Of a DNA stretch of 64,000 nt, positions 1 to 64,000 are shown in pieces. Source of the DNA: Candidatus Omnitrophota bacterium (lineage in GTDB: Bacteria > Omnitrophota > Gorgyraeia > Zapsychrales > Zapsychraceae); assembly GCA_020632495.1 (NCBI GenBank), contig JACKFL010000005.1, forward strand, positions 1,036,925 through 1,100,924, read 5' to 3'. Within the stretch, counting starts at the first letter, position 1. The number at the start of each line of letters is the position of its first letter. Position numbers and translations under genes: made by a program. The notes below the pieces were generated by a model. The model was not told the origin of the DNA and made no database searches. It saw only the letters and a program-made list of their open reading frames with translations.

Positions 1-1
1 T

Positions 2-496
2 GAGAGTTTTACTCTGTCGGACCATTTTGCCGAAGGCCCGGTCATCCTGGTCTTTTACCGCGGTGGTTGGTGCCCGTATTGCAACAAGCATCTTCAGTCC
101 CTGCAGGCGCGGATGCAAGACTTTGAAAAGTTCGGTGCCAGGCTGGTCGCGGTCAGCGTGGACACGGTCGAAAAGGCTGCCGAACCGGTGAAGGGACATA
201 ACCTGACCTTCGATGTCATCAGCAACCCCGAAGGCGATATCATTAAGGCCTACGGCCTGTCGTTCAAGGTCCCGGTGGAGATCCGGGAAAAATACAAGGA
301 ATACGGAATCGATCTGAAGGCGGCCAGCGGCCGGGATGACGGTTTGATCGCCGTCCCCGCCACCTATATAATAGATGAAGGCAAAATCATCTTTGCCTAT
401 GCCGATGAGGATTACACCAAACGGGCCACGCCGGAACAGATCCTCGCGGCCCTCGATGAGTGGCAGGCCGGACAACAGCCGATGCTGTTGCAGTAG
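2..496 (+). CDS. Thioredoxin-fold peroxiredoxin-like protein (PRX_like2/AhpC-TSA type with CxxC), 5' end outside window
   Basis: Frame 2 is open from the window edge. Translation reads ...GPVILVFYRGGWCPYCNKHLQSL...VPATYIIDEGKIIFAYADEDYTKR. WCPYC is a CxxC motif in an AhpC/TSA-like context. Paralogous to the CDS at 55635-56297. Confidence 0.85.
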   Translation, partial: ESFTLSDHFAEGPVILVFYRGGWCPYCNKHLQSLQARMQDFEKFGARLVAVSVDTVEKAAEPVKGHNLTFDVISNPEGDIIKAYGLSFKVPVEIREKYKEYGIDLKAASGRDDGLIAVPATYIIDEGKIIFAYADEDYTKRATPEQILAALDEWQAGQQPMLLQ

Positions 497-511
497 CCTG
501 CGGAGAAAACT

Positions 512-958
512 ATGTCACGCCGGAAAATTATCACTATCTCGATTATCTTCGTCGTTGTCTGCGTTTTATGGGCCGTGTGGTGGCTTTTTACGGCCCCCTC
601 GAACCCGGCGTATCAATTGCGGCATGCGAAGGACATGATCCGCAGGATGGGGACTGTCGATGAGTTAAACGGGGAAGTCCGCGCGATCATCAGAAAGTAC
701 GCGAACGAAATCGATTATCAGCATTACATCAATGAAACCGAACCGTTGTGCAAAAAGCTCTGCGTCCTGGGCAAGACGGTCGTGTATTACAAGGAGCACG
801 AAGGTTATCCCGCCAACGTTCAGGTGTATTATCCCAGCCGGCGGGCCTCGGAGCGCATCTATGTGATGGACCCGGACTGGACAGGCGCGATGCCCGATCA
901 TTGTGACGAGCGCGAGCTGGTGCCGGTCGAAGGCAACATATACTTTTGTCCGGTTTAA
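512..958 (+). CDS. Hypothetical membrane-anchored protein
   Basis: 148-aa ORF with an N-terminal hydrophobic anchor (ITISIIFVVVCVLWAVWWLF). Sits in the + strand gene series. No recognisable family. Confidence 0.55.
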   Translation: MSRRKIITISIIFVVVCVLWAVWWLFTAPSNPAYQLRHAKDMIRRMGTVDELNGEVRAIIRKYANEIDYQHYINETEPLCKKLCVLGKTVVYYKEHEGYPANVQVYYPSRRASERIYVMDPDWTGAMPDHCDERELVPVEGNIYFCPV

Positions 959-1557
959 ATCGCCTCCCTTATGATGCGAATGACCTCCCTACAAGCGGGC
1001 CTCTGGTTGACGGTGATATCGTTGTTCACCGCTTTTTGCCGGTTCAGGCCGCGGAACGGCTGACGCCGGAACAGGTCCGCGACTATTTGGCACAGCCCGG
1101 GGTGCACATGCTGATGCGCCACGCCTACGCGCCCGGGACCGGCGACCCCGAGCATCTCGATATTCAAGACTGTTCCACCCAGCGCAATCTCAACGATCAG
1201 GGACGGTCACAGGCGATGTCGCTGGGCAAAGAACTTCACCGATTCGGAATTCATTTTCACAAGATCTATACCAGCCAGTGGTGCCGTTGCAAGGAGACCG
1301 CTCGGCTATTGAAACACGACGTTCCGCTAGAAGAGCTGACCGACCTGAACAGCATCTGGAATCTCGACCGCGAACATGTTGAAGGGCAGACCCGACGGCT
1401 GCGTGAATTTATCGCCTCCCGGCCGCCGGGCGTGCCGCTGCTCTTTGTCACCCACCAGGCGAATATCCTGGCCCTCACCGAGGTCGGCGTCGCCTCGGGA
1501 CAGTCGGTATTGATCGAATACACCGACGGCCGCCTGCAAGTGCTCGGCATCTACTGA
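946..1557 (+). CDS. Histidine phosphatase superfamily protein (SixA/phosphoglycerate-mutase-like)
   Basis: Motifs LMRHAYAPGTGDP (RHG-like), NDQGRSQA and FVTHQANILAL. The start is uncertain: TTG at 946, or in-frame GTG 1102 / ATG 1108 just before the RHA motif. Confidence 0.7.
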   Translation: MSGLNRLPYDANDLPTSGPLVDGDIVVHRFLPVQAAERLTPEQVRDYLAQPGVHMLMRHAYAPGTGDPEHLDIQDCSTQRNLNDQGRSQAMSLGKELHRFGIHFHKIYTSQWCRCKETARLLKHDVPLEELTDLNSIWNLDREHVEGQTRRLREFIASRPPGVPLLFVTHQANILALTEVGVASGQSVLIEYTDGRLQVLGIY

Positions 1558-1628
1558 GCGCGGGATTGCCAAGCTCCCCGGAATATGGTATGAACTAGAG
1601 ACGCCGGCCGAAGGAGCGGCCCACTGCC

Positions 1629-2657
1629 ATGGAACCCATCGAGAAATTTATTGCCCAACCGAGCGCGGCCTATGCGGTCGATCCGAAATACTTCAAGTAT
1701 TATGCCGATTTACGTGACGCCCCGCGTACCGGAGATATGATTTACGGCGAGATCGCCCGCGTCAGCGATGATTCTTATCTCGAAAACAAATCAGGCCGAT
1801 TGCATCTCATTCAGGACGGGACCCGGGGGTTGTTCGTCATGGGTAACCGCTACGCGCCGGATTATTTCGAAGGGTACGTCCCGTCATCGTATGTGAGGGA
1901 GGTGGACCTGCTGGAGCGTTCCGGCGTGGTCGGCCTAGTAAAGACCAAAAATTCGGCACGCAAAGACCCGACCCGGATCCGGGTCCTGGGTTATGTCTGC
2001 CACAAAGACGGAACGATCGTCAACACCCGCGACCATTCTCTGATCCATCCCCGTCAGTCCGTCAAGAAGGAACCGCGGGCGCGGATGGTCCTGGTGTGCG
2101 GGACCGCGATGAATTCCGGTAAGACCATGGCCGCGGCGGCATGCTGCCGGGTGCTCAGCGCACTGGGTCACAAGGTCTACGCCGCCAAGATTACCGGTAT
2201 GGCCAGCCTCAAGGACCTCTTCGCCATGAACGACGCGGGCGCCGAGGAGTGCGCCGACTTCACGCGGTTCGGTCATCCCGGCACCTATCTTCTGGAGAAA
2301 AGTGATCTGCTGGAAATCTTTGACAAACTCGATCTGCAATACGCCGGCAACTCGCGCGATTACTGGGTGGTGGAGCTCGCCGACGGTATCATCCAGCGCG
2401 AGACCGCCATGCTGCTGGAGTCGCCTGCGGTCCAATCCCGGATCCACCGGCTGGTCTTCTGCGCGGCTGATGCCTTCGGGGCAATCGGCGGACTGCGCAT
2501 CCTCAAGGAACATTTCCATCTCGAACCCGACATGATCTCCGGGGTCTGTTCCAGCTCGCCCTTGCACATCCGCGAGCTGTCGGACTTCACCGATATCCCG
2601 GTCTTCAACAGTCTGGAGGCCGACGTTCAGGAGCTCCGCGGTTGTCTCGGCCTGTAA
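1629..2657 (+). CDS. P-loop-containing hypothetical protein (DUF1611-like architecture, tentative)
   Basis: 342-aa ORF. Walker-A-like VLVCGTAMNSGKTMAAAA followed by ...VVELADGIIQRE. The family assignment comes from memory of the architecture only. Confidence 0.6.
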   Translation: MEPIEKFIAQPSAAYAVDPKYFKYYADLRDAPRTGDMIYGEIARVSDDSYLENKSGRLHLIQDGTRGLFVMGNRYAPDYFEGYVPSSYVREVDLLERSGVVGLVKTKNSARKDPTRIRVLGYVCHKDGTIVNTRDHSLIHPRQSVKKEPRARMVLVCGTAMNSGKTMAAAACCRVLSALGHKVYAAKITGMASLKDLFAMNDAGAEECADFTRFGHPGTYLLEKSDLLEIFDKLDLQYAGNSRDYWVVELADGIIQRETAMLLESPAVQSRIHRLVFCAADAFGAIGGLRILKEHFHLEPDMISGVCSSSPLHIRELSDFTDIPVFNSLEADVQELRGCLGL

Positions 2658-2798
2658 TCTTGGCTGCTGTTCACCCGCATCGCTGCAGCAATAATCCGGT
2701 TCTTCAGCCGTATCATCACCTGCCATTTTCTAATGCCGCAAAGCGTTTATTACCAATAACTTAATTTGGGTATGCCCATGCGGGTCCTGATGTTACCC

Positions 2799-2826
2799 GT
2801 TGACAAAATCGCATTTTGGTTGTAAT
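2799..2826 (+). promoter_or_regulatory. Sigma-70-like promoter of groESL (TTGACA-16 nt-TGTAAT)
   Basis: TTGACA at 2799-2804 and TGTAAT at 2821-2826, immediately upstream of the CIRCE element and groES. Confidence 0.6.
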
Positions 2827-2853
2827 TTAGCAGACTAAGAGAAAGAGTGCTAA
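2827..2853 (+). promoter_or_regulatory. CIRCE (HrcA operator) inverted repeat
   Basis: TTAGCAGAC-N9-GAGTGCTAA versus the consensus TTAGCACTC-N9-GAGTGCTAA. The right half is perfect and the left half matches 7/9. It lies 63 nt upstream of groES. Confidence 0.85.
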
Positions 2854-2915
2854 GAAATAAGAGGCACGGAAAGCATACCCATTTACAGAACCATCAGTTA
2901 AGAAGGAGGAGTTCG

Positions 2916-3209
2916 ATGAAACTGCAACCGTTGGGCGATCGCGTGATCGTCAGACCGTTGAAGGCCGAGGAAATCACCAAGGGCGGGATTGTCCTGCCGG
3001 ACACGGCCAAAGAAAAACCGTATGAAGGCGAGATCATTGCCGCCGGCAAAGGCCGCGTCCGCGATGACGGCAGCGTGAAGGCGCTGGACGTCAAGGTCGG
3101 CGACCGGGTTCTCTACAGCAAGTACGGGGGCAACGAGATCAAGATGCATGATAACGGCGAAGAGGTCCTGATTATGCATGAAAGCGACATCCTCGCGATC
3201 GTCAAATAA
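2916..3209 (+). CDS. groES: Co-chaperonin GroES
   Basis: MKLQPLGDRVIVRPLKAEEITKGGIVLPDTAKEKP... AGGAGGA Shine-Dalgarno at 2904-2910. The track ORF start at 2847 is an upstream extension. Confidence 0.97.
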   Translation: MKLQPLGDRVIVRPLKAEEITKGGIVLPDTAKEKPYEGEIIAAGKGRVRDDGSVKALDVKVGDRVLYSKYGGNEIKMHDNGEEVLIMHESDILAIVK

Positions 3210-3230
3210 ATTTGGTTTGTCACGACATAA

Positions 3231-4871
<1,641 letters not shown>

Positions 4872-4883
4872 GCAATACAATCG

Positions 4884-4918
4884 CAGGTCCCGGCCCGACG
4901 GCCGGGACCTGTTTTTTT
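4884..4918 (+). terminator. Rho-independent terminator after groEL
   Basis: Perfect 12-bp stem CAGGTCCCGGCC/GGCCGGGACCTG with a 4-nt loop, followed by T7. Confidence 0.85.
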
Positions 4919-4960
4919 AACCGCTCGGGAAACCCGGCCATCAATCGAAAGGAGGCAATC

Positions 4961-5596
4961 ATGTATCGAAAAATGACGAGTACGTTAATCGTAAGCGCAC
5001 TGATCGCTTCGTTCGCAGCGATGAGCGGCGTATCATTCGCACAACAGCAAAGCGTGGAAGAGCAAACCGTAGAGGAGTTGCGAGAGCAGCTCGAAATGCT
5101 CAAAAACCGCGTCGAGGAACTCGAACAGCAGAATCAACGCCCCCCGCAAGAAGACTCCTGGGACCGTTACAACCAACGTCAACAGCAGTGGGACCCGTTT
5201 GCCGAGATGGACCGCATGCAGGCCGAGATGAACCGCATGTTCGAGAGCGCCTTCAACAACCGGTCCGGCAGCAACGGCGGCATGTTCAGCAGTTCGATGG
5301 GCTACAACTATAACATCGACATGAAAGAGACTGACGACGGTTACGTGATCACCTTCGATATGCACGGATTGGATCAGGACAAGATCGATATTCAGGTCAA
5401 TACGAGCTCTATTACCATCAAAGGACAGCATTCCAATGAAGAAACCGGACAAGGTCCCAACCAGTTCTTCCAGGCGCAGACCTTCGGTTCCTTTATGCAG
5501 ACCATCCCGTTGCCGACCGATGCAAACACGGCCAAGATCAAGACTGAAAAGAAAGGAGACAGCCTTGTTATCACCATGCCGAAAAAGAGTACTTAG
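4961..5596 (+). CDS. Hsp20/alpha-crystallin small heat-shock protein with N-terminal signal peptide
   Basis: Alpha-crystallin domain (DMKETDDGYVITFDMHGLDQDKIDIQV...FMQTIPLPTDANTAKIKTEKKGDSLVITMPK). N-terminus MYRKMTSTLIVSALIASFAAMSGVSFAQQ resembles a Sec signal. AAGGAGG Shine-Dalgarno. Confidence 0.85.
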   Translation: MYRKMTSTLIVSALIASFAAMSGVSFAQQQSVEEQTVEELREQLEMLKNRVEELEQQNQRPPQEDSWDRYNQRQQQWDPFAEMDRMQAEMNRMFESAFNNRSGSNGGMFSSSMGYNYNIDMKETDDGYVITFDMHGLDQDKIDIQVNTSSITIKGQHSNEETGQGPNQFFQAQTFGSFMQTIPLPTDANTAKIKTEKKGDSLVITMPKKST

Positions 5597-6626
5597 CGCG
5601 GTGATCATGACAGGGTTGTTGTTTTATGGCGGACCGTCCGCCGCAGCGGACTTGCAACCCGACGAGCTGGCGACCATCGCGGTCTTCGAGCGGATCTCAC
5701 CGTCGGTCGTTTCGATCAAGAACGCGTCTTTGCAGTGGGATTGGTTCTCGGCCAATATTTACGAGATTCCGCAGGGCGCCGGGTCCGGATTCATCTGGGA
5801 TGAAGAAGGCCATATCGTCACCAATTTTCACGTTATTTTCCGCGCCGACCGGATCCACGTGACCTTGTCCGATCAAAAGACCTATGACGCCAAGGTGGTC
5901 GGCATCGCCCCGAACCACGATCTGGCGGTCTTGCAAGTGGACGCGCCCAAGGAGTTGTTGAAGCCCATACCCGTGGGCAGCTCCCGCGATTTAAAGGTGG
6001 GGCAGCGCGCGCTTTCCATCGGAAACCCGTTCGGGCTGGACTATTCGCTCAGCACGGGGGTGGTCAGCGCGCTGGGGCGCACCATGCGCTCGATCGGCGG
6101 CCGGCAGATTTATGACGTCATTCAGACCGACGCGGCCATCAATCCCGGCAACTCCGGCGGGCCGTTGCTGGATTCGTCCGGAGACCTGATCGGGGTCGCC
6201 ACCATGATCTATAGCCCGTCCGGGGCATCGGCCGGAGTGGGGTTCGCGATACCCGTCAACACGGTTAAACGTGTAGTCCCGCAACTCATTGAGTACGGTA
6301 AAGTGAAACGCGCCGGTCTGGGCGTGGTCCTTGTGCCCGACGTGTACATGAAACGGCTGGGACTGACAGGCGCGATGATCCTCGAGGTGCAGCCCGGCGG
6401 CGCGGCCGCGCGCGCGGGACTGCGGCCCACCACCCGCAACCGTTACGGGGACGTGGCCTACGGCGATGTGATCGTTTCCGTCGACAACGAACCGGTCGGG
6501 TCCAATGAGGACCTGGTGGGATACGTTGAGAAGAACAAGGCCGTCGGTGACGAGGTGAATGTCCGTTTTATGCGCCAGAATAAAGAGTTCGGCACGACCG
6601 TGACCCTGCAGGAACTGGGCCGTTAG
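5565..6626 (+). CDS. htrA: HtrA/DegP-family S1C serine protease with one PDZ domain
   Basis: Catalytic motifs TNFHV, DLAVL and GNSGGPLLD, plus a C-terminal PDZ-like region. I prefer TTG 5565: AAGGAG lies 6 nt upstream, and it gives the signal peptide MLSPCRKRVLSAVIMTGLLFYGGPSAAA. Alternatives are GTG 5601 and ATG 5607. The track start at 5436 overlaps hsp20 too deeply. Confidence 0.85.
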   Translation: MLSPCRKRVLSAVIMTGLLFYGGPSAAADLQPDELATIAVFERISPSVVSIKNASLQWDWFSANIYEIPQGAGSGFIWDEEGHIVTNFHVIFRADRIHVTLSDQKTYDAKVVGIAPNHDLAVLQVDAPKELLKPIPVGSSRDLKVGQRALSIGNPFGLDYSLSTGVVSALGRTMRSIGGRQIYDVIQTDAAINPGNSGGPLLDSSGDLIGVATMIYSPSGASAGVGFAIPVNTVKRVVPQLIEYGKVKRAGLGVVLVPDVYMKRLGLTGAMILEVQPGGAAARAGLRPTTRNRYGDVAYGDVIVSVDNEPVGSNEDLVGYVEKNKAVGDEVNVRFMRQNKEFGTTVTLQELGR

Positions 6627-6662
6627 CCGCAACGCGAGTGAACACGAAAGGAAAACCGAATC

Positions 6663-8513
6663 ATGACACAGAAGCAAGCCGAAACCTTTGAATACCAAGC
6701 CGAGATGAAGCAGCTGTTGCATCTCATCGTCCATTCCCTGTACACACACCCGGAAGTTTTCCTGCGCGAGCTGATTTCCAACGCCTCGGACGCTCTGAAC
6801 AAAGTCCGCTACCGTCAGCTCACCGACCAGGACCTGCTCGACAAGGACAAGGAACTGGCCATCCGCATCACGCTCGACGCGGAAAACAAGACGTTCAGCA
6901 TCGAAGACTGCGGGACCGGGATGACCAAGGACGAGCTGATCTCCAATATCGGGACGGTGGCCCGCTCCGGGACGCGCGAGTTCCTGCAGAAGTTGAAGGA
7001 AGACCAGAAGAACGCCGGCGATCTGATCGGCCAGTTCGGGGTCGGGTTTTATTCGGTGTTCATGGTCACCGATGAGGTCACCGTGGAGACACGCGCCGCG
7101 GACAAAGATTCGCAGGGTTATCGCTGGACATCCGCCGGCGAGGGCAGCTACACCGTCGAGGAGATCGACAAACCGGACCGCGGCACCCGGATTACCTTCA
7201 CGCTGAAGGACGACCACAAGGACTTTGCCGAACCCTTCATGATTAAGGAAGTGATCAAGAAGTACTCCAACTTCGCGGACTTTCCGATTTACGTCGGGGA
7301 AGACAAGGTCAATACGGTCGAAGCGATCTGGCGCAAGAGCGAAAAGGAAGTGAAAGACGAGGAGCGCAACGAATTCTACAAGTTCATCACCAACGACTAC
7401 GACGATCCGCTGGCGAGTACTCACCTTAACATCGAAGGGGCCGGGGCGTCGTTCAAGGCGCTGCTTTTTATCCCGCGGCGCGCGCCGTACGACCTGATGC
7501 GCACCCAGCAGCACAAGACGTTGCAGCTCTACACCAACAAGATCATGATCATGGACGACTGCAAGGACCTGCTGCCGGAATATCTGCAGTTCCTGCGCGG
7601 GGTCGTCGATACCAGCGACCTGCCGTTGAACGTGTCGCGTGAGGTGGTCCAGAAGACCCAGGCCATGGCCAAGATCAAGACGGCACTGACCGGAAAGGTC
7701 CTGCAGTGGCTCAAGCGCATGGCCAACAAAGACACTGAGACATTTCTGCAGTTTTATAAGACCTTCGGCCAGCTTTTCAAGTCGGGGCTTAATTCCGACT
7801 TTGCCAACCGCGACAAGCTGCTTGAACTGCTGCGCTTTGAGACCTCGACGCTGAAAGGCGGCGAGTTGACGTCGTTCAAGGACTATGTCGGCCGGATGAA
7901 GGAAGACCAGAAGGAGATTTACTATCTGACCGGCGACCACCGTGATCACGTGGAGCGCAATCCGAACCTCGAATACTTCCGCAAACACGACCTGGAGGTC
8001 CTGCTGTTGATCGACCCGGTCGACGCGTTTATCATCCCGGGCATCACGGAATACGACGGCAAGCCGGTCAAGGCCATCGACAAGGATGATCTGGAATTGC
8101 CCAAGGCCGCCGGCGATGATGAGAAGAAGGACGACAAACTGTCGGAGTCCCTGCTCGGGTTGTTCAAGGATACCCTGAAGGATAAGGTCGAGGACGTGAA
8201 GGTCTCCAAGCGCCTGGTCGACTCGGCCGTCACGCTGGTGACCGGCAAGGACGGCATGGACCGGCAGATGGAGCGGATGATGAAGATGATGGGCCAGGAC
8301 GCGCCCGCGGGCAAGCGCGTGATGGAGGTCAACATCGATCACCCGGTCTTAAAGAACCTGTCGCGCCGCTACTTAGCCAACGCCTCGGACCCGATGCTCA
8401 AAAAGTGCATCGTCCAGCTCTACGAAAGCGCCCAGCTGATGGACGGTGAACTCCCCAGCCGCGCCGATTACATCAACCGCATGATGGAGATCATGGAAGA
8501 AGCGACAAAATAA
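6663..8513 (+). CDS. htpG: Hsp90-family chaperone HtpG
   Basis: 616 aa. Motifs ELISNASDALNK and GQFGVGFYS (GHKL N-domain), full-length HtpG-like. Confidence 0.97.
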   Translation: MTQKQAETFEYQAEMKQLLHLIVHSLYTHPEVFLRELISNASDALNKVRYRQLTDQDLLDKDKELAIRITLDAENKTFSIEDCGTGMTKDELISNIGTVARSGTREFLQKLKEDQKNAGDLIGQFGVGFYSVFMVTDEVTVETRAADKDSQGYRWTSAGEGSYTVEEIDKPDRGTRITFTLKDDHKDFAEPFMIKEVIKKYSNFADFPIYVGEDKVNTVEAIWRKSEKEVKDEERNEFYKFITNDYDDPLASTHLNIEGAGASFKALLFIPRRAPYDLMRTQQHKTLQLYTNKIMIMDDCKDLLPEYLQFLRGVVDTSDLPLNVSREVVQKTQAMAKIKTALTGKVLQWLKRMANKDTETFLQFYKTFGQLFKSGLNSDFANRDKLLELLRFETSTLKGGELTSFKDYVGRMKEDQKEIYYLTGDHRDHVERNPNLEYFRKHDLEVLLLIDPVDAFIIPGITEYDGKPVKAIDKDDLELPKAAGDDEKKDDKLSESLLGLFKDTLKDKVEDVKVSKRLVDSAVTLVTGKDGMDRQMERMMKMMGQDAPAGKRVMEVNIDHPVLKNLSRRYLANASDPMLKKCIVQLYESAQLMDGELPSRADYINRMMEIMEEATK

Positions 8514-8522
8514 GAGCCTCCG

Positions 8523-8566
8523 GCCCGTCTGTTGAGGGATTATTACCCGGCAGACGGGCTTTTTTT
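8523..8566 (+). terminator. Rho-independent terminator after htpG
   Basis: Stem GCCCGTCTG (8523-8531) pairs with CAGACGGGC (8551-8559), followed by T7. Confidence 0.75.
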
Positions 8567-8584
8567 GTGCGTAACGCCACCTAA

Positions 8585-8612
8585 TTGAATTATTTGCATT
8601 TCTATATATATT
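8585..8612 (+). promoter_or_regulatory. Candidate promoter in the AT-rich island upstream of the giant ORF (TTGAAT-16 nt-TATATT)
   Basis: Hexamers read by eye within an AT-rich stretch (about 22% GC by hand count over 8581-8640). No experimental support. Confidence 0.3.
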
Positions 8613-8721
8613 AGTTATACTACTGATAGTACTGCAGTTTCACACCATCCCCAATCCAACCAGATGAGTACACGGAACCCTTGATCGAGCGGGTTTTGCT
8701 GTATTCCCCTATTTAGCCAAG

Positions 8722-11700
8722 ATGTTTCAAGTATTTGCAAATAAAAGGTTTGCGCCTCTGCGGCGGTTTTGTTGTGCCGTCCTGGGGGCGGTCTTTGCCT
8801 GCGGATCGCTGACGCCGCCGGCCGCGGCCCAGACCGTGCCCGCGGTCATTCTGCCGCCGGTCGGAGCCATGGTCCAGACCACCGCCGCCTATCTGCCGGT
8901 CACCATGCTCGGCTTGACCGTCCGTCCCGAAGACCCGCTGCAACTGGATTTCATCATCGACGGCGGGCAGACCGGCCTGACCGGCGCGGGGTTAAAGTCC
9001 GAATCGGCCAAGCTGATCAATTATTTTCTGACCGCCCTGACCCTGCCCGAAGACCAGTTGTGGGTCAACCTTTCCCCCTATGAAAAAGACCGCATCATAC
9101 CCGACACCTTATCGCGCACCGAGATGGGCCGCGACATGCTCGCGCAGGATTATCTGCTCAAACAGCTGACCGCCTCCCTGATGTATCCGGAAGACGAACT
9201 CGGCCGCCGCTTTTGGGACCGCATCATTCAGGAAAGCTATCAGCGTTACGGCACCACCGACCTGCCGGCCAGCACCTTCAACAAGATCTGGATCATCCCC
9301 GAATACGCCCACGTCTACAAGCGTGACGGCAGTGTGTTCGTGGTCGACAGTCACCTGAGCGTCATGCTGGAAGAAGACTATCTGGCCGCGGCGGGCCATA
9401 GCGGGGAGGCTCCGGGCGATACCGATGTGCTGGACGAGGCCACCAAGGAACTCATCCGTGAGATCATGATCCCGGCCATCGAGCGCGAGATCAACACGGG
9501 CGAAAACTTCGCCCAGCTGCGCCAAATTTTCAATTCGATGATCCTGGCGGTATGGTACAAAAAGAATCTCAAAGAAAGCCTGCTCGGGCAGGTGTACGCC
9601 GACCGCCAACTGGTCAAGGGTGTCGACCACGTCGATCCGGGATTGAAGCAGGAGATTTATGGCCGGTATCTCGCCGCCTTCCGCAAAGGCGTGTTCGATT
9701 ACGTGAGAGAGGACCTTGATCCGGTCAGCCACGAACCCGTTCCGCGAAAGTATTTTTCGGGCGGTGTCGCCGCCATCGATCAGGCCCAGATCGCGGAGGT
9801 TGACGGTGCGCTGCCGGAAACCTTTGCCGCCAATCTTCACGACACGTTCACTGTTCGCGTGAATTTAACCACGATCGGGGGCGATCCGGATGCGGCGGTA
9901 CTCGCCGAAGAAAGGGGCTGGTCACAACCGCACATCAGCGCTTCGAGGGAACGGATTGAATCCTTACTGGCCTTTGAGGCCTCTCTGAACAGATTCTATC
10001 CGACCCCGTTGACCGGCGGCTGGCTGGAAGCGCAATCCGATGTGATTGTCACCCGGATTATGCGGTTGCTGGAAACACGCAAGCCCCGCGTGATCACCGC
10101 CGATACGCGGAAGTTTGTTGAGGCCCTGGTGATTCATCTGCTGGTCAATTCGATGGACGGGTATTTGCAACGGACGGACGGCCTCGCAGACCGGGCCGAC
10201 GAGTTCGAGTTCACGTTCGATTCACTGGTGGACGGCGAAACGCTGGTCTTGCGTTTTACGGATAACGGCACGGCGCCCGCTCAAGCTGAGGACACCGCGG
10301 CCAAACAACAGGCGATGCGGCAACAGCGTCCGCGTTTCGGGGGGCGGGGCCAGGCGCGTTCGTATCATTTGCCGTATTTGTTGCGGCAGTTGGGACGCCA
10401 GGTCCCCGTTTCGCTTCAGGAGCGCGCGGACGGACACCCGGGCACGGTCACGGAACTGCGGATTTCTCTCACCGACGCGGCCATCCTGATCGACGGCGGC
10501 GACATCCCGGCCTTCAAGGACAGCGAGGAAGTCCTGGCGGATATGCTTGCCGACGGCGACCTTCCGCTGAACGTCAAGCTCTGGCACGCCCTGGAGTTCC
10601 TGGACCGGGTCCGGCATTGGGTCTCCGAAGAGAACTTTGTGGATTCCGATACGCTGGATATCTACCGCCGCGCCTTGACGCTCGTCGAGCCCCCGCGCCA
10701 GTATGACGACCGGAATCTGCTGCGCGCCGAGGCCCAAGGCGGATTGCTGCATGATCTGTACCTGCGCCAGCTCGAGGTCCTGGCGGAGATGGCCGACAGT
10801 ACTCAGCGGTTGCTGCTAATGGAACCGGAGATCATGCTGGAAGATTTGGAGACGCGCATTCTCCGGGCGCATCCGCGTGTCGGGATGCTGACCGGCACGC
10901 AGTATGTCAGCGTCAAGACCAAGCTGATGAAGCTGTTGTCCGATCAAAACCGGGTCCAGCATATTTATGACCGTATCGCGACCAAATATCCCGTGCGCGA
11001 ATACGAACGCACCGCGCGTACCGTACAGCTGTGGGAGAAACTCGTTCCAGGCGACCGGGACCTTGTCGACTACCTGATCGTCCTGGATAAAGACACCATG
11101 CCTTCCGGTGTGGACGGCATGGCCCTGATTCCGGAGGCCCGGACCCTGGTCGTCAGCGAAGAGGCGTTTATGGACGCCGGCCGCCGCCGCGGCGAGATCG
11201 AGGTCGAGCATGTCCTTACGGAGAAACAGATTTTAGCGGTGACCGATGCCATCACCGCGCGGCGGAACATCAACTTCAGCCAGGCACGCGCCGGCCTTGA
11301 CGGACTGCGTGAGCGTATGGCGCCGATCTTTACCGAACTGTTCGGGGAGGGATCGCCGGTGCCGCGCTTCGCGTATCTGCGGCCGTCGCCCACGGCCCTG
11401 GTCGTCGAAATGGATAATGACTCCTTGCTCGCGTTGCGTGAGGCCTCGACAAAAGAGATCACCGAGAAGGTGGCCGCGGCGGACATCGACCGCGACATTG
11501 ATTTGGGGGAGGAAGAAGCCGCCCGATTCCGTCAGCTGCGCGAACTGATGCAGCGCTATCCGGAATACATCGCTATCAATTACCACGATGAACTGATCGC
11601 CTATCTGACCGGCGGTGTTCTGCGTACCACTAACGTGGACGGTCTGCTCGAATATTACCGCCGGAATTATCAGAATGCCTTATATACCCTGATCGACGCG

Positions 11701-14700
11701 ACGATCGCCGATCAGAATCTGCGCGACGCGCTGTTCCAGGAGGCGCGGACGGTCCTCAGTCCGCTCAATCCGCGGTGGAGCAAGATCGAAACGGCTATCC
11801 GCGGGAACAAGGCCTTGATCGACCGGCTGGTCGACAAGAAGGCCAGCCTGATTATCCGCAACGTGACCGGCGGGGAGGTGAATCTGGATGAATCGATGGA
11901 CGAGGTCCAGCGTATGCTGCTGGAACACCGGGCTTACCGCGAGGCCAGCCATGAGTTGAGGGCGGTCCTGCAGTTTATTCCGCCCGGCAAGATGCACCGC
12001 CTGTCCGCTCTGGAGGAACGCCTCGATGACGATATCCGCGTCCGCAAAAGTGCGCCGACACTCACCGAGAGTATCATCGGAAGCGGCAGCGGGACGCCGA
12101 CGCCCGGCATAGCGACGGTGCGCGGCTTCGCGCGGACCAAAAATGACTTGCCGCTGATTGTCCAGGGGATGGGACAGAGCGTCTGGGTTAGGGAGCACGA
12201 AGTCCAGCACGTGATCAACAGCGGATTTACCCTGTACACCTCGGCCGGTTTGAAGACCCCGGGAAGTTTCAATGCGCTGTGGCGGCGGGCGCTGCGGGGC
12301 AAGGCGGTCGCCGATGAAGCCCTGACGGTGACCGACGTCCTGCGGGAGTATCTGCCGGAAGGACGGGTACCCGAACGGACAAACGTGGGCCGGTTTCAGA
12401 TCGTGCACGCGCCGTGGCGGACTTCGCCGGACAAACCGGATAATTTCTTTGAACATGTCGTCATGCCCTTCGATGAAGGGCAGTTTTTCTTCGGTGCGCC
12501 CGCGCAGCCCGACACCGTTGACTGGCGATTCGACGAAGACACCGTCTTTTGGGAAGGACAAATCAACGGGACAGGATTGTCCTTCATCGAACAACGCTGG
12601 CCGTACGCGCTCAATCATTTTCTTATCGTACCGCAGCGCGGCGAACACCGGCCTCAGGTCCTGACCGAACAAGACGTGCGGCTGATGATGGACATCGCCC
12701 GGTCCGAACCGTTGCCGGGCTTCCGTTTGGCTTTCAACAGCCTGAAGGCCGGCGCCTCGATCAATCATCTTCATCTGCACGGCTTGACCGTTCCCGGCAA
12801 TACGTCCGCGTTGGAGCAGGCGGACCTGGTTGAATTGGCACGCCGGGACGGGGTGACCGTCAAGCGTATTGAAGGGGACATCGCCCGCGGGCTCTACTTT
12901 ACCGGCGCCGATCCCGCGGCGGCGGCCGCCACGGCTTACCAATATATTCAACGCCTGCAGGATCAGGATATCGCCCACACGGCCATCGCCACACCGGACG
13001 GTTTATTTGTGCTCCCTGTGCACGGAAATATCATCACCAGTTACGGGATGACCTGGTCTTTTTACGAATTGATGGGCTTTATTGTCAATTCGGACACCGG
13101 CCGGGACTTTTCATGGGTTCGGGAAGAACATATTCTGGCCGAGATGAAGGAAGTCGTGCTCAGCGAACAAGAATTCAACGACACTTACCGGGGCCTGTGG
13201 TCACGGGAGGCCGATAAGGCGGTCTTGACCGCGGGCCCGGTCTACGGTCAGCAGGTTGAGATCGTCGTGCGTCCCGACGGTATGCGTATCGACGGACGGA
13301 CTCTTTCGAATGGCTTGCCGGATATCCGGCATGATTTGAAGCACATCGCGTTTGCCGCGGTCACCGGACGCAGCAGTGTCCTCGATCATTTGACGTACGG
13401 CGCCTACAGTTCCCGGGCCTGGGATGATTTCACCTTCCGCGAGGGAATTCACGCCGGCAATCTGGAAGAGATTTTCGTGCGCGCGATGGAGATTTATCTG
13501 GCCGCCGGCACGCAGACGAATGCGCAGGAGCGGCTCGCCGCGATCACGGCCGATCTCGGAAGACCCGTAGATGAACTGCCTGCGGAATTTGCGGTCTCGC
13601 TGGAGAACGGCTCACTGTTCCGCCGCGTGCTGGATGCGTACGCGGGGCTCGACCGGCAATTGACGACAGAAGGGGAAGTCCGCGTGACTCACCGTTACGC
13701 GCCGCGTTTTCTCAAACCTGCCACCGGCGATGCCGCGATGACCGCCGCCGAACATGACGAGCAGCGCGCGAACGTGGCGCGCATCTATGCGGGCATGGCG
13801 GAGAACTTTAACGTCACCACCGGACAACCGATGTTCCGGGACAGCGAGCGGGTCGCGGCCATGGCCGGGATGTTTTCCACAGGACCCGACGGAGAACGGC
13901 GGGCGGTAGAGACCGACATTTATTCCGTGGCGTTGATGCAACTGCCGCAGGCCATGCGCGACTGGCTGCGGGATATCTTGGTGGCGGATTGGTTACAAAT
14001 CTTCACCGAAACCGATGAGGACATCGATCACTTTATTCCAGAACGCGACACCTATCATATCAGCGTGTCGGTGGTCCAGGATCTGGCCGCCCGACCGGAT
14101 GAGGCGGTCGGAGTCCTCGGCCGGCCGGATGAAGGTTTGACTGAAGACCAGCGCCAACGCATCACGGAAGATTTGCGCCGGATCATCGCGAGCCAGGATA
14201 AGGTCACGCTGACTCCGGTCGGCGCGCGGCTCGGTCCGGACGGGACCCTGATCTTCGTCTTTGAATACGATCCGGCCCTGTACGAGATTCGCGCCGAAGC
14301 GGTGGACGCGGTGCGTGCTCAAAACGCCGCCTTTACCGGACGGCCCAAACCCATGGTGCACGTGACGCTGTCCCGTACGCTCAATAATCCGACGGTAACC
14401 CCCCAGATGGCGGAAATGATCGCGCGTTTCCGTGACCGTTACACTTCGGTCACGAATGCCGACATGGGGCTGGAGGGACCGGTCACCGTGACGGAACTGG
14501 AGTTCAGTCACGAAAAGCGCTGGATGCACACCGAGATCGGCGCGTCCGAGGTGATACCGCTGGGCGGAAGCGATCAGGCCGAACTTGTGCAGTTTCATCC
14601 GTTTGATTTGCTCGGCCTTATCGATCTGGACGGAAAGCGGCTTAAGGCGGCTGTGGAGGCGCAGGAAGACGTCAATGCCTATGACGCGCCGCTTGATGAA

Positions 14701-17700
14701 GAATTGGCCCGGCTGGGATTTACCCGGGAGATGATCATCGAAGAGATCGTTTCCAAACTCGAACAGCGCCGGACGCTGGACCGCTGGGCGGCCACCGACG
14801 CCTTGGAGCACATTTTGCGCGAAGTCCTCGAAAACGCGGTCGACGCCTATATGCAGCGCGCTGATTTTGACGACGAGTTTATGTTCGGTTTCGACGTACG
14901 GTCCCACCCGCGCGGGACCGTCATCCGGTTTCTGGACAACGGAACGCCGCTGTTTGTTTCCGAAACATCCGAAGAGAAACGCGTGCAGAAGAAGGTGTTT
15001 CACAATCGTTACGGCGGAAAACATGCGGGGATGGCAATTATTCGCCATCAGGTCACCACCAATATTGATAAGAGGGCGGAGGTGAAATTGATTGATCTGA
15101 GTTCGCGCTTTCCGGGAGCCGAGCGGAAGCTTGAATTCTTCACGATGCTCGAAATCCTGCTGCCTGACGACGGGGCGGTACTTGCCGAAGCGCCGGTGAA
15201 GTCCGGACCGGGACAATTGACGTTGATGTTCCCTGTATTACGCCGGCTGAAAATAAAGGAGTTCGACAAGGGCAGTCAAACCAGGGTGTTTTCCACCGAG
15301 GCTTGGGATTATGTCTTAAAGGTTTTGCCGGCGGAGCCCAACGGCGTGTTTGTTATCGATAACTACGAACGGTTCCGGCCGTATTTGGGCGGTTTGGTCC
15401 CCGCGTATCAGATCGTGCGCCTGCTGGATACCTTCGGTATGTATCTGGAGGAAGCGGTTGTCATGGAAAAGATTTCCGGACCGAATCTTCTCGAAGATAT
15501 CCGCGCTGCCTATGAAGCCGGTGATATGACGACGGTGGACCGGGTCCTGAGTGAGTTTACGTCATTGCTGCAGGAAATTTATGACCGCGGCCTGCTGATG
15601 CCGGATGTCAAGCTGGTGAATTTCAAGAAACACGACGGACATTACCGGCTGCTTGACGCGGGGATCGTGCTCGACCCGGCGCAGTTCCGCGACGGCCGCG
15701 GGGATATCGAAACGGTCGGCGAATTCTTTATGCAGCGTCATCTGGAAAATCTGCGCGTCCTCGGTGCTGTGGGCGGTTATGAATTGATCAGCCGTTACCG
15801 GGACGCGATGGCCGCGATCGGTCTGGCGGACGGCGAAGGTTTTCTCAAGAAGGTCGGCGAGATGCCGGAAGAGATGACTCCTGCCCCGATGCCGGATATT
15901 TCCGCCGGTATCGTCCGGTCTCTGCACGCGCTGGCGGACGTACCCGCCGAGGTGACCGAGACGGCGGACGCGGAAGACTCTGCCGTTCTCAGTGAAACGG
16001 GCCGTGCCGGACTGGCTGATGAAACGCCGCTGGAAGAACTCGGTCTCAGCCGGCACAGCGAGCGCGTCCTGCGCGACCGCGGCCTGACGACTTTGGGGAT
16101 AATTAAGCAACAGCACCGCAGCGGTGCCTTGAATGATATTCCGGGGATGAAATCTCCGCTCAGCAAAGTGCGGATCGAAATCGACGGACTGATGCTGGAT
16201 TTGATTTCGGGCACCGAGTGGTCGCTGCCGGCGGTAGCCGAGGACATCGCCGCCGAGGCGGCTGATGAGATGGTCCGGGACGAAATCGAAGCGGACCCGG
16301 CGCTGACACGCGGGGAGAAAGATCAGGCGCTGTTGACCTGGCAGTCGGCCGTCGACATGCTGCGTCATTACCGCAACCGCGCGGTCTTGAGCCTGCCGCC
16401 GAAATTTACCAAGCCGGGTCAGCGCGGAATCGTGATGCTGGGCCATCTCCATGGACTTCCGTATGAGTCCCAGGAATGGTTGGATGGACTTAGGTATCTG
16501 GATGAAGCCCGGAACGGGACGGATCCACAGAAGTGGCAGCGGCATGTGACCCGTTGGGAAAATTATTTGAACCAGGCCCTGGACGTTGAGTATGCCGGCT
16601 TGTTGCAGGTCATCGAACAGGACTATGAGCGGGTGAAGACGATTCTCACGGAGATGACCGATATCCGGTTGGCGGGCGTCGAGTATTCGGCCAAGGAATT
16701 TCGCGACCTGATGCCGGAGGCCGAACAGATGGCCGTTCTTCTGCCGCAGCTGCTGCGCCGGCTCAATTTCCAATCCCCGGAGAAACGCGCGCGGCAATTG
16801 ATGTTGTTCACATACGGTCCGTTGGTGTATGCCAAGGTCACGGGTCAGGCGTTCATGCGGGACGTGGAACTGGTGCCGATCGACAATCATTTCCTGAAGA
16901 CGAGCGTCATGGGGGATGTCCGCAAGATCGATGCCGCCCTGGAGCGGGCGCGGTTCAGCCTTTCTCCCGATGCGAAACGCAGCTACCAGGCCGACGCGCA
17001 GGCGATTATCGACCGGCGTTATCGAAAGTTGCGGCTCGACCGTGACCGGCACTTCGCGCTGCAGGTCTTAAAGCACACGCGCAAAGGCCAGGCGATGCTG
17101 GTCAGTCTGGGAAATCTTCATATCGACGGGGTGGACGCGATTCTGAAAGGCCGGCGCGTCCTGCCGCGTGCCGTGATTGATATGAAAGAGTGGGAGGAAA
17201 AAGCGTCGGAATTATTCGTCTTTCCGGACCGGGCCGCCGCTGACAGGGCTGTATTCGGCGCCATTCCGGCACTCGGCGGTAATGATGCGCTTGATCTCGA
17301 CGCCTTTGTGCTCGCCGTGAGCGACACGTATCAGGACCATTTGCGCGGGGCCTGGAACGGTTCGCTGAGATTTTATGTTCCGTTGTCCGAAACCCGCCGC
17401 GACATCGATGACTTTCTGGTGACCGATCCGCGCGACGGCCGGCAGTGGGTGTATCTGGCCGCCCAGACCGGCTCGGAGGCGGGGAAGTCCGAGGCTTACC
17501 TGCTGCGCGTCAAAGAAGCGACCCCAACCAAGATCAGATTCGACGAGATCATGCTGCAACGGGCCACAGGCTTTATCCCGGTTCAGACCTTAATCGATCA
17601 GGGGCTCGCCTTACCGGGCAGCGCGGAGGTGATCATCAAACAGGCCGAGCGCTATATGCGCAACATGCGGCCGGTCATGCTCGCCCTGTTGTCCCAGGGA

Positions 17701-20700
17701 ATCGCGAAACCGAAACTGGTGCTGGGTGCGGCACGCAACAAATTCGACGATGATATGGTCTTTCTGGCAGTACCCATTGTCGATCCGGCCATTCCGCCGT
17801 CGACATTCGAGGGCCTGTATGTGGGTATGCGCGACAACGAACGCGTGTATATTCCGATGCACGCCGCCGGCGACCGCGGCCCGCATGTGCTGGTAAGGCT
17901 GCCGCGTTTGATCAAGATGACAGAGCGGGATCTCCAGGGATTGGCCGGAATAATGGCGGCGCAGACATTCATCGGCCGCCGATTGGGCGCAGAGAAGATC
18001 GGTCCGGCACTCGCCGGGGCCGGCGTTTCACTCGGCGGTGACGAAGTCGAACTCGACACGGACCGCGCCGTGGATAACATTTTTGCCCTGGACAGCGACC
18101 AGACCGACAAGGCCTGGCTCCGGCAGGATTTACGCGAGGCGCTGATATCAGCGGGTTACGTGGAAGACGAGGCCATGATCGCAGACGGTTTGGACGAAAA
18201 GGACGACGAATTTACGGAACTGCTTCGATCGAACGGTTTCGGTCGCAAGGTCGCTGAATTGATTCAACAGGAAGTTCGAAAGTCGGTCCAGCGGTTGGAA
18301 GATGGGCAAACGACCTTTGGCCAGCGTTACCGGACGGTCAAAAACTTCTTAACGAAGATTCAACCGATGGCAGACGACGGAGACACCGAGGCACAGACGA
18401 CTTTTGTCTTCGGTTTCGTTCAGCGTATGGAAGTGGTGGCTCCGAAGAAGGGCCGCCGGGCCGCCGACGTGACGGAGCGCCTGGCCCATGAATTATGGCA
18501 TGTGTACCGAAATGACGACCGGCTGGCGGATGCGTTTTCTGAACTGCGCCTGTTGGAAGAGGATTTGGTGGAAGAAGATGAAGATGTCCGCGGATGGTTC
18601 AATGACCCGGACATCGGACTGGAAGACTATGTTCCCCTATTGGAACGTCATAATCAGGAATTGGACGAGGAGCCGACCGCGGATCCCGATGATCCGGAAC
18701 CGGATTGGTATTCCAGTTTTGCCGAGGACTTGGGGCAGCTCATCTTTATGTTGACGGGCGGCAACGCAGACAAATCTTACCGGATCTTGAACGCCATGGA
18801 CCGTGGACTTTCCCTGCCGCAGGCTGTCGGGGCCGTCCTCGGCGACGAACGGCAGAGCCGCGGCGATATGGCGGTACTGGTCGAACCGCCGTACCTGGTG
18901 GGGATCACCCAGCTGCAGATCGCGGACGTGACGCGCAGTATGGTCTTCGACACCTTCAGCGGCCGGCGTCTCGGTTACCTGCGTGTTCTCAGAGCCCTCA
19001 ATGACGCGCGCATCATCCTCAACCGGGGTAAGCGCATCGATCTGAAGCTGGACCTGGCCGTATCTAATCTGCATGAGCAATCCGGCGGTGACATCGAAGA
19101 GGCGTGGCTCCGTCGCGACCTCAATACGGCCCTGCACAGCATCGGCGTCACCATCGATCAGGCGGTGTTGTCCGAAGACGGCCGTTTCCCGCCGGTAACG
19201 CAGGATGACTTCGTCACTTATTTCAAAAAAGCGTCATGGTGGGGGCCGGTGATCGACCGGCTGGAACAGTTCCGCACGGACGGCTTGATCCACAGTTACG
19301 GATTTACCGGGAGTTTCTCGCGGGGGCAGTACCGCCTCGGATCAAGTAAGGACCTGGACATCGCCCTTGTTTTGCGGGGCGAACCTTTTTACGCGAACCG
19401 ACTCGGACCGGTGGTCGATTTTATCGAGGAAATTAATTCAGATCCCGGCATCCCGGTGCACATCACATTGACGGCCTTCGGACCGTCATACCGGTATTCG
19501 GTCCGCGCGGATACGCTGGAGTTTGACCTGGTGCGTCAGCCCGAGGTGGTTCAGTACTACCTGGATGCCGGACACTATCGCGGCGACCGGTTTGTGCGGA
19601 TTGACGGAAGTACAGCGGATCCGCAGAATCTGTGGCGGTTGCACGCCAAGCTCGTTGAACTGGGACCGATGCCGGAGGAGCAGCTGCGGGAATTTTTAAG
19701 CGGCGTTGATCAGGCCGTCCTGGCGGACGTGATGGATGCCGTCCGACGGAAGCTTCAACGGGACGCGGCCTTCGCCGGACGCGGAAATGAGCATCTGCCT
19801 GGTTATCTGCGGGAGTTTCAGGCCCGCCTGATCCGCGGCCGTACCGCCGCGGACCGTGAAATCATCGACCGGTTGCTCAACAATGAGGACATCCTGACGG
19901 TCACGGATCAAACGCCGCTCTACAACGGCGCTCCGTTAACAGTCGACAATCCGGTGGCATGGGGGAATGACACGCAGATCTTTATGCAGCCCACACGCAG
20001 TATTCATCTTTATCCGGGAGACTTGCGGTTGAAGGGAAGCGGCGGAGCGAATTTCATAAAACAATTTGCCGGAACGGTGTATCCTTATAACGTGCGCGAG
20101 TTCGGCGCGCGCGCCCGGGCCATCTATTTCGGCGCCAACGAACAGAATCTGCAAAAAGAAATGACCGCGGCGCTGTCATTCGCCTATTTAATGGAAACGC
20201 TGTGGCCGACAGAAGGCGCGCAGGCGACCAATATTCCGCTGGGCATCAAGCGCGTCAAGACAGTGACCATAGGCGCAGAGCCGTATCCCGTCGACGTTTA
20301 CTTCAGTAAATTGGCCCGCGAAGATGAGGAAGCGCGGACGGCGATGGAGGAATTACTTGTGCGGCAGTTGGGCAGCCGCCGGGCTGAATATCCGGAGGAT
20401 ACCGCCGCGGCCTTTGTCGCTTTTATGCGTCCGGCGCAAATGCTGGATATGCAGGGTTCGCCGTTGCGCGTCGGTTTAATCCGCAAACTGCTGCTCGAAG
20501 ATTACAGTGCCGAACATGACTTTGATGTGGAAGTCCGTGAACGCTGGCAGCAACGCGGGCAAGCGTTGACGGGATTATCCGCCGAGGAGATCGCGCGATT
20601 GGCCAAGCAACGGGTGGATGACATATTCGGCGAAATTATGCAGGATTACCAACCGCTCGCGGTGGACGCAACCGAACTGATCACGGAAACGGAAGGAGCG

Positions 20701-23700
20701 TCCCCGTTCGCGATCCTCTATCAGGCCACGGACGCCTACCGCCGCCGGACCCTGGTTTATAACGCGCGGGCCGCCGAGCGCTTTTACCGGGACGTGGTGT
20801 ATGATTTGGGACGCTACCTCGGCGCGCTGTGGACCGTGGGCGGCCGAACCGACGGCGGTCCGATCGAAGAACGCAATGTCGCTATCCGGGGTAACCGGGT
20901 AGTCCTGCACGATTGGGATGAGGGTTTTGTGCCGAACCGGGAGACCGTGGGGATCCGGATCGAGCCGTCGGCGATCCGCAATGATTTCGGCATGATGCAG
21001 ATCTCGACGCTGAAAACGATTCAGCAGCTGCTCGGTGTGCATGACCGGTTTGCCGACAGCGCCCAGCGCTATTTTATGGAAGGCGTCACGGCCGGCAGCC
21101 GGCGCGCTATGGAAGAAATCCTGATGAATCCCGGACAAGATGTGCTGAATGATATCGACCGGCAGATGTTGTTGAATGACTGGCGCCGGCTGACGCTGCC
21201 CCGGGAGACCACAACGGATGTCAGCGATGTGTTTGCGGCGGAGTTCCTGCGTTCTGTGCGGGAGCTGGCGCAACAGGGAGAACGTGTCACGGCCGATCAG
21301 GCCGTGCTGGCCGATCCCGCCGCAGACGCGCGCCTCATCAGTGAGATCGAACCGATTGAGCAGTTCGCCCGTTTTATCACAGATATCGAGGACTTGGACG
21401 CGTTTGTCGAGGCGCCTTTGCTGGAAGCGGCCCGCACATTGTTCAAGAAGGGCATCCGCACCTTCTGGACCTCGGCCAACCGCAAGGACATCGCCGAAGG
21501 ATCCCCGGCGGTCCTGATGTTCCTTTATGACGAATTGTCGCCGCGCAACAAGCTGGTGTCGCACAGCGTGGGGCAGGTGCTCGACAACATCAGCACCGTC
21601 GTGCGTATTCCGATGGACGAGACGACGACGGTGGCCGATATTCATCGTGAGGCCATGGCCATCGTCAACCGCTTTGAGGCGCAGCCGATGGACCGCAGCA
21701 TCGCCGAGATTATCCGGCCGGGACGGGACCAGGCTGTCACTGTGGAAGAACAGGACAAGCCGCCGGCGGATGTCCGGCGCCTGGCCGGTGTCGCGTTTAT
21801 CTTCGGCACCGGAAATAACGCAACGGTAATCGATGCCGACGGGAACGTCCGCCTTGAGAACGGAGCGCTCACCGAACTCGGACACAATATTCTTAAGAAA
21901 AGCCGGACCGGGGAATGGGTATTTACGGGGCGGGAAACTTTGGGTGCTAAACCCGATCGGGAATCCGGAGACGTGAGTTTCGAAGATTCCTTCAGTGGTC
22001 CCAACATCGCGCGCCGGTTCGCGCAGACAGACTGGGCGCCGGCGTTTATCAAAACACATGTTACCGCGCTGCCGGAGGGCTTCGCGACTCATACACAACT
22101 TGTTGACTTGGTTCGCAACGTGCCCGATGACGAAAATCTTCGCAAACTCCGGGCGGCGGGTATTGATGTTATTCTGCGGACGATTACAGCCGCGGTATCC
22201 GACGGTGACGCGCAGGCGATAAGCTTTGTCAATCGCTTGGGACGTGAGATCGGTGTGGCCTTGGCAGCTTGGTTGAAGCATTATGCCGCTGAAGATTGGA
22301 CGCAGAATATCGTTTTGGTCAGCGGAGTCGGCGAGCACTTTGCCCGTATTGAAGGAGAGACGGACGATACCAATGTCTTTATCGGAGGTATTCGAGCGGG
22401 CGTAACTTTGGGACTTGCGGAAGCCGGGAAAACGGAAGGTCTACGTTATCTCGACGAAGCGCGGATCCAGGGTATCGCCCGCGGCATACGGCGTTCCACG
22501 ATGGGATGGGAACGCGAGTTATTGGCGGCCCGTTTCACCGAACAAGAACGGTCACAACTGGACATAACCGATGCCGCCCCGCAAGACGCCCTGGCCGTGG
22601 GAATCAGTCTGGGTGGGACAAAGATCGGCGCCGGTCTGATCTCGATGGACGGGAATATACTCGCGCGGGATGAAATTCAATGGCGGCAGCGCTATCACGA
22701 ATCGTCCGCAGGTATTGTCGAAGGTATCGTTGACAGGATTGCGAATTTGCTAACGGCAGACGCCGTACGGAATTTGAGAAAAGTCGGCATCGCTTTTGCC
22801 GGACCCGTGGACCGGGACGCCGGCGTCGTGGGTACGCCGTTTAAAGCGCCCAATCTGCCGTTCGAAAATTATCCGCTGCGACAGGCCATTCGCGAAAGGC
22901 TCTTACAGAAGCTGCAGGACGAGTTTGGCAGCCAAGTTCAAGATCTCACAATCGACATTTACAATGACAATGTGGCGGCGGCTATCGGAGAGCAAAGCCG
23001 GTCAGGTCGATTGAATGCCGGAGCCCGTGATGAGGCCATGCAGGCCTCGGCCCCAAAACAGGCGCGCGTTTTTGACACAGCGGAGGCCGTCGCCTCGGTC
23101 TTTCCGTACGCGGATGTGATCAACCTGCCGGCACTGGCCGAGAGCGGCGTGGTCCTGACCGGTCACGTCAACCGCGTGCCGGCGCAGACATCGCTCGAGA
23201 ACTATGTCTTGAAGGCGCGCCACCAAATGAAGATTTATGAGGGCGGCACGTATCGCGGGGCCGTGCCGTTGTGGGAATACAGTAAACCCGGGCAACTGGT
23301 GAATATCCCGCTGGAAAAGTTCACCGACGCCCGCTGGGTGTTACCGTTGCACGCGCAGTACCGTCCCAAACTGACGGAAAACCAGGGCCTGGTCCGCACG
23401 CTGTTGTGGCTGTATCTGGTGTCCCGTCCTGAATTGCAGGGTGAGAAGGTCGTCGCCATCGGCGCGGCCGAGCCGTTCCGCCGCACGCTGGATGAGATGC
23501 GCGCGGTCTTCGGTGATTACCGGACCTTCACTGAAGATGATTTCGGTTTCCGGCTCAGCCAGCCGGCCTATGAATTTACCGTACCGGTCCTGACCGCCGA
23601 ACAACGCTCTGCGGTGGAATCCTACCTCGAGAAATTCATGCCGATTACCGACGTTGCGTCGGACGGAGACGCAGCCGTCCTCGGCACCGATAAAAAAGGG

Positions 23701-23976
23701 GGGATCGACTTCAATCCGGTAAATATGAATCTGTCGGAGCAGGGAGACGATATCCCGCTGAATGTATCGCCAATCCTCTCGTCACCGCTCGGACCGATTG
23801 AAGGCATCCGGCCGGTGATTATTCAGATCGTTCCCGTCACCAATCTGCCGCTGCTGCTCGGTCTGACCGACAAACCTTCCGAAGATGCTCCTGTTTCCGG
23901 CGCGGATCTTCTCGCCCGTGATCCTGCCGACCGGCGTGCGTTGACGATCGCCGCCCTGGACGTCATCGTCCGTTAA
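8722..23976 (+). CDS. Giant (5,084 aa) signal-peptide-bearing multi-module protein: GHKL-like x2, HIT/GDP-hexose-phosphorylase-like, 2H phosphoesterase, kinase-like, HExxH x2, Pol-beta nucleotidyltransferase, split ROK/ASKHA
   Basis: Uninterrupted 15,255-nt ORF. N-terminal MFQVFANKRFAPLRRFCCAVLGAVFACGSLTPPAAAQ. Motif-level matches are listed in the findings. No Shine-Dalgarno is visible before ATG 8722. Confidence 0.9.
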   Translation: MFQVFANKRFAPLRRFCCAVLGAVFACGSLTPPAAAQTVPAVILPPVGAMVQTTAAYLPVTMLGLTVRPEDPLQLDFIIDGGQTGLTGAGLKSESAKLINYFLTALTLPEDQLWVNLSPYEKDRIIPDTLSRTEMGRDMLAQDYLLKQLTASLMYPEDELGRRFWDRIIQESYQRYGTTDLPASTFNKIWIIPEYAHVYKRDGSVFVVDSHLSVMLEEDYLAAAGHSGEAPGDTDVLDEATKELIREIMIPAIEREINTGENFAQLRQIFNSMILAVWYKKNLKESLLGQVYADRQLVKGVDHVDPGLKQEIYGRYLAAFRKGVFDYVREDLDPVSHEPVPRKYFSGGVAAIDQAQIAEVDGALPETFAANLHDTFTVRVNLTTIGGDPDAAVLAEERGWSQPHISASRERIESLLAFEASLNRFYPTPLTGGWLEAQSDVIVTRIMRLLETRKPRVITADTRKFVEALVIHLLVNSMDGYLQRTDGLADRADEFEFTFDSLVDGETLVLRFTDNGTAPAQAEDTAAKQQAMRQQRPRFGGRGQARSYHLPYLLRQLGRQVPVSLQERADGHPGTVTELRISLTDAAILIDGGDIPAFKDSEEVLADMLADGDLPLNVKLWHALEFLDRVRHWVSEENFVDSDTLDIYRRALTLVEPPRQYDDRNLLRAEAQGGLLHDLYLRQLEVLAEMADSTQRLLLMEPEIMLEDLETRILRAHPRVGMLTGTQYVSVKTKLMKLLSDQNRVQHIYDRIATKYPVREYERTARTVQLWEKLVPGDRDLVDYLIVLDKDTMPSGVDGMALIPEARTLVVSEEAFMDAGRRRGEIEVEHVLTEKQILAVTDAITARRNINFSQARAGLDGLRERMAPIFTELFGEGSPVPRFAYLRPSPTALVVEMDNDSLLALREASTKEITEKVAAADIDRDIDLGEEEAARFRQLRELMQRYPEYIAINYHDELIAYLTGGVLRTTNVDGLLEYYRRNYQNALYTLIDATIADQNLRDALFQEARTVLSPLNPRWSKIETAIRGNKALIDRLVDKKASLIIRNVTGGEVNLDESMDEVQRMLLEHRAYREASHELRAVLQFIPPGKMHRLSALEERLDDDIRVRKSAPTLTESIIGSGSGTPTPGIATVRGFARTKNDLPLIVQGMGQSVWVREHEVQHVINSGFTLYTSAGLKTPGSFNALWRRALRGKAVADEALTVTDVLREYLPEGRVPERTNVGRFQIVHAPWRTSPDKPDNFFEHVVMPFDEGQFFFGAPAQPDTVDWRFDEDTVFWEGQINGTGLSFIEQRWPYALNHFLIVPQRGEHRPQVLTEQDVRLMMDIARSEPLPGFRLAFNSLKAGASINHLHLHGLTVPGNTSALEQADLVELARRDGVTVKRIEGDIARGLYFTGADPAAAAATAYQYIQRLQDQDIAHTAIATPDGLFVLPVHGNIITSYGMTWSFYELMGFIVNSDTGRDFSWVREEHILAEMKEVVLSEQEFNDTYRGLWSREADKAVLTAGPVYGQQVEIVVRPDGMRIDGRTLSNGLPDIRHDLKHIAFAAVTGRSSVLDHLTYGAYSSRAWDDFTFREGIHAGNLEEIFVRAMEIYLAAGTQTNAQERLAAITADLGRPVDELPAEFAVSLENGSLFRRVLDAYAGLDRQLTTEGEVRVTHRYAPRFLKPATGDAAMTAAEHDEQRANVARIYAGMAENFNVTTGQPMFRDSERVAAMAGMFSTGPDGERRAVETDIYSVALMQLPQAMRDWLRDILVADWLQIFTETDEDIDHFIPERDTYHISVSVVQDLAARPDEAVGVLGRPDEGLTEDQRQRITEDLRRIIASQDKVTLTPVGARLGPDGTLIFVFEYDPALYEIRAEAVDAVRAQNAAFTGRPKPMVHVTLSRTLNNPTVTPQMAEMIARFRDRYTSVTNADMGLEGPVTVTELEFSHEKRWMHTEIGASEVIPLGGSDQAELVQFHPFDLLGLIDLDGKRLKAAVEAQEDVNAYDAPLDEELARLGFTREMIIEEIVSKLEQRRTLDRWAATDALEHILREVLENAVDAYMQRADFDDEFMFGFDVRSHPRGTVIRFLDNGTPLFVSETSEEKRVQKKVFHNRYGGKHAGMAIIRHQVTTNIDKRAEVKLIDLSSRFPGAERKLEFFTMLEILLPDDGAVLAEAPVKSGPGQLTLMFPVLRRLKIKEFDKGSQTRVFSTEAWDYVLKVLPAEPNGVFVIDNYERFRPYLGGLVPAYQIVRLLDTFGMYLEEAVVMEKISGPNLLEDIRAAYEAGDMTTVDRVLSEFTSLLQEIYDRGLLMPDVKLVNFKKHDGHYRLLDAGIVLDPAQFRDGRGDIETVGEFFMQRHLENLRVLGAVGGYELISRYRDAMAAIGLADGEGFLKKVGEMPEEMTPAPMPDISAGIVRSLHALADVPAEVTETADAEDSAVLSETGRAGLADETPLEELGLSRHSERVLRDRGLTTLGIIKQQHRSGALNDIPGMKSPLSKVRIEIDGLMLDLISGTEWSLPAVAEDIAAEAADEMVRDEIEADPALTRGEKDQALLTWQSAVDMLRHYRNRAVLSLPPKFTKPGQRGIVMLGHLHGLPYESQEWLDGLRYLDEARNGTDPQKWQRHVTRWENYLNQALDVEYAGLLQVIEQDYERVKTILTEMTDIRLAGVEYSAKEFRDLMPEAEQMAVLLPQLLRRLNFQSPEKRARQLMLFTYGPLVYAKVTGQAFMRDVELVPIDNHFLKTSVMGDVRKIDAALERARFSLSPDAKRSYQADAQAIIDRRYRKLRLDRDRHFALQVLKHTRKGQAMLVSLGNLHIDGVDAILKGRRVLPRAVIDMKEWEEKASELFVFPDRAAADRAVFGAIPALGGNDALDLDAFVLAVSDTYQDHLRGAWNGSLRFYVPLSETRRDIDDFLVTDPRDGRQWVYLAAQTGSEAGKSEAYLLRVKEATPTKIRFDEIMLQRATGFIPVQTLIDQGLALPGSAEVIIKQAERYMRNMRPVMLALLSQGIAKPKLVLGAARNKFDDDMVFLAVPIVDPAIPPSTFEGLYVGMRDNERVYIPMHAAGDRGPHVLVRLPRLIKMTERDLQGLAGIMAAQTFIGRRLGAEKIGPALAGAGVSLGGDEVELDTDRAVDNIFALDSDQTDKAWLRQDLREALISAGYVEDEAMIADGLDEKDDEFTELLRSNGFGRKVAELIQQEVRKSVQRLEDGQTTFGQRYRTVKNFLTKIQPMADDGDTEAQTTFVFGFVQRMEVVAPKKGRRAADVTERLAHELWHVYRNDDRLADAFSELRLLEEDLVEEDEDVRGWFNDPDIGLEDYVPLLERHNQELDEEPTADPDDPEPDWYSSFAEDLGQLIFMLTGGNADKSYRILNAMDRGLSLPQAVGAVLGDERQSRGDMAVLVEPPYLVGITQLQIADVTRSMVFDTFSGRRLGYLRVLRALNDARIILNRGKRIDLKLDLAVSNLHEQSGGDIEEAWLRRDLNTALHSIGVTIDQAVLSEDGRFPPVTQDDFVTYFKKASWWGPVIDRLEQFRTDGLIHSYGFTGSFSRGQYRLGSSKDLDIALVLRGEPFYANRLGPVVDFIEEINSDPGIPVHITLTAFGPSYRYSVRADTLEFDLVRQPEVVQYYLDAGHYRGDRFVRIDGSTADPQNLWRLHAKLVELGPMPEEQLREFLSGVDQAVLADVMDAVRRKLQRDAAFAGRGNEHLPGYLREFQARLIRGRTAADREIIDRLLNNEDILTVTDQTPLYNGAPLTVDNPVAWGNDTQIFMQPTRSIHLYPGDLRLKGSGGANFIKQFAGTVYPYNVREFGARARAIYFGANEQNLQKEMTAALSFAYLMETLWPTEGAQATNIPLGIKRVKTVTIGAEPYPVDVYFSKLAREDEEARTAMEELLVRQLGSRRAEYPEDTAAAFVAFMRPAQMLDMQGSPLRVGLIRKLLLEDYSAEHDFDVEVRERWQQRGQALTGLSAEEIARLAKQRVDDIFGEIMQDYQPLAVDATELITETEGASPFAILYQATDAYRRRTLVYNARAAERFYRDVVYDLGRYLGALWTVGGRTDGGPIEERNVAIRGNRVVLHDWDEGFVPNRETVGIRIEPSAIRNDFGMMQISTLKTIQQLLGVHDRFADSAQRYFMEGVTAGSRRAMEEILMNPGQDVLNDIDRQMLLNDWRRLTLPRETTTDVSDVFAAEFLRSVRELAQQGERVTADQAVLADPAADARLISEIEPIEQFARFITDIEDLDAFVEAPLLEAARTLFKKGIRTFWTSANRKDIAEGSPAVLMFLYDELSPRNKLVSHSVGQVLDNISTVVRIPMDETTTVADIHREAMAIVNRFEAQPMDRSIAEIIRPGRDQAVTVEEQDKPPADVRRLAGVAFIFGTGNNATVIDADGNVRLENGALTELGHNILKKSRTGEWVFTGRETLGAKPDRESGDVSFEDSFSGPNIARRFAQTDWAPAFIKTHVTALPEGFATHTQLVDLVRNVPDDENLRKLRAAGIDVILRTITAAVSDGDAQAISFVNRLGREIGVALAAWLKHYAAEDWTQNIVLVSGVGEHFARIEGETDDTNVFIGGIRAGVTLGLAEAGKTEGLRYLDEARIQGIARGIRRSTMGWERELLAARFTEQERSQLDITDAAPQDALAVGISLGGTKIGAGLISMDGNILARDEIQWRQRYHESSAGIVEGIVDRIANLLTADAVRNLRKVGIAFAGPVDRDAGVVGTPFKAPNLPFENYPLRQAIRERLLQKLQDEFGSQVQDLTIDIYNDNVAAAIGEQSRSGRLNAGARDEAMQASAPKQARVFDTAEAVASVFPYADVINLPALAESGVVLTGHVNRVPAQTSLENYVLKARHQMKIYEGGTYRGAVPLWEYSKPGQLVNIPLEKFTDARWVLPLHAQYRPKLTENQGLVRTLLWLYLVSRPELQGEKVVAIGAAEPFRRTLDEMRAVFGDYRTFTEDDFGFRLSQPAYEFTVPVLTAEQRSAVESYLEKFMPITDVASDGDAAVLGTDKKGGIDFNPVNMNLSEQGDDIPLNVSPILSSPLGPIEGIRPVIIQIVPVTNLPLLLGLTDKPSEDAPVSGADLLARDPADRRALTIAALDVIVR

Positions 23977-23994
23977 CCGTCATCATCCGCAGTA

Positions 23995-24023
23995 TTGGCG
24001 CGCCGTGCGCGGTGTGTTAAAAT
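23995..24023 (+). promoter_or_regulatory. Candidate promoter (TTGGCG-17 nt-TGtTAAAAT extended -10)
   Basis: Hexamers read by eye, 59 nt upstream of ATG 24082. Confidence 0.35.
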
Positions 24024-24081
24024 ACGGCGCCTTTGCGGACCCGCCGCGAAAGCTCATATCAATCACAGAAAGGGAAGCGCC

Positions 24082-24714
24082 ATGAAGATCGCTGTCATCG
24101 GGACCGGCAACGTCGGGTCCATCCTCGGAACACGTCTGGCCCATCAGGGGCATGAGGTCATCTTCGGATCACGCGATCCGCGGGCCGCCAAGGTGGTGTC
24201 CGTGGTCCAGTCCGCCGGCCCGAACGCGCGGGCGGATGCAAATGCCGCCGCCGTGAAGTCCGCCGAGGTCATCATCCTGACCGTGCCGTACTCCGGTGCG
24301 GAAGAAACGATCAAAGGGCTCGGTCCCTTACAAGGCAAGATCCTGATCGACACCACCAACGCGTTACTGCCCGACTTGTCGGGTTTGTCGCTGCCGGCCG
24401 GGGAATCCGCCGGTGAAAATGTTGCCGGATGGGCAGCCGGGGCACGCGTGGTGAAGGCCTTCAACACCATCGGGACCAAGGTCATGGAGGATCCGGCATA
24501 CGGGGATGACCGGGCGCTTCTCTTAATATGCGGCGACAGCGCCGGGGCCAAGGCGACCGCCGCGGACTTGGCGGACGAATTGGGCTTTAATGTGGTCGAT
24601 GCCGGGCCGTTGTCAATGGCGCGTCATCTCGAATCGCTGGCCATGCTGTGGATCCAACTCGCTTTTGTACAGGGAAAGGGAACGGACTTTGCGTTGAAGA
24701 TCCTTACGCGCTGA
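24082..24714 (+). CDS. NADP oxidoreductase, coenzyme F420-dependent family (NpdG/Fno-like Rossmann protein)
   Basis: MKIAVIGTGNVGSILGTRLAHQGHEVIFGSRDP... The dinucleotide-binding GxGxxG sits at the N-terminus. The track start at 23995 is an extension. Confidence 0.8.
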   Translation: MKIAVIGTGNVGSILGTRLAHQGHEVIFGSRDPRAAKVVSVVQSAGPNARADANAAAVKSAEVIILTVPYSGAEETIKGLGPLQGKILIDTTNALLPDLSGLSLPAGESAGENVAGWAAGARVVKAFNTIGTKVMEDPAYGDDRALLLICGDSAGAKATAADLADELGFNVVDAGPLSMARHLESLAMLWIQLAFVQGKGTDFALKILTR

Positions 24715-24775
24715 TCCCGGTTGCGGCATCAGGCGGTGCTTGTCTAACTCCAAGGAAGTGTGTACAATAGCTGTC

Positions 24776-27145
24776 ATGTTTCGTCATGCTATCCTAAGTA
24801 TACTGATCGTAATGCTTTTCATGCCTGAGGCCGTCCTGGCAGCCGACCCGCCCACAGTGACTGTCGGGGTGGTGATTGACGGGCCGTGGAAGCGCAATAA
24901 TGAAATCTTTGAACTTTTGCGTTCCGAGGTCCACACTCTTACCGATGATGAGTTCGCGGTCCGCTTTCCCGCAGACAAGAGCCTCACGGCCGACTGGACC
25001 CGCGACGGTGTCTCCGCAGCCGTTGAGCGTTTGCTCAATGATCCCGGGGTCGATATAATCATCGCGCTGGGCGCGATCGCTTCAGACGACCTGGTCCATC
25101 GCGGACCGTTGCCCAAACCCGTCATAGCACCCTATATTCTGGATATCGAGTTGCAAAATGTCCCCCGGCAAGACGGTTCCAGCGGGGTAACCAACCTTTC
25201 CTATGTCACGTTTTCCACCCGTTTGCCGACCAGCATGACGACGTTCCATGAAGTCGTGGGATTTCATAAGCTGACTCTGATGACGAACACCTACGTCATT
25301 ACCGCCATTCCCCAGTTGAAGGACCGCATCCGTCAAATCGCCGGTTCGATCGGTATCGATGTTAGTATCGTACTCGTCGACGGTGCCGTTCAGGAGGCGC
25401 TCGCCGGTATCCCCCGCGGGACCGAAGCGGTATTTGTGGCTCCGCAGTTTCAGCTGGCGCCTGAAGAAGTCGATGAGCTGATCGCCGGGCTGATCGAACG
25501 CCGGCTGCCGTCGTTTTCAGGATTCGGCCGGTCGGAAGTGGAGCGGGGTATGATGGTCGGCCTCACGCAGACCGACTTTGACTTTCCGCGCATGGCCCGG
25601 CGCATCGCGCTCAACCTGCAGCGTATTTTGCTGGGCGAAAAACCCGAAGATATCCCGGTCGCCTTTGAAGAGGTCACCCAGCTGACCATCAATATGGAAA
25701 CGGCCCGTAAGGTCGGCACGTGGCCCAGTTGGGATATCATGCAGAAGGCCGAGCTGATCGGTGAGAATTATTTTGAATCAAAGGGGGAGTTGACGCTGGA
25801 AGAAGCCATTTCCGACGCGGTCGAAAAAAATCTGTCACTGATGGCCGGTTACAAGTCGGTTACGGCCGGGGCGGTGGATATCCGGCGTGCCTGGGCCACA
25901 CTGTTTCCGCAGGTCACGCTGGCCGGCCAATGGCGGAAGATCGACGAGGACCGCGCCAAGGCCAGCCTCGGTACGGCCCCGGAACGCACGGCCAATTCTT
26001 CAGCGACACTGACACAGATCCTGTTCAACGAAGAAGCCCTGGCAAATGTCGGGATACAAAAGCGTCTGCAGATATCCCGTGAGGAAGAATTTCGTCAGCT
26101 CAAACTGGATATCATCCAGGCCACCGCGATCACTTACTTTAATGTCCTGCGGGCCAAGATTCTGGAACGGATCCAGTTTGACAATCTGAAACTTTCCAAG
26201 GCCAACCTCGAACTGGCGGAGAAACGCGAATCCGTCGGACAGTCCGGATCGGCCGATGTTTACCGCTGGGAAAGTCAGATCGCCACCAACCGGCGGGATT
26301 TGCTGCAGGCCCAGGCGGACCGGCACAATGCCGAAATCGTCTTAAACGGGCTGCTGCACCGGCCGCTGGAAGATAATTATCAGCTGCGCGAGACGTCATT
26401 GGACGAACCGATGCTGTGGATCGACCGGGACCGGGTCATCCAGTACACCGACAATCCCTGGTCATTCCGTATTTTCCGGGATTTTATTGTCACCGACAGT
26501 CTGGAGAATACTCCCGGACTGCGGCAGTTGGAGGCGCTGATCAAGGCGAAGGATCGGCAGTTACGTTCCGCGAAGCGGGATTTCTGGCTTCCTGATATCA
26601 CGTTTCAGGCTAATGTCACCGATAATTTTTATGAAGACGGGGCGGGGCAGCCCGCTGCGCCGGTCAAGAATGACCGGGATGTGTCGGCCGTCGTCCAGGC
26701 CAGTTATCCGCTGTTTGAAGGCGGCGACCGGGTGGCCGAGGTCAAACAGTTGAAGGAAGAACTGGCGCAGTTGACTCTGCAACGGGATGCGTTAATGGAA
26801 AGTATCGAACAGGATATCCGGACATCACTGCGGGATGTCGGGGCCTCACACGGGTCCATTCGGCACGCGCGCAAATCGGCCGCGGCGGCCGGACAGAACC
26901 TCGAGCTGATTACCGACGCGTACGCCCGAGGGTCGGTGTCAATCATCGAATTGCTCGACGCGCAGAACGCGTCCTTGGTCGCGGACCAGGTGTCGGCCAA
27001 TGCTGTTTACGATTTTATGATCGACTTTATGGTTATGCAACGCAATATGGGTTATTACATGTTCATGTTGAACGAAGAAGAGCGCCGGGAGTGGTTGGAA
27101 CGGCTCGCCGCTTTCTTCTCCGACCGCGGGATCACGGTCGAATAG
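24776..27145 (+). CDS. TolC-like outer-membrane efflux protein fused to an N-terminal ABC-substrate-binding-like (type I PBP, COG2984-like) domain
   Basis: Signal peptide MFRHAILSILIVMLFMPEAVLA. The N-terminal ~330 aa end with ...ALNLQRILLGEKPEDIPVAFEEVTQLTINMETARKVG, typical of the ABC_sub_bind family. The C-terminal ~450 aa carry the two TolC/OEP repeats (LTLEEAISDAVEKNLSL..., ...IELLDAQN). Confidence 0.8.
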   Translation: MFRHAILSILIVMLFMPEAVLAADPPTVTVGVVIDGPWKRNNEIFELLRSEVHTLTDDEFAVRFPADKSLTADWTRDGVSAAVERLLNDPGVDIIIALGAIASDDLVHRGPLPKPVIAPYILDIELQNVPRQDGSSGVTNLSYVTFSTRLPTSMTTFHEVVGFHKLTLMTNTYVITAIPQLKDRIRQIAGSIGIDVSIVLVDGAVQEALAGIPRGTEAVFVAPQFQLAPEEVDELIAGLIERRLPSFSGFGRSEVERGMMVGLTQTDFDFPRMARRIALNLQRILLGEKPEDIPVAFEEVTQLTINMETARKVGTWPSWDIMQKAELIGENYFESKGELTLEEAISDAVEKNLSLMAGYKSVTAGAVDIRRAWATLFPQVTLAGQWRKIDEDRAKASLGTAPERTANSSATLTQILFNEEALANVGIQKRLQISREEEFRQLKLDIIQATAITYFNVLRAKILERIQFDNLKLSKANLELAEKRESVGQSGSADVYRWESQIATNRRDLLQAQADRHNAEIVLNGLLHRPLEDNYQLRETSLDEPMLWIDRDRVIQYTDNPWSFRIFRDFIVTDSLENTPGLRQLEALIKAKDRQLRSAKRDFWLPDITFQANVTDNFYEDGAGQPAAPVKNDRDVSAVVQASYPLFEGGDRVAEVKQLKEELAQLTLQRDALMESIEQDIRTSLRDVGASHGSIRHARKSAAAAGQNLELITDAYARGSVSIIELLDAQNASLVADQVSANAVYDFMIDFMVMQRNMGYYMFMLNEEERREWLERLAAFFSDRGITVE

Positions 27146-27159
27146 GGACGGAGGATAAT

Positions 27160-28245
27160 ATGCGTAAAGAATACGCGGGTGTCATCATCGCGGCGGTCCT
27201 CATATCCGGTTGCGTTCAGCCGGAACCGCCGCAGGAGGTCATCCGGCCGGTACGGGTTGAGCGGGTATATAAAACGGACGGTGCGCGGGTGCGTACATTC
27301 TCGGGCGTCGCCTCGGCCGGCGTGGAGTCCAAACTGAGTTTTAAAGTCGGCGGGACCGTCGAGAAAAAGATGGTCAATGTCGGCGATCTGGTGAGGCAGG
27401 GCGATTTGATTGCTCAGCTCGATCCCCAGGACTTTTCGCTTCAGGCGCAGGAAGTCGAGGCCCAGATCGCCCAGGCGGAGGCGCAGGCGCGCAATACCAA
27501 ATCGAACTACGAACGGGTCCGCGCTCTGTACGAGAATAACAATGCGTCCAAAAGCGACCTGGACCAGGCACGCGCGGCCTATGAATCGTCCCAGGCATCG
27601 CTGCAGGCCCTGGCCAATACCCGCGAATTGGCGCAGCGTCAGATCGGGTATACAAAATTGCGCGCGCCCCGCGACGGGCATATCGCTTCGGTAGAGATAG
27701 ATGTGAACGAAAACGTCGGTCCCGGTCAGACAATTGTCGTCCTTACCAGCGATGAGGATATTGATGTCGAGGTGATGGTTCCGGAAAATCTCATTACGCG
27801 GGTTCGCAAAGGAGACATTGTTGAAGTGAGTTTTGTGGCCCGGCCGGACCGGATTTATCAAGGGCAGGTCACCGAGGTCGGCGTGTCGTCCGGAAGTTTC
27901 GCGACGACGTATCCGGTTACGGTGAATGTCGCGTCGGCGACGGGAGATGTCCGCTCCGGTATGGCCGCGGAAGTGGCCTTTCATTTTGTGGATAAAGGCA
28001 GCCGTGACCACTGGGTCGTCCGTTCGTCGGCGGTCAATGAGGACGCGCAGGGCCGGTTTGTCTACATAGCCGAACCCGCGGAAGGCGAGGCGGGTATGGC
28101 CACGGTGACACGCAGGGATGTCAGTGTGGGAAGCCTCACCGATGACGGTATTGAAATTCTGAGCGGTCTGCGTGACGGGGACCGGGTGATCACCGCCGGC
28201 GTGAGTAAGGTCCAGCCGGATCAAAAGGTGCGGTTGCTGCAATGA
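27160..28245 (+). CDS. RND efflux periplasmic adaptor (MFP/HlyD_D23 family) lipoprotein
   Basis: MRKEYAGVIIAAVLISGC lipobox, a coiled-coil hairpin (AQIAQAEAQARN...) and a beta-barrel region. GGAGGA Shine-Dalgarno. ATGA overlap with the next gene. Confidence 0.9.
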   Translation: MRKEYAGVIIAAVLISGCVQPEPPQEVIRPVRVERVYKTDGARVRTFSGVASAGVESKLSFKVGGTVEKKMVNVGDLVRQGDLIAQLDPQDFSLQAQEVEAQIAQAEAQARNTKSNYERVRALYENNNASKSDLDQARAAYESSQASLQALANTRELAQRQIGYTKLRAPRDGHIASVEIDVNENVGPGQTIVVLTSDEDIDVEVMVPENLITRVRKGDIVEVSFVARPDRIYQGQVTEVGVSSGSFATTYPVTVNVASATGDVRSGMAAEVAFHFVDKGSRDHWVVRSSAVNEDAQGRFVYIAEPAEGEAGMATVTRRDVSVGSLTDDGIEILSGLRDGDRVITAGVSKVQPDQKVRLLQ

Positions 28246-31200
28246 ATATAACCCGTCTGGCCCTGGAAAAGACACGGGTCACCGTGGTATCCCTGCTGCT
28301 GCTGATCGCCGCGGGGATCAGCGCCTACCAGGATATGCCGCGCAACGAAGATCCCGGTTTTGTCATCCGCACCGCCCTGGTGCGCACGCCGTTTCCCGGC
28401 GCCAGTCCGGAACGCGTTGAGCAGCTTGTTACCGACAAGCTGGAAAAAGTCATCCAGGAAATCCCCCAGATCGATTACGTCTCCAGCGAATCCAAGACCG
28501 GCGTCTCGCTGATATTTGTCAATATCAAGGAAAGTTACAGCGAGATGCGGCCGATCTGGGACGATTTGCGCCGCAAGGTGGACAGCGCGCGCAGCGAGCT
28601 TCCCGAGGGTATCCGCGGTCCGTTTGTGGACGACGAATTCGGCGATGTCTTCGGGATTATCATCGGACTGACGGGCGAAGGTTACGACTATGCGGAACTG
28701 AAGAAAATTGCCGACGAGGTGCGTGACGAACTCCTCACGCTGGGGGAAGTGGCCAAGGTTGAGATTCAGGGGGCCCAGGAGGAGCGGATCTTCGTCGAAT
28801 TTGATAACGCGCGGCTGGCGGAAACCGGAATCTCACCGGGCCAGTTGCAGACGATCCTGGAAAACCGCAACATCATCATACCCGGCGGTGAGGTGTTTAC
28901 CGAGGCCGAGCAGATTACCCTGGAACCCACCGGCAATTTCGAGTCGGTTGAGGATCTCCGCAAGACCGTCGTCAAACTTCCCGGTTCGACCGACGTCGTG
29001 TATTTACAGGATTTGGTCGATATCAAGCGCGGTTACATCGATCCGGCCAAATCCAAATTTCACTATAACGGCCGCCCCGGATTATCGATCAGTATCAATA
29101 TGCGCGCGGGAGGCAATGTCCTGACGCTCGGCGAACAGGTCCGGGACAAGCTGGCCTTCTTCCTGGAGAATTATCCGATCGGCATCGACTTTAACGCCTT
29201 CGCTTTTCAGCCGGAGCATGTTGACAAAAAGATCGCCGACTTTGAGGGCAACATTGTTCAAGCCATCCTGATCGTTTTGGCGGTGATGCTGCTCACCCTG
29301 GGACTGCGGACCGGACTCGTTGTGGCCTCATTAATCCCGATGGCGATGGTCACGGCGATCCTGGTGATGTCGGTCTTCGATATCGGGCTTGATCAGATGT
29401 CGCTGGCCTCCTTGATCATCGCGCTGGGGATGTTGGTCGACAACGCGATCGTGATGTCTGAATCGATCATGACCCAGATGGAAGAGGGCAAGCCCGCCCG
29501 CCAGGCGGCAATCGATTCCGCCAACGAATTGAAGATCCCGTTGCTGACGTCCTCTTTGACCACCGCCGCGGCCTTTCTGCCGATCTTTTTGGCAGAGTCG
29601 TCGACGGGCGAATACACCGCGCCGCTCTTTAAGGTCGTGACCATAACCCTGTTATCCTCCTGGCTGCTTGCCCTGACCATGACGCCCTTATTGTGTGTGC
29701 GGTATCTGAAAGTCAAGAAGGGTCAACAAGACAGCCTGGACACACCGTTTTACCGGCGTTACCGCGGGGTGTTATTGGCATTATTAAGGCATCCTTGGCT
29801 GAGCACGGCCGGCGTGGCCGTGATTTGGTGGGTAGCCATGCAGGGGTTTCAATTCGTTCCCAGCATTTTCTTTCCGCCGAACGATAAGGCGATCATGCAA
29901 ATGGAAATCGCGTTGCCGATCGGTACGCCGCTGGCCCGCACCGAACAGGTCGTCTCGGAAATCGAGTCGTATATCGCGGCCGATTTGATGGCCGGTGAGG
30001 GAAGGGCGGGCATAACCGAATTCGCCAGTTACATCGGGGTGGGCGCCCCGCGGTTTGTTCTGAATTACAATCCCGAACAAAGCAGTCCGGAAGTGGCTTT
30101 TATCCTGATGAACACCTCCGACCGCGATGTTATCGACACCGAACTCGTACCCGCGTTGGACAGCTTTGTTTTCCAGAATTACCCCGAGGTGACCGCGCGC
30201 ACGACACCGTTGCAAATGGGTTCGCCGGTCGACAGTCCGATTGAGATCCGGGTTTCCGGCAAGGATAAAGAGCGCATCTTCAGCCTGGTAGAGTCCATCA
30301 AGGCGCGTATGGCCCGGACACCGGGGATCAAAAATATCAAAGATGACTGGGGAATGCAGACCAAGAAACTTTTGGTCAAGGTCGATCAACCGCGGGCGCT
30401 GCGGGCGGGTTTGACCAGCCGCGACATCGCGGTGTCTTTGCAAACTATCCTCAGCGGCATTCAGACAACGGAGTACCGGGAGGGGGACCAGGCGATCCCG
30501 GTCACGCTGCGTTCGTCCGCGGCCGACCGCCAGGACATCGGGAAGCTCGAAGGGCATCAAATCTATGTGCAATCGTCGGGACGTAACGTGCCGCTCAATC
30601 AAGTCGCCGACATTGAAATCGTCTGGCAGCCGGCCAAGATCCTGCGGCGGGACCGGCTGAAGACGGTCGCCGTTCAGGCCGACGCTGCGGCCGGGGCCAA
30701 TTCCCAGGAACTGGCACGTGAACTGAATGCCTGGCTGAGAGAGGAAAGCCGCGCCTGGCCGTTGGGGTACAAGTATGAACTCGGCGGGGAGGTGGAATCC
30801 TCCGGAAAGGCCAACAAGTCAATCGGGGCCAAACTCCCCATCGCGGCGCTCATCATCATCCTTTTGCTGGTCGGCCAGTTCAATTCGATTCGCCGGCCGC
30901 TGATCATCATGATCACCATCCCGTTGGGATTGATCGGTGTGGTCGTCGGTCTGCTGGTGGCGCGCAGTTATTTCGGTTTTATGACCCTGCTCGGCGTGAT
31001 ATCATTGGCGGGGATCGTCATCAATAACGCGATCGTGCTGCTGGACCGGATCCGCATTGAAATCGATGACAACGGGATGTCACCGCAGGAGGCGATCGTG
31101 TCGTCGGCCCAAAAACGGCTGCGGCCGATTCTGCTGACCACGGCGACCACTGTCGGCGGTTTGATCCCGTTGTGGCTGGGCGGCGGGCCGATGTGGGAGC

Positions 31201-31310
31201 CGATGGCCATCTCGATTATTTTCGGACTGATCTTCGCGACCGTACTCACCCTGGGTGTGGTCCCGGTCCTCTACGCGTTATTCTTCCGCGTAAGGTTTGA
31301 ACACCAATAG
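28242..31310 (+). CDS. RND efflux permease (AcrB/HAE1-like)
   Basis: 1,022 aa with 12-TM RND topology and typical motifs (ALGMLVDNAIVMSE, GIVINNAIVLLD). Confidence 0.95.
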   Translation: MNITRLALEKTRVTVVSLLLLIAAGISAYQDMPRNEDPGFVIRTALVRTPFPGASPERVEQLVTDKLEKVIQEIPQIDYVSSESKTGVSLIFVNIKESYSEMRPIWDDLRRKVDSARSELPEGIRGPFVDDEFGDVFGIIIGLTGEGYDYAELKKIADEVRDELLTLGEVAKVEIQGAQEERIFVEFDNARLAETGISPGQLQTILENRNIIIPGGEVFTEAEQITLEPTGNFESVEDLRKTVVKLPGSTDVVYLQDLVDIKRGYIDPAKSKFHYNGRPGLSISINMRAGGNVLTLGEQVRDKLAFFLENYPIGIDFNAFAFQPEHVDKKIADFEGNIVQAILIVLAVMLLTLGLRTGLVVASLIPMAMVTAILVMSVFDIGLDQMSLASLIIALGMLVDNAIVMSESIMTQMEEGKPARQAAIDSANELKIPLLTSSLTTAAAFLPIFLAESSTGEYTAPLFKVVTITLLSSWLLALTMTPLLCVRYLKVKKGQQDSLDTPFYRRYRGVLLALLRHPWLSTAGVAVIWWVAMQGFQFVPSIFFPPNDKAIMQMEIALPIGTPLARTEQVVSEIESYIAADLMAGEGRAGITEFASYIGVGAPRFVLNYNPEQSSPEVAFILMNTSDRDVIDTELVPALDSFVFQNYPEVTARTTPLQMGSPVDSPIEIRVSGKDKERIFSLVESIKARMARTPGIKNIKDDWGMQTKKLLVKVDQPRALRAGLTSRDIAVSLQTILSGIQTTEYREGDQAIPVTLRSSAADRQDIGKLEGHQIYVQSSGRNVPLNQVADIEIVWQPAKILRRDRLKTVAVQADAAAGANSQELARELNAWLREESRAWPLGYKYELGGEVESSGKANKSIGAKLPIAALIIILLLVGQFNSIRRPLIIMITIPLGLIGVVVGLLVARSYFGFMTLLGVISLAGIVINNAIVLLDRIRIEIDDNGMSPQEAIVSSAQKRLRPILLTTATTVGGLIPLWLGGGPMWEPMAISIIFGLIFATVLTLGVVPVLYALFFRVRFEHQ

Positions 31311-31348
31311 TTTGGCGAACAACGTGTGCCACTAACGGAACGGTTGAC

Positions 31349-31954
31349 GTGGACAATATTCAAATCAATCAATGGCGGCGGCTTGAGTATCATGACCCGG
31401 AGCGGGTGCTGCGGCATCTTGACGATATTCAGACCGCGATTGCCGACAGCGCGATCGACGATAAAATCAAGAATCTGCGGACCAATACGCTTAAGGCCCA
31501 TAAAGAAGGACGCGAGGCGGCGCTGTTTTGCCATGGCTTGGGTAAGTCCGTGCTGAACCGCAAGGTCTATTTCAGCCTTCATGAAAAAGATGATTACGAT
31601 TTTATCGCCTGCTGGCAGGACCAGGCGGCACTGGTCTTTACGCCGGTCCAGCTAAAGGAAGTCGTCCCCCTGCAGATCAATCCGGAAACGACTTTGATGG
31701 ACGAGATCGCCAAGCTCGCCAAATACGCGGACTCGCAAAACTTGGTCGTGGCGGTTTATCTCAACCGGACCGGCCGGTTGAACGTCAAAGAAATTATCGT
31801 TCCGGATCTTAATATCGCGGAGTTATGGTTTTTCGGGGCCGTGAGTGAGGACCGGTCACGGTGGTTTTTGATGGGCGATCTGCTCGGCGAGAATCATTAT
31901 TATGAATTCGATTACCCCAACGGGGAAGAGCAGCGGTTAGCGGATAGCGGTTAG
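31349..31954 (+). CDS. Hypothetical protein
   Basis: 201-aa ORF (GTG start) in the gene series. No family recognised. The last 7 codons and the stop lie inside the AGCGGWT heptamer array. Confidence 0.55.
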   Translation: MDNIQINQWRRLEYHDPERVLRHLDDIQTAIADSAIDDKIKNLRTNTLKAHKEGREAALFCHGLGKSVLNRKVYFSLHEKDDYDFIACWQDQAALVFTPVQLKEVVPLQINPETTLMDEIAKLAKYADSQNLVVAVYLNRTGRLNVKEIIVPDLNIAELWFFGAVSEDRSRWFLMGDLLGENHYYEFDYPNGEEQRLADSG

Positions 31955-31966
31955 CGGATAGCGGTG
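31932..31966. repeat. Tandem heptamer array AGCGGTT AGCGGAT AGCGGTT AGCGGAT AGCGGTG (solo arm)
   Basis: Five consecutive 7-mers read directly. The same AGCGGATAGCGGTGA string occurs in inverted form at 42935-42955. Confidence 0.9.
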
Positions 31967-32057
31967 AATGAAGAGCAGGGGGATGGTGGTTGAAGTCATC
32001 ACATGACCGACAATAGTTATGGGGGTGAGCCCCTACTGTTTAATTAGGAGAGTCGAT

Positions 32058-32771
32058 ATGGCATCTGCACATGGAGCGAAGATCAAGATCAGAAAGGCGC
32101 ACGACCGCGGGCACGCGGACCACGGTTGGCTGAATTCCTGGCACACGTTTTCCTTCGCGGACTACCACGATCCCGCGCATATGGGATTCCGCAGCCTGCG
32201 GGTGATCAATGACGACACCGTGCAGGGCGGACAGGGCTTCGGAACGCACCCGCACCGCGACATGGAGATCATTTCCTATGTCATCGACGGGGCGCTGGAG
32301 CACAAAGACAGCATGGGCAACGGTTCGGTGCTCCGCGCCGGTCATATCCAGCGGATTACCGCGGGGACCGGGATCTCCCACAGCGAGTTCAACCATTCCG
32401 CCACGGCCCCGGTACATTTCCTGCAGATCTGGATCATTCCCGATCAACGCGGACTTAAACCGTCGTACGAAGAGTTCCAGGTGCGGTCCGCCGGCGGCGG
32501 TATGTGTCTGGTCGCCTCACCCGACGGGGCTGAAGGCAGCGTGACCGTTCACCAGGACGCGCGGCTGTACTTCGGACGGCTGGCGGAAGATGAAACCGTC
32601 ACCCATACCACATCGGTCGAACGCGGGGTGTGGGTGCAGGTGGTCAAAGGCGAGCTGACCGTCGCCGGGCAACGGCTGACGGCTGGGGACGGTATGAGTC
32701 TGGAGCAGGTGGAGGATATCGCGCTTGAGGCGGGGGGAGTAGTGGATTTTTTATTGTTTGATTTAGCATAA
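32058..32771 (+). CDS. Pirin-family protein (bicupin, quercetinase-like)
   Basis: RGHADHGWLNSWHTFSFADYHDP...GFGTHPHRDMEIISYVIDGALEHKDSMGN is the classic pirin N-terminal cupin. Confidence 0.92.
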   Translation: MASAHGAKIKIRKAHDRGHADHGWLNSWHTFSFADYHDPAHMGFRSLRVINDDTVQGGQGFGTHPHRDMEIISYVIDGALEHKDSMGNGSVLRAGHIQRITAGTGISHSEFNHSATAPVHFLQIWIIPDQRGLKPSYEEFQVRSAGGGMCLVASPDGAEGSVTVHQDARLYFGRLAEDETVTHTTSVERGVWVQVVKGELTVAGQRLTAGDGMSLEQVEDIALEAGGVVDFLLFDLA

Positions 32772-32775
32772 ATCA

Positions 32776-32879
32776 GGGATGAGGGACGGGGGGCGAAGGA
32801 CTAGGGATAATCGCTACGCATGTTGTCATATTTGTATGCCTGAATCTCGTCCCTAATCCCTAGTCCCTCGTCCCACCCC
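32776..32879. repeat. Heptamer-array inverted-repeat element (GGGAYNN arms)
   Basis: Left arm GGGATGA GGGACGG ... GGACTA GGGATAA. Right arm ...CCCTAATCCCTAGTCCCTCGTCCCACCCC. An 11-bp exact complement joins GGACTAGGGAT (32798-32808) and ATCCCTAGTCC (32856-32866). The element starts 5 nt after the pirin stop. Confidence 0.8.
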
Positions 32880-32920
32880 ATCGTATTTATACTTTAACCA
32901 ATACCCGAACACTGTATAAC

Positions 32921-33601
32921 TTGACTACCATGCCCTACGGCTGTTTACCCCTAATCCTGTTCATCTGGTTCCTCCTGCTGCTCCCCTTTGTCTTCGCCGA
33001 CATCATGCTCACCGCGTTGGGAAAATTGGGGGTGTCGCCGTCGGTGTCGGTGCTGATTGCCTGCGGCATCTTCATGGGCAGCTTGGTCAATATCCCCGTT
33101 AAACGCATCGCCCGGCCGGCCCGCCTGGAATACGATCCGCTGGCGTTCTTCGGTTTGGGGAGGTTTTTTTCGCGTAAAACTTTCATGCAGGAGACCGTGA
33201 TCGCGGTCAATATGGGCGGCTGCGTGGTGCCCTGTCTGGTGGTCCTATACGAACTCCTGCGGCTGACGGCGCTGGGACCGTGGGCCGTGCTGGCCGCGGT
33301 GATGACCACCGCGCTCAACGCATACATCTGCTATAAAGTCGCGCGGCCCATCCCGCAGGTCGGTATCGCGATGCCGCCCATCGTGCCCGCCCTGGCCGCG
33401 GCGGTCTCGGCGTATCTCCTGCTGCCCGAAATGTCCGCGCCAGTGGCCTTCATCGCGGGCGTCCTGGGGCCGTTAATCGGCGCCGACCTGATGCATATGG
33501 AAGACATCGCCGGGTTGGACACGCCCATGGCGAGCATCGGAGGGGCCGGGACGTTCGACGGAATAGTAATTTCAGGATTAGTTGCAACCTTGCTCGCTTG
33601 A
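32921..33601 (+). CDS. Integral membrane protein (DUF1614-like, tentative)
   Basis: Polytopic hydrophobic 226-aa ORF containing VNMGGCVVPCLVV. Start is TTG 32921 or ATG 32930. Confidence 0.65.
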   Translation: MTTMPYGCLPLILFIWFLLLLPFVFADIMLTALGKLGVSPSVSVLIACGIFMGSLVNIPVKRIARPARLEYDPLAFFGLGRFFSRKTFMQETVIAVNMGGCVVPCLVVLYELLRLTALGPWAVLAAVMTTALNAYICYKVARPIPQVGIAMPPIVPALAAAVSAYLLLPEMSAPVAFIAGVLGPLIGADLMHMEDIAGLDTPMASIGGAGTFDGIVISGLVATLLA

Positions 33602-33723
33602 TATATAATAGATCTTGTTAATCCGTTCATAATCTCAAACCAACTTTATCCCGAACGACGGAGTGTCTCTGACACCACCCGCCGCGCTCTGCATTTTCTG
33701 CCGGCGGCACCATAATTAACTGT

Positions 33724-33811
33724 GGAGAGATGCCGGAGCGGTTGAACGGGGCGCTCTCGAAAAGCGTTGTGCCTTCGGGTACCGTGAGTTCGAATCTCAC
33801 TCTCTCCGCCA
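33724..33811 (+). tRNA. tRNA-Ser (anticodon CGA), CCA encoded
   Basis: Hand-folded cloverleaf. Acceptor GGAGAGA/TCTCTCC. Anticodon stem GCGCT/AGCGT with loop CTCGAAA. Long variable arm. T-arm GTGAG-TTCGAAT-CTCAC. Discriminator G plus CCA. Confidence 0.9.
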
Positions 33812-33911
33812 TCATGCGGCACAGAGGTCAGAATAAAGAAGCTCAATGATAATCCTCAACAATCCCCCGGCAAATACGCCATAAACCCCCGACGGGAAAG
33901 GAGCGATCAGA

Positions 33912-34544
33912 TTGGCGACCAGTAAAGTTCAGGCTAAGAAATCTCTTTCGGATGTGATCGAAGAAATCGGTCCGGCGGCCGACGCCCGGTTGGCCCCGCT
34001 GTTTACGGACAAGGAGGAGACTTTCCCTCCGCGGGAAATCGCCCTTTTGGCCGTGAAAGCCACCAATACCCTGGAACTTTGGGTCCGCAACCGCGGTCAT
34101 TGGACGCGGATCAAGACCTACGCCATTCAGGCCGCCAGCGGACGCCTCGGTCCCAAACTCCGCGAAGGTGACCGGCAGGTCCCCGAAGGGATTTACCGCA
34201 TCGAGCGTTTCAATCCCAACAGCGCCTACCACCTGAGTATGAAACTGGATTATCCCAACGCCTATGATCAACAGCGCGCCCGGGAAGAAGGCCGCGACTG
34301 GCCCGGATGCGATATCTTCATCCACGGCAGCGACCGCTCCAACGGCTGCCTGGCCATGGGCGATGAGGCGATCGAGGAACTGTTCGTGTTGGCCGCGCGC
34401 ACCGGCCGGGAGAATATCCGGGTGATCATCGCGCCGCGCGACCCGCGCAATGATCAGTTGTTGCCGCCTCCGGTGGCCCCGCGCTGGGTGGCTGATCTGT
34501 ACCGCCGCATCGAAAACCAGTTTATGGACATCGCCGGGAGGTAA
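33912..34544 (+). CDS. L,D-transpeptidase catalytic-domain (YkuD/YafK-like) protein
   Basis: GDRQVPEGIYRI...IFIHGSDRSNGCLAMG matches the HG-x-(S/T)-x-GC active-site signature. TTG start. Confidence 0.75.
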   Translation: MATSKVQAKKSLSDVIEEIGPAADARLAPLFTDKEETFPPREIALLAVKATNTLELWVRNRGHWTRIKTYAIQAASGRLGPKLREGDRQVPEGIYRIERFNPNSAYHLSMKLDYPNAYDQQRAREEGRDWPGCDIFIHGSDRSNGCLAMGDEAIEELFVLAARTGRENIRVIIAPRDPRNDQLLPPPVAPRWVADLYRRIENQFMDIAGR

Positions 34545-34599
34545 TCCTCCGCAGGGCACCCCCGGACGTCGTCTTTCAACTCTTTACAGGACCCCTATC

Positions 34600-35187
34600 T
34601 TGGCACCCACCGAACCGCAACGCTGCACCTGGCCCGGTTGCACCAAACCGCTGTATATCGATTACCACGACAAAGAGTGGGGGGTGCCGGTCCATGACGA
34701 CAAGACCCATTTCGAGTTTCTGATCCTGGAAGGCGCCCAGGCCGGCTTAAGCTGGTATACAATCCTCAGCCGCCGCGACGGATACCGCAAGGCCTTTAAA
34801 AATTTCAATGCCAAGCGCGTGGCCGCGATGACCGATGCCGAGCTGGAGGCGCTGCTTGATTTCGACGGGATTATCCGCAACCGGCTCAAAGTCTTTGCCG
34901 CGCGCAAGAATGCTCAGGTATTTCTCGCGATTCAAAAGGAGTTCGGATCGTTCGATAAATATGTGTGGTCGTTCGTCGGCGGCAAGCCGATCGTTAACAA
35001 GTGGAAGTCGGGCAAGCAGTTGCCGGTCACCACCCCGGAAAGTGACGCCCTCTCGAAGGATCTCAAAAAGCGCGGGATGTCATTTGTCGGGTCGACGATC
35101 ATCTACGCCCATATGCAGGCGACGGGACTGGTGAATGATCACCTGGTGTCGTGCTTCAGGCACAAGGAATGTCAGAAGGCGGCTTAA
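34600..35187 (+). CDS. tag: DNA-3-methyladenine glycosylase I
   Basis: RCTWPGCTKPLYIDYHDKEWGVPVHDD...EGAQAGLSWYTIL...FVGSTIIYAHMQATGLVNDH. Start assigned to TTG 34600, the only start codon shortly before the RCxW motif; it is uncertain. Confidence 0.85.
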   Translation: MAPTEPQRCTWPGCTKPLYIDYHDKEWGVPVHDDKTHFEFLILEGAQAGLSWYTILSRRDGYRKAFKNFNAKRVAAMTDAELEALLDFDGIIRNRLKVFAARKNAQVFLAIQKEFGSFDKYVWSFVGGKPIVNKWKSGKQLPVTTPESDALSKDLKKRGMSFVGSTIIYAHMQATGLVNDHLVSCFRHKECQKAA

Positions 35188-35391
35188 ATATCGCGAGGCA
35201 AACAACCCGTCTCAATGCTTGAGACATTCGGTCTTTCGATATTGTCTCGAAAATTCGATGATTCGAGATTAGAAATATGATCATCCGGTCCGCTTCCGGC
35301 CAAAATAAGCCCGATGGCGAGTGCCTTGCGTAACGGCGGGTTTTCCGCTATGATGGGTGCTTAATATTCGATATTTGTCCACCGCTGGTGG

Positions 35392-35564
35392 AAGTTCGTG
35401 ATAAGTGATGCGGGATAAGGGATACGAACAGTTTGCCTTCAAGACACACATAATTTCCGGGAAATAAAATATGCAAACAGCTGACAACGGGCCGGCGACC
35501 TACGGTCATCCCCCGGCAGCAGACTGTTCATATCACATATCACTTATCCCATATCCCGACTCGG
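35392..35564. repeat. Heptamer-array inverted-repeat element (GKGATAN arms), same family as 63003-63197
   Basis: Left arm GTGATAA GTGATGC GGGATAA GGGATAC. Inner stem CGAACAGT/ACTGTTC. Right arm ATATCAC ATATCAC TTATCCC ATATCCC GACT. Ends 18 nt before tRNA-Arg. Confidence 0.85.
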
Positions 35565-35582
35565 TACATACTGAAACACCAC

Positions 35583-35654
35583 GTCCCCGTAGCTCAACGG
35601 ATAGAGTACTGGCCTCCGGAGCCAGAGGTGCAGGTTCGATTCCCGCCGGGGACG
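35583..35654 (+). tRNA. tRNA-Arg (anticodon CCG)
   Basis: Hand fold. Acceptor GTCCCCG/CGGGGAC. D-arm GCTC...GAGT. Anticodon stem CTGGC/GCCAG with loop CTCCGGA. 4-nt variable loop. T-arm GCAGG-TTCGATT-CCCGC with one A-C mismatch. No encoded CCA. Confidence 0.8.
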
Positions 35655-35730
35655 CTTTTATGACAGGCACCGTTTTTACGCGGTGCCTGTCTTGTTTACG
35701 CCTGACAGGCGCGCCCGGTCTTTCCATTCC

Positions 35731-36492
35731 ATGAGCGAATCCCCGATTGACAAACTGCGCCGCTTTATCGACAAATCCGATGCCATCGTCGTCTTCACCG
35801 GTGCCGGGATCTCGACCGAGAGCGGGATCAGCGATTACCGTTCGCAGGGCGGGGTGTGGGAACGGTTCCAGCCGGTGACCATTCAGGAATTCATCGCCGA
35901 CCCCGGCAAACGCAAACTCTACTGGCAGCGCAAGCTCGCCCTTTATGAACAGAACAAAGACGCCGGGCCCAATCCCGGCCACCTGGCCGTCGTCGAACTC
36001 GAACGGCGCGGCAAGCTGCTCGGCCTGATCACCCAAAACATCGACGGTCTGCATCAACAGGCCGGGACCGCTCCGGAAAAGATCCTGGAGATCCACGGCA
36101 CCAATCAGGAAGTGATCTGCTTGTCCTGTCAGGAGATATGGCCGTGGCAGCACGCCTACGAGCGGTTGCTTAAGGGAGAAGAGGCCCCGGATTGCGAAAA
36201 ATGCGGCGGATTGCTCAAGCCCAACACCATTTCCTTCGGGCAGTCGCTCAACGCGGCTGTATTGAACCGGTCCTTCGCGCTGGCCGAGGAGTGCGACTTT
36301 ATGCTGGTCCTCGGTTCGAGCCTGGTCGTGGAGCCGGCCGCCTCGATCCCGCGTGTGGCCAAGCAGGGCAACGGCGGGGCTTGGCTAGCAATCATCACCC
36401 AATCCGCCACACCGCTGGACGGCTTGGCCGATCTGAAGATCGCGGCCTCGATCGGCGAAACCCTGAGCGCGGCCCTGGCCGTCCCGTCCTGA
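35731..36492 (+). CDS. cobB: NAD-dependent protein deacylase (Sir2/CobB family)
   Basis: [35 protein letters not shown]...CLSC...CEKCGG (Zn ribbon). Confidence 0.9.
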
Positions 36493-36597
36493 TCCTCCCG
36501 GTTCGCCGGATTGGTCTGAATAAATGCGACCTTTTTCCGTTTATGCAGTAAAATGGCGGATGTAAGCCGTTTTACCGATACGGGAAAGGAGCGGACG

Positions 36598-37185
36598 ATG
36601 AAACCGAATTGGCTAATTAACCGACGCCTGCCGCTGGCTGTGGCGATATTGACGGCAGCGGCTTGGACCGCGGGGGCGGCGGAGATGAAGGACGGGGACA
36701 AACCTAAGGGCAGCATCCACCGGGAGGTCAAGATGAACAAGGAAAACCTGAAGGCCAAACTCACCGATCTGCAATACTATGTGACCCAGGAGGACGGGAC
36801 CGAGCGTCCTTTCCAGAACGAATACTGGGATAATAAAAAGCCGGGCATTTATGTGGACGTTGTCTCCGGTGAGCCGCTGTTCAGTTCGCTGGACAAGTTT
36901 GATTCGGGCACCGGCTGGCCCAGTTTCGTGCGGCCGCTGGTCGCGGAGAATGTGGTGGAAAACCGCGACGCCACCCACGGAATGGTCCGCACCGAGGTGC
37001 GCAGTCAGGACGGGGATTCCCATCTCGGGCACGTCTTTCCGGACGGGCCGAAGCCGACCGGACTGCGTTACTGCATCAATTCCGCCTCGCTGCGGTTTGT
37101 TCCGGTCGAAGATCTGGAGAAGGAAGGCTTCGGCCAATTCTTGCCGGCGTTCGAGGCCGCGGCCAAGGAAAAGAAGGACAAATAA
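36598..37185 (+). CDS. msrB: Peptide-methionine (R)-S-oxide reductase MsrB with signal peptide
   Basis: [48 protein letters not shown]...GHVFPDGP...RYCINS. AAGGAG Shine-Dalgarno before ATG 36598. N-terminal [27 protein letters not shown]. Confidence 0.9.
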
Positions 37186-37235
37186 CAAAAGCGGGCGTGG
37201 CGTCGGGTTGACGCCGCGCGGGGGAGCAATGATCT

Positions 37236-37997
37236 ATGCGGTACAAACTGAGCCTGACACTCTGCGTACTGAGCATCCTTTCCTTTGGCCTGACCGGAAA
37301 CGCGGCGGCGGCCGGTATCGACTACACCCCCTACGAAAAGATTCTGAACACCTACGTCAACGGCGAAGGCCGGGTCAACTATCGAGGGCTTAAAGCCGAT
37401 CGCGGTCCGCTCGATAATTTTATTCGGACCCAAATCGAGAATGCCGACCTCAGTGGATTTACGGACAACGAACGAAAGGCATTCTGGATCAATGCCTATA
37501 ACGCCCTCACCCTGCGGCTGATCGTCGACAATTATCCGTTGCGCTTCGGCGGCATCCGGACGATCAATTGGGGACGGCCGTGGAGTATTCAGATGAAGGC
37601 GGCCGGCCGCGAACTGTCCCTTGGCGATATCGAACATGAGATCCTGCGTAAGTGGGACCCGATCGACCCGCGCATACACTTCGCGATCAACTGCGCCTCG
37701 GGCGGTTGCCCCAAACTGCCCAATACGCATTTTCCGCCTGCCGACCTCGACCGTCGGCTGGATTTCGAGGCCCGCCGCTTTATGAACGACCCGGCCAAGG
37801 TCCGCCTCGACCGCGCGCAGAACATTCTTTATCACAGCGAGATCCTGAAGTGGTTTGACGAAGACTTTCTCGCCGTCGCCCCGGACCTGAAAAGTTATAT
37901 CCTCAAATACATTAAGGACGATGACCGCCGTTATATCCAAAGCCATGACGTCAAACTCAAGACAGTCGATTATGACTGGAGTCTGAACGAACAGTAA
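37236..37997 (+). CDS. DUF547 domain-containing secreted protein
   Basis: Signal peptide, then FWINAYNALTLRLIV...DPRIHFAINCASGGCPKL, typical of DUF547. Confidence 0.8.
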   Translation: MRYKLSLTLCVLSILSFGLTGNAAAAGIDYTPYEKILNTYVNGEGRVNYRGLKADRGPLDNFIRTQIENADLSGFTDNERKAFWINAYNALTLRLIVDNYPLRFGGIRTINWGRPWSIQMKAAGRELSLGDIEHEILRKWDPIDPRIHFAINCASGGCPKLPNTHFPPADLDRRLDFEARRFMNDPAKVRLDRAQNILYHSEILKWFDEDFLAVAPDLKSYILKYIKDDDRRYIQSHDVKLKTVDYDWSLNEQ

Positions 37998-38037
37998 TCG
38001 CCGCCCGCGGGACCCTGCCCGCCGGAAAGGAAGGGTC

Positions 38038-38745
38038 ATGAACACCACTAAATGGATCATCACCGCCATCGTTGTGATCGGAGCGATCGGGGGATTGTTT
38101 ATGCTGGCCGATCAGCACACCAACTTCTGTCCCCAGTGTCTGGCCAAGAATCTGAATCCGGAGGTCATCCGCCATTACATTGAAGGCTTCGGGCCGTGGG
38201 CGATCGCGGTTTACGTCGGATTATATATCGTCAATACCATGACGCTGGTGCCGCCGATCGCCTTTATGTCATTGTCTGCCGGGGCGCTGTTCGGTCCGGT
38301 GTGGGGGACGGTGGCGCTGACGCTCGGCTCCTTTTGCGGGACGACGGTCACTTTTTTCATTTCGCGCTACCTCGGCGGCGGTCTTGTCGACCGGTTCGTG
38401 AAGGGCCGGGCCGAGGAGTTTAACAAACGGTTCAGCGAAAACGGTTTTATCGTCCTGCTGCCGATCCGTCTGATCGGATTTCCGCCGTACGAATTTATCA
38501 ATTACGCCGTCGGCTTGTCGAAGATCTCTTACCGCGATTACATCGCGGCGACCATGCTGGGGATGTCGCCGGCGATCATCATCCAGGTCCTGCTCGCCGA
38601 CCGGCTCGCCAACTTCAGCTGGAAGGACCCGGTCCTGTATGTGGCCGTCGGTCTGTTCATCGGGATGGGTGTGATTACCGGCAAAATCATCAAGCAAAAG
38701 CGGGCCGAGGACAAGGCGGCCATGAACGCCGCCGAGGCGGTCTAG
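38038..38745 (+). CDS. TVP38/TMEM64 (DedA-related) family membrane protein
   Basis: VPPIAFMSLSAGALFGPVWGTVALTLGSFCGTTVTFFISRYLG is the family core motif. Confidence 0.85.
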   Translation: MNTTKWIITAIVVIGAIGGLFMLADQHTNFCPQCLAKNLNPEVIRHYIEGFGPWAIAVYVGLYIVNTMTLVPPIAFMSLSAGALFGPVWGTVALTLGSFCGTTVTFFISRYLGGGLVDRFVKGRAEEFNKRFSENGFIVLLPIRLIGFPPYEFINYAVGLSKISYRDYIAATMLGMSPAIIIQVLLADRLANFSWKDPVLYVAVGLFIGMGVITGKIIKQKRAEDKAAMNAAEAV

Positions 38746-38759
38746 GGAAGGGGGAACGC

Positions 38760-40202
38760 ATGGCCAAGCATGATTATGATCTGATCGTCATCGGGGGCGG
38801 GGCCGGCGGGCTCACTGCGTCCACTTTTGCCGGTCAGTCCGCCGCCAAGACTCTGCTGATCGAGAAGGAGGAAAAACTCGGCGGGGATTGTCTGCACTAC
38901 GGTTGTGTTCCCTCCAAGTCGCTGATCAAGAGCGCCTACGTCGCCAATGTCATCCGCCATGCTGAACATTACGGTCTGCCCAAGGTTGAGCTCGGGCCGG
39001 TCGATTATCAAAAGGTCAGCCGGCGCATCCGCGGGATCATCGGGACCATCCAGGCCCATGACGAGCCGGATTACATCCGCGACAAATACAATGTCGAAAC
39101 GGAATTCGGTGAGGCCCGCTTTCTCGATGCCAACACAATTGAATTGAACGGCCGGCGGATCAGCGCGCGGTATTTTGTGATTGCCACCGGTTCGTCGCCG
39201 TTAATCCCGCCGGTCGAAGGCCTGAACGAAGTGCCGTATATCACCAATCTCGATATTTTCTCGCTGGAGAAACTGCCGGAGTCGATGGTGGTCCTCGGCG
39301 GCGGTCCGATCGGGTTGGAGATGGCCCAGTCGTTTCACCGGCTCGGCTGCCGGGTCACGGTGATTGACCGCGGACCGCAGTTCCTGCCCAAGGAAGATCC
39401 CGACATCGCGGGTTTTATCCGGGACCGTCTTCAGGATGAAGGCATCACCATTCACCAGGATTTCGAGGCCCGGCAGGTGGCCCGTAAGGACGGCAAGATC
39501 ATCGTGACCTTTGCCTGTCAACAGTCAGGCTCCGTCCACAGCGTCGAGGCCGAGGCCCTGCTGGTGGCAACCGGCCGCAAGGCTAATATTCATGGATTGG
39601 ACCTGGAAAAGGCCGGTGTCGCGTTCGACCGCCATATCCGTGTCAATGCGAAGATGCAGACCTCGCAGAAGAATATCTACGCGGCCGGTGACGTCACCGG
39701 CGGCTATCAGTTCACGCACGTGGCCAGCTATGAGGCCGTGGTCGCCATTTACAATTGCATTTTGAAGATCCCCAAGAAGGCCGTTTATGACAATACGCCG
39801 TGGGTCACTTATCTGGACCCGGAGGTCGCCTCGATCGGTTATAACGAGCAGCGGGCCCAAAAGGCGGGGATCGAATATGTCAAACATATCGAACGCATCA
39901 CCCATAACGACCGCGCCTTGGCTGAAGGCGAGAACGACGGTTTGATCAAGATCTTGATGAATAAAAAGGGGAAGGTCATCGGTGTGCAGATCGTCAGTTA
40001 TCACGCCGGTGATCTGATCGCGGAATGGATCCCGGTCCTCAATGGCAAGGTCAAACTCTCCACGCTGACCGACGCGATCCATCCGTACCCGACGATGTCG
40101 GAGATCAACAAGAACGCCAGTGTGAACTATCTGGTCTCAACGATCCCGCCGTGGACCAAGAAACTCACCAAGATGTTGTTCGGTTATCAGGGCAAGGCGT
40201 AA
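38760..40202 (+). CDS. Class I FAD-dependent pyridine nucleotide-disulfide oxidoreductase (Lpd/MerA-like)
   Basis: DLIVIGGGAGG...GGDCLHYGCVPSKSLI (redox CxxxxC). Second Rossmann VVLGGGPIGLE. C-terminal dimerisation domain with HPYPT. Confidence 0.9.
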   Translation: MAKHDYDLIVIGGGAGGLTASTFAGQSAAKTLLIEKEEKLGGDCLHYGCVPSKSLIKSAYVANVIRHAEHYGLPKVELGPVDYQKVSRRIRGIIGTIQAHDEPDYIRDKYNVETEFGEARFLDANTIELNGRRISARYFVIATGSSPLIPPVEGLNEVPYITNLDIFSLEKLPESMVVLGGGPIGLEMAQSFHRLGCRVTVIDRGPQFLPKEDPDIAGFIRDRLQDEGITIHQDFEARQVARKDGKIIVTFACQQSGSVHSVEAEALLVATGRKANIHGLDLEKAGVAFDRHIRVNAKMQTSQKNIYAAGDVTGGYQFTHVASYEAVVAIYNCILKIPKKAVYDNTPWVTYLDPEVASIGYNEQRAQKAGIEYVKHIERITHNDRALAEGENDGLIKILMNKKGKVIGVQIVSYHAGDLIAEWIPVLNGKVKLSTLTDAIHPYPTMSEINKNASVNYLVSTIPPWTKKLTKMLFGYQGKA

Positions 40203-40244
40203 AAAGAACTTTTCCTTATCAGGCCCTTCCGCTATATTAGATAT

Positions 40245-41753
40245 ATGAGCACCCCGACCCCCCCGTATTTGTACGAAATCAATACCATGTCTTTTCTCAT
40301 CCGGATGGGAGACGACGGCGAACGGCCGTTGCCGCTGGCGAAGCTCCACGGAGATTTCTTCAGCGGGTTGCGCGATCGCGGCTTCGGATACGTGTGGATG
40401 ATGGGCATGTGGGAACGCAGCCCGGCTTCCCGCCAGGAGGCGCTCGATCATCCGGACCTGCAGCGCGAATACACCGCCGCCTTGGGGAATTGGGAGGCGG
40501 CGGATGTAACGGGTTCGCCCTATGCGGTGCGCCGGTATCAACCCGATCCGCGTTTCGGCAAGTGGAAGGACCTTAAGAAATTCAAGGAGCATCTCAACGG
40601 CTTGGGTCTGAAATTGATCCTCGATTTTGTTCCCAACCACACCGCGTTGGACCATCCCTGGGTCAGCGAACGTCCCGAAAGTTATTTGTGCGCCAACCGC
40701 GAACAACGCGACGCTCTCAATCACGACCATTTTCATGAAATCGTGCCGGGCCGCTATGCCGCGCTCGGCCGCGATCCCTATCTCGATCCCTGGACCGATA
40801 CCCTGCAACTCAACTACGCCGATCCCGAGACCCGCGAGCTGATCATCCAGGAGCTGGAGCGTATCGCCATGTACTGCGACGGGCTGCGCTGCGATATGGC
40901 GATGCTGGTCGTCAACCGGGTGATCCGACAAACGTGGGGGCATCTGATCGGCGCGGACCTGCCCCCGGAGGAATTCTGGTCAGAGGCCATCACGCGGATC
41001 AAGGACCAGCATCCCGGTTTTGTCTTTATCGCCGAGAGTTACTGGAACATGGAATGGGAATTGCAGCAGATGGGATTCGACTACACTTATGACAAGGTGC
41101 TATATGACCGGTTGCTGAATTCCGACGCCGGCGATGTGCGCGGGCATCTGTGCGCGGACCTGGAGTATCAGTTCCGCAGTCTGCGCTTTATCGAGAATCA
41201 TGATGAGCCCCGTTCGCTGGCCGTGATGGACGAGGCCCAGGCCCGGGCGGCGGCTGTGGTGGCCCTGACGGTTCCGGGGCTGAAGCTGATCTTCGACGGT
41301 CAGACCGACGGCCGCACCGTCAAGATGCCGGTGCAGCTGCGCCGGGGCCCGGATGAAGATCCCAACCGCGTGATGACGTACTTTTACGAAACCCTGTTCG
41401 ACTTTACCGGGTCCGATGTGTTCGTCGAGGGCGAGTGGACGCTCTGCGAAGTCCATCCGTCGTCGGAGAACAATCCCAGTTACGACCGCATCCTGGCCTG
41501 GGCGTGGCGCTTCGAGAATGAGATGCGCGCGGTGATCGTCAATTACGCCCCGGAGGCGGCCCAGGCGCGCGTGAAGCTGCCGTGGATCCCCGAGGCGCAC
41601 GAGCCGGTCATCTTCGACGATCACGCCACCGACGAGGTCTATGACCGCGAGCGCCACGAATTGCGCGCCGAGGGTCTTTATGTGGACCTGGGCCCGTGGC
41701 AGTTCCACTGGTTATCGTGCGCCCTGCACGCCGGCGTTGCAGCGCCCGCATGA
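40245..41753 (+). CDS. Alpha-amylase-family (GH13-like) glycoside hydrolase
   Basis: ILDFVPNHTALDHPW, GLRCDMAMLV, FIAESYW and FIENHDEPR correspond to GH13 conserved regions I-IV. Confidence 0.85.
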   Translation: MSTPTPPYLYEINTMSFLIRMGDDGERPLPLAKLHGDFFSGLRDRGFGYVWMMGMWERSPASRQEALDHPDLQREYTAALGNWEAADVTGSPYAVRRYQPDPRFGKWKDLKKFKEHLNGLGLKLILDFVPNHTALDHPWVSERPESYLCANREQRDALNHDHFHEIVPGRYAALGRDPYLDPWTDTLQLNYADPETRELIIQELERIAMYCDGLRCDMAMLVVNRVIRQTWGHLIGADLPPEEFWSEAITRIKDQHPGFVFIAESYWNMEWELQQMGFDYTYDKVLYDRLLNSDAGDVRGHLCADLEYQFRSLRFIENHDEPRSLAVMDEAQARAAAVVALTVPGLKLIFDGQTDGRTVKMPVQLRRGPDEDPNRVMTYFYETLFDFTGSDVFVEGEWTLCEVHPSSENNPSYDRILAWAWRFENEMRAVIVNYAPEAAQARVKLPWIPEAHEPVIFDDHATDEVYDRERHELRAEGLYVDLGPWQFHWLSCALHAGVAAPA

Positions 41754-42775
41754 TCCGCCCGCGAACCGCTGTTGCCGCCGGGCTCATTATCCTTTTCCTG
41801 ACCGCGACCGCGGTCAAATCCTCCGACCATCACCCGGCCGTCACCGTAATCACCGAGACGGCTGGCGCGTGGTTCGATTCCCTGGACAACCGCCAGCAGG
41901 TTGCCGTGTCGTTTCCCTTTGATGACCGGGAACGCCTGCGCTGGCATTATTTTCCACACAGCGGCGCCGGATTGACGCTGCGCGAGATGAGCGAAGAACA
42001 GCGCGGCCTGGCCGCGGACATGATCCGCGCGGTCCTCTCCACGGCCGGGGCGCACAAGGTGGAAGAGATCATGGCCCTGGAGACGGTCCTTCAGCAGCTG
42101 GAGGGGAGTTCCCCGCGTTACCGAGATCCGTTGCGCTACGCCTTTACACTCTACGGGCAGCCCGGCGAACCACCCTGGGGGTGGCGTGTCGACGGGCATC
42201 ACCTGGCCGTCAATGTCACCGTGGCCACGGAGCGGGACATCGTTCTGACGCCGCTCTTTTTGGGGAGCAATCCGGCCAAGGTCCCGCGCGGGCCGTTTGC
42301 CGGCCAACAGATTCAGAAAGATGAGGCCGCTCGTGCCCTGACCCTCGTTAACAGTCTGAACGCCGAACAGCGCGGGCGCGCGGTCCTGCGCGACCGGTCC
42401 GTCGGTAATATCCTCGCCGGGCCGGGGCAACTCGACCGGGTCCGGGAATTCGAAGGGATCCCTTATACGGACCTGACCGACGATCAGCGCCGGCAACTGA
42501 TGGAACTGATTGAAGTCTATGTGGGCACCGCCCGCGACGACATCGGCCAGCCGTATCTGGAGCTTATCCGCGCGGACGTGCCGGAGTTGTATTTCGCCTG
42601 GGCCGGCGGGACGCAGGAGGGGGACGCCTACTACTACCGCATCCACGGCCCGCGCGTCCTCATTGAGTTCGACAATACGCAGAATAACGGCAACCATATC
42701 CACAGTGTGTGGCGGGATCCTCTCAATGATTTCGGCCGGGATGTCTTGCGGGAGCATTACTTGCAAGAGCATTGA
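41750..42775 (+). CDS. DUF3500 domain-containing protein
   Basis: WRVDGHHLAVNVTV...YYYRIHGPRVLIEFDNTQNNGNHIHSVWRDPLNDFG. ATGA overlap with the upstream stop. N-terminal MIRPRTAVAAGLIILFLTATAV. Confidence 0.85.
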   Translation: MIRPRTAVAAGLIILFLTATAVKSSDHHPAVTVITETAGAWFDSLDNRQQVAVSFPFDDRERLRWHYFPHSGAGLTLREMSEEQRGLAADMIRAVLSTAGAHKVEEIMALETVLQQLEGSSPRYRDPLRYAFTLYGQPGEPPWGWRVDGHHLAVNVTVATERDIVLTPLFLGSNPAKVPRGPFAGQQIQKDEAARALTLVNSLNAEQRGRAVLRDRSVGNILAGPGQLDRVREFEGIPYTDLTDDQRRQLMELIEVYVGTARDDIGQPYLELIRADVPELYFAWAGGTQEGDAYYYRIHGPRVLIEFDNTQNNGNHIHSVWRDPLNDFGRDVLREHYLQEH

Positions 42776-42780
42776 ATACT

Positions 42781-42955
42781 AGCGGTTAGCGTTTAGCGGA
42801 CAGCGGCGAGTGCTCAGGTCGCGGCATTCTGGGATTAGGGAATAGCGGATAGTGGCTGTCGAGGGAGGAGGGCCCCGCAGCTCACTAAATACTGATCCCA
42901 CCGCCAACTAATCACTGATCCCTTACTAATCTCTATCCGCTCACCGCTATCCGCT
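42781..42955. repeat. Two-tier nested heptamer-array inverted-repeat element (outer AGCGGNN, inner GGGATTA-type)
   Basis: Left arm AGCGGTT AGCGTTT AGCGGAC AGCGGCG ... GGGATTA GGGAATA GCGGATA. Right arm ...TGATCCC...CCTTACT AATCTCT ATCCGCT CACCGCT ATCCGCT. Starts 6 nt after the DUF3500 stop. Confidence 0.85.
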
Positions 42956-43001
42956 GAATCTTAGTGCCTGTGGCATCCCGATAAGATATAATGAGTACAT
43001 C

Positions 43002-43757
43002 GTGAAGAGACGCGCTGCACAGATTCGTCGAATTATTATCTACCTGCTCATGCTCGCCTGTCTCTACCCCATCACCCAAGCCGACTTTTTTATCAACATC
43101 AATCCGCTATGGACGCATACCGGCACCACGCATTTCATTATCCGCTATCCGCGCGGGTCGCCGGCGGCCGACGGCATCATGGACTTGGCCGCTCAGCTGG
43201 AAGGTTATTACGCCGAGTTGACCAAGATTTTTCCGCTCCCCGAACACGAACCGATACCGGTTTATTATCACAACCGCCAATTGTTTGCGGGATTGAACCC
43301 GGTGTGGGGCTACACCACCGACTACTCTGTCCATGCGACCTATTCGCACCGGATCAAGGACACCAGTCCGCATGAACTGCGGCATTTCATCCAGGACATG
43401 ATCAATCCGGACGCGCCTTACTTTTTTAACGAAGGCGCCTGCGGCATCGGGATCCGCATCGGCGGGATCGGTTTCGACAGCCGGGCGCGCGCGTCCTGTC
43501 CGGACCTGCAACGGATAACATTGGAGTCCCTGGTCCATGACTACCGTATGCACGCCGACCGGCGGCAGGACTATTGGGCCTATTCGTTCGCCGCATTCCT
43601 GACCGGGACCTTCGGCAAAAAGACCTTCGGCCGCTTCTACGCGCGGGCCACGCCGGCCGATTGGAGAGAGGTCTTTGCCGAGGAATTCGGTATTCCGCCC
43701 GGCCAGGCCGAGGCCGCCTGGAAAGCGGCGCTGTGCGCGAAAATCCCGCTTCAATAG
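43002..43757 (+). CDS. Secreted hypothetical protein with HExxH (putative gluzincin-like metallopeptidase)
   Basis: GTG start. Signal-like IIIYLLMLACLYPITQA. SPHELRHFIQDMINPDAPYFFNEGAC (HExxH with a downstream E). Confidence 0.6.
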   Translation: MKRRAAQIRRIIIYLLMLACLYPITQADFFININPLWTHTGTTHFIIRYPRGSPAADGIMDLAAQLEGYYAELTKIFPLPEHEPIPVYYHNRQLFAGLNPVWGYTTDYSVHATYSHRIKDTSPHELRHFIQDMINPDAPYFFNEGACGIGIRIGGIGFDSRARASCPDLQRITLESLVHDYRMHADRRQDYWAYSFAAFLTGTFGKKTFGRFYARATPADWREVFAEEFGIPPGQAEAAWKAALCAKIPLQ

Positions 43758-43866
43758 CAGCCCGCCCCCGATCCTGTGCTAAAATGACATCAATAAAATA
43801 GGGACAGACTCCAATTTACGGTATTGGCGCCTGTCCCTGAATCATCGGGGTTTGTCCCCATTTTTT

Positions 43867-45291
43867 ATGTTATTTCATTCCATCCATTTCGTCATTTTCT
43901 TCCTCATTGTCTACGCCCTGTACCGGGTGCTGCCGCACAAGGGGCAGAACCGGATGCTGCTGGTAGCCAGCTACGTGTTTTACGGGTCGTGGGACTGGCG
44001 GTTTTTGTCGCTGATCCTGATTTCGACGATTGTCGATTATATCTGCGGACTGCGGATCCATGACACAGATGATCCAAAAACCAGGAAGCATTTCCTGCGG
44101 CTGAGCCTTGTCACCAACCTCGGCCTGCTCGGGGTCTTTAAGTATTTTAATTTCTTCGCCGATAACCTCAGCGCCTTGTTGGGCGTCTTCGGACTGCACT
44201 CCGATCTTGCCGTGCTGAACGTCATCCTGCCGGTGGGGATTTCTTTTTATACTTTCCAAACCCTCAGCTACACGATCGACATCTATTACGGCAAATTGAA
44301 ACCCACGCGCTGCTTTTGGGATTTCGCGCTGTTCGTGGCCTTCTTTCCGCAGCTGGTCGCCGGGCCGATCGAGCGCGCGTCGCATCTGCTTCCGCAGCTC
44401 CAAAATCCGCGCCGGCCGACGCTGCAACAATTCTACGAAGGCTGCTACTTGTTTTTCTGGGGATTATTTCTGAAGATGTTCGTCGCCGACAATCTCGCGC
44501 GGCTGGCCGATCCGATCTTTAACAAGGGGCCGTATGAGGGCGGGATGGTGTGGATCGGTGTCTATGCCTTTGCCTTTCAGATCTTCGGCGACTTTGCCGG
44601 CTATTCGAATATGGCGCGCGGGATCGGCAAACTGCTCGGCATCGAGATCATGAATAACTTCCTGGCACCGTACATGGCCGCCAATCCGCGTGACTTCTGG
44701 CGGCGCTGGCACATCAGTCTGTCGACCTGGCTGCGTGACTACCTTTATATTCCGCTGGGCGGGAACAAGGGCGGGGACTTGCTGACGCTGCGCAATCTGA
44801 TGCTGACGATGCTGCTGGGCGGACTGTGGCACGGCGCGGCCTGGACGTTCGTCATTTGGGGGTTTTATCACGGGGTGCTGTTGATCGGACACCGCCTGCT
44901 CGGTCCGTGGCTGGACAAGACGGTGCGTATCGAGGGCGCGGGGGAGGGTGTGTGGAAGGCCGCGAAGATCGTCTTTTTCTTTCAGCTGACCTGTATCGGC
45001 TGGCTGATCTTTCGCGCGCAATCGCTTACGCAACTCGGCGCGATGGGCAAGGCCATGCTCACGCCGTGGGTTACCAGCGATCCCGGGTTGCTGACCGCAC
45101 GGTTGTGGCAGCTGGTGCTTTACACCTACATTGTCGTGCTGATGCAGATAATGCAGTACCTGCGCGACGATGAACTGGTGATCTTCCGCATCCGGATTCC
45201 GGTGCGGGCCTTAATTTACGTGGTGTTATTTTATATGATCGTGGTACGCGGAGTGACCGGTGGCAAAGAGTTCATCTACTTCCAATTCTAG
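43867..45291 (+). CDS. MBOAT-family O-acyltransferase (AlgI/DltB-like)
   Basis: MLFHSIHFVIFF..., ISFYTFQTLSYTIDIY, FPQLVAGPIERA, WRRWHISLSTWLRDYLYIPLGGN, LGGLWHGAAW. ATG 43867 is preferred over TTG 43852. Confidence 0.92.
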   Translation: MLFHSIHFVIFFLIVYALYRVLPHKGQNRMLLVASYVFYGSWDWRFLSLILISTIVDYICGLRIHDTDDPKTRKHFLRLSLVTNLGLLGVFKYFNFFADNLSALLGVFGLHSDLAVLNVILPVGISFYTFQTLSYTIDIYYGKLKPTRCFWDFALFVAFFPQLVAGPIERASHLLPQLQNPRRPTLQQFYEGCYLFFWGLFLKMFVADNLARLADPIFNKGPYEGGMVWIGVYAFAFQIFGDFAGYSNMARGIGKLLGIEIMNNFLAPYMAANPRDFWRRWHISLSTWLRDYLYIPLGGNKGGDLLTLRNLMLTMLLGGLWHGAAWTFVIWGFYHGVLLIGHRLLGPWLDKTVRIEGAGEGVWKAAKIVFFFQLTCIGWLIFRAQSLTQLGAMGKAMLTPWVTSDPGLLTARLWQLVLYTYIVVLMQIMQYLRDDELVIFRIRIPVRALIYVVLFYMIVVRGVTGGKEFIYFQF

Positions 45292-46261
45292 ACCGTGGCC
45301 GTGGGCCTTTCTGATCGCGTTGACGGTGATCATCATCATCGAGAGCCTGGTGGTGGTCTTCGACGAGCGGTTTTACTATCCGCCGTTCAACAACCTGCGC
45401 ATGAAGGTCAAGAACGAGATCTCCCTGTCGGCGGACCGCCACTTCGACGTGCTGATCCTCGGCGACAGTTTCAATCTCACCGGACTCGACCCCGCGCTGT
45501 TGACCGCGGACACGGAGCTTTCCGGCTTCAACTATGCCACGTTTGCCGTCAATTCGGTGATTACCTCTTACGTCCTGTTGAGAAACAGTCTTAAGAAGAA
45601 GGGGCCCAAGCCGCGTTACTTGATCATCGGTTACCTCGATTATATCCCGCAGTTCAGCAAGGACTATATTTACGAGAAGTACGCGCATACCCTGTTCGAT
45701 TTCAAGCAAGGGAATATCGGAGTGTTTACCGCGGAGTTCGGTCCGGCTCTCTGTCTGAAGTTCCTCATACCGACGTTGAAGCATCAGGGATACTTTTTGC
45801 TGAACGCCAAACCCACGCCGCCGGAGAAGATCCGCGCGGTGCGGCAGTCGGTCTATGACAAGCGCGGTTTCTATGAATGGCACGCCGAGCGGGAGTTCGA
45901 CGGCAATATCGATTACATCAATACGGATGACGAGTTCTACGCCACCCCGTACTTCGAGAAATACATCCGCAAGATCCTCACGCTGTGCGCCCGCAACGAC
46001 ATCAAGGTCCTGTACATCATGCCCACGGTCGTCCCGGAGCTTGACAAACGGTTGACCGCGGCGGGCCGGCGGGACGCTTATATGGCATACTTGCAGGGAC
46101 TGAAGGAAGAGTATCCCAATATGGACATCATTTACCCGGCCGGGCAACTCAGCGATCCGCGATTCTACACCGACCAGGACCATCTTAACGCCCGCGGCGG
46201 CGCGGTCCTGAGCGACATGACGCGCGGTTGGCTGCGGGGCGCGTCCGGACCGGCGGAATGA
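45260..46261 (+). CDS. Membrane-anchored SGNH/GDSL-like partner protein of the MBOAT (DUF1574/AlgX-J-like, tentative)
   Basis: N-terminal anchor AFLIALTVIIIIESLVV. VLILGDSF (GDS block) and DQDHLN (DxxH block). GTG start overlaps the MBOAT 3' end by 32 nt. Confidence 0.65.
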   Translation: MAKSSSTSNSRPWPWAFLIALTVIIIIESLVVVFDERFYYPPFNNLRMKVKNEISLSADRHFDVLILGDSFNLTGLDPALLTADTELSGFNYATFAVNSVITSYVLLRNSLKKKGPKPRYLIIGYLDYIPQFSKDYIYEKYAHTLFDFKQGNIGVFTAEFGPALCLKFLIPTLKHQGYFLLNAKPTPPEKIRAVRQSVYDKRGFYEWHAEREFDGNIDYINTDDEFYATPYFEKYIRKILTLCARNDIKVLYIMPTVVPELDKRLTAAGRRDAYMAYLQGLKEEYPNMDIIYPAGQLSDPRFYTDQDHLNARGGAVLSDMTRGWLRGASGPAE

Positions 46262-46271
46262 CCACGAACGA

Positions 46272-48485
46272 ATGAAAAGAATTCATCTCATCCAGACCAT
46301 CGCGTTTCTCTCCGCGCTGCTGTTGTTTCAGATCGAACTGATCATCGCCAAGCTGTTTTTGCCCAACTTCGGGGGGAGTTACATGGTGTGGGGCGCGTGC
46401 GTCGTTTTTTTTCAGGCCGCGCTCATGCTCGGATACCGGTACTCGCAAGCGGTCGTCGAGAAGTTCGGCATCGAACGCTACCGGATCATGCACGCGGCGC
46501 TCGCCTTGTTGCCGCTTTTGTCGTTCCCCGGCCGCGCGCTGCCCATGACCTTTGACGCGCTCCCGTGGCCGTTGGTGCTGTCGGTGTTCTGGCATTTATG
46601 TATCCTGATCGGACCGGTCTTCTTCGTACTGAGTACCACCAGTGTCATCTGGCAGATGTGGCTGGTGGCCTCGGACCTTCCCGAACGTAACAATCCCTAT
46701 GTCCTGTTCGCGGTCTCCAATGCCGGCTCGCTGGTGGCCTTGCTGACGTATCCGTTTCTCGTCGAGCTTTATCTGGACCTGCCGGCACAACAGAACATCT
46801 GGCGGGCGGGTTACCTGGTGTTTGTGCTGCTGCAGTGGTGGGCGTTTAAGATCATACCGGTCAAGGAGGCGAAGCCGCGCAAGGTGGAGCTTAAGCCCGT
46901 GAAGCCCGCGCGCCTCATTCACTGGCTGTGTTACTCGGCGGCGGGCGTGATGATGTTCCTGGCGGTGACCAATATCGTGACCGCCGAAATCGCGCCGCTG
47001 CCGTTGCTGTGGGTCGCGCCGCTGGTGATTTATCTGGTCAGTTTTATCCTGAACTTCAAGAAAAAGCCGTACTGTCCGCGATGGCTGCGCGAGGACATTC
47101 ACTCAGTGGCCGGTTTTGCCGTGGTGATCTATTTTGTGGTGCAGGTGCCGCTGCTGCCGGTCCTGCTCGATATGTTTTTATTATTCATGATGACCTATCT
47201 GGTCTGTATGCACACACAGTACCGGCTCTATCAGTCCCGCCCCGGTGACCATCGCTACTTGCCGTTCTACTATTTTATCGTTTCGGTGGGAAGTCTCCTG
47301 GGAGGTGTTTTTGTCAGCTGGATCATGCCCTTATTGTCGACGGCCTACGCCGAGTACTTCGCGGCGTTTCTGGTCATTGCCGCGGCCTTGCTGACGGAAC
47401 GGCGGCGCCGGCGTATTTTGCCTGGGATCCTGATGGCCTTTGCCGCGATTATCCTGATGATGATGTGGCCGCTGATATTCAGTCAGCCTGAGGTGCGCCT
47501 GACCTGGATCCAGTTCGCCGGGTTGGCCGGTCTGCTGGTCCTGGTACCGCTGGTGTTTTCGAACCTGCGCGATCATCCCGCGGCCTTTGCCGGATGCCTG
47601 GCCGTCTTTACCGTATTGACACCGCTGATCGAGACGCGCTGGTCGTTGACCGAGCACATTTACCGCTACCGGAATTACTACGGCGCGGGCAAGGTCCGCC
47701 TGGCCGACGGCGCCCGCACACTGGTCCACGGGACAACCATTCACGGTTCTCAATACGTACAGCCCGCTCTTGAACATATTCCCCTGGCATACTACGGTTA
47801 CCGTTCGCCGGTAGGGGAGCTGCTGCAGCAGGACGTGATCCGCTTGGAACGAATGGGGATCATCGGGCTGGGGATCGGGACCATGGCCACCTATTTCCGG
47901 CCGGATCAAACCGTGGATATTTTCGAGCTCGATCCGGATATCTACCAACTCGCGCGGACCCATTTCCGTTTCCTGGCGAGGGCGAAGGGGACGGTCCGCT
48001 ATCACACCGGAGACGGCCGGTTGCTGCTGGGCGAGATTCCGGACGGGACGTATGACCTGCTTATCATTGACGCCTTCAGCGGGGACGCGGTCCCCGTGCA
48101 CCTGCTGACCCGCGAGGCCTTGGAGCTGTACCGGCGGAAGGTGAAGCCGGACGGTGTGGTCCTGTTTCACATCTCCAACCGTTATTTCTTTCTGGGTGCG
48201 CCGTTGACGGCCACGGCCCGTTCTCTCGAGGCGGAGGCGGCTATCAAAGAAGGCCCGAAGACCCAGGAGCTCGACCAGTCTTCGCTGTGGCTGGCCGTGA
48301 CTTGGGACCCCGCGCGGCTGGCGACGCTTGTCCGGGAATGGAACTGGAGTCACGTCTCACCGGCTTCCCCGCGCATCCGGGTGTGGACCGACCGGTACCA
48401 CACCGTTCTTCCTTATATAGAGTACTCCAATTTGTGGCGTGACTCGATGTTCCTGCTGAAGCGCCTGAACGCGCCGGTCCGCTAG
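46272..48485 (+). CDS. Fused polytopic membrane domain / spermidine-synthase-like methyltransferase-fold protein
   Basis: About 12 N-terminal TM helices. Then IIGLGIGTMATY...IFELDPDIY...GDGRLLL...YDLLIIDAFSGDAVPVHLLTREA, a spermidine synthase-like SAM-fold. Confidence 0.85.
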   Translation: MKRIHLIQTIAFLSALLLFQIELIIAKLFLPNFGGSYMVWGACVVFFQAALMLGYRYSQAVVEKFGIERYRIMHAALALLPLLSFPGRALPMTFDALPWPLVLSVFWHLCILIGPVFFVLSTTSVIWQMWLVASDLPERNNPYVLFAVSNAGSLVALLTYPFLVELYLDLPAQQNIWRAGYLVFVLLQWWAFKIIPVKEAKPRKVELKPVKPARLIHWLCYSAAGVMMFLAVTNIVTAEIAPLPLLWVAPLVIYLVSFILNFKKKPYCPRWLREDIHSVAGFAVVIYFVVQVPLLPVLLDMFLLFMMTYLVCMHTQYRLYQSRPGDHRYLPFYYFIVSVGSLLGGVFVSWIMPLLSTAYAEYFAAFLVIAAALLTERRRRRILPGILMAFAAIILMMMWPLIFSQPEVRLTWIQFAGLAGLLVLVPLVFSNLRDHPAAFAGCLAVFTVLTPLIETRWSLTEHIYRYRNYYGAGKVRLADGARTLVHGTTIHGSQYVQPALEHIPLAYYGYRSPVGELLQQDVIRLERMGIIGLGIGTMATYFRPDQTVDIFELDPDIYQLARTHFRFLARAKGTVRYHTGDGRLLLGEIPDGTYDLLIIDAFSGDAVPVHLLTREALELYRRKVKPDGVVLFHISNRYFFLGAPLTATARSLEAEAAIKEGPKTQELDQSSLWLAVTWDPARLATLVREWNWSHVSPASPRIRVWTDRYHTVLPYIEYSNLWRDSMFLLKRLNAPVR

Positions 48486-48510
48486 GCCGCCGGCCGGGCT
48501 GGAAAAAGTG

Positions 48511-48541
48511 TTTGACAGAATATTAAAATATGCTAATATTC
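48511..48541 (+). promoter_or_regulatory. Promoter (TTGACA-16 nt-TAATAT) overlapped by palindrome AGAATATTA-N8-TAATATTCT (candidate ArsR operator)
   Basis: TTGACA at 48511-48516. Inverted repeat 48516-48524 / 48533-48541. Located 19 nt upstream of the ArsR-family gene. Confidence 0.55.
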
Positions 48542-48559
48542 TAATAAAAGGAGATCGCC

Positions 48560-48865
48560 ATGAAAAAGACCGCCGACAGCGCTATCTATTCCCAAGCCGC
48601 CCGGATGCTCCGATCGGTTGCCCACCCGGCGCGCATTGAGATCATTGACCTCCTGGTCGCGGAGCAATCCCTGACCGTCAATGAAATCAAAGACCGCTTA
48701 GGGCTGACTCAATCCATGACCTCACAGCACCTCAGTGTCCTGAAAACGGCCGGCATCGTCGCCTGCGAGAAAGAAGCGAACAGTTGCCATTACTATATCC
48801 AGAACAAAAACGTCCTGAAGCTACTCGAGTGCGTGCAACGCTGCGCCCGGGACCAGGCCGGGTAG
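48560..48865 (+). CDS. ArsR/SmtB-family transcriptional regulator
   Basis: LRSVAHPARIEIIDLLVAEQSLTVNEIKDRLGLTQSMTSQHLSVLKTAGIV is a winged HTH typical of ArsR. Confidence 0.9.
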   Translation: MKKTADSAIYSQAARMLRSVAHPARIEIIDLLVAEQSLTVNEIKDRLGLTQSMTSQHLSVLKTAGIVACEKEANSCHYYIQNKNVLKLLECVQRCARDQAG

Positions 48866-48874
48866 GAGGGGGCC

Positions 48875-51211
48875 ATGTTAAAGAAGTTTGTCCTGTATAC
48901 GTTGAATCATCCCAAATCCGTGATCATCGCGAGCATCCTGCTGACGATCCTGGCCGCGGCGCAGTTTCCCCGGATCAAGGTGGACACCGATCCGGAGAAT
49001 ATGCTGCCCTCCGACGCGCCCGTCAGGGTATTTCACCATGCCACCAAGACCGAATTCGCGCTTTATGATTTCATCGTGTTGGGCGTCGTCAATGAACGCG
49101 ACCCGGACGGGGTCTTCAATCCGGCAACGCTGACGACCGTTTATCAGCTCACCAATGATATCAAGAATATTGAAGGCGTCATTGCGCACGAAATTATCGC
49201 GCCGTCGACCAAGGACAATATCGAACAAGCCGATTTGGGCAGCGTGCGCTTTCAGTGGCTGATGGAATCACCGCCCGGGACCCGCGACGAGGCGCTGAAG
49301 ATTCGCGACGAAGCGCAGGACCATCCGATGTTTCGCGGCAGTGTCGTCTCCGAAGACGGCAAAGCGCTGGCCATCTATATTCCCATCGAAAAGAAGGACC
49401 TCAGTTACGAAGTGGCGCAGGCCGTGCGGGAACTGATCAAAAAGTACCCGGGCGACGAGGAGTTTCACATCACCGGCCTGCCGGTGGCCGAGGACCAGTT
49501 CGGTGTGGAGATGTTCAAGCAGATGGCGCTCTCCGCGCCGCTGGCCGGTCTTATCATCTTTCTGTTGATGCTGTTTTTCTTCCGATCGGCCAAGTTGGTG
49601 GCCGCGCCGATGATCGTGGCCGTCCTCACGGTGATAATAACCATGGGACTGCTTATCGGCTGCGGGTACCCGGTGCACATCATGAGTTCGATGATCCCGA
49701 TCTTCCTGATGCCGATTGCCGTACTCGATTCTGTCCATATCCTGAGTGAATTCTTTGACAAGTATCAGCAGTTTAAGGACCGCCGGGAAACTATTGTGTT
49801 CGTGCTGGAGGAGCTGTTTACCCCGATGCTGTTCACCTCGTTGACCTCGGCGGCCGGATTCTTCTCGTTGTCGTTTTCCCCGATTCCCCCCGTTCAGGTG
49901 TTCGGCGTGTTCGTCGCGATCGGCATCGGTCTCGCCTGGGTCCTGACCATGCTGCTCATCCCGGCCTACATCATGCTGTTGAAGGAAGAAGGCTTTGCCG
50001 GCTTCGGGCATGTGGAGGCGGATGAAAAGCCGCATATGATTGATAAGACGCTGGCCGTGGTCCGTGACGCCAGCACCGGCGCCTACAAGACCGTGATTAT
50101 CCTGACCCTCGTCGTGATCGCCGCTTCGGCTTATGGGATCAGCCGGATTCAGGTGAACGACAATCCGGTGCGCTGGTTCAATCCGGGCCATCCCATCCGC
50201 ATCGCCGACCGGATCCTCAACGCGCATTTTTCCGGGACGTACGAGGCTTATTTAGTGATGGAGGCGGCGGACAAAGAGGGTGAGGTCTTTCTGCAGCCGG
50301 AGATGCTCCGCTATGTTGAGGGTTTGCAGGCGGCATTGATCGATTCCAAGCTGGTCGGCAAGACCATGTCCCTGGCCGATATCGTTAAAAAGGTTTATTA
50401 CGAACTGCTCGGCGGCGACAAGGCCAACAACAAGATCCCAGGCACCAAGGCGGCGGTCGCGCAGAGCTTGATCTCCTTTGAAAGTTCCCACAAACCGGAC
50501 GACCTTTGGCATCTGACCACCCCTGACTATCACAAGGCCGTCATTTGGCTGCAGCTGAAAAGCGGCGATAACAAGGATATGTCCAAGGTTGTCGCGCTGG
50601 CCGAAGATTACATGCGCCGTAATACGCCACCGTTGGCCGTTTCCCATGAGTGGGCCGGGTTGACCTACATCAATGTGATTTGGCAAAACAACATGGTGGT
50701 GGGCATGTTGAAGAATTTCCTGGGATCGTTCGTGATCGTCTTCGGGATGATGCTGGTCCTGTTCCGTTCGCCGCTGAAGGCGATTGTTTCGATGGTCCCG
50801 CTGACGGTGACGATCCTGTTTATCTACAGTTTGCTCGGGTTCTTCGGCAAGGACTACGACATGCCGGTGGCGGTGCTCTCGGCGCTGACCCTGGGGCTTT
50901 CGATCGATTTCGCGATCCACTTTATCCAGCGGGCCGCCGAGATTCAGCAGGCCGAAGGCGACTGGATGCGGACAGCCGCGGCCATGTTCGGCGGTCCCGG
51001 CCGGGCAATCGTGCGCAACGCGCTGGTGATCGCCATCGGTTTTCTGCCGCTGCTGGCCGCCCCGCTGATCCCTTACAAGACCGTCGGGTTCTTCATGTTC
51101 ATGATCATGGCCGTGTCGAGCGTGGCCACGCTGCTCATTATTCCCTCGATTATCTCGGCGTTGCCGCAGAAGTTCTTTCATACCAAAAAAGGAGGCGATC
51201 ACCATGCTTAA
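48875..51211 (+). CDS. RND-superfamily exporter (MMPL/HAE3-like)
   Basis: 778 aa with two 6-TM bundles and large periplasmic loops. Length and topology are MMPL/HpnN-like. Confidence 0.85.
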   Translation: MLKKFVLYTLNHPKSVIIASILLTILAAAQFPRIKVDTDPENMLPSDAPVRVFHHATKTEFALYDFIVLGVVNERDPDGVFNPATLTTVYQLTNDIKNIEGVIAHEIIAPSTKDNIEQADLGSVRFQWLMESPPGTRDEALKIRDEAQDHPMFRGSVVSEDGKALAIYIPIEKKDLSYEVAQAVRELIKKYPGDEEFHITGLPVAEDQFGVEMFKQMALSAPLAGLIIFLLMLFFFRSAKLVAAPMIVAVLTVIITMGLLIGCGYPVHIMSSMIPIFLMPIAVLDSVHILSEFFDKYQQFKDRRETIVFVLEELFTPMLFTSLTSAAGFFSLSFSPIPPVQVFGVFVAIGIGLAWVLTMLLIPAYIMLLKEEGFAGFGHVEADEKPHMIDKTLAVVRDASTGAYKTVIILTLVVIAASAYGISRIQVNDNPVRWFNPGHPIRIADRILNAHFSGTYEAYLVMEAADKEGEVFLQPEMLRYVEGLQAALIDSKLVGKTMSLADIVKKVYYELLGGDKANNKIPGTKAAVAQSLISFESSHKPDDLWHLTTPDYHKAVIWLQLKSGDNKDMSKVVALAEDYMRRNTPPLAVSHEWAGLTYINVIWQNNMVVGMLKNFLGSFVIVFGMMLVLFRSPLKAIVSMVPLTVTILFIYSLLGFFGKDYDMPVAVLSALTLGLSIDFAIHFIQRAAEIQQAEGDWMRTAAAMFGGPGRAIVRNALVIAIGFLPLLAAPLIPYKTVGFFMFMIMAVSSVATLLIIPSIISALPQKFFHTKKGGDHHA

Positions 51212-51992
51212 GAAGATAACAGGATTGGGTTTGGCCGTGCTGTTGGCCGGAGTTACCATGGCCGGCGCCGAACCCGCCGTTGACGAAATTATCACCAAGG
51301 CCAACAGCGTCGCCTACTATGCCGGCGACGACGGATTGGCAGATGTCACCATGACCATCACCGACGCCCAGGGGAGGGAGCGGGTGCGGGAATTCCGGAT
51401 CCTGCGTTACGACGTCGCCGACCAGGGCGAGCAGAAATTCTTTGTCTACTTTCACAAACCCGCGGACGTCGCCAAGATGACCTACATGGTCTGGAAGCAC
51501 CCGGGCGCTGACGACGACCGCTGGCTATATTTGCCGGCGCTCGATCTGGTCAAGCGGATCGCCGCCAGCGACAAGCGTTCGAGTTTTGTGGGTTCGCATT
51601 TCGTTTACGAGGACGTCTCCGGCCGCAACATCGACGACGACGTGCACACGCTCGAATCGACGGACGATACCTACTATAAGTTGAAGAACGTCCCCAAGGA
51701 CCCCAAGGGTCTGGAGTTCGCGTATTACTTTATTTGGATCGATAAAACGACGTTCCTGCCGATGAAGGCGGAGTATTACGATGAACGGGGCGAGCTGATC
51801 CGTACGATCACCGCCCTGGAGACGGCAGAGGTGCAAGGCCATCCGACGGTCCTGAAATCGGAGGTCAAGGACCTGCAGCGCAACGGCCGTACACTGATGG
51901 AGTTTTCGGGCGTCCGTTATGACGCCGGGCTTAAAGACGATATCTTTGCCGAACGCTATCTGCGGAGGGCACCGGTGCAATGGATTCGTTAA
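51204..51992 (+). CDS. Outer-membrane lipoprotein-sorting (LolA_like) protein
   Basis: Signal peptide. YMVWKHPGADDDRWLYLPALDLVKRIAASDKRSSFVGSHFVYEDV, typical of the LolA_like family found next to HAE3 exporters. Confidence 0.8.
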   Translation: MLKKITGLGLAVLLAGVTMAGAEPAVDEIITKANSVAYYAGDDGLADVTMTITDAQGRERVREFRILRYDVADQGEQKFFVYFHKPADVAKMTYMVWKHPGADDDRWLYLPALDLVKRIAASDKRSSFVGSHFVYEDVSGRNIDDDVHTLESTDDTYYKLKNVPKDPKGLEFAYYFIWIDKTTFLPMKAEYYDERGELIRTITALETAEVQGHPTVLKSEVKDLQRNGRTLMEFSGVRYDAGLKDDIFAERYLRRAPVQWIR

Positions 51993-53269
51993 CGCGACAA
52001 ACCGGATGGATTGTCGTTACGGCGGCCGTGATCCTCACGGCGTCGTCAGCGGCCGCGCTGGAACTTCCCGAGATTCACGGCTTTGCCGAGGCGGACGCCG
52101 CCGTCAAAATGGATTCCGGCAATACCAAACATGACGACTACAATCTCCTGGAACAACGCATTCAGTTGAAGTCGACCTCCTTTTTCTCCGGCGACAATTA
52201 CCTGGCCGAGAAGGGCGGGATCTTCAACTTCAAAGGCGATTTTACGGTCGACGAGTACTTCGGCGGTAAAACCGGATTCGAACTGCGCGAACTCAACCTC
52301 GGACTGACCCCTCTGGATATTGTCGACGTGAAGGCCGGCCGCCAGGTACTGACCTGGGGCACCGGCGACTATCTCTTCATCAATGATCTGTTTCCCAAGG
52401 ACTACGTCTCGTTTTTCGCCGGTCGCGACGATGAATATCTCAAGAAACCGTCGGACGCGTTGAGGGTCTCCGTATACCCGTCATGGGGGAACCTCGATGC
52501 CGTGGTTATGGCGTTCGAGCCGAATACGACGGCGGCGGGCGACCGGCTGACGTTTTTCGATCCGCTGCAGGGCGGTATCGCCGGGCGGGAATCGGAGCGG
52601 GAGCTGCTCGAACCGGCGCGCCAGGCCGACAATCTTGAGTACGCGCTGCGCTACTACCGCAATATCGGGAGCCATGAGCTGGCCTTGTATTATTTCCGCG
52701 GGTTCGACAAAAATCCTAACAGTTTCAAGAGCATCGCCGAACGCCAGCTGTTCTACCGCCGTCTGGACGTCTACGGCTGGAGCCTGCGCGGTCCGGTGGC
52801 CGGCGGGATCGGCAACGCGGAGTTCGGTTACGCCCGGTCCCGGGAGGATTCCGAGGGCACGGACCGGTTGATCGAAAATTCACAGCTGAAGATGCTCGCC
52901 GGTTACAGCAAGGATTTGGGCAACGACCTTAAGATAGGAGTACAGTACCAGTTCGAAAAACGGCTCGACTATGCGGCCTATACCGCGGCGTTACTGCCGG
53001 GGGACCTGCTTCTTGACGAATACCGGCATCTGGTGACGCAACGGATCACCAAACAGTTCTTGAATCAGACGCTGACGCTGTCGCTTTTTAACTTTTACTC
53101 GCCCTCGGATAAGGAGGGTTATATCCGGCCGGTTGCCAGTTATGACTGGACCGACCAGTGGAAGGTGACGCTGGGCGTGAATATCCCGTGGGGAGATGAC
53201 GATTACACCGAGTTCGGTCAGATGAAGGAAAACAAAAATATTTATGTGCGGGTCCGTTACAGTTTTTGA
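51980..53269 (+). CDS. Putative outer-membrane beta-barrel protein
   Basis: Signal peptide, alternating beta-strand pattern, and a C-terminal ...YVRVRYSF ending in aromatic F (OMP signature). Confidence 0.65.
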   Translation: MDSLTRQTGWIVVTAAVILTASSAAALELPEIHGFAEADAAVKMDSGNTKHDDYNLLEQRIQLKSTSFFSGDNYLAEKGGIFNFKGDFTVDEYFGGKTGFELRELNLGLTPLDIVDVKAGRQVLTWGTGDYLFINDLFPKDYVSFFAGRDDEYLKKPSDALRVSVYPSWGNLDAVVMAFEPNTTAAGDRLTFFDPLQGGIAGRESERELLEPARQADNLEYALRYYRNIGSHELALYYFRGFDKNPNSFKSIAERQLFYRRLDVYGWSLRGPVAGGIGNAEFGYARSREDSEGTDRLIENSQLKMLAGYSKDLGNDLKIGVQYQFEKRLDYAAYTAALLPGDLLLDEYRHLVTQRITKQFLNQTLTLSLFNFYSPSDKEGYIRPVASYDWTDQWKVTLGVNIPWGDDDYTEFGQMKENKNIYVRVRYSF

Positions 53270-53296
53270 CAACCGGCCCGCGGGGAGGGTGAGAAA

Positions 53297-53476
53297 ATGG
53301 AGAGAACATTACGCGGTATTGCGGGAGGATTTATCCTGGCCAGCCTGTTGCTGGCGCACTGGGTCCACCCCGGGTGGTTGTGGTTCACCGCCTTTGTGGG
53401 GCTGAACCTGTTTCAGTCCGCCTTTACCAACTGGTGCCCGATGATGTGGATCCTGCAAAAGGCCGGCTTGCGTTAA
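53297..53476 (+). CDS. DUF2892 (YgaP-like) small membrane protein
   Basis: 59 aa, below the track cutoff: MERTLRGIAGGFILASLLLAHWVHPGWLWFTAFVGLNLFQSAFTNWCPMMWILQKAGLR. GGAGGG Shine-Dalgarno. Confidence 0.75.
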   Translation: MERTLRGIAGGFILASLLLAHWVHPGWLWFTAFVGLNLFQSAFTNWCPMMWILQKAGLR

Positions 53477-53525
53477 CCGGGGGCGGCCTGAATCGGGTGT
53501 TCCGGGAAAATTGGAGCACAATAAA

Positions 53526-53543
53526 CTTGACCGAACGGTCAAG
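53526..53543. promoter_or_regulatory. Perfect palindrome CTTGACCG-AA-CGGTCAAG (operator copy 1, overlaps a TTGACC -35-like hexamer)
   Basis: Read directly. An identical 16-nt core recurs at 53637-53652. Confidence 0.6.
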
Positions 53544-53636
53544 TTATGTTATCGTAACATCATGATTGAAGCCCGTCATTTTCGGCGGGGAGAAAAAGGG
53601 TCTCGCCAACCCGACATATTTTTTTTGCCTATTAAA

Positions 53637-53652
53637 TTGACCGAACGGTCAA
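53637..53652. promoter_or_regulatory. Perfect palindrome TTGACCG-AA-CGGTCAA (operator copy 2, just upstream of the Shine-Dalgarno of the 53670 ORF)
   Basis: Read directly, 110 nt downstream of copy 1. Confidence 0.6.
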
Positions 53653-53669
53653 GGATAAGGAGTGCTGCT

Positions 53670-53888
53670 ATGAGAATCCAAACCCCCGAAATGAATCATC
53701 GCCCCGCAACCCGTGTTAGTACATGGGATGTCAATCTGACCCCCCTGAAAATTACCGCGCTGATCTACCTGCGTGAGGCGCGTATCAATGAGGAATATGA
53801 AAACATGACAGAGTTGGTCCGCTATGCCCGTCAGTTCGGCGCGGACCGGCGCGAAATCGCGGACGCGTTAAACGCTGTCCGTGTCTGA
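53670..53888 (+). CDS. Small hypothetical protein (72 aa), possible HTH-like C-terminus
   Basis: AAGGAG Shine-Dalgarno 8 nt upstream of ATG 53670. MRIQTPEMNHRP...MTELVRYARQFGADRREIADALNAVRV. The track ORF start at 53511 would place operator copy 2 inside the CDS. Confidence 0.55.
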   Translation: MRIQTPEMNHRPATRVSTWDVNLTPLKITALIYLREARINEEYENMTELVRYARQFGADRREIADALNAVRV

Positions 53889-53899
53889 AGGAGGCGCAT

Positions 53900-54166
53900 A
53901 TGCAAACAGCAACCTATCTCATCCCGGTCCTTACTCTGTTATACGTCCTGATCAACCCGGCCTTCGCGCATGCCCGGCCCGCGCCGAATCCGTTCCGGCG
54001 GGACGCAAACCCGCACCGGCTGATCCGCGGCCTGTTGCGTGAGGCATACTGGACCACAGACCATTCGTTTAAAACCAGAAACAACCGCTGGATCATCAAC
54101 CGACAGTTGGTGTCCGGAAAGGAGGGCGAAAATGAGCGCCTTAATACAATCCGTCAACACGGATAA
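53900..54166 (+). CDS. Small secreted hypothetical protein (88 aa)
   Basis: AAGGAGG Shine-Dalgarno. Signal-like MQTATYLIPVLTLLYVLINPAFA. Overlaps the trxA start by 35 nt. Confidence 0.5.
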   Translation: MQTATYLIPVLTLLYVLINPAFAHARPAPNPFRRDANPHRLIRGLLREAYWTTDHSFKTRNNRWIINRQLVSGKEGENERLNTIRQHG

Positions 54167-54464
54167 CTTCGAAAGCAAAATCCTGCGCGCGCCGGCCGCG
54201 ACCCTGGTCGACTTTTGGGCCGAATGGTGCGCCCCGTGCCGCGCGCAGAATCCCGTCCTCGAAGAATTGGCCGGCGAGTGGGAAGGTAAAGTCCGCATCG
54301 CCAAGGTCAATGTCGACGACGACCCCGAACTGGCTTCACGGTACAACATCATGAGTATACCGACCATGATCCTGTTTCGCGATGGCCGTGCCGTCCGCCA
54401 GGTAACCGGCGTGCAGTCCGCCGCTCAGCTTCGCGCGCTGCTTGCCGCCAGCAACCTCAATTAA
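54132..54464 (+). CDS. trxA: Thioredoxin
   Basis: LVDFWAEWCAPCRAQNPVLEELA...IAKVNVDDDPELASRYNIMSIPTMILF contains the WCAPC active site. AAGGAGG Shine-Dalgarno. Confidence 0.95.
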   Translation: MSALIQSVNTDNFESKILRAPAATLVDFWAEWCAPCRAQNPVLEELAGEWEGKVRIAKVNVDDDPELASRYNIMSIPTMILFRDGRAVRQVTGVQSAAQLRALLAASNLN

Positions 54465-54474
54465 GGAGGTGACT

Positions 54475-55506
54475 ATGCAACCGAACTGGGAATTCTTGAA
54501 TCAACATCCGAATACGCGGCCGCATGATGTGCCGCGCAAACCGGCCGCCAAGAAAACGCCGGTGAATGACGATAATCTGCTCGATGCGTACTCCCGTGCC
54601 GTTATTGATGTGGTCGACCGGACCGGTCCGGCCGTGGTCAGTATCAATGTCGGCTGGCAAATCCAGGAACACGGGATGCAGCAAGGCGGTTCCGGGTCCG
54701 GCGTGGTGTTTACGCCCGACGGATACATCCTGACCAACAGCCACGTGGTCCACAACACCACCGATTTGATGGTGATGTTGAATAACGGTGATGTCTATGA
54801 AGCCGAGGTGATCGGGGATGATCCGGCCACGGACCTCGCGGTGATCCGCGTCCCGGCGGCCGGCCTGCCGTACGCGCCGATCGGTGATTCCCGTGACCTG
54901 CGGGTCGGACAGTTGGCAATCGCTATCGGCAATCCGTTGGGGTTCGAATCAACCGTGTCGACCGGCGTGGTGAGCGCGACCAACCGCCACCTGCGGACCA
55001 AAAACGGGCGCTTGATGGAGAATATCGTTCAGCATACCGCGCCGCTCAACCCGGGGAATTCCGGCGGGCCGCTGGTGAATTCCCGGGCCGAGGTCATCGG
55101 CATCAACGTGGCGATCATCTTCCGCGCCCAGGGATTGAGTTTCGCGATCCCGGCCAACACCGCCAAGTGGGTGGCCCAGCAGATCCTGCTGCACGGACGT
55201 GTGCGGCGGGGGTATCTCGGCATCGCGGGGCGTCAGATGCCGCTGTCCGAAGAGCTGCGTCGCAGTCAGGGATTAAGCAACGCCAGCGGCGTGCTGGTCG
55301 AACATGTCGAGCCGAACTCGCCGGCCCACCGGGCCGGGTTGGATGTGGCGGACGTGATCGTCAACGCCAACGAACGGGTCATCGCCAATGTGGATGATCT
55401 GCACCACTTCCTCGCGCAATGGCCGCTCGGCCAACGGTTTCAGCTGACAATCGTGCGGGACCGCGAGCTGATGGGCCTGCCCATCGTGCCGACCGAGGCC
55501 TTGTGA
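54475..55506 (+). CDS. HtrA-family S1C serine protease with PDZ domain, no N-terminal signal or anchor
   Basis: TNSHVV, DLAVIRV, GNSGGPLVNS, and a C-terminal PDZ. The N-terminus MQPNWEFLNQHPNTRPHDVPRKPAAKK is hydrophilic. AAGGAGG Shine-Dalgarno. Confidence 0.9.
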   Translation: MQPNWEFLNQHPNTRPHDVPRKPAAKKTPVNDDNLLDAYSRAVIDVVDRTGPAVVSINVGWQIQEHGMQQGGSGSGVVFTPDGYILTNSHVVHNTTDLMVMLNNGDVYEAEVIGDDPATDLAVIRVPAAGLPYAPIGDSRDLRVGQLAIAIGNPLGFESTVSTGVVSATNRHLRTKNGRLMENIVQHTAPLNPGNSGGPLVNSRAEVIGINVAIIFRAQGLSFAIPANTAKWVAQQILLHGRVRRGYLGIAGRQMPLSEELRRSQGLSNASGVLVEHVEPNSPAHRAGLDVADVIVNANERVIANVDDLHHFLAQWPLGQRFQLTIVRDRELMGLPIVPTEAL

Positions 55507-55634
55507 TTCATCCCCCGGGGGGCGCGGCCGGATCACGGTCGCGTCTCCGGGGATATCTTTTTCGTCCGCTTGTGCTATAATCGGACAATACTCACCGCGA
55601 AGCGGCAGCCATTATCAATGTAGCGGAACGTTTC

Positions 55635-56297
55635 ATGTCTTTAACCTTCCTCAACGAAATCGCCAATCTCAAAAAGAAGGCCTTCGACGCCTACACGCGC
55701 GAAACGGTCGAAGAGCTTATCCAGGTCACCAATGAAATGGCCGAGGAGAGCCTGGCCAAGACAACCATCCGCGAAGGCGACCGCATCCCGCCGTTTGAAT
55801 TGAAAGACGCCACCGGCGACCTCATCCGCAGCAGCGATTTGCTGAATAGAGGGCCGCTGGTGATCAGTTTTTATCGCGGCGGCTGGTGTCCGTTTTGTTC
55901 GCTGGAATTGAAGTTTCTGCAGAAGATTTATCCGCAGGTGCGTGAGTGCGGCGCGGACATCGTGGCCATATCGCCGGAGCTTCAGGAGTACACTCATAAG
56001 ACCAAGTCCGACAACGGCCTGCAGTTCTGCGTCTTGAGCGATGTGGACAATAAGGTCTCCAAGAAGTTCGGGCTGATCTTCACGCTGATCAAGCACATCG
56101 CCAATATCTACCGCATCAACTTCGACCTGGACCTGAAGGCGATCAACGGCAACGAGGATTATGAATTCCCGGTGCCGGCCACCTATGTTGTGAAACCCGA
56201 CGGCCTTATCCACTACGCGTTTATCGATGTGGACTACACCAAGCGGCTGGAGCCGGAGATTTTGTTGACCAAATTGGCGGAGATTTCGCGGGCGTAG
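55635..56297 (+). CDS. Peroxiredoxin-like thiol oxidoreductase (PRX_like2 type, CxxC)
   Basis: GPLVISFYRGGWCPFCSLELKFLQ...VPATYVVKPDGLIHYAFIDVDYTKR. Paralog of the 5' truncated CDS at 2-496. Confidence 0.88.
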   Translation: MSLTFLNEIANLKKKAFDAYTRETVEELIQVTNEMAEESLAKTTIREGDRIPPFELKDATGDLIRSSDLLNRGPLVISFYRGGWCPFCSLELKFLQKIYPQVRECGADIVAISPELQEYTHKTKSDNGLQFCVLSDVDNKVSKKFGLIFTLIKHIANIYRINFDLDLKAINGNEDYEFPVPATYVVKPDGLIHYAFIDVDYTKRLEPEILLTKLAEISRA

Positions 56298-56347
56298 GCC
56301 GCGGACTATCCGTTTCCGGTGCGGCATATCCGGGCCGATTACTGAGT

Positions 56348-56376
56348 TTGACATTTGCCTCAGGTTAAGGTATATT
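56348..56376 (+). promoter_or_regulatory. Near-consensus promoter TTGACA-17 nt-TATATT
   Basis: TTGACA at 56348-56353 and TATATT at 56371-56376. No CDS follows before the strong terminator at 56423-56465. Confidence 0.5.
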
Positions 56377-56382
56377 ATTTAA

Positions 56383-56465
56383 GTTCCTGAGGCGGCAAAG
56401 AAGCCGCCGCACCAGGGTAATGAAGCCCAACGAATAAGACTAAAACTATTCGTTGGGCTTTTTTT
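56383..56465 (+). ncRNA. Candidate ~80-nt small RNA (promoter + GC hairpin + intrinsic terminator)
   Basis: The predicted transcript contains hairpin GGCGGC-AAAGAA-GCCGCC (56391-56408) and the terminator hairpin. No family recognised. Confidence 0.35.
56423..56465 (+). terminator. Rho-independent terminator (perfect 14-bp stem)
   Basis: AAGCCCAACGAATA (56423-56436) pairs with TATTCGTTGGGCTT (56447-56460). 10-nt loop, then T5. Confidence 0.85.
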
Positions 56466-56496
56466 ATTCCCGCAGGAGTGCAGATAAATGCATGCG

Positions 56497-56609
56497 GGGA
56501 TTGGTGATAAGGGATTAGGGGATGGACTGTTGCTTCCGGATATATTCCGACCCAAGTCCCCAGATGAGCACGCTCGGTCTGAATCCCGTATCTCCAATCC
56601 TATATTACT
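56497..56609. repeat. Heptamer-array inverted-repeat element (GGGATTG GTGATAA GGGATTA GGGGATG ... AATCCCG TATCTCC AATCCTA)
   Basis: Arms read directly. Lies between the terminator and the Anbu operon. Confidence 0.7.
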
Positions 56610-56639
56610 AACAGGACCTTCAACCAATCCGTACACAAG

Positions 56640-58106
56640 ATGAGCCACAACATCAAATTCCTGGCCAATTACAAGACCGAAAGTTTCTTCGATGAGATGT
56701 TTACGTCCGAAGGGGACGTGCGGCCGGCCTATAAACTCTTCTTCGAGAATCTCGAACGGCTGAATCTCGACGACCTCAAGGCCAAGCAATACACCGCGGA
56801 CAAGGCCTATGTCTCCATGGGGATTACGTTCAACGTGTACCACGAGGGGGAGGGCGTGGAGCGTACCTTGCCGTTTGACCTGGTCCCGCGGATTATCCCG
56901 TTTGAGGAATGGGATGTGATCAACCGCGGACTCACCCAGCGCGTCATCGCGTTGAATACCTTTCTGGATGACATCTACAATAAGAAGCTCATACTCAAAG
57001 ACAATGTTATCCCTGAGGAGATCATCCGGTCGTCGCCCGGTTATTTGCCGGCCTGCGAGGGGATACAACCGCCCAGGGGACGCTGGGCCCATATCAGCGG
57101 CATCGACCTGATCAAGCACAGCGACGGGGATTATTACGTTTTGGAGGACAATTGCCGCGTCCCGTCCGGCGTGTCCTATGTGTTGGAAAACCGCGAGATT
57201 ATGAAGCGCGCCTTTCCCAACATCTTTGAGCGCGCGCATGTGCTGCCGATATACGACTATCCGTTGCAGCTGCTGGAGATGCTGGAATCGCTGACCTTTA
57301 TGCAGGAACCCACGGTCGTGGTGCTCACGCCGGGAATTTACAACTCCGCTTATTTTGAACATTCGTTTCTCGCCCAGCAAATGGGGGCCGAGCTGGTGGA
57401 GGGACGTGATTTGGTGGTGGAAGACGGATTTTGCTATATGCGCACGACCAAGGGGCTGCAGCGTGTTGATGTCATCTATCGCCGCGTCGACGACATTTTT
57501 ATCGATCCGCTCGTCTTCCGGCCCGATTCGGTGCTCGGGGTGCCGGGCCTGTTCGATGCCTACCGCCGCGGCAATGTGGCGATCGCCAACGCGCCCGGGA
57601 CCGGCGTGGCCGACGACAAGGTGGTCTACGCCTACGTCCCCGATATGATCAAGTACTATCTGGAAGAGGACCCGATCCTGCCGAATGTACCGACTTACTT
57701 ATGCTGGCGCGATAACGACCGCGATTACGTGCTGGAAAACATCCATAAGATGGTGGTCAAGACCGACAACCAGTCCGGCGGCTACGGCATGCTGATGGGG
57801 CCGTCATCGACCACCGAAGAGCGGCGCGAGTTCATCGACAAGATCAAGGCCAGCCCGCGCAATTATATCGCACAGCCGATGATGTCGTTGTCGCGTGTCC
57901 CGACCCTGATCCAGGACGACCTGGAAGGCCGTCACGTTGATCTGCGGCCGTTCGTCCTCTTCGGAAACAGTGTCTCGGTCATTCCCGGGGGGTTGAGCCG
58001 GGTCGCGTTGAAAAAGGGATCGATGGTCGTCAACTCGTCGCAGGGCGGGGGATCGAAGGACACGTGGGTCCTCGGTGTGCCGGAGGAGGACCTGCTCAAT
58101 GCTTAG
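56640..58106 (+). CDS. Circularly permuted type-2 ATP-grasp protein (COG2308; Anbu operon)
   Basis: 488 aa with the typical family sequence (...VPRIIPFEEWDVINRGLTQRVIALNTFLDDIY...NAPGTGVADDKVVYAYVP...). Confidence 0.9.
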   Translation: MSHNIKFLANYKTESFFDEMFTSEGDVRPAYKLFFENLERLNLDDLKAKQYTADKAYVSMGITFNVYHEGEGVERTLPFDLVPRIIPFEEWDVINRGLTQRVIALNTFLDDIYNKKLILKDNVIPEEIIRSSPGYLPACEGIQPPRGRWAHISGIDLIKHSDGDYYVLEDNCRVPSGVSYVLENREIMKRAFPNIFERAHVLPIYDYPLQLLEMLESLTFMQEPTVVVLTPGIYNSAYFEHSFLAQQMGAELVEGRDLVVEDGFCYMRTTKGLQRVDVIYRRVDDIFIDPLVFRPDSVLGVPGLFDAYRRGNVAIANAPGTGVADDKVVYAYVPDMIKYYLEEDPILPNVPTYLCWRDNDRDYVLENIHKMVVKTDNQSGGYGMLMGPSSTTEERREFIDKIKASPRNYIAQPMMSLSRVPTLIQDDLEGRHVDLRPFVLFGNSVSVIPGGLSRVALKKGSMVVNSSQGGGSKDTWVLGVPEEDLLNA

Positions 58107-59046
58107 CCGGGTCGCGCAAACCATCTACTGGCTGGGCCGGTACATCGAACGGGCCGAGAACTACGCGCGCTTTATGGACGTCAACCTGTCGTTGATCATG
58201 GACCTGCCCAAGACGATGTCCGAACAGTGGCAGCCGCTGGTGGGGATCACCGGCGACGACGCGTTGTTCCGCAGCAAGTACGACGAACAATACACCCGCG
58301 ACAACGTCGTGCAATTCATGACCTTCGACAAGGACAATTCCAATTCGATCCTCAGCTGTCTGATCCAGGCGCGGGAGAACGCGCGCACCATCCGCGAGAT
58401 TATCTCCAGCGAGATGTGGCAGCAGCTCAATGAGCTTTACCTTTCCGTCAAGGACGCCAACATCGCCACCAACGGCAATCTCTCCGATTTTTACCGTCAT
58501 ATCAAGACCGGATCCCATTTGTTTAACGGGATCATGGACTCGACGCTGATCCACAACGAGGCCTATCACTTCGCCAACATCGGCCGGCTCTCCGAGCGGG
58601 CCGATAAGACCGACCGGATCCTCGACATGAAATACTTCTATCTGCTGCCGCGGGTGGAAGACGTGGGGACCACGCTCGATTATATGCAGTGGTCGGCGCT
58701 GTTAAAGTCGGCCAGCGCCTACGAAGTCTACCGGAAGAAGTACGGCCGCATGGACTACCGCGACATAATCGAGTTTTTGATCTTTGACCGCGAGTTTCCC
58801 CGGGCGATCCACTTCTGTTTATTGGAGTCCGACCGCTCGCTGCACACCATCGGCAATACGCAATTGGGGACCTTCAACAACCCGGCCGAAAAGGAGATGG
58901 GCAAGATCATCTCTCAGTTGAACTTCAACGATGTCAACGACATCATCCAGTACGGCCTGCACGAATATCTTGATGACCTGCAGGTGAAACTCAATCATCT
59001 CGGTGACGAGATATTCAATACATTCTTTTCGCTCGCACACAAGTAA
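58099..59046 (+). CDS. Alpha-E domain protein (COG2307; Anbu operon)
   Basis: MLSRVAQTIYWLGRYIERAENYARFMDVN is the canonical alpha-E N-terminus. 8-nt overlap with the upstream gene. Confidence 0.9.
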   Translation: MLSRVAQTIYWLGRYIERAENYARFMDVNLSLIMDLPKTMSEQWQPLVGITGDDALFRSKYDEQYTRDNVVQFMTFDKDNSNSILSCLIQARENARTIREIISSEMWQQLNELYLSVKDANIATNGNLSDFYRHIKTGSHLFNGIMDSTLIHNEAYHFANIGRLSERADKTDRILDMKYFYLLPRVEDVGTTLDYMQWSALLKSASAYEVYRKKYGRMDYRDIIEFLIFDREFPRAIHFCLLESDRSLHTIGNTQLGTFNNPAEKEMGKIISQLNFNDVNDIIQYGLHEYLDDLQVKLNHLGDEIFNTFFSLAHK

Positions 59047-59065
59047 GTTAGGAAGGAACAACCCC

Positions 59066-59812
59066 ATGACGTATTGCGTTGGAATCAAAGTGAAGGAAGG
59101 GTTGATCGGTCTGGCCGACACCCGTATGACCGCCGGGAATCAGACCCTGACCGCCCGCAAAGTGAGCATCGAACAAAAGCACGGTGACCATGCCGTGTTC
59201 CTGATGACCTCGGGACTGCGCGCGCTGCGCGACAAGGCCGTGACGTATTTTCAGGAGATCATCGAAGAAACCGGCTTCGAATACAAGAAGATGTACAAGC
59301 TCGTCAACGCCTTCGGAGGACAGATCCGCCGCGTCGCCCAGGAAGACCGCATGGCGCTGCAGCAATCGAATTACGACTTCAATATCCACGCCTTGATCGC
59401 CGGCCAGTTGGAAGATGACAAGGAGCACAAGCTGTTCATGATCTTTCCCGAAGGCAACTGGGTGGAAGTCGGCGAGGCGAATCCGTACTTTATCATCGGC
59501 AACACCACCAACGGCAAACCGATCCTCGACCGCGTGCTGCGCTACGATTCGAGTCTCGAGTTCGCGATCAAGGTCAGTTTTTTATCTTTTAACGCCACGC
59601 AGGTCAGTTCCAACGATGTGGACTATCCGGTGGACGTGATCATTTACCGCAAAGACAGTTTCACCATGGCGGAGGAACGTCTCACGCTCGAACAGATGGC
59701 GCCGTATACCTCGTGGTGGCAGAATCACCTGGCAAAACTGATCGAAGAGTTCCCGGGCGACTGGGCCGCGGAGCTTCTTGCCCATTACCAGCAAGAGCAG
59801 CAACAACAATAG
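59066..59812 (+). CDS. Anbu (ancestral beta-subunit) proteasome-like Ntn peptidase
   Basis: MTYCVGIKVKEGLIGLADTRMTAGN puts Thr2 as the putative nucleophile directly after Met. Operon context is ATP-grasp/alpha-E/transglutaminase. Confidence 0.88.
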   Translation: MTYCVGIKVKEGLIGLADTRMTAGNQTLTARKVSIEQKHGDHAVFLMTSGLRALRDKAVTYFQEIIEETGFEYKKMYKLVNAFGGQIRRVAQEDRMALQQSNYDFNIHALIAGQLEDDKEHKLFMIFPEGNWVEVGEANPYFIIGNTTNGKPILDRVLRYDSSLEFAIKVSFLSFNATQVSSNDVDYPVDVIIYRKDSFTMAEERLTLEQMAPYTSWWQNHLAKLIEEFPGDWAAELLAHYQQEQQQQ

Positions 59813-59822
59813 GAGGCGTCAC

Positions 59823-60680
59823 GTGACCGTCGGGACTAATATTCTCACCATCGAACATGAAACGACTTATCACTATCTCGACCGCGTCTTTCTGGAGCCG
59901 CACCTGCTGCGGCTGACTCCGCGGGAGGGAAAAAACCTGCACGTCTACCAAGCAGACCTGGAAATCGATCCCAAACCGCAGGGGATCCATTCGATCCTCG
60001 AGATGGACGGGACACACGCGCATCTGGTTTGGTTCAGCGGGATGACCAAGCAGTTCAGTATCCGCGCGCGGTCCGAGGTCGAGCTGCGGCCGTTCAATCC
60101 TTTCGAATTCATCATCTTTCCGACCACCAGCGTGCGGCTGCCCATGGTGTATCCGGCGGGCTGGGAGCGGGTGCTCGCGCCGTACATGCAAGACGGCGCG
60201 CCGGACCCCGCGGTTAAGACCTTCGCCGCCAATATCGCCGAAGACACCGCGCAGGAAACCATTAATTTTCTCACCGCGCTGGTCAAGACGATCAGCGACG
60301 ACTTCAAGTACGTCAAACGCGAACACGGCCGGCCGCATCCGCCCGAGCAGGTCTTAAGCGAAAAAGAAGGATCCTGCCGCGACTTTACCGTGTTCGCCAT
60401 GGCGGCCTGCCGCGCCCTGGGCCTGGCCACCCGGTTCGTGAGCGGCTACTATTTCTCCGAGGAGGACGACGAACCCTCCGAGTTGCACGCCTGGCTGGAG
60501 GTTTATCTGCCGGGCGCCGGCTGGAAGGGTTACGATCCCGCCCACGGATTGGCCTGCGATCATCACTACCTTGCGCTTTCCGCCTCGGCCGAGCCCGACA
60601 AGACCCTGCCGGTCACCGGCACCTTCCGCGGTTTTGCCTCCTCGCGGATGAGGACGAGTTTGATGATTTTTCCTTCTTGA
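59823..60680 (+). CDS. Transglutaminase-like cysteine protease superfamily protein (Anbu operon)
   Basis: EGSCRDFTVFAMAACRALGLATRFVSGYY...LHAWLEVYLPGAGWKGYDPAHG gives the Cys-His-Asp triad context. GTG start 6 nt after AGGAGG. Confidence 0.88.
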   Translation: MTVGTNILTIEHETTYHYLDRVFLEPHLLRLTPREGKNLHVYQADLEIDPKPQGIHSILEMDGTHAHLVWFSGMTKQFSIRARSEVELRPFNPFEFIIFPTTSVRLPMVYPAGWERVLAPYMQDGAPDPAVKTFAANIAEDTAQETINFLTALVKTISDDFKYVKREHGRPHPPEQVLSEKEGSCRDFTVFAMAACRALGLATRFVSGYYFSEEDDEPSELHAWLEVYLPGAGWKGYDPAHGLACDHHYLALSASAEPDKTLPVTGTFRGFASSRMRTSLMIFPS

Positions 60681-60916
60681 CGTGTATGCGTATATGCGTA
60701 TATGCGTGTATGCGTTTATGCGTTTATGCGTGGTTGGACCGGTACTTCAAGAACATTAGGGGATTGGGGTATCGGAGGAGGTAGGCATAGCGTTAATTAG
60801 ATCATCTGTGTAACGGTTGGCGGTATTCCATGCTCCGTTATTTCTTTGCGCCATCAGGAAACAGATCCCGCCCACCAACCCGCATAAACGCTTACACACA
60901 TAAACGCATATACCCA
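60681..60916. repeat. Nested inverted-repeat element with octamer array (CGTRTATG x6) and inner GGGGATT-type heptamers
   Basis: Left arm CGTGTATG CGTATATG CGTATATG CGTGTATG CGTTTATG CGTTTATG, then ...TTAGGGGATTGGGGTATCGG. Right arm ...CCCGCCCACCAACCC GCATAAACG CTTACACA CATAAACG CATATACC. Starts 1 nt after the transglutaminase stop. Confidence 0.85.
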
Positions 60917-61018
60917 CCCAGAATCCGCTATTTCTCCAAAAGCAAGTATTCACCCCCGCGCTCAGCTGTTATACTGAATCTGTTCGCTGTGAATCCTGAT
61001 AAAGGAAGGGGGGCCTTT

Positions 61019-61939
61019 ATGGATGGTACGAATCCGCCGCCGGAAAAGTCCGGTGATTTGAATTTCGAAAAAGTCGACGACGGCGCCAAAGGGCCGTCGC
61101 AATCCAATTGCGTCTTATGCCACGAACCGCTGACCTACCAGTATTACGAAGTCAACAGACAAGTTGTATGCCCTCCGTGTAAGGATAATATTGAGGCTCA
61201 AAACGAACAAAATAAAGGTGCCCAGAGGTATTTAAAGGCATTCATGTTTGGGTTGCCCGCAGGAATAGTGGGCTCCGGAATTTACTATGGCTTAACCGTT
61301 TTATTGGATGCGCAATGGGGGATCATGGCGATTGCAATTGGCTATCTCGTTGGCATTGCAGTGCGATATGGTTCAGGACATCGAGGCAGTATTGGTTTGC
61401 AAATTATGGCTGCGTTCATTACGTACTGTGCTATTTGTTCCACCTTCATTCCTCAAATAATTCAGGAATTGAAAAATGAACCGAATATCGAAGCTCTAAT
61501 CGAGGAAGACAACGTTGAAGATGTTGAGGAAGATGTATCCGGTAAAATGGAAATCGGCTCTATGTCAGCTGAAGAAGCCGAGGCGTTGACAAGTGGGGTA
61601 ATCACCGACGAGACTCTCGAGGAGTTTGACCGCTATTCTCCGGCCGGTGGTGTAACTACGCTGGAGAAACACCAGGAAGAAACCGAGGATGCGGCTCCAG
61701 CCATTTCGTCAGTCACAAGTGACCAGGCGGATTCCCAACAGGCAGAGGATATTACTTTGTCACAATTGCTCATGGGCTATTTTATGCTTTTTCTTATCGC
61801 GCTGATAGCACCATGGTTTGCCGGGCCGAGTTACTTCGTTGGTTGGTTAATTATCGGTATCGGCGTCTATCAGGCCTGGATCATGAACAAATACACACCG
61901 CTCGAATTCAAAGGTCCGTTTGATATCAAGCGGCGATAA
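61019..61939 (+). CDS. Zinc-ribbon-containing membrane protein, hypothetical
   Basis: MDGTNPPPEK...CVLCHEPLTYQYYEVNRQVVCPPCKD, then TM helices, an acidic linker and C-terminal TM helices. The track start at 60830 runs through the repeat element. Confidence 0.65.
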   Translation: MDGTNPPPEKSGDLNFEKVDDGAKGPSQSNCVLCHEPLTYQYYEVNRQVVCPPCKDNIEAQNEQNKGAQRYLKAFMFGLPAGIVGSGIYYGLTVLLDAQWGIMAIAIGYLVGIAVRYGSGHRGSIGLQIMAAFITYCAICSTFIPQIIQELKNEPNIEALIEEDNVEDVEEDVSGKMEIGSMSAEEAEALTSGVITDETLEEFDRYSPAGGVTTLEKHQEETEDAAPAISSVTSDQADSQQAEDITLSQLLMGYFMLFLIALIAPWFAGPSYFVGWLIIGIGVYQAWIMNKYTPLEFKGPFDIKRR

Positions 61940-61956
61940 TCCGGCCGCGACTTGCC

Positions 61957-62979
61957 ATGACGCAGTTCAACGTTGATCAATGTCCCAACTGCCGTTCGCA
62001 TATCGCGCCCGGTCTGCTGGTGTGCCCGGGCTGCAAGGCCCTCGTATACCGCGACCGGTTGCAAGCCATCGCCACAGAGGCATCCGCTGCCGAGGAACGC
62101 AGAGACTTTCCCGCGGCCCTCAAGCTCTGGCGTGAGGCCCTCCAATTGCTTCCGCCCGGTTCCGGTCAGTTCCTGACTATCCATCAAAAGCTTGAAAAAC
62201 TCCGTCCCAACGTCGACTCGCGGGCACTGGAGGAGGCGGAGCACGACAGGAAGATCCCCAAGCCGTTGATCGCCATGGGCGCCTTCGGGTTGGTGTTGTG
62301 GAAATTCAAATTCATCCTCGTGTTTTTGGCCACCAAGGCCAAGGTGCTTTTTCTCGGATTGACCAAGGCGCAGACCTTTCTGACGATGTTTCTGTCATTC
62401 GGTGTTTACTGGGCGGCGTGGGGATGGAAGTTTGCGCTGGGTTTGGTCCTGTCGATATACATTCACGAGATGGGCCATGTCTTCGCCCTGCAGCGGCTCG
62501 GCATCCAGGCCTCGGTCCCGACATTCATCCCGGGACTGGGTGCTCTGATCCGTCTGAAACAATATCCGTCCGGTCCGGTCGAAGACGCGCGCGTGGGCCT
62601 GGCCGGACCGATATGGGGACTGTTCGCCGCGCTGGCCTGCGCGGTCGTCTACACGCTCACCGGATGGGCGAGCTGGGGCGCGATCGCCAAGGTCGGCGCG
62701 TGGATCAATTTGTTCAATCTGATGCCCTTCGTCCCGCTCGACGGAGGGCGGGGATTCCGCTCGCTGACCCGCGTGCAAAAATGGATCGCGGTGGCGGTGA
62801 TCGCGCTGATGTGGATCATCTCGCATGAAGGACTGCTGGTGTTGATTCTCCTGATTGCGATCTTCAATGCCTTCAGCAAGAGCCAAGCCGCCTCCCCCGA
62901 CCACCGCGCGCTGATCGAGTATTGCGGATTGATGGTGGTGTTGACGGGGTTGAGTATGATGCCGGTGACAGTGGAGTAA
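61957..62979 (+). CDS. M50-family (site-2 protease-like) metalloprotease with N-terminal zinc ribbon
   Basis: CPNCRSHIAPGLLVCPGCKALVY, HEMGHVFAL (HExxH in a TM helix), and NLFNLMPFVPLDGGR (the second M50 motif). Confidence 0.88.
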   Translation: MTQFNVDQCPNCRSHIAPGLLVCPGCKALVYRDRLQAIATEASAAEERRDFPAALKLWREALQLLPPGSGQFLTIHQKLEKLRPNVDSRALEEAEHDRKIPKPLIAMGAFGLVLWKFKFILVFLATKAKVLFLGLTKAQTFLTMFLSFGVYWAAWGWKFALGLVLSIYIHEMGHVFALQRLGIQASVPTFIPGLGALIRLKQYPSGPVEDARVGLAGPIWGLFAALACAVVYTLTGWASWGAIAKVGAWINLFNLMPFVPLDGGRGFRSLTRVQKWIAVAVIALMWIISHEGLLVLILLIAIFNAFSKSQAASPDHRALIEYCGLMVVLTGLSMMPVTVE

Positions 62980-63002
62980 ACGGCGCCGGGCGGCGACAAA
63001 TT

Positions 63003-63197
63003 GAAGTCGGGATATGGGATACGGGATAAGGGATACGTGGTTTGCCCGTTATAAAAAGACCTCCATATGTGCCGACGATCTTGTGGTATCATGAAACCAA
63101 ACTGTTCGTATCACATATGGTTCGACTTCGCTCACCATCTGTAATTATCATCAAATTGAATCCCGAGCGGAGTCGAGGGATCCCGTATCCCGACTAG
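63003..63197. repeat. Heptamer-array inverted-repeat element (GGGATAN x4), homologous to 35392-35564, plus a small second hairpin
   Basis: GAAGTC GGGATAT GGGATAC GGGATAA GGGATAC G...AAACTGTTC GTATCAC ATATGG TTCGACTTC, then GAATCCCG...AGTCGAGGGATCCCGTATCCCGACT. Shares GGGATAAGGGATACG and ACTGTTCRTATCACATAT with the 35.4 kb copy. Confidence 0.85.
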
Positions 63198-63203
63198 GCA
63201 CTC

Positions 63204-63848
63204 ATGCGCATACCCCGCACCCCCTGGCTCCTCGCCACCTACCTCATCCTCCTGAGCCTCCTCTGGACGCTCAACGCGGGGTTTTTTATTGCCCAGCGCG
63301 CCTCGTCGACGATGATCAATGTCGCGGGCCAGGACGTCCTGACTGCGGCGCGCAAAGGTCTGGTCTGGCTGCAGGAAAATGATCCGGGGAATTTCACTGA
63401 ACACCGCGTCGCCTATCATCATCTGCAACAACTGCTCCTCGCTTACAAAGCGGAGTACGACCGCGGGACACCGGCCATCGATTTGATTGTCAGTGTACTG
63501 GCCGCCGTCACCGCGCTGATCTATCTAGTCACGGCCATCCTGTTGTTCGCGCGCCGGGTGCCTGCGGCGTGGACCTGGCTCCGCTGCGGCATGGCCGGCG
63601 TCGGCTTGCACTACGCCTTAATCACGATCGACTTTTGCCGCACCATGGTCCCGCTGAACACCGCGGTCAACCGGCTGCTCGACGTCTTCGGCATCGAGCA
63701 CGACGGCAGTGGGGTCGCCGGCCCGGTGTATTGGGTGGTGGCTGGCATTTTCGTGGTGAATGTCCTGTTTTATGTGATCCTGCCGGTGTGGCGTTTTCGG
63801 CGTATGCTAGATAGTCTAGATTATCCCGAAATTAATCCCCAACAATAG
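63204..63848 (+). CDS. Hypothetical polytopic membrane protein
   Basis: 214-aa ORF with about 5 hydrophobic helices. No family recognised. Confidence 0.55.
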   Translation: MRIPRTPWLLATYLILLSLLWTLNAGFFIAQRASSTMINVAGQDVLTAARKGLVWLQENDPGNFTEHRVAYHHLQQLLLAYKAEYDRGTPAIDLIVSVLAAVTALIYLVTAILLFARRVPAAWTWLRCGMAGVGLHYALITIDFCRTMVPLNTAVNRLLDVFGIEHDGSGVAGPVYWVVAGIFVVNVLFYVILPVWRFRRMLDSLDYPEINPQQ

Positions 63849-63923
63849 TTTATAGAAAGATCTCCATCCGGATGTGCCCCTGAGAAACGGATACATGATC
63901 CGCAAGGCATCAAGCAGCGTTGT

Positions 63924-64000
63924 GGGATTGGGGAAAGGCGCTATGATTGCAGGAGGGGTGAGGAGCTCAACGCTTTGTAGGGACTAGGGATTGGGGACTA
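63924..64000. repeat. Heptamer arrays GGGATTG GGGAAAG ... GGGACTA GGGATTG GGGACTA, truncated by the window end
   Basis: Read directly. GGGACTAGGGATT is also the reverse complement of part of the right arm at 32854-32866. Confidence 0.7.

Follow-up and report, generated by a model that had tools for sequence, protein, structure and literature searches.

An inverted repeat of tandem heptamers stands immediately upstream of a tRNA-Arg gene at positions 35392-35564 of a 64-kb window (the whole stretch of DNA analysed here), and the question it raises is what kind of element this is and what keeps such elements in the genome. Few unexplained periodic repeats of bacterial genomes are as common as tandem heptamers. 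An earlier note, made from the letters of the window, had regarded the locus as the first of a dispersed family in DNA of non-cyanobacterial content; the latter agrees with the host, whose genome is that of a member of the Omnitrophota.

Each arm of the element consists of four tandem heptamers (G[GT]GATAN) and an inner GAACAGTTTGC motif. The left arm opens with a degenerate outer end, AAGTTC (35392-35397), at the place where the GATA-family copies compared have the consensus GAGTC, continues with the units GTGATAA GTGATGC GGGATAA GGGATAC (35398-35425), and closes with the inner family motif GAACAGTTTGCC (35426-35437), which is common to GATA- and GATT-flavour copies. The right arm starts with the motif AGCAGACTGTTC (35518-35529; consensus GCAAACTGTTC in the comparison of family copies), proceeds through ATATCAC ATATCAC TTATCCC ATATCCC (35530-35557), which is complementary to G[GT]GATAT/A units, and ends in GACTCGG (35558-35564; family consensus GACTC). 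An inner stem pairs CGAACAGT (35425-35432) with ACTGTTC (35523-35529), and a repeat finder returned arms of 41 nt with 76% complementarity and 82 nt between them. The 80-nt centre (35438-35517) has no second copy in the genome. Past the right arm the sequence reads GACTCGGTACATACTG, with no U-tract, and 18 nt separate the element from the tRNA-Arg gene on its 3' side (anticodon CCG; 35583-35655, + strand; ARAGORN, and Rfam RF00005 at 64.6 bits). The arms, inner stem, unique centre and 18-nt gap described in the earlier note were all borne out. In the Rfam search of the window the tRNA was the only match, the small contigs yielded none, and no PF05635 open reading frame lies within the element.

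A promoter-like sequence, TTGCGT-17 nt-TATGAT (35326-35354, + strand), was picked out by reading the sequence and by alignment with the congener G002, in which the block at whose 3' end it stands (35300-35356) is 100% identical. It may well be the promoter of the tRNA-Arg transcript, and it is missing from the promoter-scan list because its -35 hexamer matches at 3/6 positions only; a weak promoter-like site in the element's centre (35441-35470) was not above chance in the same scan. If so, the primary transcript of tRNA-Arg, starting from this conserved sequence, would carry the element in its 5' leader, and the loss of that leader at tRNA maturation might be the reason why the element is tolerated. 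A canonical intrinsic terminator follows on the 3' side of the tRNA gene (35662-35691, + strand; terminator scan).

The family extends far beyond this locus. In the genome-wide scan for which the earlier note had asked, TRF found 126 arrays of period 7 with 2.8 or more copies in the 3.7-Mb genome, alongside 6, 48, 40 and 5 arrays of periods 5, 6, 8 and 10, respectively. Most of the period-7 arrays (109/126) were intergenic, compared with an intergenic share of 12% for the genome, and 92/121 intergenic period-7 arrays had an inverted partner within 300 nt, versus 2/121 in a control in which the array sequences were reversed and not complemented. The pairs amount to 73 elements in about eight sequence "flavours" (about 75 elements in this genome), with four units as the commonest array length (68/121 arrays). 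Arm orientation is invariably convergent, the G-rich arm being 5' on both strands. Nearly all elements (65/73) lie between co-directional genes; among 64 such elements, 48 are closer to the stop upstream than to the start downstream and 16 show the opposite (binomial p = 8e-5), the distance to the stop stays within 30 nt in 42, and the median position is 17.5 nt past the upstream stop. The association with stop codons that had been noticed within the window is a property of the genome at large, to which 35392-35564, about 205 nt from the stop of the preceding ORF, is an exception. At four tRNA loci an element stands directly 5' of the tRNA, in one case within the spacer of the rRNA operon (16S-tRNA-Ile), and the 23S gene (~C16:557.8-560.7 kb) contains no arrays.

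The termini of the GATA family are conserved, and its centres vary from 17 to about 400 nt. Unrelated centres were found in 39 elements, GATA included; in the TTCGAWA and AGCGGWT families, by contrast, the copies have a common centre. Fourfold G[GT]GATAN arrays are present in many phyla, but the inner motif GAACAGT was not found beside the GATA arrays of other phyla; the specific family is therefore lineage-restricted, while the design is widespread. The reversed pattern used as a "control" in one of the pattern searches is itself another heptamer flavour (TAGKGNN), which makes that control unclean.

Within the window, the earlier note had placed eight loci on one principle. Among them are an AGCGGWT array at 31932-31965 (+ strand), a single array that overlaps the upstream gene's stop codon and has no clear partner; a weak GATT/GATA-type element at 56497-56610, downstream of an intrinsic terminator, whose copy in G002 differs by scattered substitutions only; and an octameric variant (CGTATATG) at 60681-60900, which shares its flavour with the arms of a PF05635 cassette at C16:787043-787405. 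An AGGGAYN-flavour element (32776-32875) lies just 3' of a stop codon, and the orthologous site in G002 holds an element of GTGTGCT/AGTGATG flavour; an AGCGGWT-flavour element (42781-42955) begins at a stop codon, and its G002 counterpart belongs to the GATA family. An AGGGAYT-flavour element (63924-64000) extends beyond the window end to a partner arm at C15:1100985-1101019. The second GATA-family copy of the window (63003-63197) has a REP-like "TCGAC" hairpin element nested in its right arm. Such hairpins form a separate family in the genome, which nests inside heptamer elements.

To follow the fate of these elements between close relatives, we compared this genome (G000) with G002 at 24 orthologous sites whose flanks are 90–100% identical. 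At the tRNA-Arg site the alignment is invariant to about 35356 and then diverges, with a break spanning 35376-35566, and the place is taken in G002 by a GTGATCN-flavour element that is built alike, with four units per arm as in G000. The two alleles share about 60–68% identity, a figure counted by eye from the alignment and not computed, and what looks like replacement could instead be accelerated divergence in situ. At the other window sites, three elements were replaced or partly changed and one was conserved; at 19 further sites, 10 were conserved, 8 replaced or strongly diverged, and 1 was empty. A different element was thus present at ~40% of orthologous sites, the tRNA-Arg site included, in line with the turnover that the earlier note had proposed to look for in related genomes. 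Conserved elements differed by indels of 7, 14, 15 and 17 nt, corresponding to about one or two units. No target-site duplication was seen at 10 GATA copies, nor at the filled/empty pair at C16:281994.

A gene-bearing copy links the GATA family to a protein. At C16:1114608-1115089, the structure GAGTC-(G[GT]GATAN)x4-GAAC...AAACTGTTC-(NTATC[AC]C)x4-GACTC, with arms as in the gene-less copies, encloses the gene of a 117-aa PF05635/TIGR02436 four-helix-bundle protein ("23S rRNA intervening-sequence protein"; Pfam PF05635 E = 1.2e-39, TIGR02436 E = 4.5e-38), whose closest PDB relative is 2GSC, the 5-chain structure of Xanthomonas XCC0516. This protein family is very large; structures of members have been solved, and no function is known to us. 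Six of the seven PF05635-like genes here have inverted arrays on both sides, of a different flavour each time, and six flavours (GATA and five others) have one long PF05635-bearing copy each, with the arms of their gene-less copies. The arms of each cassette match 2–18 other 150-nt bins of the genome and never another cassette. Outside this genome, 53/56 sampled PF05635 genes stand between inverted arrays of 7- or 8-mers: 28/29 in other Omnitrophota genomes, with period 7 in 26/28, and 25/27 in a sample of other phyla (Cyanobacteria, Acidobacteriota, Proteobacteria, Chloroflexota, Planctomycetota and Bacteroidota genomes). No PF05635 gene adjoined the cross-phylum GATA arrays in 525 kb. The link between gene-less heptamer hairpins and PF05635 cassettes is new here; it does not figure in the earlier note.

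Our preferred reading, to which we assign a probability of roughly 0.55, is that 35392-35564 is a gene-less, fast-turning-over member of the GATA heptamer-armed family, kin to the PF05635 cassettes. Against this reading speak the absence of a gene from this copy and its unique centre, the lack of target-site duplications and of a reverse transcriptase gene, the weak signal for arm-to-arm complementarity, and the rarity of PF05635 genes beside the GATA arrays of other phyla. It would be a selfish or near-neutral insert and no terminator. The heptamer arms are putative recognition sites of a cognate pentameric four-helix-bundle protein, with one heptamer per subunit; this protein would be supplied in trans by the long copy and would maintain or spread the family with no classical transposase. 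The general form of this model, in which PF05635 pentamers are sequence-specific partners of heptamer arrays, each lineage having its own 7-mer with about one unit per subunit, and a cassette maintains or spreads gene-less hairpins in trans, is put forward tentatively and at well below even odds.

We consider it rather unlikely, though the most serious of the rival explanations, that the elements are host-beneficial RNA hairpins, transcribed in leaders or at gene 3' ends, which protect the mRNA upstream of them from 3' exonucleases or attenuate read-through in the manner of the REP/BIME of enterics, the sequence being free and the hairpin selected. The median location 17.5 nt past a stop and the co-directional genes on either side fit this idea, as does a symmetric design that reads alike from either strand. 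Of the 24 sites compared, 23 hold an element in G000 and in G002 alike, be it the same one or another, which is also compatible with a host need for some hairpin there. Yet arm-to-arm complementarity was only slightly above that of unit-shuffled arms (mean z = 0.82; 3/42 individually significant), so that the arms barely covary, and the RNA fold did not stand out (z = -1.6 and -1.3), so that any selection for a hairpin is weak. Right arms are not followed by a U-tract, and intrinsic terminators of canonical form are present elsewhere in the genome and the window, one of them close to the tRNA-Arg element; at the element itself the terminator scan was negative. The suggestion in the earlier note that the element might act as a terminator finds no support and was rejected. 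Moreover, 35392-35564 sits 5' of a tRNA and not 3' of a coding gene, and a host benefit leaves the PF05635-bearing copy of each flavour unexplained.

Processing of the kind known from intervening sequences (IVSs) would render insertion into transcribed spacers harmless, if RNase III cut the stem out of the transcript. It was in 23S rRNA IVSs that PF05635 genes were discovered (Leptospira; S23p of Coxiella burnetii), the Coxiella IVS has a terminal stem of 28 bp and is excised by RNase III, and 23S rRNA IVSs have been proposed to be selfish or formerly mobile (Warrier et al. 2016, PMC4990558). The parallels are close: the long copy combines a PF05635 gene with terminal inverted repeats of ~28 bp, the heptamer arms of 35392-35564 measure 4 x 7 = 28 nt, like the IVS stem, with an inner motif of 8–12 nt in addition, and the elements occupy transcribed spacers of non-coding RNA, including an rRNA operon spacer. 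Unlike an IVS, 35392-35564 has no ORF and lies outside 23S rRNA helix 25/45, in a genome whose 23S gene is free of arrays. Above all, RNase III was undetected in G000, G002 and G004, where PF14622 and PF00636 were absent and no ORF contained the signature motif, and many families of the same class without RNase III nevertheless carry PF05635 cassettes, leaving this account very improbable. That the elements flourish in a lineage with no detectable RNase III removes the standard account of how such stems are tolerated in transcripts.

The same design is already in print, and the earlier note's view of an independent, undescribed repeat system cannot stand, since such arrays have been published for Xanthomonas, Nostoc and Geobacter. 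According to Rehm et al. (2015, PMC4692102), the repeats of Xanthomonas (GGGAATC) and Nostoc (GGGGAYT) comprise ~4 heptamers, are ~90% intergenic, form convergent inverted pairs, and lie mostly between aligned ORFs, at a mean distance of 28 nt from whichever flanking ORF is nearer, regardless of its orientation; heptamer excess is described there as widespread among prokaryotes. Elements of four and five heptanucleotides have been published for Geobacter metallireducens (PMC2700814). Our elements resemble those of Rehm et al. in their tandem 7-mers with a mode of four, their ~90% intergenic location, their inverted convergent pairs between aligned ORFs near a flanking ORF (here the upstream stop), and lengths that differ among close relatives. 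They depart from the published Xanthomonas, Nostoc and Geobacter repeats in the presence of ~8 unrelated units in one genome, most without G-quadruplex potential, in their conserved non-repeat end motifs, and in their host phylum. PF05635-bearing copies occur in six families here, a link that is not made in the passages of PMC4692102 and PMC2700814 consulted.

A further explanation takes the arrays for structure-forming DNA or RNA repeats (G-quadruplex or i-motif) or for binding arrays of a nucleoid protein, as proposed for the GGGNATC repeats of Xanthomonas and Nostoc and for the "global regulator" sites of Geobacter. The preference for four units would match the four G-tracts that a quadruplex needs (PMC4692102), and the GGGATAN and AGGGACT flavours are rich in G-tracts. 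We judge this explanation highly improbable, and reject the quadruplex as a unifying principle: only 14/121 arrays have at least four G3/C3 tracts, 35392-35564 has two GGG tracts per arm, and the commonest flavours (TTCGAWA, AGTGATG and AGCGGWT) are incapable of forming G4. A telomere-fusion-like origin of the convergent G-rich arrays was dropped on account of the defined non-repeat ends of the families. The least credible explanation is that the arrays are a mutational by-product, heptamer microsatellites born of polymerase slippage and devoid of element identity, which would suit the roughly unit-sized indels between congeners and the widespread heptamer excess of prokaryotes (PMC4692102) but explains neither the inverted partners, nor the convergent orientation and family-specific non-repeat end motifs, nor the cognate gene-bearing copies.

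Regarded as a gene-less, fast-turning-over relative of the PF05635 cassettes, the tRNA-Arg element shares features with several known mobile classes and coincides with none of them. The earlier note's label "MITE-like" is apt for the anatomy: the elements are short and non-coding with terminal inverted repeats and dispersed copies, one longer gene-bearing copy has the same ends, and close relatives show presence/absence and replacement polymorphism. It fails in other respects, as there is no target-site duplication, the long copy encodes a 117-aa four-helix-bundle protein and no transposase, the arms are microsatellite arrays, and the interiors of most copies are unrelated, whereas ordinary copy-and-paste MITE families retain similar interiors. 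No cognate transposase was found in the long copies, in which the PF05635 protein is the only product. REP/BIME elements are likewise intergenic palindromic repeats concentrated past stop codons between co-directional genes, and their mobility is ascribed to a single-copy gene that acts in trans (RAYT); the heptamer elements have no GTAG/CGTC head, and their arms are arrays of 28–45 nt versus single palindromes of 20–40 bp. RAYT/IS200-type mobilisation was rejected, as the sole Y1-transposase-like gene of the genome (C16:348087-348410) is a weak match flanked by AT-rich repeats, with no heptamer elements beside it.

Avd, the partner protein of diversity-generating retroelements, is a pentameric four-helix bundle that handles nucleic acids. 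The cassette proteins matched bAvd/DivGenRetAVD weakly (E = 1e-6 to 6e-11), all below curated cut-offs, and in contrast to Avd systems this genome has no reverse transcriptase (no match to PF00078), by which retro-mobility through an endogenous enzyme was also rejected. The STRRs of heterocystous cyanobacteria, with unit sequences that we take to differ from those of this genome, come from hosts outside the Omnitrophota; with the TAACTGA repeats of Beggiatoaceae they have in common tandem intergenic heptamers of patchy phylogenetic distribution, as found here. The Beggiatoaceae units, however, are repeated in direct orientation a short way 5' of start codons, and inverted arrangements hardly ever occur (MacGregor 2015, PMC4679880).

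In summary, this locus and its genome tie heptamer repeats to the PF05635 family through arms matched flavour by flavour: one genome holds six cognate pairs, and a sister species has swapped elements at the same sites. Non-coding hairpins that had hitherto been published as curiosities only are exchanged at fixed sites between sister species. If the tentative partner model is true, they would constitute an autonomous/non-autonomous mobile class without a known transposase, integrase or reverse transcriptase, and would explain much of the bacterial heptamer excess as well as the 23S rRNA intervening sequences.

The element at 35392–35564 of the window has a left arm (35398–35425, GTGATAA GTGATGC GGGATAA GGGATAC, then GAACAGTTTGCC) and a right arm (AGCAGACTGTTC, then 35530–35557, ATATCAC ATATCAC TTATCCC ATATCCC, then GACTCGG), which a repeat finder reported as 41-nt arms of 76% complementarity spaced by 82 nt. 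It ends 18 nt upstream of tRNA-Arg(CCG) (35583–35655), and both heptamer arms and this gap agree with the anatomy given in the earlier note. The other loci named there all exist, although the one at 31932 is a lone array across a stop codon, that at 56497 is a weak example, and that at 60681 consists of octamers rather than heptamers.

Across the whole assembly (3.73 Mb, 19 contigs, 55% G+C), with a minimum of 2.8 copies, TRF detected 126 arrays of period 7, and 6, 48, 40, and 5 arrays at periods 5, 6, 8, and 10, respectively. According to a rough gene caller, 109 of the 126 were intergenic, compared with 12% of the genome. Reverse-complementary partners lay within 300 nt of 92/121 merged intergenic arrays, whereas a reversed but not complemented control returned partners for 2/121. 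Array pairing produced 73 elements genome-wide, and wherever the orientation was clear it was convergent, with the G-rich arm 5' on both strands; the commonest array length was four units (68/121 arrays). Unit sequences fell into the flavours TTCGAWA (n = 22), AGTGATG (12), AGCGGWT (11), AGGGAYN/GATT (10), GATA (8), GTAATGN (4), GATC (2), and CGTAAGA (2), beside which an octamer type, CGTATATG, was present. Co-directional genes flanked 65 of the 73 elements (72% for intergenic regions ≥80 nt overall), and 48 of 64 co-directional elements were closer to the upstream stop than to the downstream start (p = 8e-5; median distances 17.5 and 68 nt). The dispersed family proposed from the window is thus neither a product of chance nor confined to it, and the bias towards stop codons holds genome-wide. 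Arrays were clustered, with 49 in C15 1.0–1.4 Mb alone. Strong clustering was also seen at C15 0–0.2 Mb and C16 0.8–1.0 Mb; one 100-kb bin held 27 arrays, and megabase-sized stretches almost none.

The arms of the 35392 element matched some ten loci of its own genome and roughly a dozen of the congener G002, a sister species, with no match in any other genus among 30 relatives. Aligned by eye, GATA copies share the plan GAGTC-(G[GT]GATAN)x4-GAACAGTTTGC ... GCAAACTGTTC-(NTATC[AC]C)x3–4-GACTC, around mutually unrelated centres of 17 to about 400 nt. Other flavours carry their own inner motifs, and similar centres are kept only in the TTCGAWA and AGCGGWT families. One long GATA copy (482 nt, C16:1114608–1115089) encodes on its minus strand a 117-aa PF05635 protein (23S_rRNA_IVP, E = 1.2e-39; also TIGR02436, four-helix-bundle protein), whose nearest solved relative is 2GSC, the five-chain structure of Xanthomonas campestris XCC0516. 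Six of the seven PF05635-type genes in the genome are bounded by inverted arrays, in six flavours (GATA, AGTGATG, AGCGGWT, GTAATGN, TTCGAWA, and the octamer). The 70-nt ends of these cassettes each matched 2–18 other 150-nt genome bins but never another cassette; every gene-bearing copy therefore has its own gene-less set, and the 35392 element belongs to the GATA set. Orthologous genes in G002 are armed with GATA, AGTGATG, and TTCGAWA, and a PF05635 gene in the further congener G004 with GATC. The GATA, AGTGATG, and TTCGAWA cassettes lie within 10 kb (C16:1114608–1124420), an arrangement kept in G002 (C20:185.7–195.3 kb).

The window aligns collinearly with G002 at 90–96% identity, and the BLAST alignment is interrupted exactly at elements (31951–31991, 32769–32910, 35376–35566, and 42764–42978), while the 56497 element is conserved. 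At the tRNA-Arg site the identity of the flanks extends to about 35356 and resumes near 35566; in the intervening stretch G002 carries the left arm GTGATCA GTGAAAA GTGATCT GTGATCA, the right arm GATCAC TGATCAC CGGTCAC TGATCAC, and a different centre. The 42781 site holds an AGCGGWT element here versus a textbook GATA element in G002, and flavour also differs at 32776. Flank queries located 19 further orthologous sites: the element was conserved at 10 (differing by arm indels of 7, 14, 15, and 17 nt and by nested 51-nt and 91-nt insertions of a REP-like 'TCGAC' hairpin), replaced or strongly diverged at eight (with a clear flavour change at five), and absent from G002 at one, without a clean target duplication. 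Sites thus remain occupied while their occupants change.

The REP-like family (core CTCGACTCCGCTC...GAGCGAAGTCGAA; about 309 half-site matches genome-wide) was seen at window 63100–63180, C15:124925–124990, C15:644300–644360, and C15:651010–651100; it nests in heptamer elements, and its 51-nt and 91-nt insertions are missing at the same G002 sites. Window segments 1255–2640 (1.4 kb) and 24706–31350 (6.6 kb) are also missing from the collinear G002 contig. Where the window has a canonical intrinsic terminator (8513–8583), the corresponding intergenic region of G002 carries a different inverted-repeat element. Two G002 element sites fall at contig ends (C4/C1, C23/C6) and one in an N run (C14:~75.3 kb), which suggests that heptamer hairpins break short-read assemblies.

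Upstream of the 35392 element, a block invariant between the two species ends in TTGCGT-17-TATGAT (35326–35354), and divergence starts at about the expected transcription start. Together with the mere 18 nt before the tRNA, this block suggests that the element lies in the tRNA-Arg leader. Elements lie directly 5' of the tRNA at three further tRNA loci; one of the three, at C16:557057–557115 in the 16S–tRNA-Ile spacer of the rRNA operon, is a hairpin of AGCGGWT heptamers whose loop is 6 nt long and which ends 16 nt before tRNA-Ile. In another Omnitrophota family, an inverted heptamer element (G309:C9:77100–77600, GTGAAAC/GGGATAC types) is directly 5' of a tRNA gene.

Of the 151 Omnitrophota genomes sampled, 97 contained PF05635. 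Flank-to-flank inverted repeats scored at least 24 at 28 of 29 such genes, each taken from a separate locus (controls, 14–23, with one at 31), and period 7 dominated in 26 of the 28. Outside the phylum, 15 of 16 genomes picked for holding GATA arrays contained PF05635, compared with 1 of 14 standard control genomes; the 16 included Chamaesiphon, Nostoc, Dolichospermum, Pyrinomonadaceae, other Acidobacteriota, gammaproteobacterial and Burkholderiales MAGs, Mesorhizobium, Chloroflexaceae, Pirellulaceae, Saprospiraceae, and Balneolaceae. Inverted arrays flanked 25 of their 27 PF05635 genes, with period 7 at 18 of the 25 and mostly 8 in the remainder. The converse link, from GATA array to adjacent gene, is weak: the 525 kb of sequence surrounding 80 GATA arrays of numerous phyla contained neither an adjacent PF05635 gene nor the GAACAGT inner motif, so that most arrays are gene-less and families lineage-specific. 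GKGATNN x4 arrays occurred in 24 of 401 Omnitrophota genomes, the one under study being the richest (24 arrays).

Protein lineage correlates with unit flavour; taken with the arms of four to five units and the pentameric fold, this makes recognition of the arrays by protein the most economical hypothesis. RNA folding, suggested in the earlier note, did not bear out a stable hairpin (z-scores −1.6 and −1.3); arm complementarity was slightly above that of unit-shuffled arms (mean z = 0.82, positive in 31/42). Classical IVSs, the 23S rRNA intervening sequences, are excised by RNase III (PMC4990558). In this genome, G002, and G004, neither PF14622 nor PF00636 had a match, and no ORF carried an ERLEFLGD-type RNase III signature. 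PF00636 was present in 61 and absent from 40 of 101 sampled Omnitrophota genomes, the absences being concentrated in the class of the studied genome, many of whose families lack the enzyme. No reverse transcriptase gene was found in the genome, and its single weak Y1-transposase-like gene (PF01797, C16:348087–348410) is unassociated with the elements; AT-rich 'GTACTATATAA' repeats flank this gene, which is kept as a single copy in G002. A terminator role is improbable, as the 35392 element has no U-tract and canonical terminators occur nearby. Just 14/121 arrays qualify as G-quadruplexes. The 4.9-kb contig C1, without an Rfam match, bears heptamer arrays at both ends (C1:1–23, GTTGTCA; C1:4588–4935, GGGCGAA/GGGCAAA, with an inverted partner).

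Inverted arrays of heptamers that enclose no gene and show matching statistics have been published for Xanthomonas and Nostoc (PMC4692102) and for Geobacter (PMC2700814). The Beggiatoaceae TAACTGA repeats, in contrast to the inverted convergent arrays described here, are direct repeats located 5' of genes (PMC4679880). The initial reading of a real, MITE-like element with positional bias stands, and its description as an undescribed system or a terminator does not. In 23S rRNA IVSs, PF05635 genes sit within inverted-repeat stems (PMC4990558); a full-text literature search found no paper linking heptamer arrays with PF05635 genes outside rRNA. New here are the presence of cognate gene-less families in one genome, the exchange of elements at orthologous sites of sister species, and the lack of RNase III. 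As a single locus the 35392 element is ordinary; its value is its membership in a genome that lays out six protein–repeat pairs for testing.
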